From: a virus
Virus record (IMG/VR): IMGVR_UViG_3300035104_000006
Coordinates: 17,576-81,575 of that record
Length of the DNA: 64,000 bases
Reading direction: 5' to 3' (one strand)
Every line of letters begins with the position of its first letter. The first letter of the stretch is position 1. This document shows, one piece after another, positions 1 through 64,000 of this stretch. Made by a program: the position numbers and the translations under genes. The notes beneath the pieces are model-generated. The model saw only the letters and a list, made by a program, of their open reading frames with translations. It did not search any database and was not told where the DNA came from.

Positions 1-4
1 AAAT

Positions 5-220
5 ATGAGTAAGTGCCCTATATGTGGGAGCAAAGAACTTTATACACAGCCTAAGCCCCAAACTCTAAAGTATAAAGGATTCTCTCATCCAATATACTAC
101 GAAATTCTAGTATGTATGAACTGCTATGGTGAAGTAGTGCCTCGTAAAGCTGTAGAATATTATAAGTATGAGCTAGACAACTTCAGAGCTGAGATTGACT
201 CAATAAAAAATTATTCTTGA
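5..220 (+). CDS. YgiT/MqsA-type zinc-finger protein (stand-alone, no HTH)
   Basis: CPICG...VCMNCYGEV pattern with TLKYKG spacer, typical of the MqsA N-terminal Zn finger. Confidence 0.6.
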   Translation: MSKCPICGSKELYTQPKPQTLKYKGFSHPIYYEILVCMNCYGEVVPRKAVEYYKYELDNFRAEIDSIKNYS

Positions 221-245
221 CAATTTACTCGAATTTTAGTATAAT
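217..245 (+). promoter_or_regulatory. sigma70 promoter (T5-like early class)
   Basis: TTGACA-17-TATAAT with A-rich UP element. Confidence 0.85.
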
Positions 246-269
246 GTACTATAAATAATTGGAGAATTT

Positions 270-785
270 ATGAATATTTTTTATACAAATCACAATCCTC
301 AGTTCTGTGCTAGAGAGCATTGCACAGTGCATACTAGAAAAATGATAATTGAGTATGCTCAAATGTTATCTACAGCCCATAGAGTATGTGATGGAGATGA
401 GTTTGCTGATGAAGATAGTTTATATAGGCGTACACATGAAAACCATCCATGTACTAAGTGGGTAAGAGCAAACTCAGGTAATTATAGGTGGTTGTATGCT
501 TGCCTTAAAGAATTATGTAAAATCTACTGGAAAAGTTCCGGTAAAAAGCATGCCACCCATAGATTACTGGAATATCTACAGTATTGCCCTGTGTATATAC
601 CAAACTACTTATGTACGTGGGAACCTCCTCCACAAGCAATGCCAGATGAATTTAAGCATAAAGATATTAGAGAGGCTTATAAACAATACATCAATTCTAA
701 GTACTTAGACTGGCTGAGTAGAGAAAAGCCTATTAAAGTTGATTGGTACTTTGAAAAACCAGAATGGGCTGAGTATGGGGGATAG
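270..785 (+). CDS. pyrimidine-dimer DNA glycosylase / endonuclease V-like protein
   Basis: MNIF...HC..H..KMIIEYAQMLSTAHR and H.NHPCTKW motifs. Confidence 0.75.
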   Translation: MNIFYTNHNPQFCAREHCTVHTRKMIIEYAQMLSTAHRVCDGDEFADEDSLYRRTHENHPCTKWVRANSGNYRWLYACLKELCKIYWKSSGKKHATHRLLEYLQYCPVYIPNYLCTWEPPPQAMPDEFKHKDIREAYKQYINSKYLDWLSREKPIKVDWYFEKPEWAEYGG

Positions 786-787
786 CT

Positions 788-1012
788 GTGCGAATAGAGC
801 GTGAAAATAGATACGTAGTATTAAAACTAAAGGATATAAATAACTGCTTTTCTAGTACAGAATGGGAAATTTTAAGAGCACTTTGTGAAAAAGTAGACTA
901 TTACAGAGAGTGCGTTGATAAAGAGAAATTAGAGTGTTTAGTTATTGAAAGTGACTGGCCTGAGTATGAAACAGCCTGGCTATCTATAGTGAACAGGATG
1001 AGAAACTCATAG
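788..1012 (+). CDS. conserved phage hypothetical (ERENRYVVLKLKD family)
   Basis: Operon-packed ORF; N-terminal motif familiar from phage small proteins. Confidence 0.6.
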   Translation: MRIERENRYVVLKLKDINNCFSSTEWEILRALCEKVDYYRECVDKEKLECLVIESDWPEYETAWLSIVNRMRNS

Positions 1013-1296
1013 TGCAGAAACTATTAAATACTTTAAAAGATAAATTCCCTGAAATAGAAATGATTGAAGAAAAAAGAGAGTTCATATACTCTAGTTGGAT
1101 TCTTGACTTCAAAAATGGTAATTCAATGATTATTATGAAACAGCCACCACCATACATAGGAGACGTGGAACTCTATACTATTGCAACCTATAACTCTGAG
1201 GAGGAATATGACGATTCGTTGACTTATCAAGGGGAAGAGGCTTACCTAACAGATAAATGTATTATTAAAAGTGTAGACTTTATAAGGAGTTTATAA
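1012..1296 (+). CDS. hypothetical protein
   Basis: Overlapping stop/start with neighbours. Confidence 0.6.
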   Translation: MQKLLNTLKDKFPEIEMIEEKREFIYSSWILDFKNGNSMIIMKQPPPYIGDVELYTIATYNSEEEYDDSLTYQGEEAYLTDKCIIKSVDFIRSL

Positions 1297-1754
1297 TGGA
1301 TATTAAAAAAATGGCTCAAGCTATTGAGCAAGCAAATGAAGCAGGGCTGATACCTTTCATAACTAAATTCTATGAAGAAGGCGAAGATTATTCAGTTGAG
1401 TCACTGGAAGAGTATCTCCAACAAAATATACATTTTGGAAAAGCCTCCGCAGCAATAGATAGTGTAGCACAAGATCTCTACTATGAGAAAAGTAATAATG
1501 CTACCAAAAGCTTGGTAATGGACTCCGGTATTGCTATTACAATAGATATCGAAGAGTATCTGCTAGTAGCGCTATACTCAAAGTCTGAAGATGACCCGGG
1601 ATATTTTGCTAAGTTAGAAGTAGTGTTTGATAAGGAGGAGTCTATTCAAACATTTGTGGATGCTATGTATGATATGGATACTGCAATTATGGCTCTTATG
1701 GAGTCAATAGGTTTTGATAACCTAGGTTATATCCAGCTTAGAATGGAGAAATAA
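1296..1754 (+). CDS. hypothetical acidic protein
   Basis: GGAG RBS, coupled to upstream ORF. Confidence 0.6.
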   Translation: MDIKKMAQAIEQANEAGLIPFITKFYEEGEDYSVESLEEYLQQNIHFGKASAAIDSVAQDLYYEKSNNATKSLVMDSGIAITIDIEEYLLVALYSKSEDDPGYFAKLEVVFDKEESIQTFVDAMYDMDTAIMALMESIGFDNLGYIQLRMEK

Positions 1755-1864
1755 AGTATATACTAAGGAGGTACGTATGGAATTTAGTTGGAAAGTAATC
1801 ATTGCTACCCCTGTACTCTTCCTAATAGCTATAATAATTGAATCAGCAATAAAGGAATATTTAT

Positions 1865-2059
1865 ATGATAGACGATGACATACTTTGTAAGATGTATAAA
1901 GTAGCAAAATCATGCACTACAAAAGAGCAAGCAGCTTCTGCAAAGAAGTATATTGAATTAGCAAGCAAGCAATATCCATGTATATTAAATATACTATCTC
2001 ATCTATTTATGATTACGGATTTATCCGTTGCTAGGAGTAAGAAGCATGTCCGATTATAA
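1865..2059 (+). CDS. hypothetical protein
   Basis: AAGGA RBS, ORF track. Confidence 0.5.
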   Translation: MIDDDILCKMYKVAKSCTTKEQAASAKKYIELASKQYPCILNILSHLFMITDLSVARSKKHVRL

Positions 2060-2681
2060 AGAATTGGAAAATAGTAGTAAATGGGAGTCTGAAAACTCTC
2101 GTTTGAAGTATGTACTAGGAAATAATCATAAAAAAGTACGCATAAAAAATAGAGAGGAGTTACTACTGACCCCAGGGGTTTCCTATACTGCAGATAATAG
2201 AATAATTGGACCAGGTAATATTATATTCTTCAATACTATGGCAGAATTTGCAGGGATGGAATTCAGAATAGGAGACCTTCCAAAAGGATATCCTTGGAAA
2301 AGTTGGATGTATGAAGAAGTACGAGGGTGTACTAAAGAGGAGAGGCTTGTAACAGAGGAAGATCCTAACGGAATTAACCAACATGACCCAGGCGCAAAGC
2401 TGGACAAAGGTAAAAACAGGGTAGCTTTAGTACTAAGTGGATTTTCTAACGCTATTGAAGAAGTAACCAAAGTAGGAACATATGGGGCTGAAAAGTACTC
2501 ACCTAATGGATGGAAGAAGGTAGAAAATGGGCTAGAGCGCTATGATGATGCTATGTTTAGGCATTGGTTAGCTGAAAAACAAGGAAAAGACTTCGACCCT
2601 GACTCTGGTCTATTACACGCAGCGCACACAGCTTGGAATGCTTTAGCGTATCTTGAACTTACTTTACGGGAGAGAAGATGA
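2028..2681 (+). CDS. dATP/dGTP diphosphohydrolase-domain protein (DUF5664) with N-terminal extension; probable start 2046
   Basis: GAKLDKGK...VGTYGAEKYSPNGW...RH...DSGLLHAAHTAWNALA motifs. Confidence 0.8.
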   Translation: MLGVRSMSDYKELENSSKWESENSRLKYVLGNNHKKVRIKNREELLLTPGVSYTADNRIIGPGNIIFFNTMAEFAGMEFRIGDLPKGYPWKSWMYEEVRGCTKEERLVTEEDPNGINQHDPGAKLDKGKNRVALVLSGFSNAIEEVTKVGTYGAEKYSPNGWKKVENGLERYDDAMFRHWLAEKQGKDFDPDSGLLHAAHTAWNALAYLELTLRERR

Positions 2682-2893
2682 ATATAGTAGCTGAAGTTAA
2701 AGATTATATTATTGAGTTTGCTGAAAGAAAAGGGCATCAACCTAAACATATCATTCTGGGTAGGGATGAAAAAGCCAGACTTAGAAACCTCCCTAACTTA
2801 ATGCTAGTAGAAGCTCCAGAAGAGTGGCCGGACAAACTATTTACTCTTCAGATATTTTATTCTAGTGATAACAGCTGTCTAAAGGTGGGATAA
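2678..2893 (+). CDS. hypothetical protein
   Basis: ATGA overlap with upstream gene. Confidence 0.55.
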   Translation: MNIVAEVKDYIIEFAERKGHQPKHIILGRDEKARLRNLPNLMLVEAPEEWPDKLFTLQIFYSSDNSCLKVG

Positions 2894-3057
2894 TGCCTAT
2901 TTATGAGTATAGGTGCAAAAGCTGTGGTAAAGAATACACCATAATAAAGAATATATTAGAGTATAAAGACTCGGTAAGTTGTGACTGCGGCAACTGGGCT
3001 GGAAAGATACCCTCTATACCTGGGTACAGGAGAGATCATACACGGCTTGAGAGGTGA
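2893..3057 (+). CDS. FmdB-family zinc-ribbon protein (54 aa, not in ORF track)
   Basis: Hand translation MPIYEYRCKSCG...CDCG. Confidence 0.75.
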   Translation: MPIYEYRCKSCGKEYTIIKNILEYKDSVSCDCGNWAGKIPSIPGYRRDHTRLER

Positions 3058-3357
3058 TTGATGCCTATTGACTACGAATTTTTCTATGATATAATAAAAG
3101 GGATAAAATATACGGTCGACTTTATAGAAGACTCCAAAGTACTGCTTGGGGAAGGTGGAAAGCTGCAAAAAATACTAAAGCATAGAATTGAGGCTGAAAC
3201 CGATATGCTAGGAATTTTATGCAAAGATAATAATGACTTAATAAGTTACTTCATTAATACTTTAGATTTTGGGCGTTCACAAGCTCCTCAGGGAGATATT
3301 GAAATATTGACTATTGGTAAACTTTTTGACCTTTTAGATGATAACTACGTGGAGTAA
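3058..3357 (+). CDS. hypothetical protein
   Basis: GAGG RBS, ORF track. Confidence 0.55.
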   Translation: MMPIDYEFFYDIIKGIKYTVDFIEDSKVLLGEGGKLQKILKHRIEAETDMLGILCKDNNDLISYFINTLDFGRSQAPQGDIEILTIGKLFDLLDDNYVE

Positions 3358-3359
3358 AG

Positions 3360-4076
3360 ATGAATATAGAGTTAGTAAGTTTTACACATGAACCAATTAA
3401 AACCTGTGCAAAAGCAGCTTATAACTGTACCAATATTGGAGCAATGCCTGAAGATGTAGACGCCTACGGATTAGTAGAAAGAGTACTAGCACTAGGGCAC
3501 GAAAGTATTGCTGAGTTTGCTGATTTTGTATTTAAGGTGGACGGTCTAAGTAGGGTAGCTAGTCACCAGCTAGTTCGACATAGGGTAGCTAGTTATGCTC
3601 AGCAAAGCCAAAGATATAATACATACGAACATCTAAATATAGTTATTCCAAATGAGTTAAATGAAGAGCAGGCAGAAAAACTTAAACAAGCTGCTTCTTT
3701 TTGCCACCAAGTATACCTAGAACTGGTAAATGAAGGAGTATCTGGGGAATCCGCGAGATATATCCTACCTAATTCGGCTGTATCTAGTATATTTGTAAAG
3801 ATGAATGCTAGAGAGCTGAGGCATTTCTTTAGAATGAGATTGTGCCTAACTACCCAAGCAGAAATTCGCAGTATGGCTCAGGCAATGTATGAAGTACTAA
3901 GAACTAATTTTCCAGCTCTTTTTGTAGGCCAATTTCCTCCTTGCGGTACAAAAGGAGAATGTAAAAAATGTCCGGGGGTGAATAAAAATGACAATACAGC
4001 AAAAGTTAGGTTTGAGAAATCTGAGCAAGCCAAACCAAATAATGAAGTCCAAAAAGACTTATTCGAGGAAGTTTAA
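3360..4076 (+). CDS. thyX: FAD-dependent thymidylate synthase
   Basis: GHES, SHQLVRHRVASYAQQSQRY, ARYILP, NARELRHFF motifs. Confidence 0.95.
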   Translation: MNIELVSFTHEPIKTCAKAAYNCTNIGAMPEDVDAYGLVERVLALGHESIAEFADFVFKVDGLSRVASHQLVRHRVASYAQQSQRYNTYEHLNIVIPNELNEEQAEKLKQAASFCHQVYLELVNEGVSGESARYILPNSAVSSIFVKMNARELRHFFRMRLCLTTQAEIRSMAQAMYEVLRTNFPALFVGQFPPCGTKGECKKCPGVNKNDNTAKVRFEKSEQAKPNNEVQKDLFEEV

Positions 4077-4104
4077 ACACCATAATCGTAAAGGTTGGTA
4101 ATAT

Positions 4105-4368
4105 ATGGTAGGAAACTTAGATGATACTTTTGCCTTCAATAAAGCCATAGAGTCCTTAGAAGAGATAATTGAATTGCAAGAAGGGGCTGCTTTTCCATAC
4201 GAGGAAAGAACCCAAGAAGCTTTTAAAGAGGCCCTAAAAGCTTTTGAAACAGCCAGTACCTACGCTACTAGAATTTCCCGGTTGCTTAAAAAGGAAGACT
4301 ACGAAACTACGTTTCATACGCTTCTAGAAAGAGACTTAGCTGAAATAGAAGAACTATTTAATGGCTAA
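4105..4368 (+). CDS. hypothetical protein
   Basis: ORF track. Confidence 0.55.
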   Translation: MVGNLDDTFAFNKAIESLEEIIELQEGAAFPYEERTQEAFKEALKAFETASTYATRISRLLKKEDYETTFHTLLERDLAEIEELFNG

Positions 4369-4377
4369 AAATAGTTC

Positions 4378-4406
4378 TTGACAATTTTCTCAATATTCGC
4401 TATAAT
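4378..4406 (+). promoter_or_regulatory. sigma70 promoter, repeated module copy
   Basis: TTGACA-attttctcaatattcgc-TATAAT, identical core at 7023, 8018, 8555. Confidence 0.9.
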
Positions 4407-4438
4407 AGTATTATAAACAATAGCGAAAGGAGAAAATT

Positions 4439-4669
4439 ATGACTAGGGAAAATATTATTAACATTCTTCGTAATTCTGAAGCAACAGTAACATTTCTTAA
4501 AAAAGACGGGTCAAAACGTGTTATGAAATGTACACTTCGCCCAGATGTACTGCCCGCTCTAAAAGGCTCAAATCATAAGAAGAATGAAGATGTACTTCCA
4601 GTATGGGACTTAGAGAAAAATGCTTGGAGGTCTTTCCGCCTAGATAGTATTATAAAAATAGGAGATTAG
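4439..4669 (+). CDS. SH3-fold WYL_2/DUF2693-like protein
   Basis: VTFLKKDGSKRVMKCTL...WDLEKNAWRSFRLDS motif. Confidence 0.75.
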   Translation: MTRENIINILRNSEATVTFLKKDGSKRVMKCTLRPDVLPALKGSNHKKNEDVLPVWDLEKNAWRSFRLDSIIKIGD

Positions 4670-4670
4670 A

Positions 4671-4886
4671 TTGATTGATAATGTTAACAAAATTGAGGAA
4701 TATCTAAGAGATTCTCTAATTGCACTGGAAACAATACGAGCAATTACTAAAAAAGATGAACATAGTGAAATAATTAATGTATTTCTCCAAAAGATGGAGA
4801 ATTCATTAGTTAAAGTAGCGGAATGTAACTTAGAGATTACCGATTCTTGCGGTAAACCAAAATCACGATGTATTTCCTTTAACTAA
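4671..4886 (+). CDS. hypothetical protein
   Basis: ORF track, AGGAG RBS. Confidence 0.45.
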   Translation: MIDNVNKIEEYLRDSLIALETIRAITKKDEHSEIINVFLQKMENSLVKVAECNLEITDSCGKPKSRCISFN

Positions 4887-4962
4887 GCGAGTGTAGTCCA
4901 ACGGCAGAGACAATGGACTTAAAATCCATAAAGTGAGGATTCGAATTCCTCCACTCGCACCA
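4887..4962 (+). tRNA. tRNA-Leu(TAA), short variable loop, encoded CCA
   Basis: GCGAGTG/CACTCGC acceptor, ATGGA-CT TAA AA-TCCAT anticodon arm, TTCGAAT T-loop, ACCA end. Confidence 0.9.
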
Positions 4963-5049
4963 ATTTTGTCCGTTCAATGTAGGACGGACACACTAGACTC
5001 CGTGACGCCTTCGAAGTCTAGCGCACAACAAAAGGCCGAGATAACAAAG

Positions 5050-5274
5050 GAGGCCATTATGAAATTCTTTTATTCAGTTCTTTTCACTCTGATGCTAACC
5101 AGCCAAGCTTTTGCATCAACTGCAGGACGTACAGACCACTCTGGGATTCTAGTGTGGGCGTTCCTAGGTTTTTGTGCTCTTATAGTAATGGCACAGATTG
5201 TACCTGCAATAATGATGATGGTTGGTGTTGGAAAAGCACTGCACAAAGATTCTACTGCTATTAGTGAGCAGTAA
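5050..5274 (+). CDS. small membrane protein with signal peptide, resembling a Geobacter/Desulfuromonas family
   Basis: AAGGAGG RBS before MKFFYS...; SGILVWAFLGFCALIVMAQIVPA motif. Confidence 0.6.
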   Translation, partial: EAIMKFFYSVLFTLMLTSQAFASTAGRTDHSGILVWAFLGFCALIVMAQIVPAIMMMVGVGKALHKDSTAISEQ

Positions 5275-5280
5275 CTACAT

Positions 5281-5310
5281 TGGGGAGGGGGTTAACCCCC
5301 CCCCATTTTT
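5281..5310 (+). terminator. intrinsic terminator
   Basis: G-run/C-run hairpin followed by TTTTT. Confidence 0.7.
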
Positions 5311-5333
5311 ATATAGCATTAAAAATTTTGCTC

Positions 5334-5362
5334 TTGACGCGAGGGTGGATTTTTAGTATTAT
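5334..5362 (+). promoter_or_regulatory. sigma70 promoter (divergent copy)
   Basis: TTGACG-17-TATTAT with A-rich upstream. Confidence 0.6.
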
Positions 5363-5403
5363 ATAAGAATAATAAATAAAGCTATCGACTAGGGGGATCC
5401 TTA

Positions 5404-6033
5404 ATGGAAAAGAATATAGTTGTGAGTTTGTTTGATTTCACTGGAGGAATGGTAGAGCCTTGGATGGATGCAGGGTATGAATGTTGGATAGTTGATATAC
5501 AACATCCGGAAGGTATCACTAATCATAAAAATCTTAATAAAGTTAATTTCGATTTATCCGAGCCTTGGAATCCCCCTTTTGACAAAGAAAAAATAGCATT
5601 TATTTCAGCATTCCCCCCATGTGATCATTTGGCTGTTAGTGGGGCAAGATGGTTTAAAGGGAAGGGGTTAAGAAAACTTGCTTATAGTATAAACTTATTT
5701 GCAACCGCTGCTGAGTTTTGTGAACAAAGTGAAGCTCCTTATATAATAGAAAACCCAGTAAGTACTATATCTACTTACTGGAGAAAACCTGACTACATAT
5801 TTCACCCCCACGAGTATACAAAATATTTCCCTGAGGATAATTATACTAAAAAGACATGTCTTTGGACAGGGAATGGTTTTAATATGCCTGAGCAGCTTAA
5901 AGATGAGACATTACCTGCACCAGATACTAAAAAGATACACCACGCTTCACCTAAAGATAGATCAAATATGCGAAGTATAACACCTGCCGGTTTTGCATGG
6001 GCAGTATTTGAAAGCAATAAAGCTACCGAATAA
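5404..6033 (+). CDS. short phage C5-cytosine DNA methyltransferase (Dcm-like)
   Basis: SLFDFTG (motif I), AFPPCDHL (catalytic PC), IENPVS (motif VI). Confidence 0.75.
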   Translation: MEKNIVVSLFDFTGGMVEPWMDAGYECWIVDIQHPEGITNHKNLNKVNFDLSEPWNPPFDKEKIAFISAFPPCDHLAVSGARWFKGKGLRKLAYSINLFATAAEFCEQSEAPYIIENPVSTISTYWRKPDYIFHPHEYTKYFPEDNYTKKTCLWTGNGFNMPEQLKDETLPAPDTKKIHHASPKDRSNMRSITPAGFAWAVFESNKATE

Positions 6034-6068
6034 TCGGGGCAAGTTTTCTACCGAAAGGAGAAAAACAG

Positions 6069-6464
6069 ATGAATCATTCACGAAGCACCATCAACCAAAT
6101 GGACAGACTCTTTGAGGTACTGTTAAAGACCTCTCAAGCTACTAAAACTAACTACCCTAGGTATAGTCTATGGACTACCGAGGGGTGGGAAAACAAAAAG
6201 TATATCCTAGATATATTAGTAGCAGGATTTTCTAGGGACGAACTAAAAGTATCATGTTCAGATGGAGTGCTATCTGTAGCTGCTAAGCAAGCAGACTATG
6301 GGCACAGAAACTACTTGGAAAAAGGGTTCAGTACAAAAGACTTTGAAGTAGAATTTCCAATAGCTAATTCATGGCGAGTATCTTCTGTCACATTAAATAA
6401 TGGCATACTAAGTATTCAAATTGAAAAAGAAATAAAAGACGAGCAAATTCTAGAGATTGGATAA
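6069..6464 (+). CDS. Hsp20 small heat-shock protein
   Basis: PRYS...VAGFSRDELKV...YLEKG...F...V.L.NGILSI alpha-crystallin pattern. Confidence 0.85.
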   Translation: MNHSRSTINQMDRLFEVLLKTSQATKTNYPRYSLWTTEGWENKKYILDILVAGFSRDELKVSCSDGVLSVAAKQADYGHRNYLEKGFSTKDFEVEFPIANSWRVSSVTLNNGILSIQIEKEIKDEQILEIG

Positions 6465-6466
6465 GT

Positions 6467-6916
6467 ATGAATGTAGAACGATTAATAAAACAACTAGAAA
6501 AAGATGTAGGGAAGTCTAATAGGTTATATCAAGACACAGACGGAAATAAACTTATTGGTATTGGACACTTGATAACTGATGACGACCCTGAAGCTCTTAG
6601 AGACATCCGACCGGGGCAGAAGATATCTGAGTCGAAATGCACGGAGCTTCTAACATCTGATTTAACTGCTGTAATAACAGACTGTGTAAAGATATTCGGA
6701 ACAGAATGGGAGTCTTTCCCAGAAGAATTTCAAGAATCTTTTGCTAATATTTTATTCTCCACAGACAGGAATAATATTAGTGATCTAAAGGATATTATCT
6801 ATAATGCTGTGGACAGAAATTGGACTCAAGTAGTAGTAGCACTAAAAGAGACTGCTGTCTATCAATCGAATCCTCAACGAATAGCAAGGATGCAATCACG
6901 ACTATCTATTCTGTAA
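6467..6916 (+). CDS. T4-type (GH24) lysozyme homologue lacking catalytic Glu/Thr
   Basis: LEKDVG...YQDTDG..LIGIGHL aligns with DEG..Y.D..G..TIGIGHL. Confidence 0.7.
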   Translation: MNVERLIKQLEKDVGKSNRLYQDTDGNKLIGIGHLITDDDPEALRDIRPGQKISESKCTELLTSDLTAVITDCVKIFGTEWESFPEEFQESFANILFSTDRNNISDLKDIIYNAVDRNWTQVVVALKETAVYQSNPQRIARMQSRLSIL

Positions 6917-6957
6917 ATAAAAAGCACTGACTATCTATTAGTCAGTGCTTTTTATTT
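6914..6957. terminator. bidirectional intrinsic terminator
   Basis: AAATAAAAAGCACTGACT-atctatt-AGTCAGTGCTTTTTATTT. Confidence 0.85.
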
Positions 6958-7022
6958 CTTCTATCTCAGCGCCGAGTTGCGTACATTTTAAGTGATAGTA
7001 TTACGTGCGTATAAAAAAGTTC

Positions 7023-7051
7023 TTGACAATTTTCTCAATATTCGCTATAAT
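7023..7051 (+). promoter_or_regulatory. sigma70 promoter, repeated module copy
   Basis: TTGACA-17-TATAAT identical to 4378. Confidence 0.9.
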
Positions 7052-7082
7052 AGTATTATAAACAATGGCGAAAGGAGTAAAA

Positions 7083-7760
7083 ATGGCTAGAGTTAAAAAG
7101 AAAGAACACGAAAATTTATCAGATTCTAATATTAAAAAAGTAATAGAACTGCTAGAAGCTAAGCAACCTATTACTAAAAAGCACGCTTGTGAGATTCTCA
7201 ACATCTCTTATAATACCACTAGATTAAATAATATTATAGAGGGATACAAGCACAAAAAAGAGATAGAAGCTAAGAATAGAAAAGCTAAACGCGGGAAACC
7301 TGCTACAAAAGATGAAATTTCAGATATAATTAGAGAGTATCTAAATGGTACTTCTATATCAGAAATTTCCAAAGATATTTTTAGGTCTTCTAGTTTTGTA
7401 TCTAATATTATAGATAGAGTAGGAGTACCTCGCAAATTAACCAAAGAAGAAATGAAAGAAAACCATCTGCTCCCAGACCAGTGTATGGCTTATGAATTTA
7501 AATACGGTCAAATTGCATGGTCAGCAAAGTACAATGCCCCTTGTGAAGTCAGGGAAGAACTACAAAATACTGACACAGTGAATTATGAAGAAAAATACGG
7601 GTGTAAATGCTATAAAATCTACGTCGTTAGTAGAGTTGAAGAGCCTGTACCAGGCTTCTCTGCAGTAGAAATCGGAGGGTATAATGCAATATCGCCTGCC
7701 AGTGAACTAGGGGATTTAACACATCTTATAGAGTTTTGTCCTAGTGTAGGAAAAATATAA
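7083..7760 (+). CDS. D2: T5 D2-like DNA-binding protein
   Basis: Size and synteny with the T5 D2-D3-lig block; KEHENLSD..I..VI..LE...ITKK.ACEILNI.YNTTRL. Confidence 0.6.
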   Translation: MARVKKKEHENLSDSNIKKVIELLEAKQPITKKHACEILNISYNTTRLNNIIEGYKHKKEIEAKNRKAKRGKPATKDEISDIIREYLNGTSISEISKDIFRSSSFVSNIIDRVGVPRKLTKEEMKENHLLPDQCMAYEFKYGQIAWSAKYNAPCEVREELQNTDTVNYEEKYGCKCYKIYVVSRVEEPVPGFSAVEIGGYNAISPASELGDLTHLIEFCPSVGKI

Positions 7761-8014
7761 TGGAATATTATTTTATTGGAAGTTTATCTGTAGGAATCGT
7801 TTCATATCTGTCTATTCATAGACCAATATTAAAAGAGCTAAAAGCTACCGGAGAATTAGAGCAAGATGAATTTAGACATCCTATGCTAACAGCTACAATT
7901 CTTATAACATTATTTACAGTTTTAGCTCCTTTTATGGTACTTGCTGGCGTCTTTACTAGTAATGCTCAATTTCAGGAATATTATAAAGAAAGGCTCTTAG
8001 ATAAAGAAAAATAG
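7760..8014 (+). CDS. T5-like membrane hypothetical protein
   Basis: Two hydrophobic segments; follows D2 as in T5. Confidence 0.55.
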   Translation: MEYYFIGSLSVGIVSYLSIHRPILKELKATGELEQDEFRHPMLTATILITLFTVLAPFMVLAGVFTSNAQFQEYYKERLLDKEK

Positions 8015-8017
8015 TTC

Positions 8018-8046
8018 TTGACAATTTTCTCAATATTCGCTATAAT
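8018..8046 (+). promoter_or_regulatory. sigma70 promoter, repeated module copy
   Basis: Identical core to 4378. Confidence 0.9.
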
Positions 8047-8181
8047 ATATTTATAAACAATGGGAAAGGGAGAAAGAAAAGGGAAGATTGGATTAGTACT
8101 TTGGTAAATGGTAAATTTTACTTACATGAGTACGCCAAGGAAGCAGAAATAACTAACCACACTAGCGAAGAAGGAGAAAGT

Positions 8182-8544
8182 ATGAACACATTGTACAAAG
8201 TAATTGAGACTGAAGAGTACGGAACTTTTCTTACTAAAGATTCACAGGGTAAGTTGGTTTTAGAACTGAAAGGTTCTAACAAAGTAGCGTCTTTTTCAAG
8301 CGATGAACTTGAGGAAGTAGTACCTTATACTATTGATATTCAATTTCAGACTGGTGGGGATATCTATACTTTTACCAGTGAAAAGGGCACTCTTGAGTTG
8401 GGTGACCTAGTAGTACCATATGGGCGCGTATACGAAGGCCCATATGGGCGCGACATCGCGCAGGTCACGGGCGTGGATACTAAGAATAAAAAAGCTACTA
8501 AGCCTTTTAAGGGATGGAAATTACAAACTCAACGAATCGCATAA
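8182..8544 (+). CDS. conserved phage hypothetical protein
   Basis: AAGGAG RBS before MNTLYKV; ORF track start 8101 lacks RBS. Confidence 0.6.
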   Translation: MNTLYKVIETEEYGTFLTKDSQGKLVLELKGSNKVASFSSDELEEVVPYTIDIQFQTGGDIYTFTSEKGTLELGDLVVPYGRVYEGPYGRDIAQVTGVDTKNKKATKPFKGWKLQTQRIA

Positions 8545-8554
8545 AAAATAGTTC

Positions 8555-8583
8555 TTGACAATTTTCTCAATATTCGCTATAAT
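8555..8583 (+). promoter_or_regulatory. sigma70 promoter, repeated module copy
   Basis: Identical core to 4378. Confidence 0.9.
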
Positions 8584-8615
8584 ATATTTATAAACAATGG
8601 GAAAGGGAGAAAATT

Positions 8616-8789
8616 ATGGAAAAGTCAAGAGCAGAGTTTCTTATTGATCAACTTAATAACTCGAAAACTCCTTATACTTGGAAGTATTTGTATGATTCAG
8701 AATTATTTGAATTGGCTGTAGCAGGAGATAAAATAGCGGAAAAATATCTGCTTGGAGGCTGTGGTAATATTGAAGTATCTAAAAAATAG
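8616..8789 (+). CDS. hypothetical protein (57 aa, not in ORF track)
   Basis: Promoter plus GGAG RBS; hand translation MEKSRAEFL...EVSKK. Confidence 0.6.
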   Translation: MEKSRAEFLIDQLNNSKTPYTWKYLYDSELFELAVAGDKIAEKYLLGGCGNIEVSKK

Positions 8790-8792
8790 TTC

Positions 8793-8821
8793 TTGACAAA
8801 AAGCTCGATTTTCGGTATAAT
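8793..8821 (+). promoter_or_regulatory. sigma70 promoter
   Basis: TTGACA-17-TATAAT. Confidence 0.85.
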
Positions 8822-8941
8822 ATATTTATAAACAATGGCGGAAGGAGCACTTTCATGGGTGATAGATTTTATGAACAACAATTAAAGGCTACCGGAGATT
8901 GCCCAGGTGCTTCAAAATCACAAAAACGAAAGGGAAGAAAA

Positions 8942-9325
8942 ATGGCGTGGACTGACGAGAAAAAAGCTGAGGCAATCAAACTGTACGAAGATGCTGAACC
9001 TACTCCTGAAAATTCAATGGAAATTGTAAAGGAAGTAGCAGACCAGCTCGACGAAACTCCTAATGGGGTGCGAATGATTCTCAGCAAAGCTGGAGTATAT
9101 GTAAAGAAAGCAGCTGCTGCAAAAGCTTCAGGTGGAGAATCCAAGAAAGGTGGCTCTAAGCGAGTTAGCAAAGAGGATGCTCAAAATGCACTTCGCGAAG
9201 CTATCCAAGGTCTTGGACTTGAGCCTGATGAAGACATCATCACAAAGATGACTGGGAAAGCAGCTCAGTACATTACATCAGTAATCAAAAGTTCTCAAGG
9301 CAAAGCTGATGAAGCTGAGGATTAA
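8942..9325 (+). CDS. D3: T5 D3-like protein
   Basis: MAWTDE...TPENSMEIVK...TPNGVRMILSKAGVYVKK; synteny with T5. Confidence 0.6.
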   Translation: MAWTDEKKAEAIKLYEDAEPTPENSMEIVKEVADQLDETPNGVRMILSKAGVYVKKAAAAKASGGESKKGGSKRVSKEDAQNALREAIQGLGLEPDEDIITKMTGKAAQYITSVIKSSQGKADEAED

Positions 9326-9333
9326 ATAATTAT

Positions 9334-9405
9334 AGGGGTATAGTTCTAATTGGTCGAATTGCGGTCATCTTACCGTAGATGGGAGTTCGAGTCTCCCTGC
9401 CCCTA
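9334..9405 (+). tRNA. tRNA-like element with non-canonical (6 or 8 nt) anticodon loop
   Basis: AGGGGTA/TGCCCCT acceptor, GTTC/GAAT D arm, GGGAG-TTCGAGT-CTCCC T arm; loop CATCTT. Confidence 0.65.
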
Positions 9406-9418
9406 TACAATAAATATG

Positions 9419-9510
9419 CCCGACAAGCCTCTCCTTAGAATCTACTAGATGAAGTGAAGCTCAAATCGTGACCGAGTATAAACGGTATCGCCTATAGGAC
9501 ACTATAGGAA
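9419..9510 (+). ncRNA. candidate structured RNA upstream of the GIY-YIG gene
   Basis: GCCCGA/TCGGGT closing helix, ACCG/CGGT and CCTATAG/CTATAGG hairpins. Confidence 0.35.
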
Positions 9511-9535
9511 TCGGGTTGTTTTTAGGAATTATAAT

Positions 9536-10210
9536 ATGACAGGAGTATACGCACTTTGGTTTGAAAAACCTTCTATGGTATATATTGGAGCTAGTAAAAA
9601 TATAAACTATAGATACTCAGAGCATATTTATTTATTAAACAATAATAAGCACACCAACTATAAAGTGCAGAATTGTTTTGATAAGTATGGAGTTCCAGAA
9701 CTGGTAATACTAGAAAAGTGCTCAGAAAATAAATTAAACTATTTAGAAAGAGTATGGCAAATAGAATTTAACTCAATTGAAGACGGGTTAGACTTAGTAG
9801 TGGCTGGGCAAGTAGGTTACGGATATAGTTCCAATAACTCTAAATATTCAAAGCTAACAATTCTAAAGATATTTAGTCTATTGTCTACTACTAATATGAC
9901 TCAGCTAGAAATTAGTAATAAAGTTAAAGTTCCTAAAAGCTTAGTTTCCGACATAAAAAAGTGTAAGGCTCACTATTGGTTAAAAGATTTTTACCCAGCT
10001 AGGTATGAAAAAATGAAAAATAGAGTACCTAATAAGTTTAAGGGTAGAGAGATTACAATTAAAAATATTTTAACTGGAGAAGAGGTTAAAGTATCAAATC
10101 TAAGAGAGTTTGCTAGAGATAGGGGATTGCCGGAGGCAGCTAGTTCAGGACTGGGAAGACTACGTGCTGGAACTAGAAAAAAGTACAAAGACTGGATATT
10201 ACTAAACTAG
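9536..10210 (+). mobile_element. free-standing GIY-YIG homing endonuclease
   Basis: GVYALW...VYIGAS..I..R...H...L...H.N..VQ..F.KYG...E; C-terminal HTH/NUMOD-like region; lies between tRNA genes. Confidence 0.85.
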
Positions 10211-10222
10211 TACCAAATCTAT

Positions 10223-10298
10223 CGGAGTGTAGCTCAGTTGGGAGAGTAACCGCCTTGGACGCGGGAAGTCGCAGATTCGAGTTCTGCCACTCCGACCA
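10223..10298 (+). tRNA. tRNA-Pro(TGG), encoded CCA
   Basis: CGGAGTG/CACTCCG acceptor, CT TGG AC loop, TTCGAGT T loop. Confidence 0.92.
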
Positions 10299-10341
10299 TT
10301 AAATAAGAGCTCTCCATCGTTCAGTAAAGGCTTTTGCTTGT

Positions 10342-10620
10342 TTGGGGGAGAATGGTGTGAAAAAAGAAGAAGTACAAAAAAAGGTAATGGCGGTAGGAGA
10401 CGCAGTAATTACTTATCGAAGTAAGAATTCTAACAAACTGAAATATAATGTTTGTACCTTAGACTTCGACAATAAGTATATTAAAAGCAAAGTACGAAAA
10501 GCAGAAGAATCAGAAGATACTATTCTATTCTTTTGTTGGGATACTGACTCCTACCGGTTACTAAGACCTGAGTATATTACTAAGGTCGTGGCATTAACCT
10601 CTATCTTGAAAGGAGTATAA
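10342..10620 (+). CDS. T5-conserved SH3-fold hypothetical protein
   Basis: DAVITYRS.NS.KLKYNVCTLDF...WDTDSYRLL; synteny. Confidence 0.65.
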   Translation: MGENGVKKEEVQKKVMAVGDAVITYRSKNSNKLKYNVCTLDFDNKYIKSKVRKAEESEDTILFFCWDTDSYRLLRPEYITKVVALTSILKGV

Positions 10621-10925
10621 TGGATGGTACAATAGAAGATAATGAAATCTTTTATCGTATTCTAAATGAAGATGAAAATGGGTTCAACCAGCTACGGTTA
10701 GTAGTTAATAGACTTAGAGGAATCGAATATTTACATCTTAGAGAATACTATCTTGATTTCGATGGAGAATGGTGCCCAAGCCCTAGAGGACTAGCCACAC
10801 CACTAGACTTAAATACAGTATCTGAACTACTGACAGGGCTTGCAGAGATAATTTCGCTAGCAGAATCTAGAGAAATTATCAAAGAGTACTTTGGAGATAT
10901 TATTAATAATATCTACGAACAGTGA
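10620..10925 (+). CDS. PC4/p15-like ssDNA-binding transcriptional coactivator
   Basis: LVVN..RG.EYLHLREYYLDFDGEW.P...G; precedes ligase in T5. Confidence 0.75.
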   Translation: MDGTIEDNEIFYRILNEDENGFNQLRLVVNRLRGIEYLHLREYYLDFDGEWCPSPRGLATPLDLNTVSELLTGLAEIISLAESREIIKEYFGDIINNIYEQ

Positions 10926-11870
<945 letters not shown>

Positions 11871-11888
11871 ACCTATTAAAAATTATAC

Positions 11889-11917
11889 TTGACTTTTTCC
11901 TCGAATATTAGTATAAT
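11889..11917 (+). promoter_or_regulatory. sigma70 promoter between ligase halves
   Basis: TTGACT-17-TATAAT. Confidence 0.75.
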
Positions 11918-11926
11918 ATAAAAATA

Positions 11927-12700
11927 ATGAAAGTTGAGGCTATGAAGGAAATTATTCCACCTACAAATTGCCCAGAATGTAGCAGCAATCTACTATGGGT
12001 CAATGACCAGTTATACTGTAAAAATTCGAGCTGTCCAGCTAGAACATTGAAAGCTCTACAGCATTTTACTAAAACTGCGAAGATAAAGGGGTTAGGAGAG
12101 GCTTCTCTTCTAAAACTGGAAATTAATAGCATAGTGGAGCTTTATCAACTTTCAAAGCAAGACTTTATTGATGCTTTAGGTGAGAAAAATGGTATTAAGT
12201 GTTATAATGAGTTGGAGAAATCGAAAAAACTTCCCCTCAACATGCTTTTACCAGCTTTCAATATTCCTTTAATTGGTAATACCGCTTCTAGTAAAATCTG
12301 TTCTAAAGTTTCACATATCGATGAAATAACAGAAAGCTCTCTTAAAGACGCAGGAATCGGACCGAAAGCATCAGCAAATTTGTTAAACTGGCTTAATAAA
12401 GTATATAAGCCAATGTATGAGAATATTCTACCGTTTGATTTTAAGTCATCCAACGTCGTAGAGACTAACACTGAGGACTCCAAAGGTACAGTTTGCATAA
12501 CAGGAAAGCTTAAGACTTTCAAAACCAAAGCGGAAGCAGAGCAAGCTCTACATAATAACGGATACTCCACAGTTCCTAGGATGACGAAAGCAGTAGATAT
12601 TCTAGTCAATGAGAGCGGAATTGAATCCGCAAAAACCGAGAAAGCCAGAGAATCTGGCGTAACTATTGTTACAAACCTTAACCAACTTTTAGGAGACTGA
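11927..12700 (+). CDS. NAD-dependent DNA ligase, subunit B (Zn finger, HhH, BRCT)
   Basis: PTNCPEC...YCKNSSC, IKGLG, IPLIG, VCITG BRCT; T5 split-ligase arrangement. Confidence 0.88.
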   Translation: MKVEAMKEIIPPTNCPECSSNLLWVNDQLYCKNSSCPARTLKALQHFTKTAKIKGLGEASLLKLEINSIVELYQLSKQDFIDALGEKNGIKCYNELEKSKKLPLNMLLPAFNIPLIGNTASSKICSKVSHIDEITESSLKDAGIGPKASANLLNWLNKVYKPMYENILPFDFKSSNVVETNTEDSKGTVCITGKLKTFKTKAEAEQALHNNGYSTVPRMTKAVDILVNESGIESAKTEKARESGVTIVTNLNQLLGD

Positions 12701-12705
12701 TTAAA

Positions 12706-13443
12706 ATGGCAAAAACTACACAAAAATGGACTGAAGAGCGCACTGCACAACTTACTAGTATTTTTCCGGAAGGAACATATGTTACTCAGGAAGATGTAGC
12801 AAAAGCTGCTGACGCTCTCGAGACCTCTGCTCGCTCTGTATCTAGTAAACTTCGTAAACTGGGCTATGATGTTCAGTTGGCGTCCGAAGTAACTAAAGGC
12901 AAAGCATTTTCAGAGGAAGATGAAGCTAAGCTTAAAGAGCTGCTAACCAATAACCAGGGAACTTTTACCTACGGTGAACTTGCAGAGCAGCTTGGTGGAG
13001 ATTTCACCGCTAAAAAAGTGCAGGGTAAAGTTCTTAGTATGGAACTTACTGACTATGTACGCCCTACTCCGAAAGTAGAAGCTGCTAAAAAGTATACAGA
13101 TGAAGAGCAAGCTACTTTTGTACAAATGGCGCAAGCCGGTGTTTGCATTGAAGAAATCGCTGAAAAACTTGGCCGTGCAACAAACTCCATCCGTGGCAAA
13201 GCTCTTAGTCTTCTTCGCTCAGGGGAAATTGATGCTATTCCTAAGCAGAAAGAATCTAAAGCAGCTAAAGCTGTTGACGCTCTCGCAGACCTGGGGGATA
13301 AAGTAGCGGAGATGACTGTAGCAGAGATTGCAGAAGCTATTGGGAAGACTGAGCGTGGTGTAAAAACAATGCTTACTCGTCGTGGTATTTCTGCCTCTGA
13401 CTATGACGGTGCTGCTAAAGCTGAGAAAAAAGCAGAAAAGTAA
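12706..13443 (+). CDS. D5: T5 D5-like DNA-binding protein
   Basis: Repeated HTH units (ARSVSSKLRKLG, SIRGKALSL, RGVKTMLTRRG). Confidence 0.75.
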   Translation: MAKTTQKWTEERTAQLTSIFPEGTYVTQEDVAKAADALETSARSVSSKLRKLGYDVQLASEVTKGKAFSEEDEAKLKELLTNNQGTFTYGELAEQLGGDFTAKKVQGKVLSMELTDYVRPTPKVEAAKKYTDEEQATFVQMAQAGVCIEEIAEKLGRATNSIRGKALSLLRSGEIDAIPKQKESKAAKAVDALADLGDKVAEMTVAEIAEAIGKTERGVKTMLTRRGISASDYDGAAKAEKKAEK

Positions 13444-13452
13444 TTGTATTAT

Positions 13453-13478
13453 AGGGAGGGGGTACTTTGCCCCTCCCT
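13453..13478 (+). terminator. GC-rich hairpin, probable terminator/processing site
   Basis: AGGGAGGGG...CCCCTCCCT. Confidence 0.55.
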
Positions 13479-13500
13479 GCCTTAAATCGGGGAGCCTCTT

Positions 13501-14865
13501 TTGAATATAACACAAGTATTTCTTAAAAAAGTTATATCAGAGGTGGATTCTGACACTTGGGTACAGGTAAGGCCTCACTATCTGCCTGCTGAATATCACA
13601 GTGTTTATAAAATTATAAATAAATACTTTGAAGACCACAGTAGGCTTCCTTCCTTTGATGCACTAAAGCTCTCCGTCAGAAGCGATGTTGTATTAAATAA
13701 AATATATGCTATATCTTTAGCAGAGGATGTTGACTTACCAAACTCCGAACTACTGGAGTATGTAAAAAATCAATATGCTCAAGAGGAGATTTTAGACCAA
13801 ATATCTAAATATCTTGAAGAGTCTATAATGATAGATTCTGCTAAAGATAATATAACCCACCTTTCAAATATAATTGCTCATGTCGAAGATAGGGTTGATA
13901 TGAAAGACCCGGAGGAGGACATGAACAGAATAGAGTTATTTGATTCCGAGGAAGACCTTAGTAAAGCATTCTCACTTGGGTTGAATTCTGACTTTGACTC
14001 TAAATTTAAGTTCGGCTGTACCGATTATATACTTATTGGCGGTGTTAGAGGTACGGGTAAGTCCCTTACTTGCTCTAATATAGCTGTCCATGCATATGAA
14101 CAGTTGCAGCGTTCTTCAATATATTTCACAATAGAGATGACACCTAGGGCTGTACTACAGCGTAACTGTGCTATAGCTACAGGTATTCCAGCCTCTAAAA
14201 TGCGAAGCAAAACTTTATCAGTAGAAGAATGGCGTATTGTTGCTAAATGGTGGTCTGGTCGCTTTACTGATGGAGAAAAGGCTTATGAAAAATACCTACA
14301 ACATCGTAGTTTTGACGAACTACACGGAGACTTATCTAGGCTTCCTCTTTTAGAAGAAAAACAACTTGATATCGTTTACGATCCGTCTATGACGCTAGCA
14401 ACGATAAGGAGCGAACTTGATAAAAAGGTAGAGCGATTAAAACCTGCCGTTATCTTAGTGGACTATGTCAACCAAGTGAGTAGATTTGGTCATAGAAAAA
14501 TGGGGCAATATGACTGGACAGAGCAAATTGAGGTGTCTAAAGCTCTTAAAGCCATTGCTCAGGAGTATGAAATTCCTGTAGTGTCACCATACCAAATTGA
14601 TGCGACTGGGGAAGCTAGATTCGCGAAAGGGTTGCTAGACTCAGCGGATGCGGCTTTCACACTAGACGCACACAAGAAAGAAGACGAATGCATAACTTTT
14701 AAATGTGTTAAGATGAGAGATAACGAAGAGGTTGATTTTACTTCTAAAATGAATTGGTCTACATTGAAGATGGGGCCTGAACCAGCACAACTACCGGAAA
14801 AAGAAACAAAAGAGAAATCTTCAAAATCTAATAATTCCACTGGGGAGGATGTCTACGATTTATAA
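13501..14865 (+). CDS. DnaB-like replicative helicase
   Basis: GGVRGTGKS Walker A, ILVDYVNQ, PYQ, ARFAKG. Confidence 0.9.
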   Translation: MNITQVFLKKVISEVDSDTWVQVRPHYLPAEYHSVYKIINKYFEDHSRLPSFDALKLSVRSDVVLNKIYAISLAEDVDLPNSELLEYVKNQYAQEEILDQISKYLEESIMIDSAKDNITHLSNIIAHVEDRVDMKDPEEDMNRIELFDSEEDLSKAFSLGLNSDFDSKFKFGCTDYILIGGVRGTGKSLTCSNIAVHAYEQLQRSSIYFTIEMTPRAVLQRNCAIATGIPASKMRSKTLSVEEWRIVAKWWSGRFTDGEKAYEKYLQHRSFDELHGDLSRLPLLEEKQLDIVYDPSMTLATIRSELDKKVERLKPAVILVDYVNQVSRFGHRKMGQYDWTEQIEVSKALKAIAQEYEIPVVSPYQIDATGEARFAKGLLDSADAAFTLDAHKKEDECITFKCVKMRDNEEVDFTSKMNWSTLKMGPEPAQLPEKETKEKSSKSNNSTGEDVYDL

Positions 14866-14910
14866 AGGCTCGAATATCTTATAATAAAGGTTTCGAGCCT
14901 TTATTTTTTG
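14864..14910 (+). terminator. intrinsic terminator
   Basis: AAAGGCTCGAA...TTCGAGCCTTT followed by T run. Confidence 0.75.
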
Positions 14911-14921
14911 CAGGAGAAGTT

Positions 14922-15758
14922 ATGAATGTAAAAGAGCTACTAGATAAAAAGAAAATATATCATAAAACCTCTGGTAGAGATTTTGTCATTAATTGTCTCA
15001 ACCCAGAGCATGACGACTCCAATCCTAGTATGCGAGTTGACCAAGTTCTAGGGATATTCCACTGTCTCTCATGCGGGTACAAAGGTAATATCTTTCATTA
15101 TTTTGGGGAAAAATTCAATAAGATTGACACCGCCAGAGAGACACTACATCGCAAAATTGAAGATATCCGCGCCGAGTCAGTAGGATTGAGATTTCCCGAA
15201 GATTACGCATTACTAGAAACGGATTATCGTGTGTCAGTAGAAACTCTACGAGAATTCGAAGCCTTTAGATCTTCTAGTAAAGACTACTCTAACCGTATAA
15301 TCTTTCCGATACGGGATTTGAAAGATAAGATAGTGTGTTTCATAGGGCGTTCAGAAGACCCCTATGAAAAGAAACAAAAGTACAAAATCTATCCTGATAG
15401 AGCTAAAGTTCCTCTTTTCCCGCTCAGCAAAGCTGTGCCCTTGCAGGGCAAATTCTTGCTAGTCGAGGGACTATTTGACATGCTTAACTTATGGGACAAT
15501 GGGTATAGAAATGTTGTCTGTTCCTTTGGCACAAGTACTGTTTCTAAGGAAAAAATAGAATTACTAAAAATGATGGGTGCAACAGGAATTGACATTTGTT
15601 TCGACCCAGACGATGCAGGACAGGTAGCTGCAGAAAAAGTAAAAGAGCTAATTGAAGAACAAGAAATGGACGTACGAAATATTAATCTAAGGGATACCGA
15701 CCCGGGAGATTTAACACCAAATCGGGCATCCAGACTAAAGGAAAAATTGTATGGCTAA
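14922..15758 (+). CDS. DNA primase (Zn finger plus TOPRIM)
   Basis: CLNPEHDD.NPS...CLSC; VEGLFD; FDPDDAG; DPG. Confidence 0.9.
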   Translation: MNVKELLDKKKIYHKTSGRDFVINCLNPEHDDSNPSMRVDQVLGIFHCLSCGYKGNIFHYFGEKFNKIDTARETLHRKIEDIRAESVGLRFPEDYALLETDYRVSVETLREFEAFRSSSKDYSNRIIFPIRDLKDKIVCFIGRSEDPYEKKQKYKIYPDRAKVPLFPLSKAVPLQGKFLLVEGLFDMLNLWDNGYRNVVCSFGTSTVSKEKIELLKMMGATGIDICFDPDDAGQVAAEKVKELIEEQEMDVRNINLRDTDPGDLTPNRASRLKEKLYG

Positions 15759-18298
15759 AGTAGCAATAGTTGAAGTTAAACCTAGTAAGAATGACTATAA
15801 AGAACTTTTCAATAATGAGTTTGAATTCGATCTTTATAGGCTTACTTCTAATCCAGACTTGAAAAAAGTACTACGTAAAGATGTTGATATTGATATCAAC
15901 ACAGATGAGTACGAATTCGTAATTTTAGTTGGGTCTGAGTCTCTAAAGTATTTTACAAAGTACACAGCAATTACTTCTTATTCAGGAAGATTAGTAGATG
16001 ATAAATTTCTTCCAGTTTTGAACCCAGCAATGATTAGGTTTAAGCCAGAAGCTAAAAAACCTTGGATTGAAGCTAGAAACAAGATTATTAAGTATGTGAA
16101 AGGTGAAGCTTCCGAGGCTGAAATTGATAGAAGCCAATTCATCGGTATAGAAGATGAAGAGGAAGCATTGAAATACGTAAAAAATGCTATAAACTATGAC
16201 GACGATGATGTTATAGGGCTTGACTCTGAAACATCTGCGTTGTACCCTCGAAATGGGGAAATTCTTGGCATATCTCTGACGTATAAGCCCGACTCTGGGG
16301 CTTACATCTCAGCAGATTGCATATCCCCTGAGGTAGAAGAAGCTCTACAAATGCTCTTTGATAAAAAGGCTGTAGTCTTTCATAATGCTAAATTTGACCT
16401 CGCTTTCTTTGAATACCACTTCGGCTTTAAGTTTCCTAACTTTCAAGATACAATGTTGATGCATTATACTCTTGATGAAACTCAGGGTAGCCATGGTCTA
16501 AAAGAATTAGCAATGAAGTTCACTAAGTATGGAGACTATGAACAAGAACTAGTAGAGTGGCGAGAAAACTACTGTAGAAAGAATAGAATTAGAAAAGGGG
16601 ACTTTACCTATGATCTAATTCCTTTCGATATAATGTACTATTATGCCGCGATAGATTCCTGCGTGGCTTATATGCTCTACAAGAAGTTCAAATCCTATTT
16701 GGATAGGAACGAACGTCTTACTAATGTATACAGAAACATTCTACTGCCAGGCTGTAGGTTCTTAACAGATATTCAAGATAATGGGGTTCCTTTCGATAAA
16801 GATAGGTTGCTATTCTCTCAAAAAATGATGGAAGAGCAGATTGCTGCAGCAGTAGAAGGTCTATCTAAATTTCCAGAAATCGCTAAAATGGAAGAAGATA
16901 CTGGAAAACAGTTTAACCCTAATAGCACTATTCAGCTCAGGAAACTACTGTTTGATTATGTAGGTCTTAAGCCCACAGGTAAACTAACTGGTAAGGGAGC
17001 ACATTCTACAGATTCTGAAGTACTTGAACAGCTTTCAGAAAAACATGAGATTCCAAAGTATATTCTAGAACTAAGGAAAAGTTTGAAGATTAAATCCACT
17101 TATATTGATAAAATTATACCTCAGCTTGACAGAGATAGTAGACTACGGACTAATTTTAATCTTCATATGACTACCAGTGGGAGGCTGTCTTCTTCAGGTA
17201 AGCTTAATATGCAGCAACTTCCTCGCGATAACCCTACTGTCAAGGGTTGTATAAAAGCAAGACCAGGGTATAAAATTGTTGCAATGGATTTGTGATAAAG
17301 TCCCCTATATTGGTAACAATATAGTGAAAACTCCTCTAATTGCTGGAAACCCCTTAGAGCTTTCTAGGCTACAACGTGGTCTGCAAAGACGAGCGTGAAT
17401 GCTTAAAAACTAGGAAGATTGGGCAATCAGCAGCTAAGACTCTATTAATAGAGTAAAGTTCAGAGACTATCCGAAAGGAGTAGGGGTTACAAACCTCGAA
17501 ACGGGGAGCAACCTAAACAGGTTGAAGATATAGTCCGGCCCTTTTTGAAAAATTAGGGATTAACCGTTAACCACAGCAGAGATGTATTATGCAGCAGTTC
17601 TTTCCGATGACCTTACACTGCAAGATGTATTTAAAAGTGGAGGAAACTTTCACTCCGCGATTGCTAAGAAAGTGTTCAATCTTAAATGTCCGGTAGAAGA
17701 GGTTGCCGAATCACACTCCGAGCTTCGTCAAGCCTGTAAGGCTATTTCCTTCGGAATCCTTTACGGGGCTTCTCCACAAAAGATAGCCGATACAGCAGGT
17801 TTATCAGTAAGTAAAGCCAAACAAGTTATTGATGATTATTTTGGAACTTTTTGGAAATTGAAAGAATGGATTGATGAGACTAGAGATTTTATCCAAACAA
17901 ATGCCTACGTCTATTCTCCCTTTGGTCGAAAACGTAGACTCCCAAATGTTAAATCCTCAGATAGAGGGATTGTCGGTCATGAACTTAGATCGGGCTTAAA
18001 TTTTATAATTCAGTCGGTTAGTTCAGATATTAACCTACTAGCTGGTATTGATACACATAATGAGATAAAAGAGAAAAATATGGGAGCTAAAATCTTTGCT
18101 CTTGTACATGACTCTATACTAGCAGAAGTCCCAGAAGAGGAAGTTGATGAATATTGTACAATGCTTGAATATCATACCCAAAAGGACAGAGGGGTAGGTA
18201 TCCCAGGCACTCCAGTAGGATGTGACTTCGATATTGCGGACGACTACTCGCTAGGCAAGTTTGAGAAATTTTATGCAGATAGACTACAGGCAACTTAA
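15751..18298 (+). CDS. polA: family A DNA polymerase, exons 15751-17289 and 17567-18298 (756 aa spliced)
   Basis: 3'-5' exo DSET/HNAKFD; TTSGRLSS; splicing restores motif A IVAMD|LTTAEMYYAA; motif B KAISFGILYG; motif C VHDS. Confidence 0.95.
17290..17566 (+). ncRNA. group I intron (277 nt, no ORF)
   Basis: P AATTGCTGGAAAC, Q AATCAGCAG, R GTTCAGAGACTA, S AAGATATAGTCC; P1 GGAT/GTCC with U.G at the splice site; terminal G. Confidence 0.95.
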
Positions 18299-18764
18299 AA
18301 CTATAAAATTTCCGATATATCCTCTTCCATCAGATAATATAGAAGAGATGGATGGATTAATATTTGAGGGTGGTTTCGTTGTAGATGATAAAAACCAAGA
18401 AGGAGAAACTTTAGGAATTCGCAGGTTACAAAGTCCACATAAACTTCTTCCGCTTAGACGCTGTTATTATGAGGTTGCAGGGTTGATGCGTTCTAAAAAT
18501 AAAATATTTATAGATTCAGCAGGAAAAGTTTTTATATACCAAAAAACTAAGATGGTGTCCGTAAAACCTCATAAAATATTAAGAGTAATTCCTAAAGATA
18601 CATACTCAGTAGTAAAACTATCAAATATCCATAATGGGTTTATCGTTGCGAGACCACCCTCACCTGGCCTAGAGTGGGCATCGGTATTATACCTAAATAG
18701 GTTTCCTTGGTTAATTTACGAATTTACTGAGGAACGAGAAAAAACTAAGAAAAGGAAGATTTAA
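18261..18764 (+). CDS. T5-conserved post-polymerase hypothetical protein
   Basis: FPIY...DDKNQEGETLGIRRLQSPH; synteny. Confidence 0.7.
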   Translation: MRNFMQIDYRQLKTIKFPIYPLPSDNIEEMDGLIFEGGFVVDDKNQEGETLGIRRLQSPHKLLPLRRCYYEVAGLMRSKNKIFIDSAGKVFIYQKTKMVSVKPHKILRVIPKDTYSVVKLSNIHNGFIVARPPSPGLEWASVLYLNRFPWLIYEFTEEREKTKKRKI

Positions 18765-20044
18765 TGAAGGGTAAAACCTATATAATTGATACTAATGTTC
18801 TAGTGCATGACTTTCATTCTTTTCATAATATTCTAAAAGATAATGTAGTAGTAATACCGTACACAGTTTTAGAAGAATTAGATAAACTAAAAACTAAAAA
18901 TGATGAAGTGGGGGTAAACGCTAGAAACGTTATTCGTAAGATTGAGCAAGAACAAATAAACAATAACCCTAGAGTCATAATTGCCGAAGTAGATAATTCT
19001 ATCCCTGGGCCGGATGATAGAATTTTAGAAGTTTGTAAAGACTTGCGAGAAGCCGAGCCTACCCTGGTGAGCAAAGACGTATGCCTTCGCACAAAAGCGC
19101 GCGCTTTTGGTATCAGAACAGAAGATTACAAAGCAGATAAAGTAGAAGTATCAAATCTATACACTGGAATGGCTGAGGAAATTTTTGTCCCAGCCGATGT
19201 AGTTACTAATATTTATCTACGAGGAGAGTATCTTGTAGAGGATATTGCGGGATTGCGTAAACATGTCAAACTTTATCAAAATCAAGCGGTAACGCTTGTA
19301 AATGATACGGATTTGACTAACAGAGCCTATGCTATTCATAAAAATGGGACGCTAGAGTTAATAGACAACAAAGTAAAGCCTTTTGATCTAACTCCTGCAA
19401 ATCTTGAGCAACAAATTCTAGTGAATCACTTGCTAGACCCGGAGGTTAGTTTAGTCACCGTAACTGGAGCAGCTGGTAGTGGGAAGACACTAGTTGCAGT
19501 TGCTTGTGCATTAGAGTCTGTAATGACACGAGATGAGTATAGTAAAGTAACGGTTGCAAGGCCAATAATGCCTTTCCAGAAAGATATAGGGTTTCTTCCT
19601 GGAGACATCGCAGAGAAGGTATCACCCTGGTTTATGCCTATTGTCGATAACTTAGACTTTCTAATGCCAATGGCTAAACAACCTAAGAGTAAATCAGGTG
19701 CTCGACTTTCAGCATTTGAAGAACTACAAGCACAAGGAATACTAGAAATGTGCCCTCTTACATTTATTCGAGGACGCAGCATGCCAGACCAGTATATTAT
19801 AGTTGATGAAGCTCAGCAGGTAACTGTAGCTGAAATGAAAACTATTCTTACTCGTGTAGGGCAGGGCACAAAAATTGTACTTACAGGAGACTACAGCCAG
19901 ATTGATAATCCATACCTATCAGCTGACTCTAATGGGCTTGTACATTGTGTTGAAAAGTTTAAAGACGAAAGTATAGCAGCCCACATATCTTTGCAGAAAT
20001 GCGAGCGAAGCGAGCTGGCGGAAATATCGAGTAAACTACTATGA
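18764..20044 (+). CDS. phoH: PIN-PhoH protein (copy 1)
   Basis: IDTNVL PIN, GAAGSGKT, GFLPG, RGRS, DEAQ, GDYSQID. Confidence 0.92.
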   Translation: MKGKTYIIDTNVLVHDFHSFHNILKDNVVVIPYTVLEELDKLKTKNDEVGVNARNVIRKIEQEQINNNPRVIIAEVDNSIPGPDDRILEVCKDLREAEPTLVSKDVCLRTKARAFGIRTEDYKADKVEVSNLYTGMAEEIFVPADVVTNIYLRGEYLVEDIAGLRKHVKLYQNQAVTLVNDTDLTNRAYAIHKNGTLELIDNKVKPFDLTPANLEQQILVNHLLDPEVSLVTVTGAAGSGKTLVAVACALESVMTRDEYSKVTVARPIMPFQKDIGFLPGDIAEKVSPWFMPIVDNLDFLMPMAKQPKSKSGARLSAFEELQAQGILEMCPLTFIRGRSMPDQYIIVDEAQQVTVAEMKTILTRVGQGTKIVLTGDYSQIDNPYLSADSNGLVHCVEKFKDESIAAHISLQKCERSELAEISSKLL

Positions 20045-21327
20045 AAAAGGCAATCTTATGTAATAGAATCTTTTTAGAGGTTGACGACGAGACTAGAGTT
20101 AAACTAAGAAAAGAACTAACGTATAAGATTCCTCCTACTAGACGACACGAACCACCTCTTACAATTCGTAATGTGCAAAGCGTTATGAAAGGGGTAATTT
20201 CAATTCCTTCTGGTAGAGAGGATCTGATTCCAGAAGGTTACGAAATAGTAGACAAACGAATTAATAGCCCAGTTGAATTCCCAGAGTTTAAGTATACCCT
20301 AAGAGACTCTCAACAAGAGATATACGACCAGATTAATTCTAGTGCAATAATAAATGCTACAGTGTCTTTTGGTAAAACTTTTACAGCTTTAGCTATTGCT
20401 GGAAAGTTAAAACAAAAGACTTTAGTAGTAACCCACACAGTAGCTCTTAGAAATCAGTGGGAGCGAGAAATTAAAAAAGTGTATGGGATTTCTCCAAGTG
20501 TTATTGGTTCTGGCAGATTTGAATTAGCTGGGCCAATAGTAATCGGAAATATACAAACTCTTTATAATAATATTGATCGAATTAAAAAGGAGTTTGGGAC
20601 TTTAATCTTGGACGAAATGCATCACTGCTCAGCCGCTACATTTTCTAAAGTAGTAGATAGGTCCTGGGCTACTTATAAAATTGGGCTATCTGGTACAGTT
20701 AAACGTAAAGATGGTAAGCATGTAGTATTCACAGATTATTTTAGTAGTAAGATTTTCCAACCCCCTGTAGAGAACTCTATGGAGCCTGAGATTCATCTTC
20801 ATAAGTCTGAGATACGTCTTATTGATGGAGAAATACCTTGGGCTACTAAGATGAATAAGCTAGCGTATGACCAAGATTATCAACATAGTGTAGCTTTATT
20901 AGCTTCCTACTATGCTAGTAAAGGGCATAAAGTTCTGGTAGTATCAGATCGAGTTGAATTTCTTATCTCCTGCGCCGAGTTAGTTGGTTCTAATGCTATT
21001 AGTGTTACGGGTGCTATAAAGGACTTTGAAGAGCGTGAGAGATTATTAAAACAAGTAAGCTCAGGTGAGTACAATGTTCTTTGTGGTACACAAAGTATAT
21101 TCTCGGAGGGGATATCCTTAAACGAACTGTCTTGTTTAATTATGGCTACCCCTATAAATAATGAACCTTTACTTGAACAGCTAATAGGCAGAATACAACG
21201 AATCTGTGAAGGAAAACCAACCCCCGTAGTAGTAGATATAAATTTACTTGGGGGTATAGCTAAAAGACAGGCGGAAAATAGATTAGGTTTCTATCTTCGT
21301 AAAGGATGGAAAGTTAGCACCATCTAA
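20041..21327 (+). CDS. D10: SF2 DEAD/H helicase (T5 D10-like)
   Basis: SFGKT, LDEMHH, GLSGT, QLIGRIQR. Confidence 0.88.
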   Translation: MKKAILCNRIFLEVDDETRVKLRKELTYKIPPTRRHEPPLTIRNVQSVMKGVISIPSGREDLIPEGYEIVDKRINSPVEFPEFKYTLRDSQQEIYDQINSSAIINATVSFGKTFTALAIAGKLKQKTLVVTHTVALRNQWEREIKKVYGISPSVIGSGRFELAGPIVIGNIQTLYNNIDRIKKEFGTLILDEMHHCSAATFSKVVDRSWATYKIGLSGTVKRKDGKHVVFTDYFSSKIFQPPVENSMEPEIHLHKSEIRLIDGEIPWATKMNKLAYDQDYQHSVALLASYYASKGHKVLVVSDRVEFLISCAELVGSNAISVTGAIKDFEERERLLKQVSSGEYNVLCGTQSIFSEGISLNELSCLIMATPINNEPLLEQLIGRIQRICEGKPTPVVVDINLLGGIAKRQAENRLGFYLRKGWKVSTI

Positions 21328-21335
21328 AATTGTTC

Positions 21336-21364
21336 TTGACATTTACCTCAATCTTTAGTATAAT
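21336..21364 (+). promoter_or_regulatory. sigma70 promoter
   Basis: TTGACA-17-TATAAT. Confidence 0.85.
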
Positions 21365-21399
21365 AGTAGTATAAATAATGGTTAGGAAGTATAAAAATT

Positions 21400-21804
21400 A
21401 TGGTCTTTTATAACTGGAGGAGAATTTATGCGCTAACTAAGGGGTCGTCTTTCAAAATCTTTGACGTAATTGAGTACTTAACCTACAGAAAATTACCTTG
21501 GAATAAACTATCAAAACACTATTGGGTATCCCAACATGATTGGCATGGAGATAGTTTTCTTATTAATCCGCGTGACTTACTAGAACAAGGTCAGCTTATA
21601 ACTACTAAAAGAGACATCGCCGAATACGTCGGCTTAGCTAGTATGAGAAACTACGCGGAGTATAAAGTTTTTGGTGACCCAACATTAGACTTCCTCGCCT
21701 GTAGCGGGAAGGAAGACATTATTCAACGGAATAGACTTCTACGATTAGAAGATGGTAGAGTACATTTTCTATACGAAGATGCCGTTCCAGACAAAAAGGA
21801 GTAA
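21400..21804 (+). CDS. T5-conserved hypothetical protein
   Basis: SFLINP..LL...AEYVGLASMRNYAEY; synteny. Confidence 0.65.
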   Translation: MVFYNWRRIYALTKGSSFKIFDVIEYLTYRKLPWNKLSKHYWVSQHDWHGDSFLINPRDLLEQGQLITTKRDIAEYVGLASMRNYAEYKVFGDPTLDFLACSGKEDIIQRNRLLRLEDGRVHFLYEDAVPDKKE

Positions 21805-21810
21805 AGTATT

Positions 21811-22455
21811 ATGGCTATTGCATTTAACAAGACTAATGGTTCAGCGAAAAAAGGTGGAGCAAAGTATTACGAGTACAAGATGGGTGATAATAAAGTACGA
21901 ATCTTCGGAGAAGTGCTCCCTCGCTATATTTACTGGGTATCTGGTACAAACGGTAAAAACGTACCTTTTGAGTGCCTAGCATTTAATCGAGATACTGAAA
22001 CATTTGATAAAGCCGAGCGAGATTACGTACAGGAGATGTATCCAGACCTTCGCTGCAGCTGGTCTTATGCCGTTAAATGTATTCAGGATGGAGAAGTAAA
22101 AATTATGTCTCTCAAAAAGAAGCTGTTCGAGCAGATTCTCACAGCTGCCGAGGATTTGGGAGACCCTACCGACCTTGAGACAGGTTATGATATCTGTTTT
22201 AAAAAGGTAAAAACTGGAAGTATGGCTTATAATGTGGAATACCAATTCCAGCCTCTCAAGTGTAAGCCTAGCCCAGTAACTGATGAAGAGCGTAAGCTTA
22301 TTGAAGAATCAAAGCCTATTGATGAACTGCTTCCTCGTGAATCAGCCGAAGACCAGAAAAAACGACTTGATAAACTTATGAGTATGGTTGATGGTGAAGA
22401 GGAGAAGGAAGAGGAAGTTGATTCTGAAATAGCTGACGAGTTTGATGTAGAATAA
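21811..22455 (+). CDS. D11: T5 D11-like ssDNA-binding protein
   Basis: VLPRYIYW...PFECLAFNR...WSYA...LKKKLFEQI; acidic tail. Confidence 0.75.
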   Translation: MAIAFNKTNGSAKKGGAKYYEYKMGDNKVRIFGEVLPRYIYWVSGTNGKNVPFECLAFNRDTETFDKAERDYVQEMYPDLRCSWSYAVKCIQDGEVKIMSLKKKLFEQILTAAEDLGDPTDLETGYDICFKKVKTGSMAYNVEYQFQPLKCKPSPVTDEERKLIEESKPIDELLPRESAEDQKKRLDKLMSMVDGEEEKEEEVDSEIADEFDVE

Positions 22456-22456
22456 T

Positions 22457-23383
22457 ATGAAAATACTATTAACAGCAGATTATCATATAAAGTTAGGGCA
22501 GAAAAACGTGCCTTTTGATTGGGCTGTTAATAGGTTTGAAAGTTTATTTCAGCAAATTCACTCTATTGATTGTGACGTCCATGTGGTAGCCGGTGATATA
22601 TTTGACCGGCTACCATCATTGGATGAGTTAAAAGTATTTTATCAATTCGTACTAGGATGCACTGTAGATACATATATTATTGATGGTAATCATGAGGCTA
22701 CTAAGAAAGGGCACACTTTCTTAGAGAAGCTTACTGATATTGTGCAACTATTAAATCCTAAAGTTAGAATTGTCACTAGTATTGAGGAATTTGACTGGGG
22801 CACTCTGCTCCCTTACTGTAAATTAAAGCAGAAGGGAGTTTTTGCGTCTTTGGATAAGAGTAAGCCTCTTTTTACACATGTTAGAGGAGAAATTCCTCCT
22901 CATGTCAAACCAGAAATAGACTTAGACCTATTATCAGATTTTCCAGTAGTTTATGCAGGAGACCTACACTCTCATTCTAATACTCAAAGGAATATAGTAT
23001 ATCCAGGTTCTCCTATTACTACAAGTTTCCACCGCTCTCTAGTAAGTACAGGATATGTACTAATTGAGGATGCTAGCTGGGAGTGGCATAAATTTGAAGT
23101 TCCACAATTAATACGTAAGACAGTTACATCAGAAAAAGAGATGATACTGACAGATTACCATCATACTATTTATGAGTATGAAGGAAATCTAGCAGAACTA
23201 TCAGATGTTAAAAATACCGAGTTACTGGATAAGAAAATAGTTAAACGTAGTTCAGAGGCATCTCTAATTCTTACTAATAATATGACTATAGAAGACGAGC
23301 TGTCTGAGTTCTTCCTGTATATTCTAGAGCTGAGCGAAGCTGAAACCAAAGAAGCTATAGGAGTTTTTCGTGATAATATTTAA
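22457..23383 (+). CDS. D12: SbcD/Mre11-like nuclease (T5 D12)
   Basis: ADYH, GDIFD, GNHE, GDLH, PGSP. Confidence 0.88.
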   Translation: MKILLTADYHIKLGQKNVPFDWAVNRFESLFQQIHSIDCDVHVVAGDIFDRLPSLDELKVFYQFVLGCTVDTYIIDGNHEATKKGHTFLEKLTDIVQLLNPKVRIVTSIEEFDWGTLLPYCKLKQKGVFASLDKSKPLFTHVRGEIPPHVKPEIDLDLLSDFPVVYAGDLHSHSNTQRNIVYPGSPITTSFHRSLVSTGYVLIEDASWEWHKFEVPQLIRKTVTSEKEMILTDYHHTIYEYEGNLAELSDVKNTELLDKKIVKRSSEASLILTNNMTIEDELSEFFLYILELSEAETKEAIGVFRDNI

Positions 23384-25172
23384 AGAGTTAAAATGGGATA
23401 ACTGCTTCAGTTATGGAGTTGGTAATTCTCTTAGGCTTGACGGTGATTCCCTCACTCAGCTAGTAGCAGAGAACGGCAGCGGAAAGTCCTCTATACCTCT
23501 CATTCTTGAAGAAGTGCTCTTCAACAAAAACTTCAAAGGCATCAAAAAGGCGGATATTCCCAACAGGACAGGAGATGGTACATATAATATTTCATTATCT
23601 TTTGAAGTAGACGGTGAAGACTATTTAGTTGATTTAAAACGCACTAAAAGTATCAAACTGAAGCTGTTCAAGAATGGGAAGGATATCTCTAGTCATACTG
23701 CTACTAGCACTTTTAAGCAGATTCAAGAAATATTAAAAATTGACTATAAAACATTCACCCAACTAGTCTACCAAGGCAATAACTCAGGGCTTCAATTCCT
23801 CACTGCTACCGATACAACTAGAAAGAAATTTTTAATAGAACTCTTAGGGCTGGAAAAATATGTTGAGTATTATGAAACTTTTAAAACTGTGGCGAGGGAA
23901 ACAAATATTTCAGTTTCTGCGCTTGAGTCTAAGTGTGAAACTATTAAAGGCTGGCTTGAAGATAATAAACTAAAAGACGATAGTGAGTGGGAAATTCAAG
24001 AAATTAATATAAGTACTGAACACTTAGAGAAAGAATTAGCTGAATTAAAAGTATCAAAAGACAACATAGAACAGACTAATCGTAAAATTACCTCTAATAA
24101 TAGTAACAAGAAGCGTCTAGATGAGCTTAGTAATAAACCTAAGATTACTACTGAAACTACTAAAATAGATACGTCTAGTATTAACTCTGAAATAGGCGGT
24201 TTAAAATCTGAGCAAAGGACAATTAAAGCTCAAGTAGATAAAGTTAAGTCTGTAAACCAAGAATGCCCTACCTGTAAGCAGAAAGTTTCTGAAGAGTTTA
24301 AAGAAAACTACATTTCTAGTAAACGAGAAGAATTTAACAAGCTAAAAGAAAAGCTTGAAAAGCTTAAAACTGAACTAAAGGGTGCACAAGAACATAATAA
24401 AGCAGTAGAAGCCCAACAAGCAAGAGACAAAGAGTTTGAAAAAATCTACCAAACTATTGATAGCTCTCTCCCAGAAGAACTGCTAGTAAAAGATGACCTT
24501 GAAGAACAAATACAGGCTCTCACTTCTAAGATTAAGGAACAGCGTAGTAAATTAAACACTATAATCGCTAAAAATCAAGAAGCTGAGCGGCATAATACCA
24601 AGGTTAAGTTATACAAAGAACAGAGCGCAAGTTATCTTACTAAACTAAAAGAAGCTGAAGAAGAGTTAAAAGAAGTAAAACATTATCGTAAAAGCGTAGA
24701 ATTGCTTAAAAAAGCATTCTCTACTAATGGTTTATTAGCGTATAAGATAGAAAATCTTGTAAAAGAGTTGGAGGATTTAGCTAATACTTATTTAGCTGAG
24801 TTAAGCGACGGTAGATTTACTATAGACTTCTTTGTTGAAAAAGACAAGCTAAATATCAATATTACAGATGAAGGCAAAGATACGTTAATCACCGCTCTTT
24901 CCAGCGGAGAATTAGCACGGGTTAATATAGCCACCCTACTAGCTATAAGAAGTCTAATGAACAGTATTTCTAAATCTAGAATAAATACTTTATTCTTGGA
25001 TGAAATTATTAATACACTGGACGAGTTTGGTAGAGAGAAGCTAATTGAAGTCCTTTCCAAAGAGAAGAATTTAAATAGTTTTGTCGTATCGCACGGCTGG
25101 GAACATCCAATGCTAACTAAAGTAGGAATTAGCAAGGAGGAAGGAATAAGTAGAATAGACTATGGCGGTTGA
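23370..25172 (+). CDS. D13: SbcC/Rad50-like ATPase (T5 D13)
   Basis: NGSGKS, CPTC hook, LSSGE, FLDE. Confidence 0.9.
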   Translation: MIIFKELKWDNCFSYGVGNSLRLDGDSLTQLVAENGSGKSSIPLILEEVLFNKNFKGIKKADIPNRTGDGTYNISLSFEVDGEDYLVDLKRTKSIKLKLFKNGKDISSHTATSTFKQIQEILKIDYKTFTQLVYQGNNSGLQFLTATDTTRKKFLIELLGLEKYVEYYETFKTVARETNISVSALESKCETIKGWLEDNKLKDDSEWEIQEINISTEHLEKELAELKVSKDNIEQTNRKITSNNSNKKRLDELSNKPKITTETTKIDTSSINSEIGGLKSEQRTIKAQVDKVKSVNQECPTCKQKVSEEFKENYISSKREEFNKLKEKLEKLKTELKGAQEHNKAVEAQQARDKEFEKIYQTIDSSLPEELLVKDDLEEQIQALTSKIKEQRSKLNTIIAKNQEAERHNTKVKLYKEQSASYLTKLKEAEEELKEVKHYRKSVELLKKAFSTNGLLAYKIENLVKELEDLANTYLAELSDGRFTIDFFVEKDKLNINITDEGKDTLITALSSGELARVNIATLLAIRSLMNSISKSRINTLFLDEIINTLDEFGREKLIEVLSKEKNLNSFVVSHGWEHPMLTKVGISKEEGISRIDYGG

Positions 25173-25614
25173 TAGTAGAGCAAAGGGAGCGCGCGGTGAA
25201 TACCAAGCGCGCGACCTATTACGTAAATATACGGATTACCAATGGGAGCGTGTGCCTGCTTCAGGTGCGCTAAGTTACCTCAAAGGTGACCTTTATGTCC
25301 CAAATGAGGATAATAAATATATGATCGAAGTTAAAAACTATGAGGAGCCTATCTTCGACCATAAAGTATTCACCAATAAGAGTTCTCCCTTTACAAAGTT
25401 CTGGCAAAAAGCGGTGGAGCAAGCAGGGGAACGAGATCAACATCCCGTATTAGTATTTAAACATAATAGAAGTAAATTTTTCGTTGCCGTAGATAGGGAA
25501 CCTAAGAGTGTAAATAGATTCATGTTCATTAAATGGTTGGATGTGTATGTTCTTATGTTTGAAGAATGGCTACAGAAAGAGGAAATTGAATGGCTAAAAA
25601 ATTCGGCGAATTAG
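25162..25614 (+). CDS. D14: Holliday-junction-resolvase-like endonuclease (T5 D14)
   Basis: SRAKGARGE...KGD...IEVK. Confidence 0.8.
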   Translation: MAVDSRAKGARGEYQARDLLRKYTDYQWERVPASGALSYLKGDLYVPNEDNKYMIEVKNYEEPIFDHKVFTNKSSPFTKFWQKAVEQAGERDQHPVLVFKHNRSKFFVAVDREPKSVNRFMFIKWLDVYVLMFEEWLQKEEIEWLKNSAN

Positions 25615-26426
25615 GAGAAGTTGACAATAGTAGAGTTCTCATTGTTGACGCACTCAACGTCTCTTTTACTTTCTTTGCTAAAAAACAATGGGATTTTGCT
25701 GATGATTTTCTTGATTTTTGCAGGTCATTGGCTAGGTCTTACAAATGTGGGAGAATTCTTATCACAGCGGATAAAGGTTCCTCCAGTTATCGCAAGGAAA
25801 TTTTCCCTGACTACAAAGGTAATCGTAAAGATTTACAGGAAAAGCAAACCGAGCAAGAAAAACAAGATTTTGAAATGTTCATCCAAGGCTATAATGACAT
25901 GCTAGAAATAGCTGAAGATGAAGGTTATACAGTTTTAGCTTGCCAAGGGGTAGAAGCGGATGATATTGCTGCCTATCTTGTCAAATATAAAAACGATTTT
26001 GGATTTGGTAATATCTTTTTAGTAAGTTCTGATAAAGACTGGGACTTGTTGCTTAACCATGAAGTACAGCGATTCTCCCATATGACTAGGAAGGATTATA
26101 CTATAGATACGTGGGTAGATAGATACGAATTTCACCACGATGACTATATATCTTATAAGTGTCTGACAGGAGATGCGGGAGATAACGTACCTGGGGTAAA
26201 CGGAATTGGGGATAAACGAGCCACTCAACTAATAGAACAGTATGGTTCGGTATTTGATATTTATGACCAACTTCCGTTACCTGGTAAGCAAAAATTTGTG
26301 CAAAATCTCAATGACTTTGGTGAACAACTTCTTACTAATGTTGAGTTAATGGATTTATTAACTTATTGTGATGAAGCTATTGGAGAAGATAATATAGCTG
26401 ATATAAGGGAGAAACTGAATGACTGA
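25590..26426 (+). CDS. D15: flap/5'-3' exonuclease (T5 D15)
   Basis: IVDALN, YKGNR, EADD, SSDKDW, GDAGDNVPGV.GIG. Confidence 0.92.
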   Translation: MAKKFGELGEVDNSRVLIVDALNVSFTFFAKKQWDFADDFLDFCRSLARSYKCGRILITADKGSSSYRKEIFPDYKGNRKDLQEKQTEQEKQDFEMFIQGYNDMLEIAEDEGYTVLACQGVEADDIAAYLVKYKNDFGFGNIFLVSSDKDWDLLLNHEVQRFSHMTRKDYTIDTWVDRYEFHHDDYISYKCLTGDAGDNVPGVNGIGDKRATQLIEQYGSVFDIYDQLPLPGKQKFVQNLNDFGEQLLTNVELMDLLTYCDEAIGEDNIADIREKLND

Positions 26427-26688
26427 TAAAGACCTAGATAAAGAGCTTGAAATTATAATCAAGAATACAAAGTCAATTGAATCTCTTAGAGCATTATATA
26501 ACATTAACAAGACTTTAGAAGACAGAAAAGCAGAAAAACTTGATGAATTAGAGCAAAAAATACGTGCACTGACAGAGGAACATGATAAACTCGCTCAAAA
26601 AAGTTCACCTTGGGCATTATCATATTCAGAGATAATAAAACGCAGAATATCAGAACTAATAGTAGGAGACGACGAATGCTCAGAATAG
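26419..26688 (+). CDS. coiled-coil hypothetical protein
   Basis: Coupled ORF. Confidence 0.55.
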   Translation: MTDKDLDKELEIIIKNTKSIESLRALYNINKTLEDRKAEKLDELEQKIRALTEEHDKLAQKSSPWALSYSEIIKRRISELIVGDDECSE

Positions 26689-27089
26689 TAACAGATAATC
26701 CTAATCAATTCCAGAAAGCACACTCCGCAGATGCGGGGTACGACATACTTTCTTCCGAGGATAAGAAGGTCAGCGCCGGTAGCCGTGCATTAATTTCCAC
26801 AGGATTACGTGTGGCTATTCCAGAAGGATATGTAGGGATTATTAAACCACGTAGTGGGCTTTCTGTAAAGCATAGTATAGATATTGGTGCCGGAGTAGTT
26901 GATAGCGGGTACACTGGTGAAGTAAAAGTATGCTTTATAAATAATGGAAAAGTACCTTATCATATTAAAAAAGGAAACAAAATAGCTCAGATGGTAGTAG
27001 TTCCAATCTATACAGAAGAAGTAAAGAGAGTGGCTTCTATTGAAGAATCTGAACGCTCTGAGGGAGGATTCAATTCTAGTGGTTACTAG
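26676..27089 (+). CDS. dut: trimeric dUTPase
   Basis: AGYD, PRSGL, GVVDSGYTGEV, AQMV, RSEGGFNSSG; AGGAG RBS at this start. Confidence 0.95.
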   Translation: MLRIVTDNPNQFQKAHSADAGYDILSSEDKKVSAGSRALISTGLRVAIPEGYVGIIKPRSGLSVKHSIDIGAGVVDSGYTGEVKVCFINNGKVPYHIKKGNKIAQMVVVPIYTEEVKRVASIEESERSEGGFNSSGY

Positions 27090-27190
27090 TACTAAACCTA
27101 CGGGATTTTTACATAGTACTAAACCTACGAGATTTTTACATAGTACTAAACCTACGGGATTTTTACATAGTACTAAACCTACGGGATTTT
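27087..27190 (+). repeat. 27-bp tandem direct repeat x ~3.9 (TAGTACTAAACCTACGGGATTTTTACA)
   Basis: Units start at 27087, 27114 (one G>A), 27141, 27168 (23 bp); no spacers. Confidence 0.95.
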
Positions 27191-27202
27191 GAAAGGATAC
27201 AA

Positions 27203-29404
27203 ATGGATAAGAATTTTAGAACACTAATGGCTGAAGCTAAGTTCTTTGAGGGCTACGCTCGATTTGATGATAATCTTGGTAGGTACGAAACTTGGGAGGA
27301 AGCTGTAACTCGTGTAATGAATATGCACAGAGATTATTACTCTAACCTCATGACTCCTGAGCTAAAAGATTATATTGACTTTGCTGAACGCATGTATAAA
27401 GATAAAAAAGTTCTGGGAGCACAACGAGCACTTCAATTTGGAGGCGATCAACTTCTAAAAAACCATGCTAGGCTTTATAACTGCGCTGCAACCTATGCAG
27501 ACCGACCTGAGTTTTTTGGAGAATGTTTTCATTTAATGCTTTGTGGTTGTGGAGTAGGCTTCTCTGTACAAAGGCCTCATGTTGCTAGTATGCCTGAGAT
27601 TAGACGCAGAGATAAAGACCCTAAAACTTTTGTAGTCCCTGATAGTATTGAAGGGTGGGCTAGAGCATTGGACGTTCTAATGTCTAGCTTCTTCACTAGC
27701 GGAGTACACCAAGAGTATGAAGGACACAAAGTTTATTTTGACCTTGAGCAAATACGCCCCAAAGGGGCACATATCTCAGGGGGTTTCAAAGCACCTGGCC
27801 CAGAGCCTTTAAGAAAAGCCCTTGATAGAATAGAGCAAATGCTAAAAGATATTCTAAAATCTGGGCGCACAACTCTTAAACCAATAGATATTTATGATAT
27901 CACGATGCACGCGGCAGATGCCGTGATAAGCGGCGGTGTCCGCCGAGCTGCTACTATTTGTCTCTTCTCTCTCGATGATAAAGAAATGATGAGAGCTAAG
28001 ACAGGGAATTGGTTTAACGATAATCCACAACGTGCTAGGAGTAATAACTCAGTAGTTCTTTTAAGGGATGAAACTTCCTATACGGAATTAAAAGCTATAG
28101 TTGATTCTATAAAAGAATGTGGAGAGCCTGGGTTTGTATTCTCTGATGATATAGACACTCTCTTTAATCCATGCTGTGAAATCGGCCTTTACCCCCGCCT
28201 TGAAAGCGGAAATACAGGGGTTCAGATGTGTAACCTTACAGAGATTAATGGAGGGCTTTCAAATACAAAAGAGGAATTTTTCGAACAATGTCAAGCAGCT
28301 GCAATTCTAGGTACTCTACAAGCTGGTTATACTAATTTTAAGTTTCTAAACGAGGAATCTCATAAGCTGATTGAAGAGGAAGCTCTTATTGGGGTAGGAA
28401 TAACTGGTTGGATGAATAACCCAGATATATTATTTGACAAGAATAATATGGTTGGAGGAGCAGAGATTGTAAAGGCAACCAATAAAGTATTAGCAGAAAT
28501 TTTAAGAATTAACCCAGCAGCTAGATGTACGACAGTAAAACCTTCTGGTAATTCTAGCGTTTTGCTAGAAACTACAAGTGGTATTCACGGAGAGCATGCT
28601 CCTGCATATATTCGTAACGTTCAGTTTAATAAAGAGACAGAAATTGCTAAGATTTTTGAAAAACTGAACCCTGATATGGTGTCAGATTCAGTATGGTCAC
28701 AAAATGGTACTGATATATGTGTTTCTTTTCCAGTGATTAGCCCAAAAGGCAGTAAGTATAAATCAGAACTACTAGGAGTTAAACAACTAGAATATGTGAA
28801 GAGAGCTCAACAGTATTGGATAGAATATGGTACTGACATAGACTTATGCCGTAAGCCTTATTTAAGACATAACGTTTCTAATACAATTACTGTGGACGAT
28901 TGGGATGAAGTAATTGACTATGTATACGATAACAGAGATTATCTATGCGGAGTATCATTTCTATCGGAATTCGGAGATAAAGCCCTACCTCAGGCTCCCT
29001 TTACAGAAGTACTAAATCTACAACAATTGACGGACAAATATGGAGCAGAAGTGCTCCTAACTTCCGCACTTATTGAGGCAGGTCTTCATGCTTTTAATGA
29101 TGATTTATGGTTGGCATGTGATACTGCTCTCGGTAGAGGTAAAGATATTAGTAAAGAAACGCACAGTAATATTCCTAAGCGAGATTTTGTACGTAGATTT
29201 GAAAAATTTGCCAAAAACTTCTCTACTAAAGAAGAATGTGCTGAATGCCTCAAAGATGTATATCTATTTCATAGATGGTGGAAGATACAGAAAAACGCTA
29301 GATTTATTAATTTTGTAGAAGAGTTAGAGGAAAAGACTTACACTGATATTAACACTATGGGCGCACAAGCCTGCGCAGGAGGCGCATGTGAGTGGGGATC
29401 GTAA
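27203..29404 (+). CDS. nrdJ: ribonucleotide reductase large subunit, probably class II (B12-dependent)
   Basis: RALQFGG, LYNC, NPCCEI, CNLTEIN, TTVKPSG, C-terminal CAGGAC; no beta subunit adjacent. Confidence 0.75.
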   Translation: MDKNFRTLMAEAKFFEGYARFDDNLGRYETWEEAVTRVMNMHRDYYSNLMTPELKDYIDFAERMYKDKKVLGAQRALQFGGDQLLKNHARLYNCAATYADRPEFFGECFHLMLCGCGVGFSVQRPHVASMPEIRRRDKDPKTFVVPDSIEGWARALDVLMSSFFTSGVHQEYEGHKVYFDLEQIRPKGAHISGGFKAPGPEPLRKALDRIEQMLKDILKSGRTTLKPIDIYDITMHAADAVISGGVRRAATICLFSLDDKEMMRAKTGNWFNDNPQRARSNNSVVLLRDETSYTELKAIVDSIKECGEPGFVFSDDIDTLFNPCCEIGLYPRLESGNTGVQMCNLTEINGGLSNTKEEFFEQCQAAAILGTLQAGYTNFKFLNEESHKLIEEEALIGVGITGWMNNPDILFDKNNMVGGAEIVKATNKVLAEILRINPAARCTTVKPSGNSSVLLETTSGIHGEHAPAYIRNVQFNKETEIAKIFEKLNPDMVSDSVWSQNGTDICVSFPVISPKGSKYKSELLGVKQLEYVKRAQQYWIEYGTDIDLCRKPYLRHNVSNTITVDDWDEVIDYVYDNRDYLCGVSFLSEFGDKALPQAPFTEVLNLQQLTDKYGAEVLLTSALIEAGLHAFNDDLWLACDTALGRGKDISKETHSNIPKRDFVRRFEKFAKNFSTKEECAECLKDVYLFHRWWKIQKNARFINFVEELEEKTYTDINTMGAQACAGGACEWGS

Positions 29405-29570
29405 ATTTGCTACAAATGAAGAAATACTAGAAGCCTTGGGAATATCTAATATAGATAATATATGCAAAGTCGAGATAATATTACTCCCAGAATGCTTACC
29501 TACTTTAAAAGTAACTCGGTATATTGACAATGCAGAAACTTTAACACAGTTCACAATTAGAAAAAGATAA
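29388..29570 (+). CDS. hypothetical protein
   Basis: Overlaps RNR stop. Confidence 0.45.
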   Translation: MSGDRKFATNEEILEALGISNIDNICKVEIILLPECLPTLKVTRYIDNAETLTQFTIRKR

Positions 29571-29614
29571 ACAAAAAGCCTCTACTACGAATATGTAGTA
29601 GAGGCTTTTTTGTT
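29570..29614. terminator. bidirectional terminator between convergent operons
   Basis: AAAAAGCCTCTACTAC-gaatat-GTAGTAGAGGCTTTTT. Confidence 0.9.
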
Positions 29615-29780
29615 ATTCTTTAGTAGAATCAAAATCAAACTCAGGCCACTCAGCCTCTCTTAACATGTCTTCAATTTCTGCGATAGTCATATTAGATACA
29701 TCATTATCACTAATATCTTTAATTCCTTTAATTACTTCTACTAAAACGGGTAGTAATTGTTTAATTAATTTAATATCCAT
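29613..29780 (-). CDS. hypothetical protein (55 aa, not in ORF track)
   Basis: Hand translation MDIKLIKQLLPVLVEV...DSTKE; GGAG RBS. Confidence 0.55.
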   Translation of the reverse strand: MDIKLIKQLLPVLVEVIKGIKDISDNDVSNMTIAEIEDMLREAEWPEFDFDSTKE

Positions 29781-30108
29781 ACGCAATTTCTCCTATCTTA
29801 GTCAAAGTATCAAATAGGTTTTTTCGTGCACGTTCTCGCTCATCTTCAAACTCTTTCTGGTTACTAAGGTATAAAAGTTCAAATTCTAAAGCATTAGTAT
29901 ATAACTTTTGAGATTTCTTATATAAGGAAGCGGCTTTATCACACTGTTTCTGATTAAGTACGCCCTCAGAACATAAACTATCAGCTGTCCTAGCTGCTAA
30001 AACTATTGATTCTTGGGCTGTTTTCAGCTGTCTTGCGCTATCCTTAGCGCTATATGCTGCACAGCCGGAGAGTAGCACTATTAGTAAAAATCCTATAAAA
30101 ATTCTCAT
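29770..30108 (-). CDS. lipoprotein (lysis-associated, spanin-like?)
   Basis: Signal peptide with LSGC lipobox. Confidence 0.65.
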   Translation of the reverse strand: MRIFIGFLLIVLLSGCAAYSAKDSARQLKTAQESIVLAARTADSLCSEGVLNQKQCDKAASLYKKSQKLYTNALEFELLYLSNQKEFEDERERARKNLFDTLTKIGEIAYGY

Positions 30109-30117
30109 AAAATCCCC

Positions 30118-30513
30118 TCAATAATTAGAACCTATACCAAGTATTGCTCCAATTCTAACACCCCAATAACCTTTTAACTGTTCCCATTTAGTGCCTCTAA
30201 TACCAATATCTTCTCGAAAAAGTTTATCAGCAATCTTACGCTCTTCTTTGTTTTTAGCGATAGAGCATCTAAAATCGTGTCTGCAACTAGCTATAGGATG
30301 CTTCCACTTGGGGAATCCTATAATAGGCATATTCCTCAGGGGCCCACTGGAGCTTCCATTCCATACAAATTTAGTAGGAATAAAACTTTCACCACAAGGC
30401 AATGGTTTTGTTAATTGCATGTGATCTGGTTTACCTGGAACAGAACTCATATAAATTTTTCTATCCCAACCTTTTAAAACTAGTTCAGTCTCTTTTGTAA
30501 AATAATTTTTCAT
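30118..30513 (-). CDS. DUF1353-like protein
   Basis: F.WNGSS....AS..HD pattern; usual position near tail/lysis genes. Confidence 0.6.
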   Translation of the reverse strand: MKNYFTKETELVLKGWDRKIYMSSVPGKPDHMQLTKPLPCGESFIPTKFVWNGSSSGPLRNMPIIGFPKWKHPIASCRHDFRCSIAKNKEERKIADKLFREDIGIRGTKWEQLKGYWGVRIGAILGIGSNY

Positions 30514-30515
30514 AC

Positions 30516-30725
30516 CTACACCTTTAATAATGAGATAGCTTTAAAATCTCTCTCTAAGCCAGAGTCTACTTTACTTGCTGATGTGGCTCCTTGTTCTACA
30601 ATTATTCTTCCCACTAAAGCTGCATATAATATCTTCTGAGTCTTTATTTTTATACTTTGTAGCACTTTTCTAGCAATAATTCTATCAGTATAAGAATAAG
30701 CCTTAATTCTAGTAGTAGTCTGCAT
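30516..30725 (-). CDS. hypothetical virion-associated protein
   Basis: Coupled ORF in tail operon. Confidence 0.5.
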   Translation of the reverse strand: MQTTTRIKAYSYTDRIIARKVLQSIKIKTQKILYAALVGRIIVEQGATSASKVDSGLERDFKAISLLKV

Positions 30726-31039
30726 TAGAAATTCTCCCTCACTTGGAAGTTTACTACCTCATAGACTATCTCTTTTCCTTCTAAATCTTCGGTGTATACT
30801 TCTCCTTCATAGTAACCTGCAGCACGTTCTGCGAGCAGATCTTTCAGTGGGAAGAGAATCTCGCCGTCTTGTGGGGTTACTATATCTGCGATAATTGTAA
30901 CTAACACAGAAGTAGTATTTCTAGCACGTACTTTCATCTTTACCTCTAACCCTGAAAGATTAACAGGGTTAGAGGTATCTTTACGTACTATAGTCATATG
31001 TAATTGAGATTTATCATCATTTGACACTAGATAATGCAT
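30725..31039 (-). CDS. BppU-N-like tail/baseplate accessory protein
   Basis: PVNLSG..V.MKVR...G.I.F...AGYYEGEV pattern. Confidence 0.55.
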   Translation of the reverse strand: MHYLVSNDDKSQLHMTIVRKDTSNPVNLSGLEVKMKVRARNTTSVLVTIIADIVTPQDGEILFPLKDLLAERAAGYYEGEVYTEDLEGKEIVYEVVNFQVRENF

Positions 31040-31053
31040 TATTTTCTCCTAAA

Positions 31054-34000
31054 TTACCCACAATGGTAGGTACATGCTATTATTTTTACTACATTGTTGT
31101 TTATCTCTTCTTGTGTCCAGACTATATCTTCTCGCGCTTTGGCTACAGTATAATTGTGAAGAAGATCGTCATCTTGTCTCATTCCTTTGCCTGGAGTTGA
31201 GCTAGAGCAAATATAATCACCTATTTCTATATTTCCACCTTCTGCGACTACATTTACACAGCCTTCACCTAAAGCATTGAAAGAAATATAATTATAATTT
31301 TCATAAATATTAAAAAACTCTTCTTGTAGTGTGCTCCAGTTCTCGTCGTTTATATTATTATAGATATACCTATATAAAGTTATAGGCATTGTTGAATACG
31401 AAAATAAATACATAAAATCAGAGAAAGAATCTTGTCTTTCAAAAGAAATTTTATCGGTAGCTTCTATTCCTACTACCTTTGAAAATACTCCAACAACCTG
31501 CTTCATTTTGGTAGCCTGAGATTCTCGTAGAGACCCTAAAGTATTAGACACTCCCACTTTAAAGAAGTTTTTAATATCGCATACTATATCCCCTTGAGAT
31601 ATATCAATACTTTTAGGCATTAAAGCATCGTGCGACCCTGTAAATGGAGAATAGTCAGATCCAGAACCTGCAGCGTAAAAATTGTGATCTGAGCCGTACG
31701 CTATAAAACCGTATCTAGCTGTGGACATAACTCCCACATATCCGTCCCCATAAGTGCTTGAGTTAGTTGTTGCTCTAATAGCAATAGCTTGACTTACATG
31801 AGAGTTATAATTTTGAACCTCTACAGTTGGGTATGCATCGTCATTACTAGACTCTACCCATAAAGACCTACCTCTAGTATACTCACTATAACCTATTCTA
31901 GCTGCAGTCCTCTCGCTCGGAGAAGACCCATCATTATTAGTGTCTTCTAAACCTAAACTGGCTATTGGAACTACATCATTGTTTAAATTACTGTCTCCAG
32001 AATACCCATAAACTCTTATCTTCTGAGTTCTTTCATCAATTACTATATTAGGAGCTAAAGGAATGACAGCAGTTAACTTACTAAAAGGGCCAAATGTGTC
32101 AACGGAAGATATACCATATAAGTAGTTAGAGGAGCTACTTTTACCAGTCCATTCAAAAAATTTAGGAACATCATCGTCTATAACATAGCCATTACCACTA
32201 GTTGGGAAATCTTCTACACTATTTAGGTACATGATAGTATCCCCAGCCTCTACAGGAGTAGTTATATATCCACCTTTATTTAAATGAGTAGAAGCACTTA
32301 CTTGAATACCTCGTAGTACCCCCGTATTTATATTATCTGCCGTGATCAATGATGCGTTAATAAACCCGCCAGATATTAGGGTATTTCCATTCGCTTGTGC
32401 GTTATCTATACTTGCCCCTAAATTCAATTGTGTTTGTGTAACATCAGCATTATCGTGAGGTTTAGTTCCAGTCTCATCTCCTATTGCAGCCCATTGAGTT
32501 GGGTTTTCTACACTAATCCACGAACTACCTGACCACCAATAAGGCTTGTTCTCGTCATTAGTATCATACCATAGATCACCTTTACCTTCTGGAGTAGGAG
32601 CAGTATCTTGATAAAAACTAACTATTTTACCATCAGCAGTAGACTGAGCAGTTGAAGCAGCACTTAATGCACTTTGTATATCATCATCTTGAACTTCTAA
32701 CCAACTAGACCCTGACCATCTGAATAACTTATTTCCGTTATCTGTATCTATCCACAAATCACCAACACCCTCAGCAGTAGGGGTATTAGCCTGATAAAAT
32801 GTAGTAACTTTACCATCAGCAGTTGCTTGAGCATTATTAGCGGCTGTTTGAGCATTTGTTATATCTTGTAATACTGTAGCAGCAGGTGTCCCATCTATAT
32901 TATAAACATCATTGGCGGTGTTTTCGCTAGTAACATCAGCTCCATTAGCTACATTTATATCACTTCGTACCTCAGAAGCATTGCCTACATATATATTTCC
33001 ACGAACTATTGCATTATTAAGTTCTGCCGTACCATCGGCATTAATACTCCACCCCTTTGTACCGGCATTATATGTATAGGAACGAATTAATGAACTTGTA
33101 TGAGAACTGTCTCCAACTGTAAGATAGCTTCCCACAGTAAGATTATTAGTTAAAGTATCATCAGCTACTAAAGAGTCAGCAGCTACAGTACCTTTTACTA
33201 ATAAAGATCCATCAATAGTTTCTACTACTATAGATGACCAGTCAGTACTATAAAAAGAGTCAGTGGATACCTTTGTGTCACCTTGATAAATTCTTTGCGC
33301 TATAATATCAGGATTAGTACTGCTCTGTACAGTTACTCTATCCCCAGGCACTATATTATTATCAGGATTTTCACTAGAATCTATAACTAATTGAGCTACG
33401 CTATTTGATGTAGTATCTGTTATACTATCACTGGCCCAATCTGAAGCAACACTATCAGAAGCTTCTATAGAATAGCTAACTCCCCCTCTTCTCCCTATAT
33501 AATTCTTTGCAAAGTAAAAGTAATAAGTAGCTGCATTAGTAGTACCTTCTAAGTATACTTTAATAGGCAAATACCCACTATCTGCACTAACTGATTCAAT
33601 ATACGCAGTATTATCATCTTTTAAAGCCCCAGTACAACCTACACCAGTCAATACTTCGATACTAAACTCATCGAAACCCGGAGGGTAAGGTACGGCTAAT
33701 AACTCTGCCCCTTCTTTTATAACAGAAACATCTGTAAACGCTTTACCGTTTATTCCTAATTCATTAGCTACAGGTGTTCCTTTCCAATCACAAAATATTT
33801 GCTGTGTAGATTTGGAGAGAACTATAGTATACCCTGTAGGTCCATTTCTTACTGCCTTAACAACAACTGGAGAAGACTCTAATATAGATACTTCTGTAGT
33901 ACCGTCTAATTTATACGCAGTTGATACAGCAGTAATAGGAAAAGTATCGTAATTACCTAATGTTTCTGTAACCTCAAATACTCCTGAGGATACATTAGTC

Positions 34001-35787
34001 ATGTCGTAACTATTTATGTTCCCTAATGCATCTGTTATTTCTATACTAACCCCTTCATGGGCCGGCATGTCTGTTACAGTAGCGGTGAACCTGATACTAG
34101 GAATTGAAGGGCTACTTTCATTTATATAAGGTACTATTAAGTCAGAACTCTCTAGTAATATACTTTTATTAGGAGTTAAACTATCTTCTGTAGGTATTTC
34201 CCAATAATCTTCTTCAGTATCGACATCAGGAGCTATAATACTCGGGTTTGTAGAGTCAAAATCTAAAGGATCATTAATAAATTTACTAGCTTCTATATTT
34301 ATAGATAAATCTTTATTATATGTGACAGAGCTAATCAGAACTTTTTTAGTGTTACCATACAATTCATCATTTAACTCTAAAAAATCCCCTACTTTTACAT
34401 TTAGGAGATCGTTTCTTGGAACTAGTTGAAATGACACACTACCTTCTATATCAAACTCTTTATTATAATAAATTATTCCTAGTTTTTGAGCTACTACTGA
34501 GTCTCTTAAATAAGTCAAATCTAGTACATTTGAGGATGGATTACTAACATCTGATGCACTACTCTGTGTACTTTTACTCCATACTAAAGCTTCTGAAGGT
34601 CTATCTTGAGGTATATCTTCATTTAAGCTAAACTTAATGTACCCTCCATCAGATGCTTTTATCCATGAAGGTCTAGAGCTAAAAGAGTTTTTAACTATAT
34701 CTGTCCTTGTTAAGGATTTTACTACATCAGTAGAGTATGGGTATAACTCAACCTTATCTGTAATCCTAAGTGTAGCATTGCATTGTGTTAATAATGAAGA
34801 TAATCTAGCTCTTCTGTCTATTTGATTATAAAAACCACCGTTCCAGTAAATTCCTTGACTTTCAAAAGTAGTCTTACTTGTAGCAAAAGTTCCTGCTGTA
34901 TCAATTAAGCTTTCAGGTACCCCACAATCTTTTAAGAATTTAGTGATTACATCCACAGGAGAAGCTCCAGGTGAAGTAAAAGGAAGTTCTGTAGAAGTTA
35001 CTCTAGTAGGCATATCTAAAAAGAAGTCACCGTCTTTCCAGAGACCATTAGCATCTACTTCATTATCCCCATCACTATCTGCAATAATAGCCTGAAATAC
35101 TTTATACCCGTCAGATATAGATTGAGGGAAGTTATAAGTGCTGTCCCAGGTTGACTGATTAGGCCATTCCTTAGGAGAAGCCACTTTATCAATCGTATAG
35201 GTAAATGAACTATCTCCTAGAGCATAGTATCTTTTTCCATCACTAAACACTGATCTAAGAGGTATAAATGCTTTACCAAAAATTTGAGGTATAACATAAT
35301 CATCTGACCTCTCAGTCTCTACTTTCCACACTTCTCTTGGGTGTAAGGTATTTGGGTGATCTCCTTCAAGATAGGTAGTAAGTATATTTTCCAAGTAAAA
35401 AGTTCCAGTTTTATAATACTGCTCTACCTTTTTAACTTTAAACTTCCATGTAGTATGTAAAGACCTATCAATCAACAGTTTTATAGTGACAGGCACAAAA
35501 GAGAACTTACTCTCTATAAGACCGTTATGTTCATCTAATAGATCCTCTTCAAGAGATAAGTTGTAAGAATCCTCACCCTTTACTATAGCATCAGTAAATA
35601 AAACTGTAAAATTAATATCGGCTGGATGTATAATAGCGTTGGAGTCTGAGGCAGCCTCATTTATTCCACTAAAAGAGGAGGGGTCTATAATACCTTCATA
35701 GTATGTACCTTGAAACTCTGTGTCTGCGGTACTCCAATTATATAATGTATCTTGAGTTTCTACCTCAAACAACCATTCAACTAACAT
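31054..35787 (-). CDS. large tail tip/central fibre protein (1577 aa) with duplicated ADGK..FYQ..PT.EG.GDLW.DT repeats and C-terminal peptidase-G2-like chaperone domain
   Basis: Size, beta-rich composition, internal repeat, FTGSH...NALGEG...GD.I.SS..PG.GM.Q.DD tail. Confidence 0.75.
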   Translation of the reverse strand: MLVEWLFEVETQDTLYNWSTADTEFQGTYYEGIIDPSSFSGINEAASDSNAIIHPADINFTVLFTDAIVKGEDSYNLSLEEDLLDEHNGLIESKFSFVPVTIKLLIDRSLHTTWKFKVKKVEQYYKTGTFYLENILTTYLEGDHPNTLHPREVWKVETERSDDYVIPQIFGKAFIPLRSVFSDGKRYYALGDSSFTYTIDKVASPKEWPNQSTWDSTYNFPQSISDGYKVFQAIIADSDGDNEVDANGLWKDGDFFLDMPTRVTSTELPFTSPGASPVDVITKFLKDCGVPESLIDTAGTFATSKTTFESQGIYWNGGFYNQIDRRARLSSLLTQCNATLRITDKVELYPYSTDVVKSLTRTDIVKNSFSSRPSWIKASDGGYIKFSLNEDIPQDRPSEALVWSKSTQSSASDVSNPSSNVLDLTYLRDSVVAQKLGIIYYNKEFDIEGSVSFQLVPRNDLLNVKVGDFLELNDELYGNTKKVLISSVTYNKDLSINIEASKFINDPLDFDSTNPSIIAPDVDTEEDYWEIPTEDSLTPNKSILLESSDLIVPYINESSPSIPSIRFTATVTDMPAHEGVSIEITDALGNINSYDMTNVSSGVFEVTETLGNYDTFPITAVSTAYKLDGTTEVSILESSPVVVKAVRNGPTGYTIVLSKSTQQIFCDWKGTPVANELGINGKAFTDVSVIKEGAELLAVPYPPGFDEFSIEVLTGVGCTGALKDDNTAYIESVSADSGYLPIKVYLEGTTNAATYYFYFAKNYIGRRGGVSYSIEASDSVASDWASDSITDTTSNSVAQLVIDSSENPDNNIVPGDRVTVQSSTNPDIIAQRIYQGDTKVSTDSFYSTDWSSIVVETIDGSLLVKGTVAADSLVADDTLTNNLTVGSYLTVGDSSHTSSLIRSYTYNAGTKGWSINADGTAELNNAIVRGNIYVGNASEVRSDINVANGADVTSENTANDVYNIDGTPAATVLQDITNAQTAANNAQATADGKVTTFYQANTPTAEGVGDLWIDTDNGNKLFRWSGSSWLEVQDDDIQSALSAASTAQSTADGKIVSFYQDTAPTPEGKGDLWYDTNDENKPYWWSGSSWISVENPTQWAAIGDETGTKPHDNADVTQTQLNLGASIDNAQANGNTLISGGFINASLITADNINTGVLRGIQVSASTHLNKGGYITTPVEAGDTIMYLNSVEDFPTSGNGYVIDDDVPKFFEWTGKSSSSNYLYGISSVDTFGPFSKLTAVIPLAPNIVIDERTQKIRVYGYSGDSNLNNDVVPIASLGLEDTNNDGSSPSERTAARIGYSEYTRGRSLWVESSNDDAYPTVEVQNYNSHVSQAIAIRATTNSSTYGDGYVGVMSTARYGFIAYGSDHNFYAAGSGSDYSPFTGSHDALMPKSIDISQGDIVCDIKNFFKVGVSNTLGSLRESQATKMKQVVGVFSKVVGIEATDKISFERQDSFSDFMYLFSYSTMPITLYRYIYNNINDENWSTLQEEFFNIYENYNYISFNALGEGCVNVVAEGGNIEIGDYICSSSTPGKGMRQDDDLLHNYTVAKAREDIVWTQEEINNNVVKIIACTYHCG

Positions 35788-35862
35788 TTATTATCTCCTT
35801 TAAATTAACCTTCTATTTTTCTAATACGCTGTTAGCAATACGTAGTACAAGTAGTTAATAAA

Positions 35863-35901
35863 TTACCAACTCGTAATCGCCACACGTTCCCACGTATCAG
35901 C
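35863..35901 (-). pseudogene. relict C-terminus of a displaced tail-fibre gene (ADTWERVAITSW*)
   Basis: Out-of-frame 12-codon remnant matching the common fibre end motif TW.RVA...W*. Confidence 0.5.
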
Positions 35902-36400
35902 CGTTAAACACAGGCAACTCCGCAATCAACTCATCCACTGTATGTATTTCCCGTGTTCCTGCTTTCACGTCAGCCAGAATACCTCTTGCAGTTGTCCACA
36001 CATCTTTATTCCATTCCCACACAGAAGAGCAGAAAGCGTAATGCTCATAAGTCTCATCGTCTGCATAGCTCTTGCAGTTGTGTACGTTGTCGAAAGCCAC
36101 TTCGTTGGTCTCGTTATAATTGTCTACCTCTGCTTGTATGTATGCCGATACTGCATCTACACACTTATTACGATATTCACGTTGCTGTTGTGCCTGTAGC
36201 TGCTCGTCTAACTGCCATGAACCGTTTATGAAAACATGCGCTTCAGAAGGCTGCTGTTCAATCAACGTGCCACCATTAGCAATAAACTCTTCGTAGTCCG
36301 CCCACTCGTTGCAGTTTGGGTTTATCGCGTGGCTAATCTCTCCATCTTCGACCAGTATAACTTTGTCTGGCTTGTTTGTTGCTATGTATGTTTTTGTCAT
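35897..36400 (-). CDS. tail fibre assembly-type protein
   Basis: IN PNC.EWADY..F...GG; follows receptor-binding gene. Confidence 0.6.
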   Translation of the reverse strand: MTKTYIATNKPDKVILVEDGEISHAINPNCNEWADYEEFIANGGTLIEQQPSEAHVFINGSWQLDEQLQAQQQREYRNKCVDAVSAYIQAEVDNYNETNEVAFDNVHNCKSYADDETYEHYAFCSSVWEWNKDVWTTARGILADVKAGTREIHTVDELIAELPVFNG

Positions 36401-36452
36401 ATATTTTACTCCTATTTATTGCTTACCAGGCGCTCAACAGATTGCCAGGAAA

Positions 36453-37601
36453 TCAGATTACAAAAGCGGGGCGAAACCCGACATTGCTGTACCGAAGCGA
36501 CCGATCGTAAAGCAAGTTGAGAAAGAACACCCCGGCATACGTGCTGTGGTTCCAGTAGCCGCCGCGGATCGGGAGACGCTCCCCCACGTTGCGCACAAAT
36601 ATCTTGTCGCCTCCCAGCCCGGTACCTACGGGATACATGCCCAGCGCGATCATGAGGGCAGGCACTGAAACGCCTGTTTCGGCGGACAAGCTCTCAAAGT
36701 ACGTAATTGAGTATTCAGATCCCGTGGATTGTGAAGTCAGGGTGGTATTTAAGATCGGCGATCCTGCGCCATTTGTCCCGGTAGCGTCATATTTCAGGGT
36801 GTCGGTTGTTCCTGGCGCAACCAGAGACCCATCCTGCAAAATCGCTTTCCATTCGCTGCTGGTCGCGCTCTGGTCTTTCGTGTGGTCGGCAGCATTGTTG
36901 TCGGCAAGAATCTGAATCTCGCCGTCGTTTATCCGCATACCCCCTTGCCACTCCCACACATTACCGTGCATGTCGTGCACGCCGTGCATAGTGTGGTCGT
37001 GCGCCCATGTGGCAGGGCCGGTGCCGGTGGCGGTATGCGCTGTGCCGCTATCGCCGAGAATCGCAGCGGGATTAGTAAGCCTCCCCGTTTCGTGCTTATA
37101 GTCGATATCGCGCCCGTAGTTGTTGTTGCCATGCGGCATGGTGCCGTTCTTCCACGCCCATAATGCCAGCGCAGACCATTCAGTATTCGTGGACATATGC
37201 CAGCCATTACCTTTTGCGGCGCACGCAGCCAAAGCCTCATCGAAGTTTATAGCATTGGCAGGATCGGCGTTGGGTACAGATACGTAGTTACTCCCCTTCA
37301 CACTTGCAAGATATTGCCCGTAATAGATAGCGTCTTTTTCTACCCCGTTTACTACGAACGCGGGGTGAACGCCCGTGCCAAGCGAAGCATCAATATCCTC
37401 AAGACGGAATTTCGGTATACGCACCATACAATTAGCGTCACCGAAATCATCGTAAATTATGGGGTTTCTACGCATATCTTCCATCGAATCTATGTATTTT
37501 TTATTGTAGTAATTCTTCTTATCCTCCGTAGCCATCGTACCCAGCATACCATTAGTCGGTACATGCTCAGGCTTGCGGCCTACCTTAACTACACTGCTCA
37601 T
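36453..37601 (-). CDS. FGE-sulfatase/C-type-lectin-fold receptor-binding protein with DGR-type variable region
   Basis: WHMSTNTEWSAL, DMHGNVWEW, RGGYWN...AGVF.LN....RS....NVGFRPAF. Confidence 0.85.
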   Translation of the reverse strand: MSSVVKVGRKPEHVPTNGMLGTMATEDKKNYYNKKYIDSMEDMRRNPIIYDDFGDANCMVRIPKFRLEDIDASLGTGVHPAFVVNGVEKDAIYYGQYLASVKGSNYVSVPNADPANAINFDEALAACAAKGNGWHMSTNTEWSALALWAWKNGTMPHGNNNYGRDIDYKHETGRLTNPAAILGDSGTAHTATGTGPATWAHDHTMHGVHDMHGNVWEWQGGMRINDGEIQILADNNAADHTKDQSATSSEWKAILQDGSLVAPGTTDTLKYDATGTNGAGSPILNTTLTSQSTGSEYSITYFESLSAETGVSVPALMIALGMYPVGTGLGGDKIFVRNVGERLPIRGGYWNHSTYAGVFFLNLLYDRSLRYSNVGFRPAFVI

Positions 37602-38021
37602 TTACGCACCTCCAATCACGCCAAAGCGTTGCGGGGGAGTTACTTGTATTTGGTTGCCTTCTCCGTCATCTATCATGTAGGGAGCGGTTGAGTAGACGGA
37701 TTCGTACTTGTCGTTAAGGGCGGTGTCGTTGAAGATAGTGGAGTAAAGAGTATCTGCTGTACCCTTGCCTGTGAACGGTGCTTCCGCTAATACCTCTACA
37801 CCTTCCATGCCACGCCATTGAGTTGCTTCTTCGTCAGTTAATCTAAGATAAGCCAACATGGAGTTACCATTGATTGCTGCTGGTGTGCGGGCAATTCCAG
37901 TAACTACGGGAGGCTGGGCAATGGTACCGTCCTCGTTCTTCTTTAGTAGGTCAGGGTAGTTTGTAGCTAAGTAATCTACAAAAGTTGGGAAGTCCTGTAT
38001 GTATATAATTGCGTCAATCAT
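37602..38021 (-). CDS. hypothetical tail-associated protein
   Basis: Tightly packed in operon. Confidence 0.6.
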   Translation of the reverse strand: MIDAIIYIQDFPTFVDYLATNYPDLLKKNEDGTIAQPPVVTGIARTPAAINGNSMLAYLRLTDEEATQWRGMEGVEVLAEAPFTGKGTADTLYSTIFNDTALNDKYESVYSTAPYMIDDGEGNQIQVTPPQRFGVIGGA

Positions 38022-40796
38022 TTATTCCTCCGTGGTTAGGGCGATTAGGTTGTTATCAGTAAGTGCTTTTGGGTAGTAGGATAGGTGTCGGATGTGGCCG
38101 TTGAGTTGGTTACTTCCCATCCTATTACCAATTTCTAAAGCTGTTAATCCTTGAGGTATTCCAGTAGGGATATCGGTCTGCAAATCTCCAACATTTCCCA
38201 TGACACTAAATAAATCATTTGTAACCTTAAAGGCAATATTCCTCACCTGTCCTGCTGTTCCACTAGTTGATGTTATATACACATCGCAAGCATTATTATA
38301 TTCAGAGTTTAGGTATCTTTTATACCCTCCACGAAGTTGTAACAAGATTGCGCTAGTTAAAACATTATAGTCACTCAGAACTACAAGATTTTGATAATTA
38401 TCAGAATCAAAACTTGATGCCTCAACAACAACCGTCCCCTCATTCTGATTATAAAAATCACTGAAGTCAGTGCCACCAATATAAGCAACATCCGCTGCAC
38501 GAGTCGTAGCCGTTGAGGTGCTGATGTCTGCTGCACGGGTTACTGGTGCTGAGGTTGTTGGGATGTAGGATGATAAATAACCTTCTGTTAAGTTTGCTCC
38601 CCAGATATACAGAGACTCCCCATTAGCAGCGGTTATAGACCCCACAGCAACTACGGCGGTAAAATCTAATAAATCATAGGTTATGGTAGCTTCTGTAGTA
38701 AATGTAACCCAACATCTATACCACCCATTACCGACATAAAACATGCCAGCATCGTCTTGTGTATCCGTATCGAATGTGAAATTTCCTGTAAGGCAGTCAA
38801 ATGTACCGCCATCATTTGAGGCTGAATCTTGAAAGGTTCTTATTCTTAAAAACTCAATAGATCCCTTTTTAGCAAATATACTGGCAGTGTATCTAGTATT
38901 TACGCTTTTAACTGTATTAGCTCTTAAGTAAACACCTGATGGGGCAACTATGTTTAATAAGTCAGCAGTTTTAGTCCCATCAGGTGCAGTTAGTACATCT
39001 GCATCTATTGTGACTCCACCTTTACCCCAAGCCGCATTATCAAACTCTTCCGAGTAAGTAAGTAGGTTAGTAGCAGCCGTATGCTCCAACAACAACGTAG
39101 CAGGAGCAGTTAAATCAGCGAGGTTATACGTATAACGTGCCTCATCAACTGCTGCTGTTTGCATTACACCATCAGCGTCAAAGTAAGTTGCTGTAGAAGC
39201 ACGAGAGGTGAAGGATATGTCCGAAGGTATATAGGGTGAAGGGGAGGAGCCTTCTTCTAGTTGGGCTCCCCAGATGTAGATGCCGGAGGTGCCGTCGCCT
39301 GTGTAAGTTAGATTGTCACTTGCAGAGTTTATTAATTGAACTCTTGCTCTATGATCTGTACATGCTGCTGTAGTTGTATAAGTAACCCAACATCTACGCC
39401 AACCATCAAGGAGTATGTCCATCCCTGCGTTTGTTATAAGTACATTAGTTGTTGCTAGTGGCCCAACATTTAAATCAAATTTGATAATAGATGTTGAACT
39501 AATCTCCCCAATATGTACAGGTCGGATTACCACATAATCACCAGAGTTACCCTTCTTAACGTATAACGACTTGGTAAATGTTCCCTCAGTTTGTGTCAGT
39601 ATCTGCTCCATATAATGTTCTGCATTGTCAGTATTATCAACCAGCTTATCTGCTGTCAACGTCCCATCTGGAGCAACTGCTGTGTTTGGTTCTATAGTTG
39701 AATTAGTCCTCCCCCAAACCCCATTCCCAAAGTCCTCACTATAAGTAAGTAAATTAGTCCTGCTCTCCCAGATACTAAGCCCTTTACACTCGCCTGTCAC
39801 AGGGTCGTGGTCGATAGTGGGTTCGTCTACATCTGCGTAACAGAGCCTACATTTGTGGTCGTAGTAAGACTTATTAGATGCACGACTAAAGGTGATACGT
39901 GGGTCTATCTCTTTGCTGTAGAAGTCGAGTAAAAGAGATGGGCGGATGCTAGGGTATTCGAGCATCCCGTACATAGCCAACCAATCACTAGATGATGTTG
40001 TGGGTTCACTAGTTGTTACGTCGGTTAGGTTATTTAATAAAGTCCACATTATACCGTTATGATAGACGGATGCTGGGATTGAGAGAGAGCCTGTTAGGTT
40101 ACTCCAGATACCTGCGTAGTTAGCAGAAGAAGCTGCTGCCTGTTCTGATTGGCTTGCGGAAGTAGCAGATGATGCAGCTTCGTCTGCTGAAGTTGAGGCG
40201 GAAGAAGCTGAGGAAGCAGCATTTTGGCTATAGCCTAGGGCGTCAGCTTCGTAGGAGGCTGCGTTGGATGCAGATGCAGATGCGGCGGACGCACTTGCCG
40301 CCGCGTTGTCTGCATAAGTAGAGGACGCAGCAGCACTAGTTGCAGATTTATTCGCAAAGTGGAGGGAGGAATAGTCATCTACTCCGTCACCTTCAGGGAC
40401 TAGTTGGTCTTCAGGATAGTTAGCCCAGTTTTCAGCCTCCGTCGCTGAAGCAGCAGCAGGTGTTTGGTAATCATAGGCTTCTATCTTAACCCAAATTGAG
40501 CCATCGAATACGAGCCAGTTGCCGACTTCCCAATCGCTAGTTCCATCTAAGGTTGTTGTACCGGCGGTGGAAACTAGGTAATAATGTCCTGTTGCGCCGG
40601 AAGAAGAGGATAGAGTTGGGGTGTTAGTGGAGGCGTCCCAGGAGCCGGCGAAAGTTAATTGGCCGATTTGATTCTCAGTATTAACCTTACTGACAACTAA
40701 ATCACGAAGATCTTGTGCAGTTATACCTCCGATATTATTATCGGCAAATAATGACAATAATTGAGCATCTGTTCTTTGTGTATTTGCCATTATCAA
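38022..40796 (-). CDS. tail fibre/spike protein (924 aa) with two TNLLTYSE carbohydrate-binding-like repeats
   Basis: WDASTNTPTL motif, Ala/Ser heptad stretch, duplicated TNLLTYSE.F...W...APDGT.TAD domains. Confidence 0.8.
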   Translation of the reverse strand: MIMANTQRTDAQLLSLFADNNIGGITAQDLRDLVVSKVNTENQIGQLTFAGSWDASTNTPTLSSSSGATGHYYLVSTAGTTTLDGTSDWEVGNWLVFDGSIWVKIEAYDYQTPAAASATEAENWANYPEDQLVPEGDGVDDYSSLHFANKSATSAAASSTYADNAAASASAASASASNAASYEADALGYSQNAASSASSASTSADEAASSATSASQSEQAAASSANYAGIWSNLTGSLSIPASVYHNGIMWTLLNNLTDVTTSEPTTSSSDWLAMYGMLEYPSIRPSLLLDFYSKEIDPRITFSRASNKSYYDHKCRLCYADVDEPTIDHDPVTGECKGLSIWESRTNLLTYSEDFGNGVWGRTNSTIEPNTAVAPDGTLTADKLVDNTDNAEHYMEQILTQTEGTFTKSLYVKKGNSGDYVVIRPVHIGEISSTSIIKFDLNVGPLATTNVLITNAGMDILLDGWRRCWVTYTTTAACTDHRARVQLINSASDNLTYTGDGTSGIYIWGAQLEEGSSPSPYIPSDISFTSRASTATYFDADGVMQTAAVDEARYTYNLADLTAPATLLLEHTAATNLLTYSEEFDNAAWGKGGVTIDADVLTAPDGTKTADLLNIVAPSGVYLRANTVKSVNTRYTASIFAKKGSIEFLRIRTFQDSASNDGGTFDCLTGNFTFDTDTQDDAGMFYVGNGWYRCWVTFTTEATITYDLLDFTAVVAVGSITAANGESLYIWGANLTEGYLSSYIPTTSAPVTRAADISTSTATTRAADVAYIGGTDFSDFYNQNEGTVVVEASSFDSDNYQNLVVLSDYNVLTSAILLQLRGGYKRYLNSEYNNACDVYITSTSGTAGQVRNIAFKVTNDLFSVMGNVGDLQTDIPTGIPQGLTALEIGNRMGSNQLNGHIRHLSYYPKALTDNNLIALTTEE

Positions 40797-41077
40797 TTAT
40801 TCCTTTCAAGTATTCGGTCTATTGTTTTTTCCACATTTGCAACTCGTGATTTACAAACTTCTTGATCGGCTGTTATTTTTATTAATGTTGTGTTGAGATT
40901 TATTCCTATTGTTATGGCTGTGGTGGTTAAGATGATTATCGCACCACCTAGTATTCTCATAAACCAAAGATTTGCCTTATGTCTAGTTTCAAGAGTGTTT
41001 AGCCTGATTAGAACATCAGTGTGCTGAACTCCGCAAAACTGATCGTAACTGTTTTCACTATTATTCATAGACGACAA
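40793..41077 (-). CDS. single-TM holin/XhlA-like membrane protein
   Basis: C...H...RL..LE, one TM segment, RVANVEK tail. Confidence 0.5.
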   Translation of the reverse strand: MSSMNNSENSYDQFCGVQHTDVLIRLNTLETRHKANLWFMRILGGAIIILTTTAITIGINLNTTLIKITADQEVCKSRVANVEKTIDRILERNN

Positions 41078-41676
41078 CCTCCGTCTGATTGATCATCTTC
41101 GAGATCAGACGCGTCAGTTATTATTTTCGGCTGTTTTCTTGTTTCAGATATAGATTCTGAATGGATTTCTTTTGTATTAGAGCCGGAGCTTAACCAATCA
41201 CCGAAGTTTAAGTTTATATTCGCTCCTGCATTTGGCTGGCTTTTTTGTTCTACGATTCCGGCATGGCTAAGGACGAAATGGCTTTCCTTCAAATCACCGC
41301 CTTCTACTGCATTTACTACATTGGTAGCCGCAGTGAGCACGGACTCATTAAGCAAGTTCTTCGCCTGTTCTGCCATTGATAGTTGTGAATCTTCAATTCT
41401 CTGCATGACTCTTGGGTCGCGAGATACGATTGTTATAAGCTGGCTGGACAGTCCGAGTTGTCTGGCTATGTCAATTTTCTTATATCCCACAGCTAGCATA
41501 TCGGCTATAGTCTTATTTCTTTTCGACAACGGCTGATTAGGATCAGAAATATATGTATGACCGAATTTAGTCTTAGCTATTCCACTTTCAGATACTTCAT
41601 ACTCTTCTCCGTAGAAATCTTTGCACAAGGCTTTTCTTGCCTCGCTTGTCGCTTCTGCTGATTCTGATCTTGCCAT
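41065..41676 (-). CDS. terminase small subunit-like HTH protein
   Basis: GYKKIDIARQLGLS HTH, AVEGGDLKESHFVL, INLNF tail; first gene of leftward operon. Confidence 0.5.
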   Translation of the reverse strand: MARSESAEATSEARKALCKDFYGEEYEVSESGIAKTKFGHTYISDPNQPLSKRNKTIADMLAVGYKKIDIARQLGLSSQLITIVSRDPRVMQRIEDSQLSMAEQAKNLLNESVLTAATNVVNAVEGGDLKESHFVLSHAGIVEQKSQPNAGANINLNFGDWLSSGSNTKEIHSESISETRKQPKIITDASDLEDDQSDGGCRL

Positions 41677-41808
41677 GACGGTAACTCCTTATGTACTTTG
41701 TTTTTTATAATTATCATGATTATCCTTGATTATGTTGGTTTTCGATTATGAAGATAGGCTAGCATGACTAAGGAGTATTTGCAAGATAGTTTAGATGGGT
41801 GGATTTAG

Positions 41809-42026
41809 TTGACGGAATAAGTAAATAAATAAATAAGTAAGCGTGGCATAAAGGAGGTGTGGAAAATTTATAAAAATTGAAAAAGAGAGATTTACTAATT
41901 TGATTATATGTATTTTTAAATATATAAATATTCATATATAATAATTGATTATTTAAACAGTAAATTTCTTTTCCTTTTTCTTTCTCAACCTATCTTACCC
42001 CTACGCTTATTTACTTATTTATTAAC
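41809..42026. repeat. imperfect palindrome 1 with (AAAT)n/(ATTT)n arms
   Basis: AATAAGTAAATAAATAAATAAGTAAGCGTGG ... CTACGCTTATTTACTTATTTATT; purine-rich left arm, pyrimidine-rich right arm. Confidence 0.8.
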
Positions 42027-42230
42027 TTAATATGCCAATCTCTCTGAAATAATTAAATAAGTAAATAAATAAGTGTTTGGGCTATAGATTAACGGAAAAT
42101 TTTCAGAAATATTATGTAATCCTGACTAAAAAGGTAGGGTATTTAAAAATTGCTTGGGGAATTACATGGTGTCAGAACCCCACCCGCTAATCTCCGCTTA
42201 ACTTTTTTGGGACCCAATGCCGATGTCGAA

Positions 42231-42250
42231 CATGTTTCACGTGAAACATG
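42231..42250. promoter_or_regulatory. perfect parS site (TGTTTCACGTGAAACA) in a 20-bp palindrome
   Basis: Exact match to the chromosomal ParB/Spo0J consensus. Confidence 0.85.
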
Positions 42251-42380
42251 CCGGAAACGATAGCATTAAAGGAAAATAATATTTAACCTGGTAGACCTGG
42301 TACGGATATTGCTGAGCCCGAATTAATACACACCTGAATGAACGAGGAAGAAATAATTGAACTAATAGTACAATTTTTAG

Positions 42381-42409
42381 TTGACAGGGATGAAGATAGT
42401 TGATAGATT
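42381..42409 (+). promoter_or_regulatory. sigma70 promoter
   Basis: TTGACA-17-TAGATT. Confidence 0.7.
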
Positions 42410-42460
42410 GTATTTAACAACGATGAGGAACACTAACTAACAACCGAAGGGAGAACAATC

Positions 42461-42973
42461 ATGGAAACTAAAACAATTACAGCGGTACGGCATGAAAAGG
42501 GAACAAAGGTTGTTAAGTACTCCACAAGTATTACTGGAGTACCGACAATAGGTTGTCTGGTCGATTGGATAATGGAGAAGGGGGTGCACGAACAAGTATT
42601 GTCTGCCTTGATACGCCAGGCTGAGCAAGTGGCGTTGGGTAGGTGCGCCAGCGCGGATAGTGCAGGACAGGAATTGCCAGAAGAACAGGATTTTTATCAA
42701 TTAATTACTGGCACGGGAACTGGGCGATTCTCATACAAAAAAGCAGCGGAACAGCTGCAAGCTAAAGTCGATGAGCTGCAAATAGAATATAACAAGCTTA
42801 CGCAGCTAGCAATGGCAGCACTAGCCAGTGGAGACACTGAGACTGCTACAATACATGGGAATACTGCGAACAATATTATGCAGAATATCCAGGCAAAGCA
42901 GGAAAAAATTGGAGAACATCTGGCCGCTCATGCTGAGCAGCAAGAAAAGCGGAAGGCAGCTAAACGGGACTAA
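42461..42973 (+). CDS. isolated hypothetical protein with C-terminal coiled coil
   Basis: Own promoter, GGGAG RBS and terminator. Confidence 0.75.
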   Translation: METKTITAVRHEKGTKVVKYSTSITGVPTIGCLVDWIMEKGVHEQVLSALIRQAEQVALGRCASADSAGQELPEEQDFYQLITGTGTGRFSYKKAAEQLQAKVDELQIEYNKLTQLAMAALASGDTETATIHGNTANNIMQNIQAKQEKIGEHLAAHAEQQEKRKAAKRD

Positions 42974-42983
42974 TTCGCTTTCT

Positions 42984-43025
42984 AAGGGGCGTACATGTCG
43001 GATTCGATATGTACGTCCTTTTTTA
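42984..43025 (+). terminator. intrinsic terminator
   Basis: GGGCGTACATGTCG-gatt-CGATATGTACGTCC followed by T run. Confidence 0.8.
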
Positions 43026-43585
43026 TCTTGAAAGGCATTCTAGCATGAAAAATGAAAGCGATAGAGGGCATACCGTACATATGAACGGGGAAACCACACG
43101 GTGATAGCAAATGGATACCAGAAACTGATTAAAAAGAGGGAGACAAGATATGTGGTATCATATTAAAACTGCAATATATGAATTTTTAGTTCTGTACGGT
43201 CTGGCTCAGGTCTGGATGATCGGCATGATCTATATCCTGGAATGATCATACCTGTCATATCCGTAACCATCCACCCGTTATCGGCTGAAATATCGCCTGT
43301 AGCGGGTTTTCTTTTGTCCAGCCATGCCCTAGCCTTATCCTGACATTTCATCCCCTCAAATCGGCTCTCATTGGCTCTTGAACAAATAATTGTTCTTTAA
43401 ACTACAGAATAGGTCTTGAATTAAAGATCGTTCTCGTAAATTAAGCGTTATTTTGTAACAAATAGATTTGCCTAAATTTTAGGCAAGGTTTGGAACCGGT
43501 ATTGTTGAAATGCAGCCTCCAGCGTGTCCAGAATGCCGTGTATTGCATTTTTTCATGCCCGGCAATACCAGGGACGGTCTGTATC

Positions 43586-43951
43586 GGCGTTTTTCAATCA
43601 TAGAGCCGTTTAGGGGCAATTAAGCGTTAAATAAATAAATAAATAAATAAATGCCCGGGTAAGGTGGATTTAAAAAGAAAGAAAAATTTATATTAAAACT
43701 GAAATAATAAAAAAACTGAAAAAAATAATAAAAAAAAGAAAGAAAAAATTAGAATTAAAATTGGATTAAAAAAAAATTAATAAAAAGAATAAAGAATTAA
43801 AATATATAAATATATATATATATAAAAATCAATATAAATAAATTCCTTAATCTAATTTTTTCTCTTTTTCTTTCTTTTTTCCTGCTTCTTACCCTACCGC
43901 TTATTTATTTATTTATTTATTTATTTATTGACCGCCAGGATTGAAAATGCC
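43586..43951. repeat. imperfect palindrome 2 (~365 bp) with (AAAT)n arms and (TA)n centre
   Basis: GGCGTTTTTCAATC...(AAAT)n..GGGTAAG...TATATATATATA...CTTACCC..(ATTT)n...GATTGAAAATGCC. Confidence 0.85.
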
Positions 43952-44046
43952 ATAAAATCAGAATGATTCCGGTATCTTAGAGAATCGAACGAACATTCTA
44001 AACCTAAATCTGAACAAACATTAGACGTTTATAACTACGATTATCG

Positions 44047-44075
44047 TTGACAGTATGAGGGTGTTTTGTTAGTTT
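44047..44075 (+). promoter_or_regulatory. sigma70 promoter of the right-hand early region
   Basis: TTGACA-17-TAGTTT. Confidence 0.65.
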
Positions 44076-44132
44076 TACAGCATGACGAAGACAAGAGAAG
44101 GTATCTTTTAACAAGTAATGGAGGGATGAACG

Positions 44133-44360
44133 ATGAAGAACAGATTCAGAATTAGTGGAAAACTAAAAGTAATAGAGCGGATGAAGAATTCGAGAAACGG
44201 CAACCCACGGTATAAATTTACCGTAGGCGACTCATTGCCTATAGTAACTAGAATTGATTCTAGTTATGGATATGAAATAACTAATCATGATGGTAAGCCT
44301 GTTATTGCAACCGTGGGCTATCATTATGGCAGACTTACACTTAATAATTTGGAGGGATAA
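44133..44360 (+). CDS. conserved phage early protein
   Basis: NSRNGNPRY...T..DS.YGY motif; GGAGG RBS. Confidence 0.65.
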   Translation: MKNRFRISGKLKVIERMKNSRNGNPRYKFTVGDSLPIVTRIDSSYGYEITNHDGKPVIATVGYHYGRLTLNNLEG

Positions 44361-44363
44361 ACG

Positions 44364-44608
44364 ATGAAAACGATTAGTTATTATATAAAGCTGCATGAAC
44401 TAGGGGGAAATTAAGAAGTACTTTCCCAGAGATTAAATTCACCTACAATAGTGATGCGAATATATGGCTAACTGAACGGAAGGAGGATATAGAGATCTTA
44501 CTCGATATGTTTGAGTATCGTGATGAGTGGAAAAAACTACTAGATGTTCCTGATCTTATTATATTCTCCCACGATTCGGATTATTGGTTCGGATTTACTT
44601 TAGATTAA
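44364..44608 (+). pseudogene. ORF broken by two +1 homopolymer indels (G5 at ~44403, T3 at ~44422)
   Basis: GGAGG RBS; removing one G and one T gives an open ~80 aa frame MKTISYY...YWFGFTLD. Confidence 0.5.
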
Positions 44609-44699
44609 ATAAAATAGCAGTATTAATGCCGAAAATATTATGTTAAACAAAAAAAAATACATTATTCCGGATTATCTAATTTAATAAGGAGACTCAGTC

Positions 44700-45005
44700 A
44701 TGAAGCAAACAGTCACTAAAAGTATGTTCGTCGATGCATTCCAGGATATCCGCCCGGATAATTTCAGCCATAGCGGATTATCTGCTATGTATGACTATCT
44801 AAATGATTATGAAAGAGAGACAGGTCAAGAACTTGAGTTGGATGTTGTAGCAATTTGTTGTGACTTTTCAGAACATAACAATATTCTGGAGCTAGCAAAA
44901 GAGTATGGAGAAGAGTTTGACAACACAGCGGATGCACTAGAATGGTTACGTGAAAACACAATAGTAATAGAACATCCTAGTGGCATAATTATTCAGGACT
45001 TCTAA
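44700..45005 (+). CDS. conserved acidic phage early protein
   Basis: MKQTV...F.DAF...NFS..GL..YDYL..E...ELELDVVAICCDFSE family. Confidence 0.7.
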   Translation: MKQTVTKSMFVDAFQDIRPDNFSHSGLSAMYDYLNDYERETGQELELDVVAICCDFSEHNNILELAKEYGEEFDNTADALEWLRENTIVIEHPSGIIIQDF

Positions 45006-45061
45006 ACAGATTATCAGAGCACTACAGAATAATAGCTCTGTAGTGTTCTAATAGACTGTTT
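45004..45061 (+). other. long intergenic hairpin (family copy 1)
   Basis: ~25-bp stem; TTATCAGAGCA...GTGTTCTAATA. Confidence 0.7.
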
Positions 45062-45091
45062 AATCCATCATCACCAACAAAAAAGGAGTAA

Positions 45092-45340
45092 ATGATGAGT
45101 AAAAGAATGTACAACCTACCTAAAACAAAAGTGTACGAACTATCTATCACTAAACGGGATATTTTTGGCTATCGACAAAGCAACCAGACTATCCTTGTAC
45201 CTAAACACATATTACCAGACTCCGACCGGTTGGCCCTTGAAGACAAATATGGGTATCGGTATGCCCGGGATATATCCTTAGAGTATGATCTGAGCACTCG
45301 CAGAGCAATCGTACCATACTACATTTTTAAAATTTACTAA
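45092..45340 (+). CDS. hypothetical protein
   Basis: AAGGAG RBS. Confidence 0.55.
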   Translation: MMSKRMYNLPKTKVYELSITKRDIFGYRQSNQTILVPKHILPDSDRLALEDKYGYRYARDISLEYDLSTRRAIVPYYIFKIY

Positions 45341-45351
45341 GGGGAATTACT

Positions 45352-45543
45352 ATGTACGATTCAAGAATGAGAATTCAAGAAAAGGATTATCAGGCAATTA
45401 AACGCGGAATACTGGAACTGTTGAGGATGAATGGAGTAACCTTTAACGAAGTGAGTAATCACATATCTTATGTAGAGGATAAGGACTTGGCTACAACGAA
45501 TTTCCTTATAGATATTAAATCAGGAGGGATCAGTCATGCGTAA
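45352..45543 (+). CDS. hypothetical protein
   Basis: ORF track, RBS. Confidence 0.5.
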   Translation: MYDSRMRIQEKDYQAIKRGILELLRMNGVTFNEVSNHISYVEDKDLATTNFLIDIKSGGISHA

Positions 45544-45877
45544 AATTGAACAAGAAATGATTGTAGCTGTAGAAGATAACTCTAACTGGAGTAGAAGCAA
45601 TACTTGTGTTCTTTCTGAGGATAGAGAGTATCCAGGATTTATCCTCTTGTATGGCAATAAAATTATGGAGTTTGAAATTGATCCGTTAACTGGGAAATAC
45701 ACCATAATGTTCAATTTCTGCGGATGGCAGACCAACACTACTAAATCAAGAATTAACGCCATTCTCTCACATTTCGGTCTTGGCTATGTTTTCCAGAAAA
45801 ACTATAACCTGTATTATGTCAATTCATCAGGAAAAGAGTTACAGATAAGCAATAGTGAATGGATTGTAGCAGAGTAA
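45536..45877 (+). CDS. conserved phage early protein (GWQTNTTKSRIN family)
   Basis: MRKIE..M...NW...NT.V...LYGN.I...GWQTNTTKSR.NA. Confidence 0.7.
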   Translation: MRKIEQEMIVAVEDNSNWSRSNTCVLSEDREYPGFILLYGNKIMEFEIDPLTGKYTIMFNFCGWQTNTTKSRINAILSHFGLGYVFQKNYNLYYVNSSGKELQISNSEWIVAE

Positions 45878-45926
45878 TGTTTTATCGGAGCATATCTATA
45901 ATATAGATGTGTTCTAATAAGACATT
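45876..45926 (+). other. long intergenic hairpin (family copy 2)
   Basis: TTATCGGAGCA...GTGTTCTAATA with a different but paired upper stem. Confidence 0.7.
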
Positions 45927-45959
45927 ATCGTTCACCCATTCCAGAGAAGGGAGAGTATC

Positions 45960-46259
45960 ATGAAACCAATTGTTTATGATTTAATTGTAACCCGTCATCC
46001 TGCATTGCTTGACTTGATAAAAGAACTCGGTCTAGCGGATGATAGCACGCTAGTTATTAGCCATGCCGATGTAGAGAATGTATCCGGTCGCCACGTGTTA
46101 GGAGTACTCCCTCACCACCTATCCTGCCACACAATCACTTATTCTGAAATAGTTCTATCCATACCAGAACATCTACGCGGAAAAGAACTTGACATTCATC
46201 AGCTCCGCCGTGCATATCGTGGCATAAATACCTACGTGGTTAACAAATTAAATAACTAA
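45960..46259 (+). CDS. Csx16 (VVA1548)-like protein
   Basis: VTRHPAL...SHAD...V.GVLP.HL...L.IP..LRGKEL...L matches my recall of the Csx16 pattern. Confidence 0.65.
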   Translation: MKPIVYDLIVTRHPALLDLIKELGLADDSTLVISHADVENVSGRHVLGVLPHHLSCHTITYSEIVLSIPEHLRGKELDIHQLRRAYRGINTYVVNKLNN

Positions 46260-46274
46260 AAAGGAGGTAGTATT

Positions 46275-46526
46275 ATGAGTAATCTGCATAGTAAGCAGAA
46301 ACTGGCAAATATTATTGCCCGTCGTGCCGGATATTCCAGGGCGACAAAAATAGTTATCGGTGATGATAATAAAGTAGTTCGTCACGTTCCATTCGGCTAT
46401 CGTAAATTCACTACAAATGAGTACGTACCGAATTCCTATCGAAACAATTTCGGCTGGAAGAATACCTATTATCAATCTGCAATTACCGAAGTTATGGTAA
46501 TGGAAGGGAGTTTTAGTGATGAATAA
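46275..46526 (+). CDS. basic hypothetical protein
   Basis: AAGGAGG RBS. Confidence 0.6.
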   Translation: MSNLHSKQKLANIIARRAGYSRATKIVIGDDNKVVRHVPFGYRKFTTNEYVPNSYRNNFGWKNTYYQSAITEVMVMEGSFSDE

Positions 46527-46830
46527 TGAATCTGGAATTATTTTATTGATTGATTCACGGAATGGAATTCATATACCTAAAATATTCAAAAAACTATGCT
46601 TGTCCGGTGGCTGGAGAGTTCCAGGAATTACTAGCAGAGACCTATCTATTCTCGACAATCTAGAGCATGAAGAATACTGGGATGTCTGGGAGTATGTACT
46701 CGATAATGCTGAATATATCAATAGTTCCGGTGATAAGTTCACTCTATATCAAGACGGTGATTTATGGGCGTTATGTCTGAAGCTAATGAACGAGTATGAA
46801 AAACACGATTTTTTCGGGGAGGATGTGTAA
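46516..46830 (+). CDS. conserved phage early protein (LYQDGDLW family)
   Basis: DSRNGIHIP..F...W..V..NA...LYQDGDLWA. Confidence 0.65.
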   Translation: MMNNESGIILLIDSRNGIHIPKIFKKLCLSGGWRVPGITSRDLSILDNLEHEEYWDVWEYVLDNAEYINSSGDKFTLYQDGDLWALCLKLMNEYEKHDFFGEDV

Positions 46831-46832
46831 TT

Positions 46833-47138
46833 ATGGATCAGTATGATTTACAAAGAATTCGAGAAAGAGTTAACAAACTGAATAAAAACCCATCAACAAT
46901 GCTTCAGGCGATAAAGATAACTAGAAAATTGCATATAATCTCAGAAGAAGAGGGTGTACCCTACAGTTTGCTTATTGAAGGTGAAGTATATCCAGGATGT
47001 CCATTGTGTAGAATGAGTAATGATTGCTCGTGGAATATTTTTGAAGGAAGAACTTGCTCTTTAATTGAATACAAAGACAATAAAAGAAGTATAGAACGAC
47101 TAACAAGATGGATTGATAAAATAGAAAAAGGAGAATAA
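46833..47138 (+). CDS. hypothetical protein (CPLC...C..C)
   Basis: GGAGG RBS. Confidence 0.55.
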   Translation: MDQYDLQRIRERVNKLNKNPSTMLQAIKITRKLHIISEEEGVPYSLLIEGEVYPGCPLCRMSNDCSWNIFEGRTCSLIEYKDNKRSIERLTRWIDKIEKGE

Positions 47139-47274
47139 GTTATGAACGATATTTACAATGAAGTGTTAGATAACTCTGTTTCTATTCTTGACGATTTACT
47201 AGCTACTGATGAGGATAATATTGGGGAGCGAATTTATTACTATCCAAGAGAAAACAATATGGAGGATATAGATA

Positions 47275-47577
47275 ATGAAACATTGTATTTTGAACAGTAA
47301 GAATATTAGTAAGATAAAAATACTAACTTATGACGGTCTTACAAAACGTGAGAAGAGCATTGTATGGAAAGAATCTTTTCGCGAGCAGCTCCAGTATTTT
47401 CGATACGCCGGAAAACTGTTTGTCTACTCTTTCATGCCTAGTACTGCCGGAATTGACGAGCTAGACAATTGGCAATATATGAAATATCTTTCCTACACAT
47501 CCGGAATCGTTGTCAATCCACATCCGAAACATGACGGATATCTAGCCATAACGAGGTTTTCACTATGCAAGAAATAA
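47275..47577 (+). CDS. hypothetical protein
   Basis: GGAGG RBS. Confidence 0.55.
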   Translation: MKHCILNSKNISKIKILTYDGLTKREKSIVWKESFREQLQYFRYAGKLFVYSFMPSTAGIDELDNWQYMKYLSYTSGIVVNPHPKHDGYLAITRFSLCKK

Positions 47578-47611
47578 CGATAATTCCGCTAATAATCGCA
47601 TTCATCGAGGT

Positions 47612-48196
47612 TTGTATATTATGAAAATTCAAACAGTTATAGTATCAGCATGTACCGGCGTACTTATCGGATCAGTGTATATAAACAATGTGCAGTGCAA
47701 TAAACGAATTGACGAGTTAAACAATCACTGGAAAACTGCACATGAACAATGTCTTTCCAATTCCGTGAGAATTTATGATAAGTTTCAGGATAGAAACGAA
47801 CTTCTCTCATCTATTCTAGGAGTAGACACAACAGATTATCTTGCCTTTTCCTTGCCTGTAAGAATTACAGCATACTCGGCAAACGAGCAAGAATGTGATT
47901 CTAGTCCAGAAAGAACGGCAAGCAATAGTCTGTCACGAGTAGGCACGGTCGCCCTCAGTCCAGATATTCGGCAAGACCTGTCAATAAGTTATGGAGATAA
48001 AATAATTCTCTATCAAGACAATTCCTGCCTCGGAGTATTTTCTGTGGAGGATTCAACTAGTACATATAAACATAAAAATACAAACTCACCGAAGCCGATA
48101 ACTAGAACGGTGGATATAATGATGGGAAATCGTACCGCTGCAAAAGAATTCGGCGTACAGTCTGGCAAACTCGTACTTATCAAAGAAAGAATATAG
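47612..48196 (+). CDS. 3D/RlpA-like domain cell-wall protein with N-terminal TM
   Basis: ITAYS...TAS...VALSPD...YGD.I...VEDS...VDIMM. Confidence 0.65.
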   Translation: MYIMKIQTVIVSACTGVLIGSVYINNVQCNKRIDELNNHWKTAHEQCLSNSVRIYDKFQDRNELLSSILGVDTTDYLAFSLPVRITAYSANEQECDSSPERTASNSLSRVGTVALSPDIRQDLSISYGDKIILYQDNSCLGVFSVEDSTSTYKHKNTNSPKPITRTVDIMMGNRTAAKEFGVQSGKLVLIKERI

Positions 48197-48201
48197 CTAT
48201 T

Positions 48202-48591
48202 ATGGATCAAAGACTGCTATCACTTGAAGAAATTCCAGCGTTTATGTTAAGAAAATTGCTAATAAATGGGTATTTTCTCGATCATGATTGTATTGACAAT
48301 CCTAGTCAACCTGCTGTGTTTAATAACACGTATTTCTACCTCCGAATGCTCGAAAATTCTAATCTGGAATTTGAAGAAAATTATTTCACTGTGCAAATGT
48401 CAGTGAAGGAAACATTCGACCGTTGGGCGAATTCTGTAGATATTGTTTTTGACACCCATTTGCCTAACGAGTTTGTATGCGAAAACGTTATAATGGATTA
48501 TATCCAAAGGAAACTAGAGGATGCAAACTATATCATTGAAAAGTTAGGTACAGGATTGTTTAATAACGGTTATTTTCAAATAAGCATGTAG
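48202..48591 (+). CDS. hypothetical protein
   Basis: ORF track. Confidence 0.55.
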   Translation: MDQRLLSLEEIPAFMLRKLLINGYFLDHDCIDNPSQPAVFNNTYFYLRMLENSNLEFEENYFTVQMSVKETFDRWANSVDIVFDTHLPNEFVCENVIMDYIQRKLEDANYIIEKLGTGLFNNGYFQISM

Positions 48592-48606
48592 AAAGAAGGT
48601 GAAGCC

Positions 48607-48894
48607 ATGCTACATTATAAACTAGAAGATGATCCGAAATATTGCGCAGCCAGGGCGGAAATACTTACCGACCTGCACGATAAAATACAAGCACTCTGTC
48701 AGCTACATGGCACAAATGTATCCAGGTTGTCATGTGATATCGGAAAAAGTCATAGTTATCTTTATCAAGTATTTAAAGGTGAAATGGGACTATCAACAAA
48801 AACATTATCAGACATTGCGACGAAATTCGGGCTGCAAGTGGAGGTAAATTTTATTGATCGAAAAATACCACTGGAGGATATTATTGGAGAATAA
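48607..48894 (+). CDS. XRE-family HTH protein
   Basis: NVSRLSCDIGKSHSYLYQVFKGE...S..TL..IA. Confidence 0.75.
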   Translation: MLHYKLEDDPKYCAARAEILTDLHDKIQALCQLHGTNVSRLSCDIGKSHSYLYQVFKGEMGLSTKTLSDIATKFGLQVEVNFIDRKIPLEDIIGE

Positions 48895-48981
48895 TGAAGT
48901 AAAGCAATTACTAGCAGATGTAATATTCTTGCTGTTCGGATCAGTGCTTATGAGAATTATAATTTTATTAGGAGAGAATAA

Positions 48982-49173
48982 ATGGATTTGATTATTTATA
49001 AAACTGTGACGATAAATTTTATTGTATGCTTCACACTAACCCTATTCACAATAACCAGTATGACTACAGAGGAAATAAATAAATCAAAATGGATTACTAT
49101 TCTATCCATACACATGTGGATAACAATCCTCTCATTACCAATCACACTAATTTATTGGGTAGTTACTTTTTAA
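48982..49173 (+). CDS. small two-TM membrane protein
   Basis: Hydrophobic, AGGAG RBS. Confidence 0.5.
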   Translation: MDLIIYKTVTINFIVCFTLTLFTITSMTTEEINKSKWITILSIHMWITILSLPITLIYWVVTF

Positions 49174-49320
49174 CTAATAATACGATTATTCTTGACAGAA
49201 TGGTCTTTAATATGATATGGTGGCTTTAACAAATAACATAAGTCTTTCTTAATAAGGTGAAATTTCTACTGATTTCTTTTACGACCCTTGTTTGCAGATT
49301 AGTGTATAAGGAAAATTATT

Positions 49321-50402
49321 ATGTGGAAATGGAAAGAAGTGACAAAGATAAAACTATGCTTTTTCGACTTCGATAGCGAAAATGGAGATTATTCAGTCTT
49401 CCTAGACAACCCAATCCTTCACGTGGATAGTACGGGCAACAAGGAGGATTACCGAATCTTCAGGCTTTCAGAGGCAGACCTATTTAAAATTGAATGTAAT
49501 TGGATTGAAATTAATTACACAAAACTTGACGATACCGGAGAGATTTACGATAAGTACTATAATTTCTCTGATGTGCCTAAGAATATTCGGGATGAGATAA
49601 TTCTCGTTCTCCAGGAGTATATAAACAATCTGGACTGTCGAGCAGATTGGGAAATAGTCGGTTCATACTCAGAAAGGAAAAATAGTTATGTTAAGCGATA
49701 AATTAGTAAAAGCCGTGCTTTGGGAAATATCTGAATTTATCTATTGTTCAGATAACACATCAGTGAATAAAATATTAGTACAAACAGTTGTGACAAGAAT
49801 TTCATATAATTACAAACTAGCCTACTGGTTTATAGATTTTAACACAAACAATGAAGAAATAGGTCTAGTATCGGTCTGTGGAGAAAGTATTGAAATATGT
49901 GTGAAGAATCTGGTGAAAGAAGTTTCTAGTAATGGCTGATTATATCATAATTCTAGCGAGCGGGTTGACGATAGGTTTTATGATATTCGTATTAACTTTA
50001 AGTAGTTCTATGAATCAGGGCTATCAACAAGGTCAAATTGATTATGCTAATGGTAAAGTATTAATTCACAAGGTTGAAAATGAAGATAATGAATTAGTTT
50101 GGAAATGGATTGATGAACCTAAGTACGATTAAGGAGATTAAAATATGAAAACAACTGATACCTTTGCTACATGGAAATGTGAAAAGTGCGGTAATACTTA
50201 TAGTAGTTCAATAGAGTATTGCCCTAATGATGGGTATAGTCTACAAGAAGGAATTAAGAGTATTCTATTTGAGCAATTAAAAGAGGTTAAGATAACCAGA
50301 ATAGATGAAGTGTTTCCTGATAATGCTCATAATAGCTTTCATTATCAACCATACGATGAAGGTGTTGTTAGTATACATTACATTAAATCTAAGAATGTGT
50401 GA
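49321..50402 (+). CDS. run of four small hypothetical ORFs (49321-49701, 49688-49939, 49932-50132, 50145-50402)
   Basis: Coupled ORFs in track. Confidence 0.55.
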
Positions 50403-50412
50403 GGATTGAAAT

Positions 50413-50920
50413 ATGAATGAACAATATGAAAAAGAACTGAACACTTTACGTAAAAGAATGGAACAAGCAGAAGAATTTGCTGAGAAATTTCCGCATTTTG
50501 CTAATATAATTATTTCAAACAAATATACTATACAAGATAATTGGGTTCGTCTTTCTAATTTTTACAAGAACATGCCCTTTCCTTGGGGGTATAAATCGTG
50601 GTTATTTTAATAGTAATACTGATCGCAACATTAATAATTACGAAAAACCACATGATTGCTATTTGTGGAATATTTATATTAACACATTAACTTTGTATAA
50701 TAAACATGTGAATTTTGGTTTATATGATATAGTCAATGATGTTGATGTGTTTTTCTTAGATAAAGCTAATTCGACTTTTTATGCTACTGATGATCAAATT
50801 ATTCCCTTGCTAGATAGACTAGTTGAATGGTATAATGGTGTTTCAGATAAACTAAAAGAGTTCAATAAAAATAAAAGAATAAACGAATTAAAGAGGGAAT
50901 TAGAAGAATTAGAGGGATAA
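50413..50920 (+). pseudogene. single ~168 aa gene split by +1 G in a G5 tract (~50585)
   Basis: Removing one G joins PFPW-GINRGYF...CYLWNIY into one open frame. Confidence 0.6.
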
Positions 50921-50923
50921 ATC

Positions 50924-51691
50924 ATGTCTATTTACGTAACAGGTGACTTCCATGGTAGTATGGATATCAAAAAAATTAGTAGTAAAAATTGGTCTGAAGG
51001 TAGGAAACTAACTAGCGACGATTTCCTAATCCAATTAGGAGATTTTGGTTTGATCTGGGATAAAATAGGTTGCAAGAAAGATAAACAACATAATCACTGG
51101 AGAAATTGGTTAGGTGAGAAATCATATACATTTTGTTTTGTAGATGGTAATCACGAAGGATATACTGAACTAGAACAATTCCCAATTGAACATAAGTTTG
51201 GTGGGAAGGTAAGAGTTATTCCTACTGATAATAAACCACTATATCAATTACTAAGAGGTGAAGTATATAATTTTAATGGTCATAAATGTATAGCATTAGG
51301 AGGAGCTGAAAGTCAGGATAAACAATGGCGTATACCTGATGTGAGTTGGTGGAAACAAGAAAACTGGAATCATGCCGAAACAGAATATATTATTGATCAA
51401 ATACAAGCTAATCCTAATATAGAATATGTGTTCGCCCACACTTGCCCTGATAGCATTAGTTATGAAATTCTAAGGCATGTTGGTGCTACTAGTGCTGGTA
51501 CTTATAAAGAGTATTATGAAGGTAAGTGTGAATGTCAGGTGGCTAGGGCTATGCAAGTATTAGTTGATGAATTTGATCTGAAGCCTAAAGAATGGCATTT
51601 TGGACACTGGCACCTTGATTGTTTTGTGACTGAGAAGGATGGTGTTAAGTATCAATGTCATTATAACCATAAACCAACAAAAGTGATATAA
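50924..51691 (+). CDS. calcineurin-like metallophosphoesterase
   Basis: GDFHG, GDFG, DGNHE, AHTCP, FGHWH. Confidence 0.88.
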   Translation: MSIYVTGDFHGSMDIKKISSKNWSEGRKLTSDDFLIQLGDFGLIWDKIGCKKDKQHNHWRNWLGEKSYTFCFVDGNHEGYTELEQFPIEHKFGGKVRVIPTDNKPLYQLLRGEVYNFNGHKCIALGGAESQDKQWRIPDVSWWKQENWNHAETEYIIDQIQANPNIEYVFAHTCPDSISYEILRHVGATSAGTYKEYYEGKCECQVARAMQVLVDEFDLKPKEWHFGHWHLDCFVTEKDGVKYQCHYNHKPTKVI

Positions 51692-51805
51692 TGAAACATC
51701 TTTTTAGAATATCAACAAAGAAGAGTAATGTTTGGTCTAATGTAAATCTCAAACCAGTTTATTATGTAGCTACAAGTAAAGAAGCAGCTTCAGAAAGGAT
51801 AACCG

Positions 51806-51979
51806 ATGCAATGCCCTCAATGTGAAAAAGAGACAGAGCATAGACACGTACACGACTGCATACATGGTCTACCCTACTGTCACATGGCGGATAGCGAGCG
51901 GTATGAGTGTCTTGTATGTGGTTATGCAGTTTATAAACACGTGGGAGAGCAGCAAGGATTAAAATACATCTTGGATTAA
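51806..51979 (+). CDS. small zinc-ribbon protein (57 aa, not in ORF track)
   Basis: Hand translation MQCPQC...ECLVCG. Confidence 0.55.
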   Translation: MQCPQCEKETEHRHVHDCIHGLPYCHMADSERYECLVCGYAVYKHVGEQQGLKYILD

Positions 51980-52105
51980 CTGGAAAATACATTTGGAGGC
52001 TGCTAAATTTTGTGGATATTGAAATGAAGAACTAGAAAAATTGGTTGTTGGATTAGATTATCTAAAGTCATCTACTATAAAAACGGTAATAGAAGGAGAT
52101 TAAAC

Positions 52106-52321
52106 ATGTCACATTATTGTTGTGAATATTGCGGTAAATCATTTCGTGAAGGTTGCAAATGTGATACACCAAACGAAGAATACCAAGAATATTTTACTAA
52201 AAAAAATGATTTTATGAATAGAGGTCGTTACATAAACTATAAGAAAGTGGATGAACAACTAGAAGAATTATTCATTGCACTTTATGGTGAACCGCCAGAA
52301 AAGACTTATCCTTATCGGTAA
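52106..52321 (+). CDS. hypothetical protein (CCEYC..C.C)
   Basis: AAGGAG RBS. Confidence 0.55.
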   Translation: MSHYCCEYCGKSFREGCKCDTPNEEYQEYFTKKNDFMNRGRYINYKKVDEQLEELFIALYGEPPEKTYPYR

Positions 52322-52379
52322 ACTGTAAGTATCTAGGAATTACTTTGAACGCAATTTTGTATAAATAGGGAGGATTAGA

Positions 52380-52665
52380 ATGGATTTCAATGTAGCATTT
52401 GAAAACTTAGAAAAGAAATTCATCAGTGGTAATTCTATTCCTGTAGTACGTTCAGTTATCACTCATGAAGAATGGGAAGCTATTAAGAAGGAATTAGAGG
52501 AGTGTAGGAAACAAGGCAAACCCCACCTGATAATTGATTTTAATGGTTTTAACTATAGCTCCTATAGTGTTATGGATAAAAGCTAATAATATCCAAGTGT
52601 TAAATGTGGCTGGAAACAGGAATAGTGGGTACTTTGAAGAAGAGGTAACACTATTATTAAAATAA
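52380..52665 (+). pseudogene. ORF with SGNSIPV N-terminus and SLOG/MoCo-carrier-like C-terminal fragment after a +1 frameshift (~52561)
   Basis: Shifted frame reads WIKANNIQVLNVAGNR. Confidence 0.45.
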
Positions 52666-52668
52666 GTG

Positions 52669-52697
52669 TTCACAAAAGCGACAAATAGTGATATAGT
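52669..52697 (+). promoter_or_regulatory. sigma70 promoter with extended -10 upstream of the cassette array
   Basis: TTCACA-17-TGn TATAGT. Confidence 0.6.
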
Positions 52698-52971
52698 AAA
52701 CCTAGATGATATCTTTTAGTTAGAGGCAACGAAATGAAAAAATGCTCATAATAGGAAATGTTTCAAATGCAGTCATAAAAGATTTAAAGAATATGGGGTA
52801 TGAAATAATTCGCTATAATTATGATCCTAAAGAGATTCTTGGTAAAGAGTTCGACTTAGTTTGGATTCGTGAACACATAACAAGCAAAAATAGAAAGGTA
52901 AGTTGAGTTGCGGTAAGCCGCCGAAGGCGGAGGTTTAAGGTTCAAGGTGTCAGGTCCAAGGTTAAAACCCA

Positions 52972-53028
52972 AAATAACCCTGCAATAAGCGGCGGCGATA
53001 GCCGTCCAGCTTGATTGCGTTGTTATAT
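52972..53028 (-). repeat. attC-like site 1 (57 bp)
   Basis: Minus strand: ATATAAC-AACGC-AATCAAGC...GCTTATT-GCAGG-GTTATTT, extrahelical C in L''. Confidence 0.8.
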
Positions 53029-53045
53029 GACACATAGGAGATAAT

Positions 53046-53822
53046 ATGATTAACTTAATGCTAGGCGATTGCCTCGAAAGAATGAAAGAAATACCAGATG
53101 GCAGTATTGATTTGACTGTTACAAGCCCTCCATACGATAACCTGCGTACCTACAATAACACGCTGGATTGGGGCGAACATGTTTGGAAGCCTGTGCTACA
53201 GGATTTGTTTAGAGTAACAAAGCAGGGTGGCGTTGTTGTTTGGGTGGTTGGGGATGCAACGATAAAAGGAAGCGAAACAGGGACGAGTTTTAAGCAGGCT
53301 TTGTATGCGAAAGATTGTGGGTTTAATTTACATGACACGATGATATGGAATAAAGGAAATTTCACAGCGGTTGGTGCATTGAAAACGTCTTACGCACCTG
53401 TATTTGAGTACATGTTTGTGTTTGGTAAAGGAAGGCCGAAAACATTTAGCCCTATCAAAGACCGCAAGAACAAACACTTTGGCGACAAATACCACCAAAC
53501 AGTGCGTCAGGCAGATGGTACAACAAAAGATGGCCACGGTAAGGGCAAGAAAAGAATTGCCGAGTTTGGCCAGCGGCACAATATCTGGTTTATTCACCCA
53601 GAACAAAGTAACTCTAAACGATGTCACCCAGCTCAATTCCCAGAGCAATTAGCACGCGACCATATTATATCTTGGAGCAACGAAGGAGACACTATACTAG
53701 ATTGTTTTATGGGTAGCGGCACAACCGGAAAAATGGCAAAGCAATTAAACCGCAATTTTATAGGTATAGAGAAAGATGAAACATACTTTAAGATTGCACA
53801 AGAGCGGATTGGTGTCATATAA
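53046..53822 (+). CDS. cassette 1: N4C/N6A DNA methyltransferase (beta class)
   Basis: GDCLE, TSPPY, HPAQFP, LDCFMGSGTT; stop TAA inside TAAC box. Confidence 0.9.
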   Translation: MINLMLGDCLERMKEIPDGSIDLTVTSPPYDNLRTYNNTLDWGEHVWKPVLQDLFRVTKQGGVVVWVVGDATIKGSETGTSFKQALYAKDCGFNLHDTMIWNKGNFTAVGALKTSYAPVFEYMFVFGKGRPKTFSPIKDRKNKHFGDKYHQTVRQADGTTKDGHGKGKKRIAEFGQRHNIWFIHPEQSNSKRCHPAQFPEQLARDHIISWSNEGDTILDCFMGSGTTGKMAKQLNRNFIGIEKDETYFKIAQERIGVI

Positions 53823-53882
53823 CGTTTAAGTTAAGTGGTTGCCGGGCAGTTTCGGCAATCCAACTTGAACGACTGGTTAGCC
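53817..53882 (-). repeat. attC-like site 2 (66 bp)
   Basis: Minus strand: GGCTAAC-CAGTC-GTTCAAGT...ACTTAAC-TTAAAC-GTTATAT. Confidence 0.88.
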
Positions 53883-53912
53883 ACCACAACCAACAATGTA
53901 AGGAGATTTAAA

Positions 53913-54209
53913 ATGGACAATGCACAAATTGAAATGCCGAAGTACAGAAGCCACAAGGAAGTATGGGCGCTTAAAATCGCTGATGTGAAAAAAGACAGCG
54001 ATATGGCTGCAAAAGAAAACCAGGAAACTGACGGAAGCGCAACGCTCGTTTTTGAAGATGGGCGGTATGCTCCCGTCAAAGTGCCCCACGATTACGTCCG
54101 CAAGCACAACCCACAGCCGGGCGGTTACTATGTAGTTTATAAGGATGGCTACAAGTCGTGGTCGCCTGCCGAAGCGTTCGAGTCAGGCTACGCCAAAATA
54201 AGCGGCTAA
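53913..54209 (+). CDS. cassette 2: conserved phage protein (GYYVVYKDGYKSWSP..AFE.GY motif)
   Basis: AAGGAG RBS; stop in GGCTAAC. Confidence 0.8.
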   Translation: MDNAQIEMPKYRSHKEVWALKIADVKKDSDMAAKENQETDGSATLVFEDGRYAPVKVPHDYVRKHNPQPGGYYVVYKDGYKSWSPAEAFESGYAKISG

Positions 54210-54303
54210 CCAATCGTTCACTTTGACCGGGAAAGCGGCGCGGTTCTTTGGCAGCTTGAAAATTCCGTTTCGCTTCCCCGGCAAGTGAACTCAACCGTTA
54301 GGC
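54204..54303 (+). repeat. attC-like site 3 (100 bp, canonical polarity)
   Basis: GGCTAAC-CAATC-GTTCACTT..CCGGG...CCCGG.AAGTGAAC-TCAACC-GTTAGGC. Confidence 0.82.
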
Positions 54304-54330
54304 GTACTCTATTTTTTGGAGGAAAGCAGA

Positions 54331-54588
54331 ATGGGATATTGCGTTTGTGGGGAAAGCAGCCCGATTTGTTTCTGTTCCGGGCAGAACGGGCGAGGCAAAA
54401 GCACGAAACAGTGGAAATATTTCGAGTTTGAGCAGTGCCCATGGTGCGGCAACGATATTGATGTATTGACAGATGCCCCAGTTGGATATGTACAGGACGG
54501 GGATGCTGTGCGGTGCGTCGATGCCAACTGCGGTTTCAGATCTAGTGTGTCTGTTGATGACGAAGAAATCTGGATTCAAGACGCATAA
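54331..54588 (+). CDS. cassette 3: Cys-rich zinc-binding protein
   Basis: GGAGG RBS; CPWC...C...C; stop in GCATAAC. Confidence 0.7.
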   Translation: MGYCVCGESSPICFCSGQNGRGKSTKQWKYFEFEQCPWCGNDIDVLTDAPVGYVQDGDAVRCVDANCGFRSSVSVDDEEIWIQDA

Positions 54589-54673
54589 CGACCATGTTAA
54601 GCGGTCGGTGGCTGATGGACGGAACACTAGAAGGCAGACGATGTATTCCATCCGCTTGAACTAATTGTTAGTT
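54583..54673 (-). repeat. attC-like site 4 (91 bp)
   Basis: Plus strand: GCATAAC-GACCAT-GTTAAGC...GCTTGAAC-TAATT-GTTAGTT. Confidence 0.85.
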
Positions 54674-54699
54674 TGAGCTGCTGAGAAGAGGAGAATTAC

Positions 54700-54909
54700 A
54701 TGAGAAAAACAGTATGTAAAAAATGCGGATCAAAGATTATTGAGAACGACAGAAACCCAAATGTGCATTACTCGAATCCACGAGAAATTTGCTGGCGGTG
54801 CGAAGCAGAAGAAGAAGCCCCAATAGGGGCGTGGCTGCAAAGAAAAGACGGATCATATTACCGAAAGCGGGGAGGACGACATGAGCAACCAATACGACAA
54901 CAAAACTAA
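54700..54909 (+). CDS. cassette 4 gene a: zinc-ribbon protein
   Basis: CKKC...CWRC; GAGGAG RBS. Confidence 0.65.
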   Translation: MRKTVCKKCGSKIIENDRNPNVHYSNPREICWRCEAEEEAPIGAWLQRKDGSYYRKRGGRHEQPIRQQN

Positions 54910-55141
54910 GCTACGGGACCTGATACCAAACGGAGACGGCTACAACAGCGAGTACGCAAACACGCTGGCAGAAGCCGCCGAATATATCGAGCGACTGGAA
55001 GATCGGCTGTTTGCCGCTGGCGCGATGGAGCAAGCGCCGTGTTTCTGCTGCGGGTACAACGGGCCTGGGTACTACCAGCCGGGCTCCCATCCGTGCGCGA
55101 AACGGCACCACGAACTGCGGCACGGCGTGAGCGAAATCTAA
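54881..55141 (+). CDS. cassette 4 gene b: phage hypothetical (CFCCGYNGPGYYQP..HPCA)
   Basis: GGAGG RBS; stop in ATCTAAC. Confidence 0.7.
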   Translation: MSNQYDNKTKLRDLIPNGDGYNSEYANTLAEAAEYIERLEDRLFAAGAMEQAPCFCCGYNGPGYYQPGSHPCAKRHHELRHGVSEI

Positions 55142-55205
55142 CGACAAAATCACCTACTGAATGGAGCGTAGCGGAATGAAGTCAGTGTGCATTTTTTTGT
55201 TGTGT
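55136..55205 (-). repeat. attC-like site 5 (70 bp)
   Basis: ATCTAAC...AATCAC..ACTGA/TCAGT GTG C ATT...GTTGTGT; GGAGCGTAGCGGAATG terminal structure. Confidence 0.65.
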
Positions 55206-55346
55206 GCTTTCCTGTGGGGGGCATACGCCATAAGACGACAAATCAGGCTGTACGGCTGGTCCTGGTGGCGGGTGCCGCTGGTCGCCGCCGTGAACACTGC
55301 GCTTTGGCCCCTGTGCATGGTGATTGCTATCATCAGAGGCGAATAG
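55161..55346 (+). CDS. cassette 5: small membrane protein
   Basis: Two hydrophobic stretches; start lies within attC 5. Confidence 0.5.
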   Translation: MERSGMKSVCIFLLCAFLWGAYAIRRQIRLYGWSWWRVPLVAAVNTALWPLCMVIAIIRGE

Positions 55347-55347
55347 C

Positions 55348-55408
55348 GCACAACAATTGAGTTAAAGCGCCGACTGAAAGGAGGTCGATTTTGAACGACT
55401 TGTTAGCT
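55348..55408 (-). repeat. attC-like site 6 (61 bp)
   Basis: Plus strand: GCACAAC-AATTGA-GTTAAAG...TTTTGAAC-GACTT-GTTAGCT. Confidence 0.85.
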
Positions 55409-55609
55409 CGGTTTGGCGACCGGGAAGAAACGATTTATAGCGCAGAATTGTATCTGTTACGCAAGATCGCAGAAACCAGCAGCGACATGGTGAAAGCCCG
55501 TGATTGGGAAGAATTTCGTGTTGCGTGTGGCGGACAGGAAAAGCTGGACAAAGCCCACGCGGATGCGCTGCGCGAATACGAACAATGGCTCTCTGATGGA
55601 GAGGGCTAA
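55391..55609 (+). CDS. cassette 6: hypothetical protein
   Basis: AAAGGAGG RBS and TTG start inside attC 6; stop in GGCTAAC. Confidence 0.6.
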   Translation: MNDLLARFGDREETIYSAELYLLRKIAETSSDMVKARDWEEFRVACGGQEKLDKAHADALREYEQWLSDGEG

Positions 55610-55679
55610 CAAGGAATCAGTTTCATAATCCTCAGATATTGTTACCTCCCCACTCTAGTGGAAGGAAAAGAGAATAATA

Positions 55680-56849
55680 ATGAATAAAGTGTATGTAGTT
55701 GATACAAATGTATTCGCACATGATTATCATGCTATTGACAATTTATCGTCTAAATCTGCAAGGATAGTAATTCCCTATGTCGTTCTGGAAGAATTGGATG
55801 GATTGAAAATCCGTCAGGATCAGACTGGGAGAAACGCCCGTCATGCAATACGAAGAATTGAAGAATTAGAAAAGAGCGGTAAAGTATTCATCGCTGATGA
55901 TCCAACAGATTACTGGATTAAAAATAATGATGATAAAATAATTGCCACTGCTGTTGATGAAAGTCGTGGAGTGGATCATAACAGGGTTATTGTTCTCTCT
56001 AAAGATATCGCTTTGCGTATCAAAGCGAAAAAACATTGTTTGGAAGTGCAGGATTATAAGAACGATAGAGTAGATTCGAACCATCTTTATTCCGGTTTCG
56101 GTCTGGGTTTTCCTAATGAACTAACTATCAAAAATGGAAAAGTGGTAGATTCAGTTTCTGGCTCAGAACTGGCAAAAATAAATCCATCCGGCTTATTCGC
56201 TGCAAATATCAAACAGCAGGTTGCAATACATCATTGTATGAACAGGGAAATTCCGTTAGTAAGTCTAGTCGGGGCTGCCGGAACTGGTAAAACACTGGTC
56301 GCCATAGCTTGTGCACTAGAGGCAATAGAATGGGGGCTTTATGACAAAATAACTATCGCTCGTCCGATAATACCATTTCAGAAAGATATTGGCTTCCTTC
56401 CAGGCGATGTAGACGAAAAAATCCTGCCGTGGTTTGCGCCTATTCGTGACAACCTAAATTATCTATTCAATATCGCCGATCAAGACAGTGAAGAAAAGAA
56501 ACGTGGAAAACGGGAGCCATATGAAGAACTTGTCGACCTCGGAATTATCGAGTTTTGTCCATTAACTTATATTCGTGGTCGTTCTCTAGCTAGACAGATA
56601 ATCATTGTTGATGAATGCCAAAACGCAACTCCTAGTGAGCTTCGTACTATCCTAACACGAGTAGGAGAAGGTAGTAAGATAATTCTAACTGGAGATTACA
56701 CACAAATTGACAGTCCGTATTTATCCAGCGATACTAATGGATTGGTGTATTGTGTAGAACGGTTCAAGGACAGTGAATTGTCTGCACACGTTACACTTAC
56801 AGAATGTAAAAGATCAGAACTGGCTAGAGAGTCTGCGGAGAGGTTGTAG
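55680..56849 (+). CDS. phoH: PIN-PhoH protein (copy 2)
   Basis: VDTNV PIN, GAAGTGKT, GFLPG, RGRS, DECQ, GDYTQID. Confidence 0.92.
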   Translation: MNKVYVVDTNVFAHDYHAIDNLSSKSARIVIPYVVLEELDGLKIRQDQTGRNARHAIRRIEELEKSGKVFIADDPTDYWIKNNDDKIIATAVDESRGVDHNRVIVLSKDIALRIKAKKHCLEVQDYKNDRVDSNHLYSGFGLGFPNELTIKNGKVVDSVSGSELAKINPSGLFAANIKQQVAIHHCMNREIPLVSLVGAAGTGKTLVAIACALEAIEWGLYDKITIARPIIPFQKDIGFLPGDVDEKILPWFAPIRDNLNYLFNIADQDSEEKKRGKREPYEELVDLGIIEFCPLTYIRGRSLARQIIIVDECQNATPSELRTILTRVGEGSKIILTGDYTQIDSPYLSSDTNGLVYCVERFKDSELSAHVTLTECKRSELARESAERL

Positions 56850-56859
56850 GATAATTATT

Positions 56860-57102
56860 ATGTTGATACAGATTTCTGAAATAAGTCCAGATATTGCCGA
56901 GGAAATTTGGTGTCGCTGTCTTGTACAGGCGATTTCAGACCTTCAGCTGCCGATAGGTAATATTGATTCCAGTCGAAACTGGTTTATTTCAGAAGTGTAC
57001 GAAATTGGCTCTTTTCTCTGGGTGTGCGACCACCTGAAAATAAATCCAGCTTTGATCCGGCGAAAATACTCAAGCCTGATATACGAAGAATACCTGTCCT
57101 GA
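56860..57102 (+). CDS. hypothetical protein (probable ATG start 56860)
   Basis: WCRCLVQAISDL...W...GSFLWVCDHL.I.P pattern seen in phage small proteins. Confidence 0.5.
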   Translation: MLIQISEISPDIAEEIWCRCLVQAISDLQLPIGNIDSSRNWFISEVYEIGSFLWVCDHLKINPALIRRKYSSLIYEEYLS

Positions 57103-57202
57103 GAGCGCGAAAATTGACCGTAGAGAGCATTTCTTTTCAAAATCAACCCAAACCTTGCTCATTTCTTAACAGAAAATTAAATCGTCTTTAATCATTTTCT
57201 TG

Positions 57203-57231
57203 TTGACAAAACCGACATTTTCCTATATCAT
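57203..57231 (+). promoter_or_regulatory. sigma70 promoter
   Basis: TTGACA-17-TATCAT. Confidence 0.75.
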
Positions 57232-57330
57232 CCGTACTTAACAAATCGAAACAAAAATCTTTCAACAGTCCGGTATCGGACATAACTCAGAAAGCCAATT
57301 ATTGGCTAAATCAAAAAAGGAGAAGAAATC

Positions 57331-57723
57331 ATGAAAAATGTAACTCGTGAAGCAACTACTCGTAACGAAGGTGTAACTGAACTGCTCGGCACTTATGAAA
57401 TTGTTGAGTTTGAAACTGTACAAGAGGCGATTGATAAGTTTGGAGAAGCTGTAGTTACCGGGCTGATCAATAGCCAGTATTCCACTGATGTTGCACGTAT
57501 TGCCCGTGCTGCTTTCCAGAAGGATGGCGATGTGGATGTACAGGCTGAGATTGATGCGTATGTTCCTGGACAGCGTAAGGCAAAGCCGAGCATGGCAAAA
57601 CTGATGGACATCATCGGCGACCTCGCCGCAGAAGGTAAAGCTGATGTAGTAAGTAAAGTGATTGCCCTTCAGTCTAATGAAGGTCTGGAAGCTGCTTATA
57701 ATTTCGCCCTCGAAAATAAGTAA
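57331..57723 (+). CDS. hypothetical protein, probably highly expressed
   Basis: Strong promoter, AAGGAG RBS, downstream GAGCA/TGCTC hairpin. Confidence 0.7.
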   Translation: MKNVTREATTRNEGVTELLGTYEIVEFETVQEAIDKFGEAVVTGLINSQYSTDVARIARAAFQKDGDVDVQAEIDAYVPGQRKAKPSMAKLMDIIGDLAAEGKADVVSKVIALQSNEGLEAAYNFALENK

Positions 57724-57905
57724 GTAATTATCCTGAGCATGATATAAAACTGCTCATTTTTAAGCTGAAATAAATAAGTTAGTTAATAAGTCTTTACCTG
57801 TACCTGCTAGCATATCCACTACTAACCCTTTTCTACCCAGGATATTATTGTTAGCGGGTACAATTAAGGACTTATCAACCGACCTACTACGAAAAGGAGG
57901 AAAAT

Positions 57906-58265
57906 ATGAAATTCCGTAAAACAGCTATTCTATTTCTCATTCCCACATTTCTTTTCTTATTTTCATCATCTTCTTCTTTCGCAATACAGGAATCAGAAGT
58001 ACATATCGCCTGTAAAGCATCGGCAGAATTTGCAGAAAAGATTATGGAGGTAAGACAGGCAGGAATGCCAATAGTAGACATTATGGATATTATCGAGTCA
58101 AACAACGACAAAGAATCATCTTTCAATGAAGTAGCGAAGAACATAATCATAGATGCGTATAACGAACCACGCATGTTCACAGATTCACTAAGAAAAATTA
58201 TTATTTCTGAGTTTAGTAACAAAACATACTCATCTTGTGTGAGAGAATTAGGAGGTAAATTTTGA
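57906..58265 (+). CDS. secreted/exported hypothetical protein
   Basis: AAGGAGG RBS; signal peptide ending SFA; C..A.IME.RQ.G. Confidence 0.6.
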   Translation: MKFRKTAILFLIPTFLFLFSSSSSFAIQESEVHIACKASAEFAEKIMEVRQAGMPIVDIMDIIESNNDKESSFNEVAKNIIIDAYNEPRMFTDSLRKIIISEFSNKTYSSCVRELGGKF

Positions 58266-58266
58266 A

Positions 58267-58719
58267 ATGAGTAGTTATCGTCCATACCGTTGGGGGTTGT
58301 CATTGGCATGTTATCACAAATTCGCAGGATTTTTAACAAGTAGTTTGCCAGTAAGAATTCCATTGACCAGCCCTAGTCAGGCAAGTTTCATTCGTGATGC
58401 GATTACTTATGCTGAAGATAATGATTTACCAGGAAAGGAACTTAAAGGCAGAGTAAAGGTAAGTCTGGAAAGTCCGAAACTAGCAGTTCTGGACTGGAAA
58501 AATCCAAATCTTAAAGTTGATGTATCAGGAAGTACGGATAATATTAGCAAGCCGATTTCGATCTTTGACATTATTGGAATGTGCGAAGAGGGTGAAAAGG
58601 AAAAACTTGTCGGTAGATATACCATTCTCGAAGGCACAAACAGCTTAGAAGATATTAAAGATCAGTACGAACTTTCCTACTCCTACATATCTGAAACAGA
58701 GGCAGAATTTCATGGATAA
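58267..58719 (+). CDS. hypothetical protein
   Basis: ORF track. Confidence 0.55.
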   Translation: MSSYRPYRWGLSLACYHKFAGFLTSSLPVRIPLTSPSQASFIRDAITYAEDNDLPGKELKGRVKVSLESPKLAVLDWKNPNLKVDVSGSTDNISKPISIFDIIGMCEEGEKEKLVGRYTILEGTNSLEDIKDQYELSYSYISETEAEFHG

Positions 58720-58861
58720 TCTTTCTGATGAAGAACTTGTTGATCTTGCCCTAGCAGAGAGAGAAAAGTCAGTAGTAAAAGTTAAAAAGAAACCTACCAA
58801 GTACGACAAGGAAATGCAAAAGTTGTTGGAGAAGGCTCAACAAGTTGAGAGGGAGAAGAAA

Positions 58862-59714
58862 AATGATGAATAGTAAGCCAGTACTTAATCTACAAAGCTC
58901 TCAGATAGCTACATTCATGAGATGTCCTAGATTATGGTACTATAGTTTTGTCCTGTGGCGGCAGCCAGCATCAAGCAATGCACTTCTCAAAGGATCAGCA
59001 TTTCATTACTGTGCAGAGCATTACTATAAGGATGGAATCGATATTCACAGCGATGACATGTTCCAATATCTCATGGAGAAATATCCAGAATGTGAAGAGT
59101 TCATTCCTGAAGCAATACTCATGTTTCAGAACTATCTCAAGCATTATGAGAATGATGAGTATGATTGGTACATCATTGACGGGAAACCAGCCATCGAACT
59201 GGAGTGTAAAATCGAACTTACTGATTCTATAAACTTTTTTCTTAAATTCGACGGTATTAAGGAACGTGCAGGAAAACTTTATGCTTGGGATTACAAAACC
59301 ACATCCGGCTACCTAAATGATTATTATTTCAACAAGTACGAATTGGCATATCAAACATTTGCATACTCCTGGGCTGCGAGAGAGTTGTTCGATGATGCAA
59401 TGGCAGGATTCGTGATCGATGCAATAGCCTCACCGAAGTCGAAGAAGACTAAGTTTGCCAGGCGATTCTTTCCATTCCTGACAATGGTAGATGAGTTTAT
59501 TGACGAACTTACAAGAACGGCTGAGTTTATCCAGAATCACATGCACGACGAGGAATATTTCATGCATAACTACACATCCTGTGCATTCCAGTTTGGAAGT
59601 AAATGTAAATTCTCAGATGTTTGCATGGCTCCGAAAGAAAGACGGCACGATATTCTTATGTCAAACCTGTTTGAAGACGCTAAGCCGATATATGACTTTG
59701 AAGGAACTAAATAA
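58862..59714 (+). CDS. PD-(D/E)XK (Cas4/RecB-like) exonuclease
   Basis: CPR..Y, GSAFH, KFDG...DYKTT, Q..Y, C....CKFSDVC. Confidence 0.85.
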
Positions 59715-60433
59715 TGAAATATATGGGTAGTAAAAACAGAATAGCCAAACACATACTCCCAATTATGCTTGCAGAAAGAAAGCCAGACCAATGGTGGGTT
59801 GAGCCGTTTGTAGGTGGTGCAAATATGATTGATAAAGTAGAAGGTAATAGAATAGGTGCAGACTCAAATGAGTTTCTAATAAAAGCATTAAGGCTTATAA
59901 GAGACGAACCAACTACGATACCTGATCTTATTACCGAGGAAGATTACCAAAAAGCAAAAGACAAGATGGTGCTTAATGGATTGACTGGCTTTATTGGTTT
60001 TGCAATGAGCTTTGGCGGAAAGTGGTTTGGTGGGTATAGAAGAGATGTAGCTGGAACAAAAGGCTGCATTGAAAATATGAAAACCCAAACTCGAAGAAGT
60101 AAGCAGAATGCTATTAATCAAAGCAAATATCTAAAAGGAGTTAAGTTTATTAATAGCGATTACAAAAGCTTAGACTTGCCACAGAACAGCCTAATTTATT
60201 GTGACCCACCTTATAAGGGGACAACCAAATACAAAGATGGGTTTGACCATACCGAGTTCTGGCAATGGTGCAGAGAAAAAGCGTTTGAGGGACATACTGT
60301 ATTTGTAAGTGAGTACAATGCACCTGAGGATTTTGAGTGTATTTGGCAGAAGGGGATTACGTCTAGCCTCACAAAAAACACAGGGGCAAAGAGGGGTGTA
60401 GAGAAACTTTTTAAGCACAGGAAAGGAGAGTGA
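59714..60433 (+). CDS. D12-class N6-adenine DNA methyltransferase
   Basis: KYMGSK, EPFVGG, YCDPPY, VSEY. Confidence 0.9.
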   Translation: MKYMGSKNRIAKHILPIMLAERKPDQWWVEPFVGGANMIDKVEGNRIGADSNEFLIKALRLIRDEPTTIPDLITEEDYQKAKDKMVLNGLTGFIGFAMSFGGKWFGGYRRDVAGTKGCIENMKTQTRRSKQNAINQSKYLKGVKFINSDYKSLDLPQNSLIYCDPPYKGTTKYKDGFDHTEFWQWCREKAFEGHTVFVSEYNAPEDFECIWQKGITSSLTKNTGAKRGVEKLFKHRKGE

Positions 60434-60439
60434 TCATTT

Positions 60440-60691
60440 ATGAAAATGGAAATTAAAGACGATCAGTTTCGAGAGTTAAACAACGCCACACATCGTAAGA
60501 ATGCAATTATAGAAACAGTGCTTTCGGTTGTAGATAAGACAGAAAAGGAGCTTGTGGAGATAAATGAGTTAACTGATAAAGTCTGGGATGAGATTAAATC
60601 CGAACATTCATTGACGGATTCTGTAGAATGGAAGATTGTTTACGAGAATGGCAAGCCGTATGTAGTTTCTATAGAAGGAGGAGGAGAATAA
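60440..60691 (+). CDS. hypothetical protein
   Basis: AAGGAG RBS. Confidence 0.55.
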   Translation: MKMEIKDDQFRELNNATHRKNAIIETVLSVVDKTEKELVEINELTDKVWDEIKSEHSLTDSVEWKIVYENGKPYVVSIEGGGE

Positions 60692-60692
60692 A

Positions 60693-60980
60693 ATGGAAGA
60701 ATACGTTCTGGATGAAATGAAAGCAGTAATTGAAGAGAATTTTCCTAACTACTCAGTAATTTCTCTTGAAGTAGAACAAGATCTTAAACCTTGCCCGTTC
60801 TGTGGTGAGATTTCTCCTGTGAGAGTTTGTCATGCTAGTGAAATTAACGATGGCAATATTTCAGACACATACACTGTAATTTGTGACTATCGAAACGGAG
60901 GATGTGGTTCTTGTTCCGGTTATCGAGAAAGTAAACTAGGAACTATCGACATTTGGAACAGTCGTTGTGCTAATCATTAA
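60693..60980 (+). CDS. Lar-family restriction-alleviation-like zinc finger
   Basis: LKPCPFCG...V.C....GGCG...WNSR. Confidence 0.7.
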   Translation: MEEYVLDEMKAVIEENFPNYSVISLEVEQDLKPCPFCGEISPVRVCHASEINDGNISDTYTVICDYRNGGCGSCSGYRESKLGTIDIWNSRCANH

Positions 60981-61755
60981 AAGAAAGGAAAATACTACCT
61001 TGGCAAATGCAAAAGATATAAAACCAGACGCACTAAGGATTCTTCTCGTTGGAGAAGCGGGTACAGGAAAGACTGTATTTGCGTCCACATTTCCAAATGC
61101 CTATTTCGTCGATCTTGACGATGGCATGCTGTCAGTACGAGGCAAGGATGTGAATTATATCAGTATCTCTCAGTATGAGACGAACGATCCTGATTTTGAC
61201 GAAATCATAAAGGACTTGCCGAAACCGAAAGGAGGGAAGCGGCATCAAGAGTTATCGACATTCGAGAAGGCACAAGTGGTAATTGAGCATTGGGCGAACA
61301 ATTTAAAAGCAGGAGATACACTAGTAATTGACAGTCTGACATTTTACAGTCAAGCGGCATTCGACTACATCATTGAAACAGAAAAGCCTAAAGATAATCG
61401 CATGGCATACGGTGCAGCACAGAAACTTATCTCAGCAACGCTTGATCTTATTCGCACTCGTCCATGCAATATTATTCTAATCGCCCATAAGAAAATTAAA
61501 ACTGACGAAAACGGCAATGTTGTGGAAATAACTCCGCAGACAGTAGGAAATGCACTTGCAAACATTCTTCCTAGTCATTTCGACGAGGTCTGGAGAATGG
61601 AAGTTGAACTAAAAAAGAAAGGTGGTGAGGATCATAAAACATACGTAATGCATACTTGTCCAACAAGGAAAGAAAAAGGAAAGTCACGATTGCGACTTCC
61701 AGATCGTATTGAAGAACCAAGCTATGAAAAAATCATGAGTCTTATTGAAAATTAA
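60967..61755 (+). CDS. AAA_24 / Sak4-like ATPase
   Basis: GEAGTGKT, LVIDSLT, IAH, FDEV. Confidence 0.85.
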   Translation: MLIIKRKENTTLANAKDIKPDALRILLVGEAGTGKTVFASTFPNAYFVDLDDGMLSVRGKDVNYISISQYETNDPDFDEIIKDLPKPKGGKRHQELSTFEKAQVVIEHWANNLKAGDTLVIDSLTFYSQAAFDYIIETEKPKDNRMAYGAAQKLISATLDLIRTRPCNIILIAHKKIKTDENGNVVEITPQTVGNALANILPSHFDEVWRMEVELKKKGGEDHKTYVMHTCPTRKEKGKSRLRLPDRIEEPSYEKIMSLIEN

Positions 61756-61810
61756 CAAGTTTGTCAGAACAGGTCTGGCAAGAAAATAACTAAAAAAGGA
61801 GAAACATCTT

Positions 61811-62203
61811 ATGGCTACTATTTCACTCCCCACAAACCTTAGCGATGTTAGTGCAGAGAATGAGTTTAAAATTCCCGCTCCCGGAGAGTATACTTTTGAA
61901 GTAAAAAAGGCTGAGATCAAGCAGTCTAAGGCCGGAAATACAATGGTTAATGTCGGTTGTCAGATTATTGATGATGATGAATTCGAGGGCAGTTATGTAT
62001 TTGAAACACTGGTTTTTACTGAAAAAGCACTTTTCAAAGTCAAACAATTTCTCCTAAGTTGCGGACTTGATGCAGACACTTCAGAAATTGACACTGATGA
62101 ATGGATTGGCTGCACTTTCAATGCAGTGGTGAATACTGAAGAGTATGAAGATCGTAATGGCGAAACAAAAGAAAAAGCTGTTATTACTAAGTATATTTTC
62201 TAA
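61811..62203 (+). CDS. DUF669 ssDNA-binding-like protein
   Basis: PGEY...SKAGN.M...; follows AAA_24. Confidence 0.75.
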   Translation: MATISLPTNLSDVSAENEFKIPAPGEYTFEVKKAEIKQSKAGNTMVNVGCQIIDDDEFEGSYVFETLVFTEKALFKVKQFLLSCGLDADTSEIDTDEWIGCTFNAVVNTEEYEDRNGETKEKAVITKYIF

Positions 62204-62295
62204 ATACTACAGGTATTTATAGGTAAGTAATAGTGGAATATAGGCGGGTGGGAATTTTCTCCTGCTCGCCTATTTCTATTTCAATAAGGATCATT

Positions 62296-62595
62296 ATGAA
62301 TAAAGAAACAATAAGACGAGCGACAGACAAAACTATTCATTGGAGAAATGAACAAATACTTGATTGTATTGAACGAGTTGAGGATCGTTCTTTTACAAGA
62401 GAAGAAATAGCAAGTCTGGGTGAAATAAAAATGTACGGCAATGGCTCTGCTGAATTTTTCTGGAAAGGTAAGAAAATGATTTATTTCTCACCGCCGATTA
62501 AAGATAGTAATTTGAACATGCTCGACCTTGAGGCAATACATCTATATGAAGACAACAAATCTTCTCGATACAGCAAGCATAATAAAGAAGAATAG
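62296..62595 (+). CDS. hypothetical protein
   Basis: AAGGA RBS before MNKET. Confidence 0.5.
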   Translation: MNKETIRRATDKTIHWRNEQILDCIERVEDRSFTREEIASLGEIKMYGNGSAEFFWKGKKMIYFSPPIKDSNLNMLDLEAIHLYEDNKSSRYSKHNKEE

Positions 62596-62606
62596 GAACC
62601 GTTATT

Positions 62607-63695
62607 ATGAAGCAAATGTTTCTTCAACAGGCGCATACATATAAGCCAGGAAAACATAATCTTATTGGTCGATATGCCACAGTTAAGCTGGACGGAATCC
62701 GTTGTTTCTGGGATGGCGGAGTGACTAGAGGTGTGTTTAAAGACCTTGTTCCTTGGGCGAATACGGATAAGGATTTTCGATACCGTCTCCCGCAAATAGC
62801 AACTGGACTTTGGACAAGATATGGAAATGTAATTCACGCACCGGATTGGTTCCTTGACAGTCTGCCAAAGAACATCCCTCTTGACGGAGAATTATGGGCA
62901 GGACGAGGAAGACATCAATACACCCGTTCCACGGTGAGCAAGATAATCCCGAATGATCTGGAATGGCAAAACATAAAATTCGGAATCTTCCATAGCCCAA
63001 ATCTTACTGAAATTTTCCATGATCGTGCAATATCTCTAAAAAATCAGTACGAAAAAGAATTTCATAATATCCTTATTTGGCTTAATAAGAACGGAGCGAA
63101 TACTGAACATAAAGGGCATAGTAAGACCTATCTGGAAACACAGTGTTGGCTAGGTATGCAAAGTTTCTGGAATGATTATGTTCACCATGTTAAACCGGAA
63201 CTGATTAAATCTGAAAGTGACGTAGAGAGGATTTACAATAAGGAGTTAGAACTCGGTGGGGAGGGTATTATTTTCACTGAGCCGGATATTTACTACACCT
63301 GTGGGAGAATACACGGACAGGTGAAACAAAAACCATTCTTAACAGACGAAGCAACTGTTATTGGATATGTATCTGGGCGAAAGACCGATTTAGGAAGTAA
63401 ACTCCTTGGCTCAATGGGAGCAATGATTGTCCAAACCGATTCCGGCAAAGTATTCGAGCTTTCAGGTTTCACCGATAAAGAAAGAACTCTGGACTGCACA
63501 GATAATAAATCAGGAAAGCTAATAGATATGGCAGCGTCTATATGGGCGGTAGGTCATCCAGGAGAAGAACTCCCTATACAATATGAAGCCAGACATTTCC
63601 CACGGGGAACTAGAATAACCTATAAATATCGTGAACTAAGCGATGACGGAATCCCTAAAGAAGCGAGATATTATCGAAAACGGGAGGTTGAATAA
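62607..63695 (+). CDS. ATP-dependent DNA ligase
   Basis: VKLDGIRC, LDGELW, GGEGII, K.KP...E, GSMGA, FELSGF, YKYRELSDDGIP. Confidence 0.9.
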   Translation: MKQMFLQQAHTYKPGKHNLIGRYATVKLDGIRCFWDGGVTRGVFKDLVPWANTDKDFRYRLPQIATGLWTRYGNVIHAPDWFLDSLPKNIPLDGELWAGRGRHQYTRSTVSKIIPNDLEWQNIKFGIFHSPNLTEIFHDRAISLKNQYEKEFHNILIWLNKNGANTEHKGHSKTYLETQCWLGMQSFWNDYVHHVKPELIKSESDVERIYNKELELGGEGIIFTEPDIYYTCGRIHGQVKQKPFLTDEATVIGYVSGRKTDLGSKLLGSMGAMIVQTDSGKVFELSGFTDKERTLDCTDNKSGKLIDMAASIWAVGHPGEELPIQYEARHFPRGTRITYKYRELSDDGIPKEARYYRKREVE

Positions 63696-63700
63696 GATTT

Positions 63701-64000
63701 ATGGCTAAAAATTTTAATACAAACACTGCAAACCACAATGAATGGCTCACTCCGCCAGAAATCCTCATAGCATTGGGTGAGTTTGACCTTGACCCGTGTG
63801 CGCCTACACCGTCGACACGTCCTTGGAGTACAGCACACACACACACTACTCTATTGAAGATGACGGACTAACGATGTCATGGTTTGGTCGGGTGTGGTGC
63901 AACCCGCCGTATGGCAGGGAAACCTTCGTCTGGTTGAACAAGTTGGCTGACCACGGCAACGGGGTTGCTTTGATTTTTGCTCGGACTGAAACACGAGGGT
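63701..64000 (+). CDS. phage Dam-family N6-adenine methyltransferase (partial, runs off window)
   Basis: Hand translation EWLTPPEI...FDLDPCA...DDGL...W.GRVWCNPPYG...LIFARTET. Confidence 0.85.

Follow-up and report, generated by a model that had tools for sequence, protein, structure and literature searches.

An integrase-less array of integron cassettes in a T5-like phage, with most attC sites inverted relative to the genes

An integron cassette is defined as a gene followed by its attC site, read from a promoter beside the integrase gene; the case described here bears on the origin of cassettes and on their movement beyond bacteria. The locus lies within an early or accessory operon of a T5-like phage, in a 64,000-nucleotide stretch (the window) of a 114,484-bp viral record, and is a CALIN-type array (cluster of attC sites lacking an integrase) at approximately 52902-55610. 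It is GC-rich (48%, against 33% and 39% in the two flanks) and all of its ORFs are on the plus strand. Five significant attC sites fall within 2.5 kb and a search of the whole record for PF00589 (tyrosine recombinase) gave 0 matches, which classes the array as a CALIN; it is not a complete integron, as it has no intI, attI or Pc beside it, and no attI was recognised for the array.

The only strong promoter-like site of the array is of phage type and lies at its far end. A sigma-70-like promoter at 52669..52697 on the plus strand (TTCACA-17-TATAGT with TG; 10/12 matches; kept in the relatives L329 and L330) sits upstream of a small phage ORF (52742-52906) and probably drives transcription rightward across the array. 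The closest relative is homologous up to position 52901, at the edge of an island leader of 49% GC (52902..52977) that carries a hairpin (GCGGTAAGCCGCC...); homology to L329 ends 77 nt before the first attC site, inside the GC-rich leader, which is common to L417 and of which 27 nt are present as an identical copy in both L417 and L418. The relatives L329, L330 and L332 (91-97% identity) contain no attC, and differ from the window by many further indels besides the absence of the array. No exact empty site was found among these three, nor among PhoH relatives, and the stretch 52700-55700 had 0 matches in the GenBank phage collection.

We identified the attC sites with R1, a covariance model that was trained on 26 bona fide attCs (bacterial and class 1), all set in top-strand orientation, and run over the full 64-kb window with filters off. 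Both R1 and the accompanying scanner were custom-made, as opposed to IntegronFinder and its curated model; the E-values given below are rough. The six best matches in the window are the six proposed sites (s1 to s6), which are imperfect palindromes with plus-strand ORFs on either side, with no opposite-strand match above 10 bits at any of them and no match better than 16 bits elsewhere in the 114-kb record. When R1 was applied to 8 held-out bacterial arrays as a control, all matches of a locus were on a single strand. A second test, a spacer and bulge score that called the coding strand top in 11/11 known class 1 attCs (+2 to +4), gave strand calls on the window identical to those of R1.

Three of the sites, all on the minus strand, are canonical: s2 (53817..53882; GGCTAAC-5 nt-GTTCAAGT ... 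ACTTAAC-6 nt-GTTATAT; 47.9 bits, E 8e-9), which is fully so, s4 (54583..54673; AACTAAC-5 nt-GTTCAAGC ... GCTTAAC-6 nt-GTTATGC; 31.3 bits) and s6 (55348..55408; AGCTAAC-5 nt-GTTCAAAA ... TTTAAC-6 nt-GTTGTGC; 31.1 bits). Read on the minus strand, their spacers are 5 nt and 6 nt long, and a GTTCAAG-type L'' carries an additional C at position 4. Site s1 (52972..53028, minus; 22.4 bits, E 0.006) has equal spacers, and the bases C, T and A bulge from its 5' arm on minus. The sole plus-polarity site is s3 (54204..54303; 23.0 bits, E 0.004, with no match on minus), in which the spacers are 5/6, a T and an A bulge from the 5' arm on plus and the L box is fully paired. Lastly, s5 (55136..55205, minus; 10.8 bits) is degenerate and attC-like, and with an E of 3 is not significant alone; its boxes, ATCTAAC and GTTGTGT, are each a 6/7 match to neighbouring boxes. 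Overall, AAC...GTT boxes are present in 6/6 sites (the attC consensus being RYYYAAC for R'' and GTTRRRY for R'), L boxes pair in s1-s4 and s6, and 5/6 sites have R1 E-values of 8e-9 to 0.006. Strand asymmetry assigns s1, s2, s4 and s6 to minus and s3 to plus, and gives no clear call for s5. The initial annotation had described five of six attC sites as inverted relative to ORFs that are all on the plus strand, with one canonical plus-strand site and cassette 2 lying between two inward-facing attC bodies. We can confirm the gene strand, the polarity of s3 and the facing bodies of s2 and s3; the inversion itself holds for four sites (22-48 bits) and, for s5, amounts to a weak minus preference (11 bits) that is not significant.

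Polarity is not separable by folding energy, which is approximately equal on the two strands at these sites; it is R1 and the bulge and spacer score that tell the strands apart. The R boxes bounding the ORF segments are complementary at 7/7, 7/7, 6/7, 6/7, 6/7 and 6/7 positions, against 3-6/7 for the boxes within one site. Hybrid boxes of this kind are what crossover within a box should leave behind, and because of them a scanner requiring at least 5/7 R-box complementarity missed s2, s4 and s6, so that its threshold was relaxed. At the right end, the array is closed by a lone R' box at 55604..55610 (minus strand; GGCTAAC on plus, GTTAGCC on minus), the integration-proximal end in minus polarity, which is complementary to the right box of s6 at 6/7 positions in the window and 7/7 in L413. 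A complete attC on the left and a lone R' box on the right is the arrangement predicted by insertion in minus polarity.

Cassette 1 carries an N6/N4 DNA methyltransferase (MTase) gene (53046..53822, plus; PF01555, E 8.5e-46; phrog_67) whose TAA stop falls in the left box of s2; the enzyme is an orphan with a probable anti-restriction role. The gene is followed by ORF2 (53913..54209, plus; 98 aa), which belongs to a widespread phage family of unassigned function (phrog_11049, E 1e-27) with 97 relatives in viral contigs, most of the best 80 of which have no nearby attC. Downstream are ORF3 (54331..54588, plus; 85 aa), which is Cys-rich and zinc-ribbon-like, with homologues in L413-L418; a two-gene cassette (54700..55141, plus) in which ORF4 (54700-54909, 69 aa) overlaps ORF5 (54881-55141, 86 aa) and no attC between them was found by R1; ORF6 (55176..55346, plus; 56 aa), which is hydrophobic and has its start codon inside s5; and ORF7 (55391..55609, plus; 72 aa), whose TAA stop lies inside the terminal lone box. 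The loop of s6 carries GGAGG, and its plus-strand right arm provides the first six codons of ORF7. Searches of NCBIfam, Pfam and PHROGs with ORF3-ORF7 returned no family matches.

The position of the crossover could be read from related contigs. In L413, L415 and L416, ORF3, which ends in ...GCATAAC, runs straight into the body of s6 (40.1 bits in these contigs) and ORF7, and window positions 54589-55353, comprising cassettes 4 and 5, are missing. Both breakpoints of this indel are plus-strand left boxes, i.e., R' boxes in minus polarity, and coincide with the predicted G|TT; the mobile unit is therefore an attC together with the gene after it. Recombination in plus polarity would have retained the s4 body, and hence the observed junction fits minus polarity. 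(Site s4 itself is also present in L417 and L418.) Sequence comparison likewise indicates that attC and gene travel together: s6 holds the start of ORF7 and s5 that of ORF6, and L344 has an s1-homologous attC immediately before an MTase of 70% identity, which would assign s1 to the MTase gene on its right.

Based on these observations, we consider it highly probable that the locus is an integrase-less array of six integron cassettes with minus-polarity attCs and plus-strand genes, exchanged via the bottom strand by an integrase acting in trans and expressed by read-through from a phage promoter. The attCs would be genuine IntI-type substrates; minus is the top strand at s1, s2, s4 and s6 and, weakly, at s5. 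On the coding strand, a unit consists of an attC and then a gene. The stop of the gene is in the R' box of the site that follows, and two cassettes have the gene's ribosome site or start codon within the attC that belongs to it. Units would be gained and lost through canonical bottom-strand recombination at the G|TT of the minus-strand R'. As the record encodes no integrase, the enzyme must act in trans, and might be supplied by a host integron or by a co-infecting phage. Expression would come from read-through of a phage promoter and not from Pc. The cargo, an orphan DNA methyltransferase and small genes without assigned function, would be part of a pool common to co-occurring phages, and this AT-rich phage probably acquired the array en bloc from one of higher GC content. 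What the sequences show is the identity and polarity of the sites, where the crossover falls and that the layout recurs in viral contigs; the in-trans integrase, the transcription, the block transfer and the gene roles are inferred.

The opposite polarity of s3 speaks against this scheme, for canonical cassette insertion does not yield it. An exact 20-mer of s3 had no match in viral contigs. Insertion of an [ORF2+s3] cassette at s2 via the top strand was considered and rejected, as the predicted order of the two attC bodies is opposite to that observed. Insertion of [s2+ORF2] at a box beside a resident s3 fits, yet only shifts the puzzle of its polarity one step back.

The array shares with canonical integron cassettes (class 1, e.g., aadA1, and Xanthomonadales-type arrays) the R''-5 nt-L'' with an extra C ... 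L'-6 nt-R' architecture, hybrid R boxes and a crossover at G|TT, and s4 and the aadA1 attC have identical L boxes. It differs from them in having its genes on the bottom strand, in lacking intI, attI and Pc, in its presumed expression from a phage promoter and in the opposite orientation of s3; only ORF2 and s3 conform to the canonical order, in which an ORF lies on the top strand of its attC and precedes it. Reverse-oriented cassettes exist in sedentary chromosomal integrons, for example toxin-antitoxin cassettes with their own promoters, and in these cassettes too the ORF runs antisense to the top strand of attC. They are, however, a scattered minority in bacteria (11 of the 151 sites with a decisive orientation in the survey below), whereas the window array is wholly reversed and would rely on outside transcription.

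To compare attC polarity with ORF direction more widely, as the initial annotation had suggested for phage contigs, we searched viral and bacterial contigs for the same attC pattern and scored orientation from ORF ends abutting the site boxes. ORFs were called simply as the longest frame, and the majority of sites gave no decision. Among those with an abutting ORF, 56 were inverted and 16 co-oriented in viral contigs (40 versus 10 loci), compared with 11 inverted and 140 co-oriented in bacterial contigs (3 versus 51 loci; Fisher p for viral versus bacterial, 7e-27 by sites and 8e-16 by loci). The 40/50 inverted viral loci, set against 3/54 bacterial ones, also depart from a 50:50 expectation (binomial p 2e-5). 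This suggests that in phage DNA, with ~80% of decisive loci, the reversed layout is the norm, and that it is rare in bacteria (~5%). All attCs near homologues of the MTase, of ORF2 (best 80 of its 97 relatives) and of ORF7 were inverted. The proposal that the array represents a distinct, phage-adapted cassette class is supported in that the layout recurs in viral contigs, including every lineage retrieved via the cassette proteins, and is rare in bacterial arrays, and in that the indel breakpoints lie where minus polarity predicts; it is not universal in phages, since the sites of phage TJE1 are co-oriented by R1. IMG/VR contigs include some bacterial integrons, and IntI homologues were found in 6 viral loci; two of these, L092 and L097, look like ordinary bacterial-type integrons. 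An array-level measure, the summed ORF length per strand, gave 28 co-oriented, 15 inverted and 18 unclear viral arrays and was judged unreliable, because long spurious ORFs run through the sites in loci of 60% GC. Loci with the reversed layout often carry DNA methylases and Mom-like modification genes.

Several other readings have to be weighed. It is possible, if somewhat doubtful, that what this phage carries is a passive relic. A GC-richer phage would have supplied the array in one piece, through homologous or illegitimate recombination at motifs on gene boundaries; its polarity would have been set elsewhere, and no integrase would act on it in the host of this phage. The L329 homology limit inside the leader common to L417, the conserved RBS+ATG motifs at other breakpoints and the lack of intI in the record are consistent with such a history, and the many other indels in the relatives, with no exact empty site, leave room for arrival through recombination independent of IntI and for an array that is inert in this phage. 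However, the sites are well preserved (s2 scores 48 bits) and cassettes have been reshuffled among contigs from sample accessions of one number series. This reading agrees with the in-trans exchange we favour on how the array was built, and differs from it solely on present activity.

Somewhat less probable, in our view, is that the inversion is adaptive, in line with the idea in the initial annotation that polarity may match the strand exposed as the phage replicates. The recombinogenic bottom strand is here the coding strand, and would be the lagging-strand template if forks run with transcription, so that attCs might fold often and cassettes turn over fast. In the Vibrio cholerae chromosomal integron, excision is sharply raised when the attC bottom strand is on the lagging-strand template, and the strand that bears it governs folding and excision rate (PMC11023631); that system is a bacterial chromosome with a known direction of replication, and the rule may extend to phage polarity. 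The excess of inverted viral loci speaks for this idea. Against it, attG insertion in E. coli has no strand, replication or transcription bias (bioRxiv 10.1101/2022.09.11.507474), TJE1 is co-oriented, and founder effects in a closed phage cassette pool could produce an equal bias.

Two further explanations are very improbable. If these were ordinary plus-polarity cassettes, each ORF moving with the attC after it and the bulge and spacer asymmetry having no functional meaning, the stop of every ORF in or beside a plus-strand xxxTAAC box would be accounted for as in canonical cassettes, and the near-equal folding energies and the box complementarity across ORF segments are compatible with either polarity; but s1, s2, s4 and s6 score 22-48 bits on minus and <10 bits on plus, it is the s6 body and not the s4 body that adjoins ORF3 in L413, L415 and L416, and ORF6 and ORF7 begin inside the attC to their left. 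Nor do we give more credence to phage regulatory hairpins (terminators, or RNA-stability or processing sites) that only look like attCs: the sites are intergenic hairpins within an operon, and perfect hairpins with AAC...GTT ends occur at 29566-29618 and 45001-45064, but these have no bulges or unequal spacers and are unscored by R1, whereas the six sites match a model trained solely on bacterial attCs, and have hybrid boxes; a cassette-sized indel has its breakpoints from box to box, and an intrinsic-terminator scan returned none of the six sites.

CALINs in virulent phages have already been published (Qi, Rajabal, Ghaly, Tetu, & Gillings, 2023, Front Microbiol; PMC9892861). They resemble the present array in being attC arrays without intI in lytic phages, with DNA methyltransferase cassettes prominent; the phage attCs of that study recombined with attI1, the bottom strand better than the top, and attC directions in phage P12002L are described as divergent. 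R1 gave no significant match on P12002L. Section 3.4, the opening of section 3 and the keyword passages of the paper make no comparison of attC polarity with gene strand; relative to those parts, the crossover position and the contrast between phages and bacteria come from the present analysis. In TJE1, one of the phages of that study, sites and genes are co-oriented by R1, whereas here the genes are antisense to 4-5 of the 6 sites. Our literature search found no paper on reversed cassette orientation in phages.

What the lytic phage array adds is the same recombination sites with the genes reversed, and a crossover position obtained by comparing contigs. We find evenly balanced the broader proposition that phages keep a mirror-image cassette pool of their own. 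In it, genes would run antisense to attC, which makes the coding strand the recombinogenic one, and attC-gene units would be swapped among phages through in-trans or phage-encoded integrases. Such a pool would be rich in DNA-modification and counter-defence genes, and largely closed to bacterial integrons, in which its genes would be silent. If the survey result holds, phages possess a system devoted to swapping accessory and counter-defence genes, and polarity-aware annotation would be needed to delimit their cassettes. Phage genes may be seen entering the pool at ORF7, which occurs with and without an attC over its first codons; these variants offer a handle on the conversion of a gene into a cassette. 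Homologues of ORF7 at 79-96% identity are found in 7 viral contigs, with or without s6. Some homologues of ORF7 and ORF4 have no attC, and gene-boundary breakpoints lie at conserved RBS+ATG motifs, which indicates that a second shuffling mechanism acts on the same genes.

The IMG/VR record from which the window derives (as bases 17576-81575) comprises 114,484 bp, is 87% complete (CheckV) and has replication genes resembling those of T5-like phages; no tyrosine recombinase was found within these 114,484 bp. Between 53 and 56 kb of the window lies an island of 43-50% GC, versus about 33-39% in its surroundings, which carries seven ORFs, every one on the plus strand. The first encodes an N6/N4 DNA methyltransferase (53046-53822; PF01555, phrog_67) and ORF2 (53913-54209; 98 aa) belongs to the phage family phrog_11049; family searches with the five small ORFs (ORF3, 54331-54588; ORF4/5, 54700-55141; ORF6, 55176-55346; ORF7, 55391-55609) gave no match. 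A strong promoter-like site (52669-52697), kept in relatives, is directed into the island, and a PIN-PhoH gene comes next after the island's ORFs.

To assign strands to the six attC sites (s1-s6), canonical polarity was defined first, from the attC of aadA1. A total of 1,962 plasmid records carry this sequence at 100% identity; there it immediately follows aadA1 on the coding strand, and a divergent intI1 lies upstream. A purpose-written scanner, scoring spacer asymmetry and bulge side, gave +2 to +4 (top strand = coding strand) in 11/11 distinct class 1 attCs, and in the window called s1 (+3), s2 (+4) and s4 (+2) minus, s3 (+3) plus and s5 ambiguous; s6 was judged minus by eye. We also trained a covariance model, R1, on a diverse set of 26 attCs (bacterial and class 1) whose orientation was taken from arrays and ORFs. 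Run over the whole 64 kb with filters off, its top six matches were exactly s2 (53817-53882, minus, 47.9 bits, E 8e-9), s4 (54583-54673, minus, 31.3 bits, E 5e-5), s6 (55348-55408, minus, 31.1 bits, E 6e-5), s3 (54204-54303, plus, 23.0 bits, E 0.004), s1 (52972-53028, minus, 22.4 bits, E 0.006) and s5 (55136-55205, minus, 10.8 bits, E 3). The initial annotation had read five sites as inverted relative to their ORFs and s3 as canonical, and these calls are correct, because R1 recovers the same six sites on the same strands with no opposite-strand score above 10 bits at any of them; the scanner agrees for s1-s4. In a control of eight held-out bacterial arrays, all R1 matches fell on one strand per locus. 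The call for s5 is only suggestive. In the other 50 kb of the record there was no R1 match better than 16 bits, and a terminator scan returned none of the six sites.

If each left box is divided behind its AA, the cassettes are 52978-53822 (s1 and the methyltransferase), 53823-54209 (s2, ORF2), 54210-54588 (s3, ORF3), 54589-55141 (s4, ORF4/5), 55142-55353 (s5, ORF6) and 55354-55609 (s6, ORF7). On the plus strand, each right box and the next site's left box, which together flank a single ORF segment, are complementary at 7/7, 7/7, 6/7, 6/7 and 6/7 positions, and the right box of s6 matches at 6/7 a lone GGCTAAC box 3′ of ORF7 (55604-55610); the two boxes within one site match at just 3-6 of 7. 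Such hybrid boxes are the product to be expected of crossovers inside the boxes; alone they give no polarity, because both polarities predict them.

Polarity can be read from seven viral contigs that carry ORF7 homologues (79-96% identity). Three of these, L413, L415 and L416, join the 3′ terminus of ORF3 (...GACGCATAAC) straight to the s6 body, followed by ORF7; they lack window segment 54589-55353 (s4 with ORF4/5, s5 with ORF6), and the breakpoints are in the plus-strand left boxes. This is precisely the product predicted for recombination of s4 with s6 at the minus-strand R′ (G|TT); with plus polarity, the s4 body would have stayed beside ORF3. The right box of s6 in L413, GTTAGCC, is a perfect complement of the terminal box that follows ORF7. 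The layout of the sequence likewise shows that an attC goes with the gene to its right: the s6 loop holds GGAGG, and the right arm and box of s6 (55391-55408) form the first six codons of ORF7; ORF6 starts inside s5; in contig L344 an s1-homologous attC (common TTGATTGCGTTGTTATA) immediately precedes a methyltransferase of 70% identity; and the array begins on the left with a complete attC and closes on the right with a lone R′ box, which fits minus-polarity insertion. L344 (622-2310) has two tandem ORFs of 258-262 aa, the second being the methyltransferase homologue; an identical ACCAACTAGCCACCAAAA tail comes after each of them, and the inverted s1-like attC lies in between. ORF7 homologues lacking an attC (L414 and L417, both 1500-1520) have another N-terminus, MRHNRLLV...; the two forms may capture a phage gene in the course of turning into a cassette.

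In minus polarity, the odd orientation of s3 makes s2, ORF2, s3 and ORF3 act as a single composite unit. To arise, s3 requires either an event on the top strand (or on a double-strand target) or the joining, without IntI, of array segments of opposite polarity. Among the matches listed in our survey, 57/61 viral arrays are uniform in polarity, so a mixed array such as this one is unusual.

For that survey, one polarity-specific pattern (TAAC-N5-RTTCAAG-N20-50-CTTAAY-N6-GTT) was applied to viral and bacterial contig collections. Considering ORFs of 50 aa or more, a site counted as co-oriented if one ended in the interval from −15 to +40 nt around R″ on the top strand, and as inverted if one ended in the corresponding interval around R′ on the bottom strand. 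Among the matches listed, and counting only decisive sites, a minority of all sites, by simple gene calling and with one attC subtype for ascertainment, pattern sites were 15 co-oriented and 38 inverted in viral contigs versus 119 and 4 in bacterial ones (dereplicated, 14 and 33 versus 113 and 4); all scanner sites were 16 and 56 versus 140 and 11, or per locus 10 and 40 versus 51 and 3. For all scanner sites among these matches, Fisher p was 7e-27 (sites) and 8e-16 (loci), and the viral loci depart from 50:50 (binomial, 2e-5). Loci retrieved by protein, which are unbiased as to attC strand, agree: R1 matches were inverted in 7/7 cases near methyltransferase homologues (4 loci), in the sole ORF2-homologue lineage that had any, and throughout near ORF7 homologues. 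IntI homologues are present in six 'viral' loci, two of which were examined and resemble ordinary integrons. In phage TJE1 (NC_019930; contig L327, 244-1519) three attCs (28-31 bits) lie on the gene strand; this published CALIN (a cluster of attC sites lacking integrase) is of the canonical, co-oriented type, and the inversion rule is therefore not absolute. PMC9892861 reports experimental validation of the TJE1 attCs by Qi et al., CALINs in virulent phages, methyltransferase cassettes and one divergent-attC case. Our full-text literature search found no paper in which phage arrays are characterized by genes running antisense to attC.

As to cause, the initial annotation had proposed a match to the strand exposed during phage replication, or a phage-adapted cassette class. 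In published work, attG insertion in E. coli is unbiased with respect to strand, replication and transcription (bioRxiv 10.1101/2022.09.11.507474), and in Vibrio, an attC bottom strand on the lagging-strand template gives more excision (PMC11023631); a link to replication is therefore a plausible candidate. The bias would also follow from a founder effect, given a closed pool of phages that has no Pc.

 
We infer that the array was put together by integrase action within a pool of GC-richer phages and then moved, probably as a block, into this AT-rich phage via ordinary phage mosaic recombination. No attC was found in the close relatives L329, L330 and L332, which are 87-98% identical in the upstream phosphoesterase protein; in L329 the flanking DNA is 94-97% identical, and homology ends at 52901, 77 nt before s1, within a GC-rich leader. 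The cassette-sharing contigs L413-L418 have 46-56% GC. Conserved RBS+ATG motifs mark breakpoints as well. One of them, GAGAAGAGGAGAATTAYATGAGAAAA (window 54682-54709; L332 6015-6050; L417 960-987), does so where the genes are otherwise unrelated, and this suggests a second shuffling mechanism, at gene boundaries, beside attC recombination. The leader (about 52902-52978, 5′ of s1) contains a hairpin, GCGGTAAGCCGCC, and had no demonstrable attI-like role; an identical 27-nt copy occurs in L417 and L418 (1034-1060), followed in L417 by a repeated GCCGTGGAAAGGATAG RBS motif. Elsewhere in the same accessory region, L332 (5700-6005) has a different GC-rich gene without attC; GC-rich imports are therefore not always cassettes.

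Of 20 ORFs abutting inverted sites, 13 match known families and are therefore real phage genes: two N6/N4 methylases, two C5 methylases, two Mom-like proteins, a methyltransferase-domain protein, two RNA ligases, a Mu-type portal, a phosphohydrolase, a DUF6475 protein and a Ros/MucR-type regulator. DNA-modification domains (N6/N4, C5 methylases, Mom-like) occur in 7/20 tested ORFs (loci L121, L145, L132, L101, L149, L139 and L201). Elsewhere in the window, perfect-stem hairpins with AAC...GTT ends and no bulges, at 29566-29618 and 45001-45064, receive no score from R1 and resemble terminators.
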